A stretch of 20,000 nucleotides of DNA from an uncultured virus (IMG/VR IMGVR_UViG_3300029448_000012) (lineage: Duplodnaviria > Heunggongvirae > Uroviricota > Caudoviricetes): IMG/VR virus record IMGVR_UViG_3300029448_000012; one strand, written 5' to 3'. This document shows, in pieces, positions 1 through 20,000 of the stretch (within the stretch, counting starts at the first letter, position 1; each line of letters opens with the position of its first letter). Under the pieces are notes generated by a model, which searched no databases, was not told where the DNA came from, and saw nothing but the letters and a program-made list of their open reading frames with translations. A program made the position numbers and the translations under genes.

Positions 1-1
1 G

Positions 2-562
2 GCTAACATTCGTAAAAGACGAGCAGCAGGTAAGCCAAAACTTAAACCTGGGCAAAAGGGATATCCTAAGACGTTGAATATCGGCGAAAAGGATAATCCA
101 CGTATTCCTCGTAAAAAGGGTCAGCCTGCAAATTCTAAGAAGCATAGTGATTTATATACAGACGAGAATCCAAAAGGTACTATCAAGGGTCTTGGTTTTA
201 AAGATGTTGAAACTGCAAAAGCAAGTGTAGCAAAAATAAAAAAATCGGGTAAGACTCATGCTCATAAAATACAAGCAGCAATTGCAATGGAACAACGTGC
301 TAGAGTAATGGGCAAGACAGCAGAAGCTGCAGTTTATAGAAAGTATATAAACGCTATGAAAAAGAAAACTAAAGAAATGAATAAGGAAGAGATTACGACA
401 ACTGCATCTATTCCTAATCCGGCTCAAACAGCAATGGGACCGACTGGAAAAGGTATGGTATCATATGTCACTGATCGACGTCGTAAGAAAAAAGAACGTT
501 CTATTATGCTTAAGCGATTTAGAGATTACATGAAAGAAAAAGGCATTATTGAAGATGCTTAG
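2..562 (+). CDS. 5'-truncated basic hypothetical phage protein (possible internal head protein)
   Basis: Frame is open from position 2 (ANIRKRRAAGKPKLKPGQKGYPKTLNIGE...), so the TTG at 74 is probably not the start. Lys-rich, contains HSDLYTDENPKGTIKGLGFKD. Stop at 560-562 overlaps the next gene. Confidence 0.7.
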   Translation, partial: ANIRKRRAAGKPKLKPGQKGYPKTLNIGEKDNPRIPRKKGQPANSKKHSDLYTDENPKGTIKGLGFKDVETAKASVAKIKKSGKTHAHKIQAAIAMEQRARVMGKTAEAAVYRKYINAMKKKTKEMNKEEITTTASIPNPAQTAMGPTGKGMVSYVTDRRRKKKERSIMLKRFRDYMKEKGIIEDA

Positions 563-1058
563 AGTTTATATTTTAATTGTAGTAGTCATGGCTGTTGCCG
601 GTATCGGTTACGGCGCCAAATATTACTATGACACAACTCAAGCAACTATTGCTACTCTCCGAGAAAATAATGCAAAACTAGAAGGTGCGGTAAAAACTGC
701 AGAAGCAAGTCTTGCACTTCTTCAAGACAATATAGTTAAATTGTCCAAACTAAATAAAAATCTTCAGGCCGATCTTCAAAAGGCAGAGGCCTATGGAGAC
801 GAATTACGTGTCAAATTGAATAGACTAAACCTTGTACAAGAAGCACTAAGAGATGCTAAAGTGTTAGAAGGAAAAATGAATGGTGCAACTGCAAAACTTT
901 GGCGTAACCTCATGGACGATACTGGTAATCCTAATGAGTATGATCTTCCTAGCTGGCTGCAGCCGCTTCCAGCCGGAACCGGAGATCAAAATAGTGACGA
1001 AAGTGGAGAAGGTTCAGATACCGACAGTATCGAGGCCGAAACCTCTTCAACTAACTGA
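549..1058 (+). CDS. Putative inner-membrane spanin (Rz-like)
   Basis: Single N-terminal TM helix (VYILIVVVMAVAGIGYG) followed by a long heptad coiled coil. Overlapped at its 3' end by a lipoprotein gene in another frame. Start may be ATG 555. Confidence 0.65.
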   Translation: MKMLRVYILIVVVMAVAGIGYGAKYYYDTTQATIATLRENNAKLEGAVKTAEASLALLQDNIVKLSKLNKNLQADLQKAEAYGDELRVKLNRLNLVQEALRDAKVLEGKMNGATAKLWRNLMDDTGNPNEYDLPSWLQPLPAGTGDQNSDESGEGSDTDSIEAETSSTN

Positions 1059-1308
1059 TACTCGTGTCTTTGTAGTTACGGAACAAACACTTGAAAAATT
1101 TATTGCCGAGTTCAAAGAGATCAACGGTGAAGTAGCATTTGTAGCTCTCTCAATGAAAGACTACCAAAACTTAGCACTTAATATCGCAGAATTAAGAAGA
1201 TATATCGATCAACAAACGCAAATTATAGTTTACTATGAGAATGCAGTGACTGATGAACCAACACAGGAGAATGGTCAAGATGGAACTGAATCTCAATCTA
1301 GCAAATAA
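880..1308 (+). CDS. Putative outer-membrane lipoprotein spanin (Rz1-like)
   Basis: Hydrophobic signal ending in lipobox LAG-C (Cys codon 958-960), then a Pro-containing segment (QPEPE...IPTVSRPKP). Overlaps the upstream gene by 179 nt. Confidence 0.7.
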   Translation: MVQLQNFGVTSWTILVILMSMIFLAGCSRFQPEPEIKIVTKVEKVQIPTVSRPKPLQLTDTRVFVVTEQTLEKFIAEFKEINGEVAFVALSMKDYQNLALNIAELRRYIDQQTQIIVYYENAVTDEPTQENGQDGTESQSSK

Positions 1309-1996
1309 ACTAGCTCGATGCGCAGACTTAGCGTATAAAGACCAAGATGCTCTCGAAGGTTTTGAAGAATTAGGATACACAAAACATATATTTCTTGAGA
1401 GAGAAGAAGCACAATGTCACGTTGTTTGGAACAAAAAAGAAATAGTTGTTGCTTTTCGTGGCACGGAACCTGATCAAATATCTGATATTTTAGCAGACTT
1501 AAAAGCATGGCCAAGAAAATCCATGACTGATGGTTGGGTACATGCTGGATTTCGAGAAGAACTTAATAAACTCTGGGGTCTGGTAAAAATAATTATAAAA
1601 GATTTTCCAGAAAAAACGCTGTACATTTGTGGACATTCTCTTGGTGCTGCAATGGCAACCATATGTGCTTCTCGTGCTGAAGAGTTTAGACCAGTTGATG
1701 GTCTTTATACCTATGGATCACCACGTGTTGGCACAAGATCTTTTGTCAAAGGAATTAAAACTCGGCATTGGAGATTTGTAAATAACAATGATGTTGTTAC
1801 TCGTGTTCCACTAGCGCTGATGGGTTATAAACATCATGGTCAGTTGGTTTATATCAATCACTATGGTAAAATTCGTAAAATGACAATGTGGCAAAGAATT
1901 AAAGATAAGTGGAGAGGATGGAGGTCAGGACTTCTTGACGGCGTACAAGATCACGATATGCCTAACTACGTTAGTTACACAATCAAGGAGAATTAA
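1280..1996 (+). CDS. Lipase class 3 (alpha/beta hydrolase, possible phospholipase)
   Basis: Motifs VAFRGT, GHSLGAA (nucleophile elbow), YTYGSPRVG, RFVNNNDVVTRVP (catalytic Asp), GYKHHG and C-terminal DH. AGGAG at 1265-1269 favours ATG 1280 over 1253. Confidence 0.9.
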   Translation: MELNLNLANKLARCADLAYKDQDALEGFEELGYTKHIFLEREEAQCHVVWNKKEIVVAFRGTEPDQISDILADLKAWPRKSMTDGWVHAGFREELNKLWGLVKIIIKDFPEKTLYICGHSLGAAMATICASRAEEFRPVDGLYTYGSPRVGTRSFVKGIKTRHWRFVNNNDVVTRVPLALMGYKHHGQLVYINHYGKIRKMTMWQRIKDKWRGWRSGLLDGVQDHDMPNYVSYTIKEN

Positions 1997-2278
1997 ATGA
2001 TCGAAAGAATGTTTGATGATACGCTGTGGATATATACAGCTATAGCAGGTTCTCTTCTTGGTGCGGCATTTCTTGCGTATTTCAAAGATACAAAAGCTGG
2101 TTTATGGTGTTATGCTAAGTTAGATCAATTCCTTGATTATCTTGTAAAAAGATGGGGATGGACTTGGTTCGAACAGCCAGCAGATGCATGGAGAAAAAAG
2201 TATCCGTATGTCACTAAAAAAATCGATGAACTCGAAAACAGGATAAAGGAGCTAGAAGATGAATTGGCTAAAAAGTAA
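1997..2278 (+). CDS. Small membrane protein (N-terminal TM, C-terminal coiled coil); holin/antiholin candidate
   Basis: AAGGAG RBS at 1985-1990; TM LWIYTAIAGSLLGAAFLAYF; lies in the lysis-like cluster. Function inferred only. Confidence 0.7.
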   Translation: MIERMFDDTLWIYTAIAGSLLGAAFLAYFKDTKAGLWCYAKLDQFLDYLVKRWGWTWFEQPADAWRKKYPYVTKKIDELENRIKELEDELAKK

Positions 2279-2408
2279 ATTTACTCAAAGTAATACATAT
2301 GAAGGAGCTGTTATTTTAGCAGCAGGTGTAATGATGGTTGTAGCACCACTCAACCTCATTGCTTACGGCATGGTCATCTATGGTGCAATTAAAATTATAA
2401 AGGATTAG
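2259..2408 (+). CDS. 49-aa hydrophobic membrane protein, holin candidate (absent from ORF track)
   Basis: MNWLKSKFTQSNTYEGAVILAAGVMMVVAPLNLIAYGMVIYGAIKIIKD*; AAGGAG at 2246-2251, 7 nt before ATG; fills the gap between neighbouring genes. Confidence 0.75.
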   Translation: MNWLKSKFTQSNTYEGAVILAAGVMMVVAPLNLIAYGMVIYGAIKIIKD

Positions 2409-2410
2409 TT

Positions 2411-2608
2411 ATGAGAGACATTCTTATCGAAGCATTCAAAACGCACGCTAAAGGACATATTGATAAACATATTGCCAATGTAGAAGTGTATCTACACAAT
2501 CCAGCTGGCATTGGCGAGCATTCAGATATTATGGAAGCAATTGAACAAGAAATTGAAGAAATTGCAAAATATAATGATCAACTTGAAATGATGGAAAAGT
2601 ATTTTTAA
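2411..2608 (+). CDS. Hypothetical phage protein (65 aa, NPAGIGEH motif)
   Basis: Clean ORF starting 2 nt after the previous stop; resembles small helical proteins common in marine myophages. Confidence 0.75.
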   Translation: MRDILIEAFKTHAKGHIDKHIANVEVYLHNPAGIGEHSDIMEAIEQEIEEIAKYNDQLEMMEKYF

Positions 2609-2638
2609 GATATCAGTAATATTGTTTCACATTTTTTG

Positions 2639-2668
2639 GTTTACAAAAACTAAAAAATGATATATAAT
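2639..2668 (+). promoter_or_regulatory. T4-type early/sigma70 promoter for the RNR operon
   Basis: GTTTACA (2639-2645), 17-nt spacer, TATAAT (2663-2668); T-tract upstream; AGGAG RBS before ATG 2706. Confidence 0.8.
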
Positions 2669-2705
2669 AATTCCATATAAAAAAATCAAAACCAGGAGAA
2701 TATCA

Positions 2706-4922
2706 ATGGCAACAGCTCATGTTGACACAAGGCAGTTTTTGTCTCAAACTAAATTTTACGAAGGATATTCTCGTTTCAAAGATGAAGAAAATAGATATGA
2801 ATCTTGGGACGAGGCTGTCGATAGAGTTATCGGCATGCATTCAGAAAATTATAAAGAAAAAGGCAACGAGTTAGAGCCATATCTAGAAGAAGCAAGGGAA
2901 GCTTACAAAGAGCAACGCGTACTTGCAGCTCAGCGATCTCTCCAGTTTGGTGGTGAACAGCTACTTAAACACCAAATGCGTATGTATAACTGTACGTCAT
3001 CTTATGCTGATCGTCCAGAGTTTTTCGGCGAAGTATTTTATATTCTTTTGTGTGGTGCAGGTGCTGGTTTTTCTGTGCAAAAACATCATATTGCTAAAAT
3101 GCCACAGATTGCAAACCGTACGAAACAGGCAAAAGGTTATATCGTAGAAGATTCAATTGAAGGTTGGGCATCGGCTCTAGATGTGTTAATGTCATCATAC
3201 TTTGTTGGTGGTGGTAAACATCCAGAATTTGAAGGTCGACGTGTATTCTTTGATCTTTCTAATATTCGTCCTCGAGGTGCTAAGATTTCTGGTGGATTTA
3301 AAGCTCCTGGTCCAGAAGGTCTTCGTCGTTCTCTTGATAAGATTGAACACATGCTTCAGTCTATCGTCATTGATCAAAAGAAACCGATCGATCTCAAGCC
3401 GATTAACGTGTATGACATTACCATGCATGCAGCTGATGCTGTTCTCTCTGGTGGCGTGCGTCGTTCTGCTACAATTTGTTTGTTCTCACCTGATGATGAA
3501 GAGATGATGACTGCAAAGACTGGTAATTGGTTTATTGACAATCCACAACGTGGTCGTTCTAATAACTCTGCGGTTATCGTTCGTGATGAAGCTGATAAAG
3601 AACAATTTGCTAAATTGATGGAATCAGTTAAATCATTTGGTGAACCAGGTTTTGTTTTTGTTGAATCAAAAGAGCATACAACTAACCCATGTGTTGAGAT
3701 TGGTATGTATCCACAGATTGATGGCGAATCTGGCTGGCAAGGTTGTAACCTTACCGAAATCAATGGTGGTATGTGTAAGACAGAAGAAGACTTTTATAAA
3801 GCATGCCGAGCTGCAGCCATCCTTGGTACAGTACAGGCTGGTTATACAGACTTTAAATTCTTATCATCAACATCAAAAAAAATCTTTGACCGTGAAGCAC
3901 TTCTTGGTGTTTCTATTACTGGATGGATGAATCAACCTGAAATCCTTTTTAATCCAAAAGTCTTGGAAAATGGAGCCAAGATTGTCAAAGAAGTTAATAA
4001 AGAAGTCGCAGCCATTATTGGTATTAATCCTGCCGCTCGGACTACTTGTGTTAAGCCTAGCGGAAACGCATCCGTCTTACTGCAAACCGCTTCTGGTATC
4101 CATGCTGAACACTCAGATATGTACATCAGAAACGTCCAAATGAATAAAGAATCTGAAATTACACAGGCAATCATTAAGTCAAATCCGTATATGGTAGAAG
4201 ACTCTGTATGGTCAGCATCAGGTACTGACGTTGTTGTTTCTTTCCCGATTATTCCACATAAGGGTTCTATTCTTAAGGATGATCTTCTTGGTGTAACACA
4301 CCTTGAAAAAGTTAAGATGGCTCAAAAACATTGGGTTGTAGCTGGCACAAATGAAGAACTTTGTGCAGACAAAGGCATTCGTCACAACGTATCAAATACA
4401 ATCATTGTTGATGACTGGAATGAAGTCGAAGAATATGTCTTTAAAAATCGTCATTCGTTTGCAGGTATTTCATTTCTGTCAATGAGTGGTGATAAAGACT
4501 ATAATCAGGCTCCAAACACTGCAGTTATAAATGCTAAAAAGATGGTTAAAAAATATGATGAAGCAGCAATCTTTGCCTCCGGTCTAGTAGTTGATGCGCT
4601 CAAAGCATATAATAACCTTTGGGATGCATGTTCTACTGCACAGGGTTATGGTATCGATATTTCTCTTGAGTCTGCAGAAAACTTTGCACGGGCTGACTGG
4701 AATCGCCGATTCGAAAACTTTGCAAAAAACTATCTTGACGGTGACATGAAAATGGCTGAACATTGTCTTAAAGATTCTTATTTGCTTCATAGGTGGAATA
4801 AAATTCAAGCAAATCTTAAGCCAGTTGATTGGAAAGACGGTTTAACTGCAAAGGTGTACACCGACGTTGATACTATTGGTTCTGCAGCATGTGTTGGCGG
4901 AGCGTGTGAAATTGACTTTTAG
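2706..4922 (+). CDS. nrdJ: Class II adenosylcobalamin-dependent ribonucleotide reductase, monomeric RTPR type
   Basis: Motifs YNCT, GAGFSV, DSIEGW, FDLSNIRPRG..I.GG..APGP, GGVRRSA, SNNS, GEPG, NPCVEI (thiyl Cys), GCNLTE, CVKPSGN, and C-terminal CVGGAC redox pair. No beta-subunit gene follows. Confidence 0.9.
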   Translation: MATAHVDTRQFLSQTKFYEGYSRFKDEENRYESWDEAVDRVIGMHSENYKEKGNELEPYLEEAREAYKEQRVLAAQRSLQFGGEQLLKHQMRMYNCTSSYADRPEFFGEVFYILLCGAGAGFSVQKHHIAKMPQIANRTKQAKGYIVEDSIEGWASALDVLMSSYFVGGGKHPEFEGRRVFFDLSNIRPRGAKISGGFKAPGPEGLRRSLDKIEHMLQSIVIDQKKPIDLKPINVYDITMHAADAVLSGGVRRSATICLFSPDDEEMMTAKTGNWFIDNPQRGRSNNSAVIVRDEADKEQFAKLMESVKSFGEPGFVFVESKEHTTNPCVEIGMYPQIDGESGWQGCNLTEINGGMCKTEEDFYKACRAAAILGTVQAGYTDFKFLSSTSKKIFDREALLGVSITGWMNQPEILFNPKVLENGAKIVKEVNKEVAAIIGINPAARTTCVKPSGNASVLLQTASGIHAEHSDMYIRNVQMNKESEITQAIIKSNPYMVEDSVWSASGTDVVVSFPIIPHKGSILKDDLLGVTHLEKVKMAQKHWVVAGTNEELCADKGIRHNVSNTIIVDDWNEVEEYVFKNRHSFAGISFLSMSGDKDYNQAPNTAVINAKKMVKKYDEAAIFASGLVVDALKAYNNLWDACSTAQGYGIDISLESAENFARADWNRRFENFAKNYLDGDMKMAEHCLKDSYLLHRWNKIQANLKPVDWKDGLTAKVYTDVDTIGSAACVGGACEIDF

Positions 4923-5496
4923 AAGAATATTTTTAGATGTTGGAGCAAATGTAGGTCAAAACATTCTTAATTTCAAAAAATTATACGGTGATGATTATGA
5001 AAATTATGAAATATTTGCCTTTGAACCACACCCTGATAATTTTTTATATCTAAAACAAAAATTTGAAGTTAATCCAAAAGTAACACTTTTTCAGGCTGGT
5101 GTATCTAACGTAGATGGAGAAAAAAAATTATACCTCGGATCTTCTAAAAGTCATACGTTTAGAGAAGATAAGTCAACTTTCATGTTGACAAAAGATCCAA
5201 TAAAAGTAAAATCTATAAATTTGTCTAAATGGATAAAAAATAATTTTATAAAAAACGATGAAATTATTTTATATTTAGACATTGAAGGTGAAGAATATGC
5301 TGTCTTACAAGAAATGATTGATGACAATATATTAGATTGGATTGATGAATTATATGTAGAATTTCATGAAAAAAAATTAAACAATTTAGATGAAAAACAA
5401 CATGATCACATAATGCAAACTCTAATCAACACACTTAAAGATAAAGTTTACATTCACGCAAAATACCAAGAAAAACTTTATGAAAGACTAGGTTAG
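4906..5496 (+). CDS. FkbM-family SAM-dependent methyltransferase
   Basis: IFLDVGANVG, FAFEPHP, LDIEGEEY, VEFH motifs. Start uncertain (GTG 4906 or TTG 4912 after GGAG 4899-4902). Confidence 0.85.
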   Translation: MKLTFRRIFLDVGANVGQNILNFKKLYGDDYENYEIFAFEPHPDNFLYLKQKFEVNPKVTLFQAGVSNVDGEKKLYLGSSKSHTFREDKSTFMLTKDPIKVKSINLSKWIKNNFIKNDEIILYLDIEGEEYAVLQEMIDDNILDWIDELYVEFHEKKLNNLDEKQHDHIMQTLINTLKDKVYIHAKYQEKLYERLG

Positions 5497-5505
5497 GAAA
5501 AGTTA

Positions 5506-5661
5506 ATGAACGAGTATCAAATCGAATGTCACGGATGTGATGATGAAATGGTAGTAATATGTGGTTCAGATATTCCAACTTTCTGTCCACTTTGTGGAAG
5601 CGATGATCTAGTAATCATCAAACGTGAAACAGCTTTTGAAGATTGGGATGAAGACGAGTAA
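5506..5661 (+). CDS. Small zinc-ribbon protein (51 aa; absent from ORF track)
   Basis: MNEYQIECHGCDDEMVVICGSDIPTFCPLCGSDDLV...; CxxC plus CPxCG, acidic tail; AGGA upstream. Confidence 0.8.
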   Translation: MNEYQIECHGCDDEMVVICGSDIPTFCPLCGSDDLVIIKRETAFEDWDEDE

Positions 5662-5672
5662 TATATACTCGT

Positions 5673-6074
5673 ATGTGGTATTATAAAGGCAAAGAATTTA
5701 ATGAAACACCAGAAGAGTATCAAGGATTTGTTTATGAAATTACCGAGTTGCGAACTGGGAAAAAGTATATTGGAAAGAAAAATTTCTGGCGTCCAAAAAC
5801 TCTTCCTAAAAATAGCAAACGATCTCGACGAGTTAAAACAAAAGTTGAATCAGACTGGAGATCCTACTATGGATCAAACGTGGAATTACAAAGACTCGTC
5901 GAAGAATCAGGATCAGACGCATATAAAAGGGTAATTCTTCGTCTTTGTAAAACTAAAGGTGAGATGTCTTATTTTGAAGCAAAAGAACAATTTGAAAAAG
6001 ATGTTCTCTTGAGCGATAATTATTATAATGAATTTATAGGATGTAAGATACATTCTAAACATTTAAAGATATAA
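5673..6074 (+). CDS. denA: GIY-YIG nuclease, T4 endonuclease II-like
   Basis: GFVYEIT...KKYIGKK, W..YYGS, YFEAKEQF, YYN motifs; 133 aa standalone domain located after the RNR. Confidence 0.8.
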   Translation: MWYYKGKEFNETPEEYQGFVYEITELRTGKKYIGKKNFWRPKTLPKNSKRSRRVKTKVESDWRSYYGSNVELQRLVEESGSDAYKRVILRLCKTKGEMSYFEAKEQFEKDVLLSDNYYNEFIGCKIHSKHLKI

Positions 6075-6077
6075 ATA
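6070..6077 (+). promoter_or_regulatory. T4-type late promoter TATAAATA
   Basis: Exact consensus overlapping the upstream stop codon, 16 nt before ATG 6094 (GGTG RBS in between). Confidence 0.65.
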
Positions 6078-6093
6078 AAATCATGGTGGTGAT

Positions 6094-6504
6094 ATGCTAG
6101 TATATGAAGTACTTGAAAAAGTCAGAAAAGCTCGATCAAAAGAGCAGAAAATCAAGATTCTAAAACAAAATGAAACGTGGGCATTGAAAGATATCTTACG
6201 TGGCACGTTTGACTCTACAGTAGAGTGGAATCTTCCGAGCGGCGAACCTCCGTATAAACCAGCAAAAGAAGACGCACCAACTAATCTTCTCAAAGAACAT
6301 AAGAATTTTGTATACCTCGTAAAAGGATTTCGCGAATCTAATCGTTTGCATCCGGTAAAGCGCGAGAGTATCTTCATCGGTTTGATCGAGGGAATTCATC
6401 CTAAGGATGCAGAACTCGTTATTGCTATGATAAACAAAACTAAACCTGAAGGCATTAGCCGACCAGTAGTAGAGGAGGCTTTTCCTGGATTACTGCAAGA
6501 CTAG
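6094..6504 (+). CDS. Conserved T4-like phage hypothetical protein (DUF6433-like)
   Basis: EVLEKV...K.EQKIKILK, W.LP.GEPPY, KRE.IFI.LIEGIHP.DAELVI motifs recalled from marine T4-like phages. Confidence 0.75.
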   Translation: MLVYEVLEKVRKARSKEQKIKILKQNETWALKDILRGTFDSTVEWNLPSGEPPYKPAKEDAPTNLLKEHKNFVYLVKGFRESNRLHPVKRESIFIGLIEGIHPKDAELVIAMINKTKPEGISRPVVEEAFPGLLQD

Positions 6505-6532
6505 TGTCATCATCTTTAACTGGAGACAATAA

Positions 6533-6685
6533 ATGCCTGCAATTCAACTCGAAAGACTAAAAAACGACATTTCTGAATTAGAAAATTATATTAAAAAACT
6601 AACAAAGAAAGGTCAAATTGATCGAGTTTCAAAACTTCTTGAAAAGAAAACATTCCTAGAAGAAAGGTTAGCAGCTGTAATTTAA
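6533..6685 (+). CDS. 50-aa coiled-coil hypothetical protein (absent from ORF track)
   Basis: MPAIQLERLKNDISELENYIKKLTKKGQIDRVSKLLEKKTFLEERLAAVI*; GGAG RBS at 6522-6525. Confidence 0.75.
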   Translation: MPAIQLERLKNDISELENYIKKLTKKGQIDRVSKLLEKKTFLEERLAAVI

Positions 6686-6687
6686 TT

Positions 6688-6717
6688 GTTTACATTTCCT
6701 CTGTTTAGTGGTATAAT
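6688..6717 (+). promoter_or_regulatory. T4-type early promoter with extended -10
   Basis: GTTTACA (6688-6694), 17-nt spacer, TGnTATAAT (TATAAT 6712-6717). Confidence 0.8.
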
Positions 6718-6748
6718 TATACTATATCATTAAACAGGGGTTTTTTTT
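6698..6748 (+). terminator. 18-bp RNA hairpin plus U8 tract (terminator / RBS-sequestering stem)
   Basis: 6698-6715 CCTCTGTTTAGTGGTATA pairs with 6723-6740 TATATCATTAAACAGGGG (15 Watson-Crick + 3 G-U), 7-nt loop, then T8 directly before ATG 6749. Confidence 0.7.
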
Positions 6749-7306
6749 ATGAATATTTTTATCCTTGATGAATCTCCAGCAGTGTCTGCTATGTGGCAAT
6801 GTGACAAACACGTGCCTAAGATGGTTGTGGAATCCGCTCAAATGCTGTCCACCGCTCATCGTATACTTGATGGTTCGGTAGAAAAACGGCCGTCAAAGTC
6901 TGGTAAGACTATGGTTAAATACTATAAACTTAATGATAGTCGTGAAGATGTCTTTTATAAAGCTGTACACTTTGCTCATCCTTGCACTATATGGACAATG
7001 GAATCTGTAAAAAACTATGAATGGCATTACCAGCATTTTTGGACACTTTGCAAAGAATATACATACAGATATAATAAAATACATAAGACCGAAAGCGTTT
7101 TACTCGAAGCTCTGAAGAAACCACCATACAATATTCCTGATGTTCCTCAGACTCCTTTTAAACTCGCTATGAAATCTAATCCAGAATGTATTGCTCTTGG
7201 CGATCCTATAAAAGCTTATCAAGCATTCTATCAAACGAAACAAGAGCGCTTTAAAATGGTATGGACAAAGCGCGAAAAACCGGAGTGGTTTAATTATGTA
7301 CAATGA
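6749..7306 (+). CDS. Pyrimidine dimer DNA glycosylase / endonuclease V-like protein
   Basis: MNIF.LD..P...A...CDKHV.KM..ESAQMLSTAH, HPCTIW, EYTYRY.K.H motifs. Confidence 0.75.
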   Translation: MNIFILDESPAVSAMWQCDKHVPKMVVESAQMLSTAHRILDGSVEKRPSKSGKTMVKYYKLNDSREDVFYKAVHFAHPCTIWTMESVKNYEWHYQHFWTLCKEYTYRYNKIHKTESVLLEALKKPPYNIPDVPQTPFKLAMKSNPECIALGDPIKAYQAFYQTKQERFKMVWTKREKPEWFNYVQ

Positions 7307-7469
7307 TCTTGACAGAATTATGATTTTACAGGAAGAGATTGCTATTCTTAAATCTCGTCTTGAACCGCATGACACTGGTCATCTACACACCACTATTCAT
7401 GTGCTGAGTGAGCGTGTTGTAGAACTAAGAGAGGAAATCGATGCCCGTTTACACCCTTCGAGATCTTAA
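7296..7469 (+). CDS. 57-aa hypothetical protein (absent from ORF track)
   Basis: MYNDLDRIMILQEEIAILKSRLEPHDTGHLHTTIHVLSERVVELREEIDARLHPSRS*; GGAG upstream; bridges its neighbours with overlaps. Confidence 0.7.
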   Translation: MYNDLDRIMILQEEIAILKSRLEPHDTGHLHTTIHVLSERVVELREEIDARLHPSRS

Positions 7470-7671
7470 AACAAACAATCAGTGGGATGTTAATTGTAGC
7501 TTCGAAGAATTAGAAGTAATTCTGGATGAATTGCCAGACACTGAACGTGTATGGAAACCAAATGCTTTTATTACACAGGCCGGTAGTACACTAAGTAGAA
7601 CCGATACTGATTTTAGAAGCCATTTGAAATCACTTAAAAAGAAATATCCCGGAAGCACTATTAACGATTAG
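7441..7671 (+). CDS. FmdB-like small protein lacking the Cys ligands
   Basis: MPVYT start, GAGGA RBS, C-terminal F...L..LKKKYPGS; positioned upstream of phoH as is usual in marine T4-like phages. Confidence 0.7.
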   Translation: MPVYTLRDLKTNNQWDVNCSFEELEVILDELPDTERVWKPNAFITQAGSTLSRTDTDFRSHLKSLKKKYPGSTIND

Positions 7672-7679
7672 GTATATAC

Positions 7680-8357
7680 ATGAGCTCATCACGTGCTAAA
7701 ATAGAAGATCTTTGTGAATTTGATCCGATCACTGCAAACCAGGAGAAAACATTTAAACTCTGGGATGAAGGTGAGAATCTTGTACTCATGGGATCAGCCG
7801 GCACTGGTAAGACTTTTATAGCAATGTACCTTGCATTAGAATCTATACTGGCTAAAGAAACAAGTTATGACAAAATTATATTAATTCGTTCAGTAGTGCC
7901 AGTGCGTGAAGTTGGTTATCTTCCAGGTAAATTAGAAGAAAAAACGTCTGCCTTTGAAGCACCTTACAAATCAATCTCGGAAGAGTTGTTTGAAGATAAG
8001 ACAGCGTATAATAAACTGGTGTCATCACATCAGTTACAGTTTGAGACTACATCGTTTATTCGTGGTAAAACATTTGACCGTGCAATTATTATTGTAGATG
8101 AGATGCAGAACTTAAACTTCCATGAACTTGATTCTGTTATGACTCGAGTTGGTGAGAATTGTCGTATTATTTTTGCTGGTGACTATCTACAGTCAGATTT
8201 TAAATATGACGGAGAGCGCGATGGTTTAATGAAGTTCCTCAACATTATTGAGAGAATGAAACATTTTTCTATCGTACAATTTGGATGGGACGACATTGTT
8301 CGTTCTGGTATTGTTCGTGATTACATCATGACAAAAGAAATGATTGGATTGAAATAA
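7680..8357 (+). CDS. phoH: PhoH-family ATPase
   Basis: Walker A GSAGTGKT, GYLPG..EEK, FIRGKTF, IIVDEMQN, TRVG, GD..QSD, DIVRSG.V. Confidence 0.95.
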   Translation: MSSSRAKIEDLCEFDPITANQEKTFKLWDEGENLVLMGSAGTGKTFIAMYLALESILAKETSYDKIILIRSVVPVREVGYLPGKLEEKTSAFEAPYKSISEELFEDKTAYNKLVSSHQLQFETTSFIRGKTFDRAIIIVDEMQNLNFHELDSVMTRVGENCRIIFAGDYLQSDFKYDGERDGLMKFLNIIERMKHFSIVQFGWDDIVRSGIVRDYIMTKEMIGLK

Positions 8358-8358
8358 A

Positions 8359-8697
8359 ATGAAACTTTTACTAACGGCATTAGTCGCAACTGTGCTTTAT
8401 GCATGTCAACCGGTACACGCACAAATATTGTACCAAAAACCTGTCATTTGTGGATCCATGAAAGCACTTATTCCTGAATGGGAAAAAGATGGTATGTACC
8501 CACTAACAGGTCTTTTAGGTGGATCACCTACAAAAGAACTGGGTAAATATAAAGATTCTTACTCGGTACTTCTTGTAAACCCTGAAGGAAAATGGGCATT
8601 TTTTGAGTATAATGGAGGAAAATCTTGTTTACTTTCCGGTGGATTTATGGTACAATATAATTCTAATGAAATAAAAGAATTTATGGGTTGGGAATGA
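8359..8697 (+). CDS. Hypothetical protein with N-terminal signal peptide
   Basis: MKLLLTALVATVLYACQPVHA: possible SPI (VHA) or lipoprotein (LYAC) signal; two further Cys in the mature part. Confidence 0.7.
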   Translation: MKLLLTALVATVLYACQPVHAQILYQKPVICGSMKALIPEWEKDGMYPLTGLLGGSPTKELGKYKDSYSVLLVNPEGKWAFFEYNGGKSCLLSGGFMVQYNSNEIKEFMGWE

Positions 8698-8698
8698 A

Positions 8699-9373
8699 AT
8701 GGAGTTTATTCATGAGAAAATTGATCTTGGATACGAAAGCTTGGATCGTGTTGAACATTCAGATGGTCGGCGCTATCTCACTAGCAGTGGTAATGCTTAC
8801 CCTTCTGTTACTACAGTCTTAGGTGTTTTAAGTAGAGAATCGATTGCTCAATGGCGAGCTAAAGTTGGTGAAGAAGAAGCCGACAAGGTTAGTCGTCGAG
8901 CAACTACACGCGGTACAGCGGTTCATTCTATTATTGAAAAATATATGAACAATGAACCTGACTATGCCGAAGGTTTTCTACCACATGTTGTACAATCATT
9001 AGAAAATCTCAAACCACTCTTACATAAGCATATTACTAAAGTCTATGGTCAAGAAGTTCCACTTTATTCAGACCATTTGAAACTTGCTGGTACATGTGAT
9101 GCTATTGTAGAATGGGATGGTGTACCTACAATTGTTGATTGGAAAACATCACGTCGTCCAAAGAAAAAAGCTAATATCGGTAGTTACTTTATGCAGTTAG
9201 CAGCATATGCTGTCATGTGGGAAGAACGTACTGGTATGGCAGTCAATCAAACACGTATTGTAATGGACGTAGATGACTTCCATCCGGTCATGTACAAAGA
9301 AACACGTGATGCTTGGATTGATAAAATGATCGAAGTGCGTGATCAGTATAATAGAGAAAAACTATTTCATTAA
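8699..9373 (+). CDS. PD-(D/E)XK exonuclease (T4-like marine phage exonuclease)
   Basis: YPSVTTVL, RGTAVH..IE, E..LYS, AGTCD, IVDWKTS, YFMQLAAYA motifs; follows phoH. Confidence 0.85.
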   Translation: MEFIHEKIDLGYESLDRVEHSDGRRYLTSSGNAYPSVTTVLGVLSRESIAQWRAKVGEEEADKVSRRATTRGTAVHSIIEKYMNNEPDYAEGFLPHVVQSLENLKPLLHKHITKVYGQEVPLYSDHLKLAGTCDAIVEWDGVPTIVDWKTSRRPKKKANIGSYFMQLAAYAVMWEERTGMAVNQTRIVMDVDDFHPVMYKETRDAWIDKMIEVRDQYNREKLFH

Positions 9374-9411
9374 AAAAACGTAAGTGATTGTTTTTAAATA
9401 AAATAAAAATG

Positions 9412-9464
9412 CACTTTTTTGTTTACTTTTCTTCTTAATTGATTTATAATTAATCTATAAAATG
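9412..9464 (+). repeat. Early-promoter cassette copy 1 (direct repeat with 9695-9747)
   Basis: 51/53 nt identical to 9695-9747. Contains GTTTAC 9421-9426, 17-nt spacer after TTTACT, TATAAT 9445-9450; followed by GAGGAG RBS. Confidence 0.9.
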
Positions 9465-9476
9465 AGGAGAAACTAA

Positions 9477-9689
9477 ATGTTAAATTATAATCTAAACAAC
9501 CCAACACCATTCATCAAAAAATATATTTCTAAAAACAATCATATTATTAACAAATTCGCAGATTTACTATTTTCGGATCCAAACACTACATCATCATCAC
9601 CATTTAATTCACTACCACCATTAACTCAAAAACTCATCTTCGAACTATCATTATACAAAGTGGAAAACGGCCGTGATTTTTATTTATAA
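9477..9689 (+). CDS. 70-aa early hypothetical protein, extremely G-poor coding sequence
   Basis: Has its own strong promoter and GAGGAG RBS; the minus-strand frames checked hit early stops. Confidence 0.7.
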   Translation: MLNYNLNNPTPFIKKYISKNNHIINKFADLLFSDPNTTSSSPFNSLPPLTQKLIFELSLYKVENGRDFYL

Positions 9690-9703
9690 AATCACACTTT
9701 TTT
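9673..9703 (+). terminator. Possible weak terminator/stem-loop upstream of the second early promoter
   Basis: GTGATTTT (9673-9680) / AAAATCAC (9688-9695) inverted repeat followed by ACTTTTTT; the stem is AT-rich. Confidence 0.4.
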
Positions 9704-9747
9704 GTTTACTTTTCTTTTAAATTGATTTATAATTAATCTATAAAATG
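9695..9747 (+). repeat. Early-promoter cassette copy 2
   Basis: 51/53 nt identical to 9412-9464; GTTTAC 9704-9709, TATAAT 9728-9733; followed by GAAATG then AGGAGAA. Confidence 0.9.
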
Positions 9748-9765
9748 GAAATGAGGAGAACAGAT

Positions 9766-10077
9766 ATGACTTATGTAATGCAACAAGACCTTCGCGACTA
9801 CATCAACGCTCAGCGTGCAGAGGCTGAAGAGTTTTCTAAGCAGCCTGGCTGCTGGATGGGCAAGATGGTCAATCCAGATGATACTGAGTATTGGTCGGAG
9901 CGTGCTCCATGTGGTACCCTAAAGGGGTTCCAGCGCATCGAGCTTATCGAAGATGCGTACTACATTACGGCAGATCGGACAAGCAAGTCCTATGCCCGTT
10001 CGTTGGACTTTGCTAATTGGTCCGACAAAAATCTTGAGCGCCATATCGAGCGCATGTGTGAAAGGGAGTCAGCATAA
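9766..10077 (+). CDS. Early hypothetical protein
   Basis: ATG 9766 follows GAGGAG (9753-9758), so it is preferred to 9745; TAATG overlap with the next gene. Confidence 0.75.
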   Translation: MTYVMQQDLRDYINAQRAEAEEFSKQPGCWMGKMVNPDDTEYWSERAPCGTLKGFQRIELIEDAYYITADRTSKSYARSLDFANWSDKNLERHIERMCERESA

Positions 10078-10619
10078 TGACAATTTATCTTGATATGGAC
10101 GGCGTATTGGCCGATTTCTTTGGTGGAGTTGAAAAACTTTACAATGTTGATCACTGGAAATCAATTCAACATCGTGATGGAATCTTTGTAGAGCTTCGTA
10201 ATACAGACTTCTTTTATACGCTTCCAATCTTTAGAGAAGATCGTGGACCTCGTCGAGCAGGTGCTAGTATCTCTTGTGAAATCGTTCGATTTGTAAAACA
10301 AATTTCTAATGGTGACTGGGGCATTTGCTCTTCTCCACTTCGTGGTGATGAACACAACTCAGCTTACTGGAAACGTCGCTGGTTGGAAGATAAAAACTAT
10401 ATGCCAGAAGTCGAAAAGTGTATCTTTACTTCTAACAAACACAAGTATGCTCTGAATGACATTACTCGTAAACCAAATATTCTCATCGATGATAAACCAG
10501 AAAATATTGCTCGATGGAATAAAGCTGGTGGTATCGGTATTCGCTACCAAACAAATGAAGATGATCTTAGAGAATACCTGTTTGTGAAACTAGAAGAGGC
10601 ATATAGTGGAATATACTGA
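10077..10619 (+). CDS. HAD-family 5'(3')-deoxyribonucleotidase
   Basis: IYLDMDGVLADF (motif I), ICSSP, K..W, K.KYA, NILIDDKPENI..W..AGG.GI. Confidence 0.88.
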   Translation: MTIYLDMDGVLADFFGGVEKLYNVDHWKSIQHRDGIFVELRNTDFFYTLPIFREDRGPRRAGASISCEIVRFVKQISNGDWGICSSPLRGDEHNSAYWKRRWLEDKNYMPEVEKCIFTSNKHKYALNDITRKPNILIDDKPENIARWNKAGGIGIRYQTNEDDLREYLFVKLEEAYSGIY

Positions 10620-11277
10620 AAAATATTATGGAAAAAAATTGTATTATATTCCTGAAACTTACGATCTTAATATTATTAAAGAGCAGAAAGGATACGACAC
10701 GTTATTTCAAAATGCTACTGATAAAACTTTTTTTGATGTTGGTGGCAATAAAGGATATACATGTGCATATGCTTTATCTAAAGGAGTAAAGAAAATTATA
10801 TCCTTTGAACCAGAACCTTTAAATATCGAATATCATAAAAAGAATACAATCGATGGAGATGTTACTTTATATGAGGGTATGGCATCGACAACTGATGGAG
10901 AATCTACACTGTACGTGAATTGGGGAAAAAATCATGGATTACATTCTCCTGTAAAACGTAAAGGTAGAAAAGAAATCAAAGTTAAAACATTCGACTTTTG
11001 GAGAATATTAGAAGAGACTCAACCAGAATTATTAAAAATAGATATAGAAGGTGGAGAATATTCTTTAGGTCTAGAAACGCGAATGTTACCAGACTCAATT
11101 GAAAGAATAGCCATTGAAATAGATTGGAAAGGCTGGGGAAATATGAAAGACAAAAAAGGTGGCAGGCCTTACGCTCTTTACAAATCTATTAAAGAACAGT
11201 TTCCAGTTGTATTACATGATACTACAAGAGATTGGACTCAATTTAATTGGTCAATGGTTTATATTGGAGGAAGATAA
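10606..11277 (+). CDS. FkbM-family SAM-dependent methyltransferase
   Basis: FFDVGGNKG, ISFEPEP, LLKIDIEGGEY; GTG start with GAGG RBS. Confidence 0.8.
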   Translation: MEYTEKYYGKKLYYIPETYDLNIIKEQKGYDTLFQNATDKTFFDVGGNKGYTCAYALSKGVKKIISFEPEPLNIEYHKKNTIDGDVTLYEGMASTTDGESTLYVNWGKNHGLHSPVKRKGRKEIKVKTFDFWRILEETQPELLKIDIEGGEYSLGLETRMLPDSIERIAIEIDWKGWGNMKDKKGGRPYALYKSIKEQFPVVLHDTTRDWTQFNWSMVYIGGR

Positions 11278-11522
11278 TGCAAATTAGTGAACTCTTAAGA
11301 CTTCGATTTGATTTTGAACAGCTTACTTGTGGCTTCAATATGCCTGAAGGAAGCGATATAAATACACTCGAGTGGTTTGTAGAGAATGGCCATAGGTCAA
11401 ACTCACTTCGTAATGGTTTTGATGATGCTAAACAAATTGCAATCACAATCCTTACGGAGCATAGCAAATGGCAGAAGAAACAAAAACGATCGATGCCTCG
11501 GCAATTCCTGGCGCAGACGTAA
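11277..11522 (+). CDS. Hypothetical phage protein
   Basis: ATG 11277 overlaps the upstream TAA and follows GGAGG; WF..NG.RSN.LR motif. Confidence 0.7.
   Translation: MQISELLRLRFDFEQLTCGFNMPEGSDINTLEWFVENGHRSNSLRNGFDDAKQIAITILTEHSKWQKKQKRSMPRQFLAQT
11357..11364 (+). promoter_or_regulatory. T4-type late promoter TATAAATA
   Basis: Exact consensus inside the 11277 gene, about 100 nt before ATG 11468 and upstream of the glycosyltransferase island. Confidence 0.55.
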
Positions 11523-11800
11523 ATGGTGACGGACACATCTCTTCCGAAGAGATGGCGATGCACCTTGAGTTTAAAAGAAAAGCATTGGAAGATCAAGACG
11601 CACAACGTGATGCTATTCGTAAAATGGCATGGTTTTCACTGATTGGTTTACTTGTTTATCCAATCGGTATTGCTGTCACTTCTGCGTTTGGTATGGAAAA
11701 AGCAGCAGATCTTATTGCCGATATTGCACCAACGTACTTTGCGTCTATTGCAGTATTAGTTTCGGCGTTCTTTGGAGCAGATGCACTAAAGAAAAAATAG
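11468..11800 (+). CDS. EF-hand-loop-containing membrane protein (2 TM)
   Basis: DVNGDGHISSEE fits the 12-residue EF-hand loop; TMs AWFSLIGLLVYPIGIAVTSAF and YFASIAVLVSAFFGA; basic C-terminus; GGAG RBS. Confidence 0.75.
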   Translation: MAEETKTIDASAIPGADVNGDGHISSEEMAMHLEFKRKALEDQDAQRDAIRKMAWFSLIGLLVYPIGIAVTSAFGMEKAADLIADIAPTYFASIAVLVSAFFGADALKKK

Positions 11801-11816
11801 TGATATATAATTTGTT

Positions 11817-12599
11817 ATGAAAAATTTGATATTTCAATACTATATTCCTTATGAATCTTTTGACGCCGATATGGGTGGCGTTGAAATGCCAGATTGGGCA
11901 AAGGCTGGATCTGCAAATGCGCAAAAGTACGCTGAGCACTGTGGTGCTGAATATGTACTAAGCCATGATCGTTTTTTTCCAAAACTAGATCCACGCCTTG
12001 ATTCTTTGCAAATATTTTATGATCCAAAATTTCAAAAGTATGATAATATTTTGACACTTGATCTGGATATGTTGGTGTGTACTGATACTAATATTTTTGA
12101 TGAAATTGAAAACGCTGATGTTGCTATGGTTCATGAGCTTGGTGTACATACCGGTGGTCCTGCAACTTGGCTTAAACGTGTAATGGATGTACCAATCTAT
12201 CAACGTGGTATTATTGCATACGGTAAACATCTTTTCGGTCCTGAGTGGATGTTCCCGCCTTCAAAAAAATATCCAAAGGAAAGATTCCGTTACTTAAACG
12301 GAGGTTTGCAGTTGTGGTCAAAAGCTGGTAGAGCTAAAGCGCGTGAAGATTTTACTTCTGTGCATGATTACGTAATGCATACTCGATACACAGAACAAAT
12401 GTACATTAATTTGCAGTTAAGTCAGGCAAACTTTATTGTGAAAGAGTTAGATACATATTGGAATAGAATGCCATATCAATGGGCAAATGGAAATCCTGAT
12501 GGCATGATTAATCATTTTCTTGCTCGAACAAAATTTAATATGCCTAGACTATGGGAGAAAAAAGATGCCTCGTTATTTAGAAATTGCAGCTGGATTTAA
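11817..12599 (+). CDS. GT-A fold glycosyltransferase (GT8/GT34-like), paralog 1
   Basis: YA...GAEY, YDNILTLDLDML (DxD), YLNGG, TEQ, WN, HF motifs. Confidence 0.75.
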   Translation: MKNLIFQYYIPYESFDADMGGVEMPDWAKAGSANAQKYAEHCGAEYVLSHDRFFPKLDPRLDSLQIFYDPKFQKYDNILTLDLDMLVCTDTNIFDEIENADVAMVHELGVHTGGPATWLKRVMDVPIYQRGIIAYGKHLFGPEWMFPPSKKYPKERFRYLNGGLQLWSKAGRAKAREDFTSVHDYVMHTRYTEQMYINLQLSQANFIVKELDTYWNRMPYQWANGNPDGMINHFLARTKFNMPRLWEKKDASLFRNCSWI

Positions 12600-13179
12600 A
12601 AGAAGTCTTAACTGGGACGCTGTACGAGATGTGCCAGATCCTGAAAAGGGCGTAGAAAAATATGATATGCGAGATCTTCCTATGAAGGGTGTCGCAGATA
12701 ATACATATGATGGTGTTTATTCTGAACACTTTATTGAACACCTTACTCGATCAGAAGGTGTTGATTTTCTTATGGAGATGAAAAGAGTACTTAAACCCGG
12801 TGGTACTATTCGTACCATCTGGCCTCCACGTGAGTTTGTTGATAAGTTATTGTCAGATGAACCATTAACCGTAGATGAAGAATATTTCTGTGCAGCCTAT
12901 CATAAATTTTATGTAGTGCGACATAACTTTGCTCCACCCGGATACGAAAATGAACCGATTCGTATACAATGTGCTCAAGGTCTTCTATGGCAAAATGGTG
13001 AACATTTGTATGTATGGAGTAAAGAAGAACTCATGCAGTGTTTTAAAGATCTTGGTTTTATTATGACAAGATCACACAATTATCAACAAAGTCGTGTAGT
13101 AGACTTTCAAAACATGGACACAGACAGTAAGATTCGTATGTTGCACTCTGCAGTGGTGGAAGCACAAAAGCCATGGTGA
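12565..13179 (+). CDS. Class I SAM-dependent methyltransferase (Methyltransf_11-like)
   Basis: LEIAAG, DMR.LP, YDGVYSEHFIEHL, E..RVLKPGG; ATG 12565 follows GGGAG. Confidence 0.8.
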   Translation: MPRYLEIAAGFKRSLNWDAVRDVPDPEKGVEKYDMRDLPMKGVADNTYDGVYSEHFIEHLTRSEGVDFLMEMKRVLKPGGTIRTIWPPREFVDKLLSDEPLTVDEEYFCAAYHKFYVVRHNFAPPGYENEPIRIQCAQGLLWQNGEHLYVWSKEELMQCFKDLGFIMTRSHNYQQSRVVDFQNMDTDSKIRMLHSAVVEAQKPW

Positions 13180-13475
13180 TCATTACAACTTTTGAAGGCG
13201 ATCAGAAAAGTTTCCACCACTATTGGTGTCCTCTTATGTACAAACATCAAGAGTGCGAGTTTCATGTAAGCGGAAAGTTTATCTATCCAAAAGATCTTAA
13301 GAATCTTAAAGTAAATGAGACAAAAGTAAAAGAAGGTCCTATATTAAAGTGTAATATCAATCACTTACCAACATATCGTGCTATGATTGAGTTGCAAAAG
13401 AAACCAAAAAGCTGGATAGGTAATACTGCTGATCTTGGAGACTGGTTTTATATTTTGCCAATGGAGACACAATGA
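13173..13475 (+). CDS. Hypothetical protein in glycosylation island
   Basis: ORF overlaps both neighbours (7 nt and ATGA); no motif recognised. Confidence 0.65.
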   Translation: MVIITTFEGDQKSFHHYWCPLMYKHQECEFHVSGKFIYPKDLKNLKVNETKVKEGPILKCNINHLPTYRAMIELQKKPKSWIGNTADLGDWFYILPMETQ

Positions 13476-14287
13476 GAAATTTAATTTATCAAGTATGGGC
13501 TGGTGAACTACGACCGGGTTGCAGATACAGCTCTCGGTTAATGAAAGACTACGCCGCTCGAATAGGTGCAGATTATCGATTAGATGTAGATCCAAATATT
13601 GCATCGAAAACTGTTGATGCAAATGGTATGTATTGGGAATGGTTAAACCCAATGCTAGATGATTCATTCTTAAAATACGACAAGGTATGTATAGTTGACC
13701 TTGACGTATTTCCGGTTGATGGTTTAAAAGAAAATATTTTTGAAGAAGAAGTCTATTTGTTTGGCGTGTGCACTGAACCATTTCAAGGTAAGTACAGATC
13801 AACAACAGTAGTCGGCGGATCTATTTGTAGTGGCAATGACGAGAGATGGGCAAAAATCTGCAAAGAGTTATACGGTGTAACGATGCCAAGAGATAAAGAT
13901 GGTTTCCTCAAAGTATATAATGCCGGCATGGTAGTGTTAACACAAAAAGGTATGAAACTCATGCGTGAAAAGTGGGTATCTTTTCAAGAATACACAGATG
14001 CTATAAGACCACATGGGCTTGGCCGGTTTTATACAGTGGATCAAAACTACTTTCATGCCATGATCGTAGCAGGTGGTCGCTATACTGAAATGCACAATGG
14101 TTGGAATAGCTATGTGCATTACACACGTGGTCCTCTTGGTCTTGTTGATCCTATTCATGATAGTCGAACGGATGAAACTAAGTTTGTACATATTCAGTTA
14201 AGTGGTGCTGATTATTTTGATGACGAAAAGCTATACAATATCACTAATAAGTCTAGAGCATTTTGGAAGTTAAGAGATGCGTCGTAA
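13472..14287 (+). CDS. GT-A fold glycosyltransferase (GT8/GT34-like), paralog 2
   Basis: YA..IGADY, YDKVCIVDLDVF, YNAGMVV, VDQ, WN, FVHI; GGAG RBS. Confidence 0.78.
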   Translation: MRNLIYQVWAGELRPGCRYSSRLMKDYAARIGADYRLDVDPNIASKTVDANGMYWEWLNPMLDDSFLKYDKVCIVDLDVFPVDGLKENIFEEEVYLFGVCTEPFQGKYRSTTVVGGSICSGNDERWAKICKELYGVTMPRDKDGFLKVYNAGMVVLTQKGMKLMREKWVSFQEYTDAIRPHGLGRFYTVDQNYFHAMIVAGGRYTEMHNGWNSYVHYTRGPLGLVDPIHDSRTDETKFVHIQLSGADYFDDEKLYNITNKSRAFWKLRDAS

Positions 14288-14477
14288 AAAGCCCATCGAA
14301 GTAAATGACTATATAAAGGTAAGAATAAGTCAATTATTCGATGAATCAAATAAGTGTCACGACTCTCGAGATGCCATGTGGTATAATAGAATAGCACAAG
14401 AGCTAGACTGGGTATTGAAGGTTGTAGAAGGAAAACAAAATGTGCGCGACAATAAAAAAATTCATAGAAAAAAATAA
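14277..14477 (+). CDS. Hypothetical protein (66 aa)
   Basis: ORF overlaps both neighbours; WYNRIAQEL.WV motif. Confidence 0.65.
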   Translation: MRRKKPIEVNDYIKVRISQLFDESNKCHDSRDAMWYNRIAQELDWVLKVVEGKQNVRDNKKIHRKK

Positions 14478-14679
14478 AGGATCTTTATTACGTACGCTTG
14501 TCTTTACTCTTGGCCACTTTGTTATTGCAGCAACAATATTAAAGATACTTGATCCTGGCATAGCCATGTGGGTGGCAGTAACAGACGCCATTATTGAACC
14601 TTTAATTAATTCTGTATGGTACTATATGTTAGATAGAGTTTGGATTACTAAAGCGATTAGCGAGGAAAAAAATGATTAA
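14440..14679 (+). CDS. Small membrane protein (DUF2061-like)
   Basis: RTLVFTLGHFVIA...AIIEPLINSVWYYMLDRVW; two hydrophobic segments. Confidence 0.7.
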   Translation: MCATIKKFIEKNKGSLLRTLVFTLGHFVIAATILKILDPGIAMWVAVTDAIIEPLINSVWYYMLDRVWITKAISEEKND

Positions 14680-15244
14680 CTCTGAACTTGGACATGTAAC
14701 TACACTTGAAGAATTTTATGCTTCGATACGTGAACAACAGGAAGCGGCACATGGTGAATACTATTGCAGTATGCATGACACTATCAACCAACTAGCAAAA
14801 GACTGTAATTCATATAAAGAACTTGGTGTACATCAGGGTGGCACACTTGCAAATGCACTTTTACAACCTACACTGAAATACGTAGAAGGTATCGATACTG
14901 ACATGCATCGGTACAAAAAGTTTCTTCAACCAATTGCTGAACAATACGCTCAAGACAATAAAAAGATTCTTAAGTTAAAAGAAGTTGATTCTACGAGCAT
15001 TGATTCACTAGGATATGGTACCGATATTCTCGTGATTGATTCGTATCATAAGGCCTTTCATATGGAAAAAGAACTTGAACGGCATGGACCGTATACAAAA
15101 AAATATATCGTAGCTCATGATACACAAAAACCAGACGATCAATTGTACTGGTGTCTTGCTAACTGGGGATCGGATAATGGTTGGTCTGTCATGACACGCA
15201 ATCAAGAAAACGTTGGATACACTGTGATTAAAAAGAATGACTAA
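14672..15244 (+). CDS. Class I SAM-dependent methyltransferase (Methyltransf_24-like)
   Basis: YKELGVHQGGT, GID, DS, DILVIDSYH, IVAHDT motifs; GAGGA RBS. Confidence 0.75.
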   Translation: MINSELGHVTTLEEFYASIREQQEAAHGEYYCSMHDTINQLAKDCNSYKELGVHQGGTLANALLQPTLKYVEGIDTDMHRYKKFLQPIAEQYAQDNKKILKLKEVDSTSIDSLGYGTDILVIDSYHKAFHMEKELERHGPYTKKYIVAHDTQKPDDQLYWCLANWGSDNGWSVMTRNQENVGYTVIKKND

Positions 15245-15911
15245 TATTATTTTACAACATTTTGACGGTGAGTTAAGAGAACTTGATAAGCTGTCTATGC
15301 ATAATATTCAAGAATACGCAGACGAGATGAAGGCAGAATATCGACTTATTACTGGTAAACCTTTTCGTCCACATCTGACATCTCCTTGTCAAAAGGTATA
15401 CATGCTTGACGAAGAGTTTGATAACTACGATCAGGTTCTTATGCTTGATATCGATATGTTTGCACCAATTGGAATGGATGAAAATGTTTTTGATCTGCAA
15501 GGTATTGGTCTTTATGCAGATACACAACAGATGTTACACCGAAAGATCGCAAACCACAATCCAATGTTTGCTAGTTTAAAAGCTCCATATTGGGGTGGTG
15601 CAATTTATAAGATGGATAGACCACTGAGACAAAAGCTTAGACGTCAACTCGGTGGAGACGAGTCTTGGATGAATCCTTATAATAAGCTATATCAATTTGA
15701 AGACGAAGGGATTATGCATACCTGTGCGATGTTGTCAGGAATGAAACACACGAAGGACATGTATCTTGATCGTAAATGGTGTCAGTGTTCTTTTCTACCC
15801 AATCCACAAGATGCCGGATTTATACATATTCGTACGAAGATTACACCAAGTGGTCCAAAACGTGAAAAAATTGAAAACTATCAAGAACTCGTCGACAAAG
15901 GAATCTTATGA
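15237..15911 (+). CDS. GT-A fold glycosyltransferase, paralog 3
   Basis: YA....AEY, FDNYDQVLMLDIDMF, WGGA, EDE, FIHI; co-linear with the 11817 and 13472 proteins. Confidence 0.72.
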   Translation: MTNIILQHFDGELRELDKLSMHNIQEYADEMKAEYRLITGKPFRPHLTSPCQKVYMLDEEFDNYDQVLMLDIDMFAPIGMDENVFDLQGIGLYADTQQMLHRKIANHNPMFASLKAPYWGGAIYKMDRPLRQKLRRQLGGDESWMNPYNKLYQFEDEGIMHTCAMLSGMKHTKDMYLDRKWCQCSFLPNPQDAGFIHIRTKITPSGPKREKIENYQELVDKGIL

Positions 15912-16603
15912 TTAATGCGTTTGTAATTTGCGTAAAGAGTAATGACTTATCCGAAAGAGCTACAATACGGCTCGAAGAATCGCGACCAGTAAACGTCGCA
16001 ATGAATATCTTTGATGCTGTTACACCAGATAACGTCGACAAAGTAATGAAAGACAATAAAGTTTATTGGAACTATCCGTGGGAAAGCGAAGAAATAGACT
16101 TTGCATCTGGTCTTATCAAAAAGGCTTATCCGACTAAAGATCCAAAGAAAAGAATGGCATGCTTTATGTCACATTATCTTTTATGGCAGCGGTGTATCAA
16201 GGATAACGTACCAATTATTATTCATGAACATGATGCCATATACTATAATGATGAGCCTCTTCCACTTGAAGATTTTGAAAAGTCAAAGTATAATATCATT
16301 GGCCTTAATAATCCACGTGGTGCTACACGATTATCTGCAGTCTATGATCGTGTAGTACAAGAATCGATTGGAAAAATTGTACGTGCTCCAATTATTGATG
16401 GTGATATGGTCCCTCAGGGAATCGCGGGTAATAGTTCCTATTACATGAATCCACGAGGTGCACGAGAAATGGTGTCTCTGGTCGAAAAATATGGCGCATG
16501 GCCAAATGATGCACTTATGTGTCGTCAACTCGTCGGTACTCTTGGACAGACTAAAAAGTATTATACATATGTACAAGGATTGCAAAGTACAACGTCATCA
16601 TGA
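15908..16603 (+). CDS. Glycosyltransferase family 25-like protein
   Basis: AFVI, FDAV, ACFMSHYLLWQ.C, IIIHEHDA, SYYMNP.GA, PND motifs. Confidence 0.82.
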   Translation: MINAFVICVKSNDLSERATIRLEESRPVNVAMNIFDAVTPDNVDKVMKDNKVYWNYPWESEEIDFASGLIKKAYPTKDPKKRMACFMSHYLLWQRCIKDNVPIIIHEHDAIYYNDEPLPLEDFEKSKYNIIGLNNPRGATRLSAVYDRVVQESIGKIVRAPIIDGDMVPQGIAGNSSYYMNPRGAREMVSLVEKYGAWPNDALMCRQLVGTLGQTKKYYTYVQGLQSTTSS

Positions 16604-17244
16604 AATCATTTGTTATTACAATTAAAGACAATAAACAGTCAATTGATTCAGCTAAATTATGCATTAGTTCAGCTGCTAAGTTTGGCATTCAAGTAGAACA
16701 CCATTGGGGTAACACTCCAAGAAATATTGATATTCATGAATGGTTCAGAGAAAGGCATATCTCTGATCGGTATTTTCATGAAGAATATTCTCGACTTGAA
16801 AACTGTATGGCTGCATTCTCATCTCATTATACTCTATGGCATGAATGTATGAAAGCAAATACACCATTTCTTATCTTTGAACATGATGCAATTGTTGTTG
16901 ATAAGATTCCAATGGTAACGCGAGGTCATATTGTTAATTTTGGTAAGCCATCATATGGAAACTTTGAAATTCCAAACTTTGTCGGTGAGTCAAAAATGTT
17001 TTCAAAGGATTATTTACCAGGAGCTCACGCATATAAAATAACTCCGGCTGCTGCAACCGAACTTATTGCAAGAGCTCCGTTTGAAGCAGGACCAACTGAT
17101 CTCTATATACATAATCAAAGGTTCCCTTTCATTACTGAAGTTTACCCATGGCCAGTTGAAGTACACGAAACATTTACAACAATTCAAAGAAAAATGGGTT
17201 GTTATGCGAAACATCAATACAATGAACAATACCAAGTTATATGA
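16600..17244 (+). CDS. Glycosyltransferase family 25-like protein
   Basis: SFVI, AAFSSHYTLWHEC, LIFEHDA, GAHAYKITPAAA, PTD motifs. Confidence 0.8.
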   Translation: MKSFVITIKDNKQSIDSAKLCISSAAKFGIQVEHHWGNTPRNIDIHEWFRERHISDRYFHEEYSRLENCMAAFSSHYTLWHECMKANTPFLIFEHDAIVVDKIPMVTRGHIVNFGKPSYGNFEIPNFVGESKMFSKDYLPGAHAYKITPAAATELIARAPFEAGPTDLYIHNQRFPFITEVYPWPVEVHETFTTIQRKMGCYAKHQYNEQYQVI

Positions 17245-17872
17245 TAAAGCCTTTCTTACAGGCGCAGATCTTAATACAGAATGGCAGCTTCCTTGGTTCT
17301 TTGAGAATTACAAGAAGCACAACAATGCACCAATCATGTTTGCAGACTTTGGTGTAATCGATCGAGATGCAATTGTGCCACATGTGCATGCAATACTTGA
17401 TATGACTAAGGTGCAAGAAAAGGGTTGGTTCAAAAAACCAAAAGCATTGTATAATGCACCAGCCAAAAAGACTGTATGGATCGATACAGACTGTCAGATT
17501 AAAAGTAACATTTCAGACATCTTTGACCTGCTTGTACCAAATAAACTTAATATGGTAGAGGACAGACCATGGGCAAAACGTCGTGGTGGTGTGCAGTTTA
17601 ACAGTGGCGTTGTTGGTATTGTAGGCAAACCATTGATTGTACAGATGTGGTGCCAATGGATTAAAGATAATCCGGGTGTCGGAGATCAAGAAACACTTAC
17701 TGAGCACCTCAATCCTATTACTCAAATGACATATATTAATCCATTACCGAATGAATACAACTGGTTAAGATTACAGATTGAACACGATAACGAACCTGCA
17801 ACAAATGCAAAGGTTGTGCATTGGACTGGTGCAAAAGGAAACGATCGTATACGGGAGCAAATGAATGCCTAG
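17204..17872 (+). CDS. GT8-like glycosyltransferase
   Basis: ADFG, WFKKP, VWIDTDC (DxD), FNSGVV, GDQE, EYNW, VHWTG..G motifs. Start ATG 17204 or 17222, not 17066. Confidence 0.8.
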   Translation: MRNINTMNNTKLYDKAFLTGADLNTEWQLPWFFENYKKHNNAPIMFADFGVIDRDAIVPHVHAILDMTKVQEKGWFKKPKALYNAPAKKTVWIDTDCQIKSNISDIFDLLVPNKLNMVEDRPWAKRRGGVQFNSGVVGIVGKPLIVQMWCQWIKDNPGVGDQETLTEHLNPITQMTYINPLPNEYNWLRLQIEHDNEPATNAKVVHWTGAKGNDRIREQMNA

Positions 17873-18572
17873 GACTGTACATATAATTGGTAATGGCGAC
17901 TCGGCTAGCCTCTATCTCAAAGAACAGCGTAAAGGACTTAAACTGTGTTGTAATCAAGTTCCATTCGAGGTACCAGACAAATGGGCTACAGTCATGGTAG
18001 ACTTCAAGATGATGGATGCACTTACACGTAGATTTAAAGGTGATCTAACCGGTCTTGTTATTCCTGGCAACTGGGTTCTCGGTTACAGACCTAAAAAATG
18101 GATGGAAGCACGTCCAAATTTTCATATGGCCAAAGCACAGCAGATTCGAGAGTTTTATACAGAACTGCCACGATACACATGGGATACTCGTAAAGGTGAA
18201 GACATGGGTCGAGGATATACGAACTGGAACTGTGGACATATGGCTACACACTATGCATGCAATCGACTCAAAGCTGAAGAAGTGCATATGTATGGTTTTG
18301 ATTCGATCTTTGACTTTAACATGAATAGCTTTACAGATTTAGTTTTAGAGTCTGATCGTGGTCTTATGAATAACCAAAGACTTTCAAGTAACTGGCGACC
18401 AATATGGGAAAACCTCTTTCAAGAATTTCCGAACGTCACTTTTAAGATACATTACTTTCATAGTGCTTTTAAAATCAAAACTTTAAACAACGTAGAAGCA
18501 GTAGTCTATAAGAAAGAAAAACAAACTGCTGTTGAAACCAAAGTTAACTTTGATCAAATATCCGAAGCCTGA
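17865..18572 (+). CDS. Sialyltransferase/Maf-like (GT29/GT42-like Rossmann) nonulosonate-transferase candidate
   Basis: N-terminal VHIIGNGDS, CN, D, NCG..A..YA, EEVHMYGFD pattern shared by CstII/Maf-type folds; GGGAG RBS. Confidence 0.6.
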   Translation: MPRTVHIIGNGDSASLYLKEQRKGLKLCCNQVPFEVPDKWATVMVDFKMMDALTRRFKGDLTGLVIPGNWVLGYRPKKWMEARPNFHMAKAQQIREFYTELPRYTWDTRKGEDMGRGYTNWNCGHMATHYACNRLKAEEVHMYGFDSIFDFNMNSFTDLVLESDRGLMNNQRLSSNWRPIWENLFQEFPNVTFKIHYFHSAFKIKTLNNVEAVVYKKEKQTAVETKVNFDQISEA

Positions 18573-18727
18573 TCGTCAAGGTACGAAATAGCCGCAGACG
18601 TATGCTTTTTAAATTCATACAGTTCATCGGTTAACTCAGCAACACGCTTACGAAGATAGTTAATCTCTCTTTGCATTTCGCGCATTTCTTTTTGATACAA
18701 TTCTTCTCGTGTTATAACTTTTTCCAT
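18554..18727 (-). CDS. 57-aa coiled-coil hypothetical protein (absent from ORF track)
   Basis: MEKVITREELYQKEMREMQREINYLRKRVAELTDELYEFKKHTSAAISYLDDQASDI*; GAGGA upstream; overlaps the end of the HExxH gene and converges on 17865..18572. Confidence 0.7.
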   Translation of the reverse strand: MEKVITREELYQKEMREMQREINYLRKRVAELTDELYEFKKHTSAAISYLDDQASDI

Positions 18728-19086
18728 TTATCCAAAAGTTCCTCTTGTAGTTGATATGCTTCTATTTCAGAAGGCCGGTCATAGTATGATATATCTTCTT
18801 CTTTTGAGTAGTCACTGCCTCGCTCAGACTGACGAACATGCACCATTTCATGCCAAAGTGCAGTAAGTAAGTCATCTTCTTCAAGTTCAGGATGTAACTC
18901 AATTTCATGTGTATACTTATCTACATGTAGATGCCAACCACATGCAGAATCACCGGTATCACACAGAGATATCGTTACATCGAGATTTTGTTTACGAGGC
19001 ATCAGCTCATCAACACCGAACCAAAATGCCTGTTCAAGCAAATTAATACGACTACTATCTGCATATAAGATATCACACCTAATCAT
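18712..19086 (-). CDS. HExxH zinc metallopeptidase-like protein (SprT/ImmA-like)
   Basis: The listed protein reads only from the reverse complement (CAT 19084-19086, TTA 18712-18714), so the track's + strand label is wrong. LWHEMVHVRQ and P.EIEAY motifs. Confidence 0.85.
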   Translation of the reverse strand: MIRCDILYADSSRINLLEQAFWFGVDELMPRKQNLDVTISLCDTGDSACGWHLHVDKYTHEIELHPELEEDDLLTALWHEMVHVRQSERGSDYSKEEDISYYDRPSEIEAYQLQEELLDKWKKL

Positions 19087-19119
19087 AGTATACCTTCCCT
19101 CTTTAGCTTAACTCTATTA

Positions 19120-19147
19120 ATTATACCATATTTAGCAGGAAAGTAAA
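19120..19147 (-). promoter_or_regulatory. Leftward early/sigma70 promoter
   Basis: On the minus strand: TTTACT (19147-19142), 16-nt spacer, TGnTATAAT (19125-19120); GAGGGAAGG RBS before ATG 19086. Confidence 0.7.
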
Positions 19148-19176
19148 GGAAAAAATTTTTTTTTTAAAAAAAACAC

Positions 19177-19221
19177 AAGTGGTTGTTTTTAAACGAAATA
19201 AAAATGCATTTTTTTGTTTAC
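19177..19221 (+). repeat. Upstream element repeat shared with 9382-9426
   Basis: 41/45 nt identical to 9382-9426, ending in GTTTAC. Confidence 0.85.
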
Positions 19222-19245
19222 AATCCCTCTTTTTTATGGTAAGAT
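19216..19245 (+). promoter_or_regulatory. Rightward T4-type early promoter
   Basis: GTTTACA (19216-19222), 17-nt spacer, TGnTAAGAT (19240-19245). Confidence 0.75.
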
Positions 19246-19279
19246 GTATATACAAAATGAGGAAAACAGGAGTTCCAAA

Positions 19280-19561
19280 ATGTACAAGTTCTTAAAAAAT
19301 GTAGTTGCTCTCGAATCTAGCCTGATGCAGAGCGTTATTAAGTTTGAAGGTGTTGACCAAGATATGGCTGACATATATGCTCAAGATCGTAACGATGTAA
19401 TTCGTTGTAAGGAATTGTTTGCTGCTGGCAAGATTAACCAGCTTAACAACAAGCTCAATCATCTCGACACACATATTCGTGAAGGTATCGTAGTTGCCTT
19501 TGCCAAAGATCTTGGTGCAGAGTGGGTTAAGAATGCTTTTGGTTATGAGGTACGTGTATAA
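19280..19561 (+). CDS. Early hypothetical protein
   Basis: AGGAG (19268-19272) before ATG 19280; the track's start at 19214 lies within the promoter. Confidence 0.75.
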   Translation: MYKFLKNVVALESSLMQSVIKFEGVDQDMADIYAQDRNDVIRCKELFAAGKINQLNNKLNHLDTHIREGIVVAFAKDLGAEWVKNAFGYEVRV

Positions 19562-19809
19562 TGCAATTAGATATGTTTACAGATTTGGCTGATCAAGCTA
19601 ACATTGTTCATAACGGCATGCCAAAGCATGGTTCACCACAAGATCGTGGTTCTGCTGACAAGTATTATGACCGGCCGTATGATCCTCACTGGTATCCTGC
19701 AGAAACCTATAAAGGTGACCGTATCGGTGCAAAAGATATGACACCTGCTCAAATCGAAGAATACCGTTACGGCTGGGAAAACGAAGAAGATAAAAAAGAT
19801 TGGGGTTAA
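19561..19809 (+). CDS. Hypothetical phage protein (HGSP.DRGSAD.YY motif)
   Basis: TAATG coupling, GAGG RBS; motif recalled from small early proteins of aquatic myophages. Confidence 0.75.
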   Translation: MQLDMFTDLADQANIVHNGMPKHGSPQDRGSADKYYDRPYDPHWYPAETYKGDRIGAKDMTPAQIEEYRYGWENEEDKKDWG

Positions 19810-19812
19810 GTC

Positions 19813-19992
19813 GTGAATATCAATAGTGAGTTAATTGAAGGCTATTATAATCAGCTTTCGTCAGTTGAACCCGAAGCGCTCCTCCTCTTTCTCCTCCTCT
19901 CCCTAGTAGCGCTTTGGGTTCTCAATACTCTTTTAAAAGCTCCAATATGGATCTTTCTTGTAGGTGCAATTGCTTGGTTATACCTTTATTAA
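19813..19992 (+). CDS. 59-aa two-TM membrane protein (absent from ORF track)
   Basis: GTG start 3 nt after the previous stop; ALLLFLLLSLVALWVL and APIWIFLVGAIAWLYLY hydrophobic segments. Confidence 0.6.
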   Translation: MNINSELIEGYYNQLSSVEPEALLLFLLLSLVALWVLNTLLKAPIWIFLVGAIAWLYLY

Positions 19993-20000
19993 TAATGCCT

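Follow-up and report, generated by a model that had tools for sequence, protein, structure and literature searches.

In the T4-type phages RB49 and phi1, PeSL (promoter-early stem-loop) cassettes combine a strong sigma70-like promoter, preceded by an A+T-rich region, with a stem-loop terminator (Arbiol et al. 2010, PMC2839356). According to the available part of that paper, PeSLs are repeated before small ORFans in variable regions, where recombination between the repeats adds or removes genes; they also border gene 43 (DNA polymerase), and their promoter and terminator activity has been measured in the RB49/phi1 work (PMC2839356). Rho utilisation sites are described, in the available part of another paper, as 70–80 nt of unstructured RNA with more C than G, followed by a pause element, and 37 of the 4494 validated predictions in an E. 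coli table have C/G ≥3 (PMC6407284). In T4, as far as the accessible text of a third source goes, Rho sites separate the immediate-early from the delayed-early genes and are masked by translation of the upstream gene (PMC2988021).

Here we describe orf70, a gene of 70 codons with very little G, which lies in a window of 20,000 nt (the whole stretch of DNA that was analysed) from an uncultured, marine, T4-like (Kyanoviridae-like) phage. Other genes in the window encode ribonucleotide reductase, PhoH, a Cas4-like exonuclease, 5'-nucleotidase, FkbM methyltransferases, glycosyltransferases and a SegE-like homing endonuclease. By protein identity of the neighbouring genes (exonuclease 50%, polymerase 53%), the nearest complete genome is that of Phage C48C1 (Kyanoviridae), which has no such cassette upstream of its polymerase gene. 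Searches with orf70 DNA (near and distant) and with its protein gave no match among 50,697 phage records, and in the open-access full-text literature searched we found no published description of natural G-free phage genes. The type of cassette that carries orf70 is already known; a natural gene of near-minimal G content, occurring twice side by side, did not turn up in that literature.

Two further precedents can be compared with orf70. Target sites have been purged from ACA-less (MazF-resistant) mRNAs and in restriction-site avoidance, and orf70 is similar in that a feature is lost to the limit set by coding, and relatives preserve the loss; however, orf70 loses a whole base rather than a word, on one strand of one or two genes, and palindromic G+C sites stay. 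The artificial G-less cassettes that serve for GTP-free transcription in vitro likewise have a long transcribed stretch without G on the non-template strand, but the orf70 transcript needs 17 G and encodes a conserved protein.

The orf70 cassette and its mobility

Positions 9422–9703 appear to form a self-contained early expression cassette flanked by a second promoter copy, a reading that is well supported by the following signals.

9349..9421, + strand: A+T-rich region upstream of the promoter, the left end of copy 1 (9349–9471) of a 123-nt direct repeat
9422..9450, + strand: predicted early-type sigma70 promoter P1, with −35 TTTACT (GTTTAC with the preceding G), a 17-nt spacer and −10 TATAAT; 10 of 12 matches in the scan
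9464..9469, + strand: Shine-Dalgarno sequence GAGGAG, 7 nt before the ATG
9465..9663, + strand: stretch missing from a related phage fragment (G001), one 283-bp cassette unit with ambiguous exact ends
9477..9689, + strand: orf70, 70-codon gene for a small helical protein (ORF, homologues, dN/dS, AlphaFold2)
9480..9557, + strand: first G-free run, 78 nt, with 15 C and 0 G
9558..9576, + strand: central G island, codons A28-D29 and S33-D34, holding the avoidable but conserved G of a TCG codon and a GGATCC site
9577..9641, + strand: second G-free run, 65 nt; the 78-nt window 9579–9656 has 25 C and 1 G
9673..9703, + strand: terminator-like hairpin GTGATTTT / loop TATTTAT / AAAATCAC (9673–9695) and T6 (9698–9703), spanning the stop codon
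9705..9733, + strand: predicted promoter copy P2, GTTTAC-N17-TATAAT, preceding a G-rich ORF at 9745–10077 (probable start 9766)

A repeat search found three copies of the 123-nt direct repeat (9349–9471, 9632–9754 and 19144–19266), and P1 and P2 are spaced 283 bp apart. The window has 5 occurrences of the motif TTTAC-N17-19-TADAAT, where 0.41 would be expected. From its promoter and ribosome-binding site, orf70 is predicted to be expressed early and strongly, and P2 probably drives the next gene (ORF 9745–10077), which has 27.9% G. In two RNA-library runs of one sample, contigs lie over 9266–9464 and 9607–10070 and none lies over 9465–9606; contigs of this kind cannot show absence, strand, level, starts or ends, and DNA carry-over is possible. 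The terminator-like hairpin has an 8-bp stem (z = −2.25; −2.60 in the relative L011), and one pair of this stem covaries between T:A and C:G. Among the forms matched by script, 5 are GTGATTTT/AAAATCAC (GTG/CAC) and 12 are GCGATTTT/AAAATCGC (GCG/CGC); a sixth GTG/CAC form, in L032, was read by eye from the alignment. A stem-loop predicted upstream of orf70, in 9349–9421, is no better than those of shuffled sequences (z = −0.69).

Compared with PeSLs as set out in the available part of their description, the orf70 cassette likewise has a repeated sigma70-type promoter with an A+T-rich upstream region. The stem-loop downstream of orf70 also fits, and the upstream copy is without a convincing stem. 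Like the genes behind PeSLs, orf70 is a small gene of no known family, found in three contexts and affected by a one-unit indel with a hybrid promoter. The orf70 stem, however, is A/U-rich and spans the stop codon, whereas PeSL stems are polyG/polyC. The available text on PeSLs is silent on the base composition of the genes they carry, and the promoter and terminator of the orf70 cassette are predictions from sequence.

The indel is evident from G001, a phage fragment of 5.66 kb, whose positions 1–4102 match window positions 5363–9464 at 99.5% and whose positions 4013–4957 match 9664–10602. At the junction, G001 bears a single hybrid promoter made of the spacer of the left repeat and the downstream part of the right repeat. 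The alignment and the hybrid promoter together therefore indicate that the two phages differ by exactly one cassette unit, which G001 lacks; the ends of the indel are ambiguous because the crossover fell within identical promoter sequence. Such a one-unit difference between 99.5%-identical phages is a further likeness to PeSLs as far as these are described in the accessible text, and so is the placement of a cassette pair immediately upstream of the polymerase gene, seen in 28 of 33 loci. In these 28 loci, orf70 is followed downstream by a second promoter, a fixed spacer of 68–69 nt and a second small gene, orfB (60–85 codons). Three genomic contexts are found for orf70: between the exonuclease gene and the G-rich ORF in the window; behind a SegE-like gene in L023 and L024, the two loci that resemble the window most in their remaining genes (54–72% identity); and, in the other loci, directly before the second small gene and the DNA polymerase gene. 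The orf70 cassette thus appears to be optional and mobile, which these comparisons support well. A role in anti-defence or takeover, for which orf70 had been put forward as a candidate, is compatible with a dispensable, mobile early cassette.

It was also observed in the DNA runs that the word depth of the contig specific to orf70 is below that of its flanks (7.5 vs 16–19, and 20.9 vs 35–52), which at most hints that some members of the population may be without the cassette.

G content of orf70, its relatives and orfB

The region 9481–9660 contains 77 A, 43 C, 6 G and 54 T, and every G and C count and G-free run length (78 and 65 nt) given in the original prediction was reproduced. Apart from these two, no G-free run in the 20 kb exceeds 38 nt, and C-free runs reach 48 nt at most. 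The G-poorest 180-nt segment, starting at 9480, contains 5 G where such segments average 36.6 (sd 6.35; z about −5.0), and the second-poorest non-overlapping segment has 17 G. Over its full length (9477–9689), orf70 has 13 G in 213 nt (6.1%). The 32 other window ORFs used for comparison, which were hand-picked from the ORF list, have 20.9% G (sd 2.2, minimum 15.5), so that the neighbouring genes are indeed without the skew and orf70 lies outside their distribution (z = −6.7). It is also the most C-rich among the window's 40 ORFs.

The predicted transcript of 247 nt (9457–9703) contains 17 G, of which 4 are in the ribosome-binding site, 1 is in the AUG and 12 are in codons. The codon G of orf70 belong to codons for Asp, Glu and Gly residues that are invariant or almost so, and two of them fall in the terminator stem. 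It is well supported that G in the transcript is confined almost wholly to signals or to the conserved needs for Asp, Glu and Gly. Some short words with G are kept within orf70: TCG is present at codon 33 in 18 of 19 unique sequences, and CGGA, GGATCC, GATC and CGGCCG occur in 23, 19, 20 and 18 of 23 unique sequences, respectively. A central hairpin (9553–9579) predicted in the window was considered and rejected, because it is disrupted in L015 and L027 and weaker in L008, without compensating change.

The original prediction was staked on the G content of homologues, and all 32 further copies of orf70 have 5.2–8.0% G; the loci around the 24 copies on viral contigs have 15–20%. The same poverty is found in orfB, which has 5.6–9.2% G and 19–26% C, and whose structural model is likewise confident (pLDDT 86.8). 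The possibility that orf70 and orfB are paralogues was rejected (hhalign probability 1.2%). A 73-kb contig of a relative (G002) served as a stand-in for a genome-wide comparison. Among its 121 ORFs, orf70 and orfB are the two poorest in G (6.7 and 7.8% vs 19.3 ± 2.9%; the next has 12.4%) and also have the fewest residues that require G (15–16% vs 40.7 ± 6.6%), and orfB is the most C-rich. In all 16 loci with a polymerase gene called, the polymerase ATG directly adjoins or overlaps the orfB stop codon, and the G in the last codons of orfB are those of the polymerase ribosome-binding site. orfB is therefore the leader cistron of the polymerase message.

The orf70 protein and the level of G avoidance

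orf70 is a real protein gene with a small helical product. Its reading frame is open in 33 of 33 copies (the window and 32 further DNA copies), and 26 homologous protein clusters with 77–97% identity are present in public metagenomes. The median dN/dS is 0.20 for orf70 (222 pairs) and 0.09 for the adjoining polymerase gene. Among 19 unique orf70 sequences, 90 of 210 columns are variable; 41 of these are at third positions, and many of the first-position changes are synonymous Leu changes. Homologues also show an N-terminal extension of 2 codons, in frame. AlphaFold2 gives a helical fold (pLDDT 85.9, pTM 0.74), the helices of which are almost without Ala, Glu, Arg and Met. These results agree with the original prediction of a protein gene behind an early-type promoter, the latter being predicted from the motif GTTTAC-N17-TATAAT.

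PHROGs and Pfam assigned no family to orf70, to orfB or to the two small ORFs on the flanks. Foldseek comparison of orf70 with PDB and BFVD returned nothing at E up to 0.001, and the best Z of VIA-align against 48,161 chains was 5.2 (a designed helical protein), below the level that is meaningful for helical folds; the ESM Atlas gave no usable orf70 match, and a search of Rfam (E up to 1) was also without a match. A profile search of orf70 against 1.84 billion representatives yielded 7 matches. Three of them (P0027, P0028 and P0030), short proteins aligned over nearly the whole profile, were taken as homologues; P0030, a singleton, matches the orf70 profile at E = 1e-4. Three others, of 444–2078 aa, matched over short stretches only and were dropped as low-complexity. 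In a metagenome scan for the DNA of P0027, P0028 and P0030, which gave at least 7 matches, only close relatives were present among the matches listed. Other searches for this DNA yielded either nothing or loci already in the set.

It had been suggested that the region might instead be a functional RNA or a strand-asymmetric DNA element. The extreme composition and the lack of any Pfam, PHROGs, PDB-fold or BFVD match for the protein would suit this suggestion. With an open frame in every copy, a dN/dS of 0.20, a confident fold and no Rfam match, a non-coding RNA or a pure DNA element is not supported; the third-position share of the variable columns, the synonymous Leu changes and the in-frame extension also speak against it, and it is extremely unlikely.

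The G poverty is set mainly by the choice of amino acids, and synonymous avoidance is weaker. As had been claimed, the protein is built mostly of residues codable without G (60 of 70); the 10 that require G (14%) compare with a mean of 44% and a minimum of 33% in the window ORFs, and with 36–46% in the flanking genes of relatives. None of 4031 stretches of 60 residues in the 32 other ORFs has fewer than 12 G-requiring residues, whereas orf70 has 4–5. Given its protein, orf70 could have as few as 11 G, and the codon usage of the window predicts 19.1 ± 2.5, against the 13 observed (P = 0.007); each of the 19 unique sequences has 1–3 avoidable G. Optional codons ending in G number 2 of 40 in the window orf70, against a background of 15.3% (P = 0.044), and 1 of 42 in its L023 homologue, against 17.9% (P = 0.0025).

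In the AT-rich relatives, synonymous G avoidance is weak or absent, because G-ending optional codons are rare everywhere (9.0% in the polymerase gene and 4.2% in orf70) and G is more frequent in the four-fold boxes of orf70 (6.9%) than in those of the polymerase gene (2.4%). The figure of 6.9% stems largely from conserved, avoidable G in TCG at codon 33 and in GCG/ACG at codon 28. The share of C at four-fold sites is 14.3% for orf70, compared with 8.7% (polymerase gene) and 15.4% (upstream gene). G avoidance in homologues, which the original prediction proposed to check at both kinds of site, thus holds at the non-synonymous level, and at the synonymous level in two G-richer genomes, and does not hold beyond background in the AT-rich relatives. 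In 45 of 49 genome pairs, which are non-independent, dS is lower in orf70 than in the polymerase gene (medians 0.32 vs 0.58), whereas dN in the same pairs is higher (0.076 vs 0.046).

Possible causes of the G poverty

The predicted folding of orf70 is unusually weak. Its MFE of −10.4 kcal/mol (213 nt) compares with −42.7 ± 8.1 and is the weakest of 185 window segments; of 300 synonymous recodings, 299 fold more strongly than the native form. Relative to recodings with the same G count, folding is weaker in 3 of 5 orf70 copies (fractions 0.013, 0.010, 0.040, 0.34 and 0.165) and in none of 4 orfB copies; weak folding beyond the lack of G is therefore not established. The two 78-nt segments at 9480–9557 and 9579–9656, with C/G of 15/0 and 25/1, are the two best windows on the + strand. 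In both, C/G exceeds 1 over 78 nt, as in Rho sites, and unstructured RNA (by MFE) is followed by a candidate pause element, the hairpin at 9673–9695. YC dinucleotides are not enriched (25 observed vs 24.2 ± 3.0 in shuffles), and regularly spaced C (every 11–13 nt) form chains of up to 3 in the first G-free run and of up to 6 in the second. orf70 thus resembles the Rho utilisation sites characterised in the available part of the literature in having at least 70–80 nt of unstructured, C-rich and G-poor RNA before a pause hairpin. It differs from them in a C/G ratio far beyond the typical and in the lack of YC enrichment, and it is a candidate only, lying inside a well-translated ORF.

We infer that the G poverty may be kept by selection on the transcript and not on the protein. 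RNA made of A, C and U only could form only A-U pairs and would stay single-stranded. Ribosomes would then be able to bind and translate it without delay during the first minute of infection, and any RNA bare of ribosomes would be a near-ideal loading site for a putative host Rho. Such an effect of Rho would tie very strong early promoters to ongoing translation and would back up the weak A/U-rich hairpin terminator. In relatives, where the orfB leader is fused to the polymerase gene, the same logic might gate extension into the polymerase gene, as in the masking scheme of T4. The layout of promoter, orfB and polymerase gene would fit the masked-Rho scheme by analogy, having a promoter-proximal early cistron upstream of a polymerase gene of the delayed-early type, as far as that scheme is given in the accessible text. 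Tentatively, we favour selection for single-strandedness and C-richness, serving instant translation and translation-gated Rho loading, either of which may be the selected effect; this may well prove wrong. A strong ribosome-binding site would usually mask an intragenic Rho site, which tells against the Rho part, as may the lack of YC enrichment and a C spacing that is regular in one of the two runs only. The benefit per G in mid-gene is expected to be small, and it is doubtful that it would force out Ala, Glu, Val and Arg. Selection for weak folding is further opposed by the weak or absent synonymous signal in the AT-rich relatives and by orfB, which does not fold more weakly than recodings of the same G content.

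Composition of the proteins could in principle be the whole cause: both small proteins would simply need Asn, Lys, Leu, Ile, Pro, Thr, Ser, Phe, Tyr and Gln, and AT-rich codon bias would do the rest. Amino-acid choice does account for most of the effect, G at four-fold sites in the AT-rich relatives is not below background, and the distant P0027 and P0028 are also low, with 15–16% G-requiring residues. However, two non-homologous neighbours are the two extremes of 121 ORFs, synonymous avoidance is seen in two G-richer backgrounds, and dS is depressed; moreover, P0030 tolerates 33% G-requiring residues, against 13% in the orf70 family, and the helices are almost without Ala, Glu, Arg and Met, so that this cause by itself is improbable. 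The equal G poverty of the non-homologous orfB and the tolerance of P0030 make selection on the nucleic acid, and not a quirk of the protein, likely. The original prediction of such selection therefore stands as likely, although less clear-cut than it was put, most of the effect lying in the choice of amino acids. A different agent of such selection would be a factor (a host toxin, a host nuclease or a phage enzyme) for which G, or a very short word with G, marks single-stranded RNA (or one DNA strand) for cleavage or modification as infection begins; its targets would have been purged as far as the protein allows. This would account for a purge near the minimum (13 G where 11 are possible, with 1–3 avoidable G per unique sequence), for the confinement of leftover G to signals, to the paired terminator stem and to codons of invariant Asp, Glu and Gly, for a purge common to two unrelated neighbours and for the depressed dS of orf70, and a lethal hit per site would explain strong selection better than structure does. 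On the other hand, avoidable G in TCG and GCG codons are conserved, and other genes of the phage with early promoters have normal or high G (27.9% in the next gene). To our knowledge, no factor of plain G specificity acting on early phage mRNA has been described. CmdT-type toxins ADP-ribosylate mRNA specifically at GA, and escape from attack of this type had been proposed; but GA is not avoided, G in orf70 being followed by A 5 times out of 13 (by T 3, by G 3 and by C 2 times), and the ribosome-binding site contains GGAG and, as GAGGAG, adds two further GA. We regard such target avoidance as unlikely, though with some real chance. The same holds for the wider conjecture of 'three-letter' genes, which would be first-minute genes of marine T4-like phages with a reduced amino-acid alphabet, caused by a host or phage factor that reads single G in single-stranded early RNA; it is probably wrong but deserves some credence.

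Constraint on the DNA itself is conceivable in two forms, a template strand without C, and hence without modified cytosine, or a duplex without G+C palindromes for restriction or methylation systems, in either case at the first use of the DNA. The asymmetry is strictly strand-specific, and the window has several methyltransferase and glycosyltransferase genes. Avoidance of restriction or methylation sites is nevertheless not supported, given the G+C palindromes that are kept (GGATCC in 19, GATC in 20 and CGGCCG in 18 of the 23 sequences), and within the 20-kb window, a small sample, no genes for hypermodification of cytosine or guanine were recognised. Other early genes are unbiased, and cuts elsewhere would kill the phage anyway, which makes a constraint on DNA quite improbable. 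An economy of nucleotides is less probable still: the transcript would have to be makeable at scarce GTP, for instance when the host is starved or in stringent response, or when a defence depletes GTP. Its 17 G in a predicted 247 nt are few, and the inspected translations (no family search) include purine-salvage-like genes near the cassette in relatives. Against the original suggestion of synthesis under GTP limitation, a transcript with these same 17 G cannot be made without GTP, which is needed for the 4 G of the ribosome-binding site, 1 of the AUG and 12 of the codons. Translation itself also needs GTP, and other early genes of the phage have normal G; this explanation is very unlikely.

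If the base content of the message sets the usable amino acids, orf70 and orfB would be an unusually clean natural case of selection at the RNA or DNA level overriding the freedom of the protein. They would then show a limit on expression in the first seconds of T4-type infection, whether through RNA folding, coupling to Rho or a factor that reads G. If a factor of the last kind exists, orf70 could serve as its natural reporter, revealing RNA-directed attack or control of a new kind as infection starts. The link between leader and polymerase gene in relatives suggests that translation may gate the replication genes of these phages.

Gene content differences between close relatives

The orf70 cassette, which consists of the 70-codon G-poor gene together with its early promoter and terminator, is not the only presence/absence difference between the window phage and G001, the near-identical phage fragment that lacks it. 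The stretch at 10603-11264, which corresponds to an FkbM-type methyltransferase ORF (window 10606-11277), is missing from G001 too, and is a second such difference between two phages of 96-99% identity. Moreover, the orf70-specific contig (window 9473-9749) shows a lower word depth than its flanking contigs in DNA runs X1 and X4 (7.5 vs 16-19 and 20.9 vs 35-52, respectively); contig depth is a weak measure, but these values would fit a natural population of which just a part carries the cassette.

The next ORF after orf70 (9745-10077) is the G-richest ORF in the window (27.9% G), the G+C content reaching 52% inside it at 9801-10000, and no family was found for it in Pfam or PHROGs. It looks like a recent acquisition, and its true start is probably the ATG at 9766, which is preceded by GAGGAG at 9752-9757.

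A homing endonuclease gene and other promoter elements

The features are as follows.
Window 5673-6074: SegE-like GIY-YIG homing endonuclease gene
L023 1212-1619: homologue of the SegE-like gene
Window 6689-6750: PeSL-like element, promoter TTTACA-N17-TATAAT plus hairpin
Window 19147-19120, - strand: early-type promoter
Window 19217-19245, + strand: early-type promoter

In two of the orf70 homologue loci (L023 and L024), the orf70 homologue lies immediately behind the homologue of the SegE-like gene. The element resembling the promoter-early stem-loop (PeSL) cassettes of T4-type phages bears a hairpin (6698-6740) of an 18-bp stem followed by T8, which is overlapped by the promoter, and an ORF begins immediately downstream at 6749. 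The two early-type promoters form a divergent pair at 19120-19245, a region that includes the third copy of the 123-nt promoter repeat.

CGGA words in orf70 and the junction of orfB with the polymerase gene

CGGA(T) words (window 9558-9580 and homologous positions) hold the sole conserved avoidable G of orf70, that is, G in codons replaceable by synonymous codons with fewer G. CGGA is found in all 23 unique orf70 sequences, 16 of which have at least two copies. Conspicuous within an otherwise G-free RNA, these words are possible candidates for protein binding, judging from the sequence.

The second small G-poor gene, orfB, is non-homologous to orf70. Its copy in L011 (3282-3539) has a 20-codon tandem duplication inside the gene and is yet almost G-free, with a length of 85 codons vs 60-67 in the other copies. 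In 16 of 16 loci among L001-L032, the orfB stop codon abuts or overlaps the ATG of the DNA polymerase gene, as at L011 3536-3541, which suggests that the polymerase is translationally coupled to orfB as a leader cistron.
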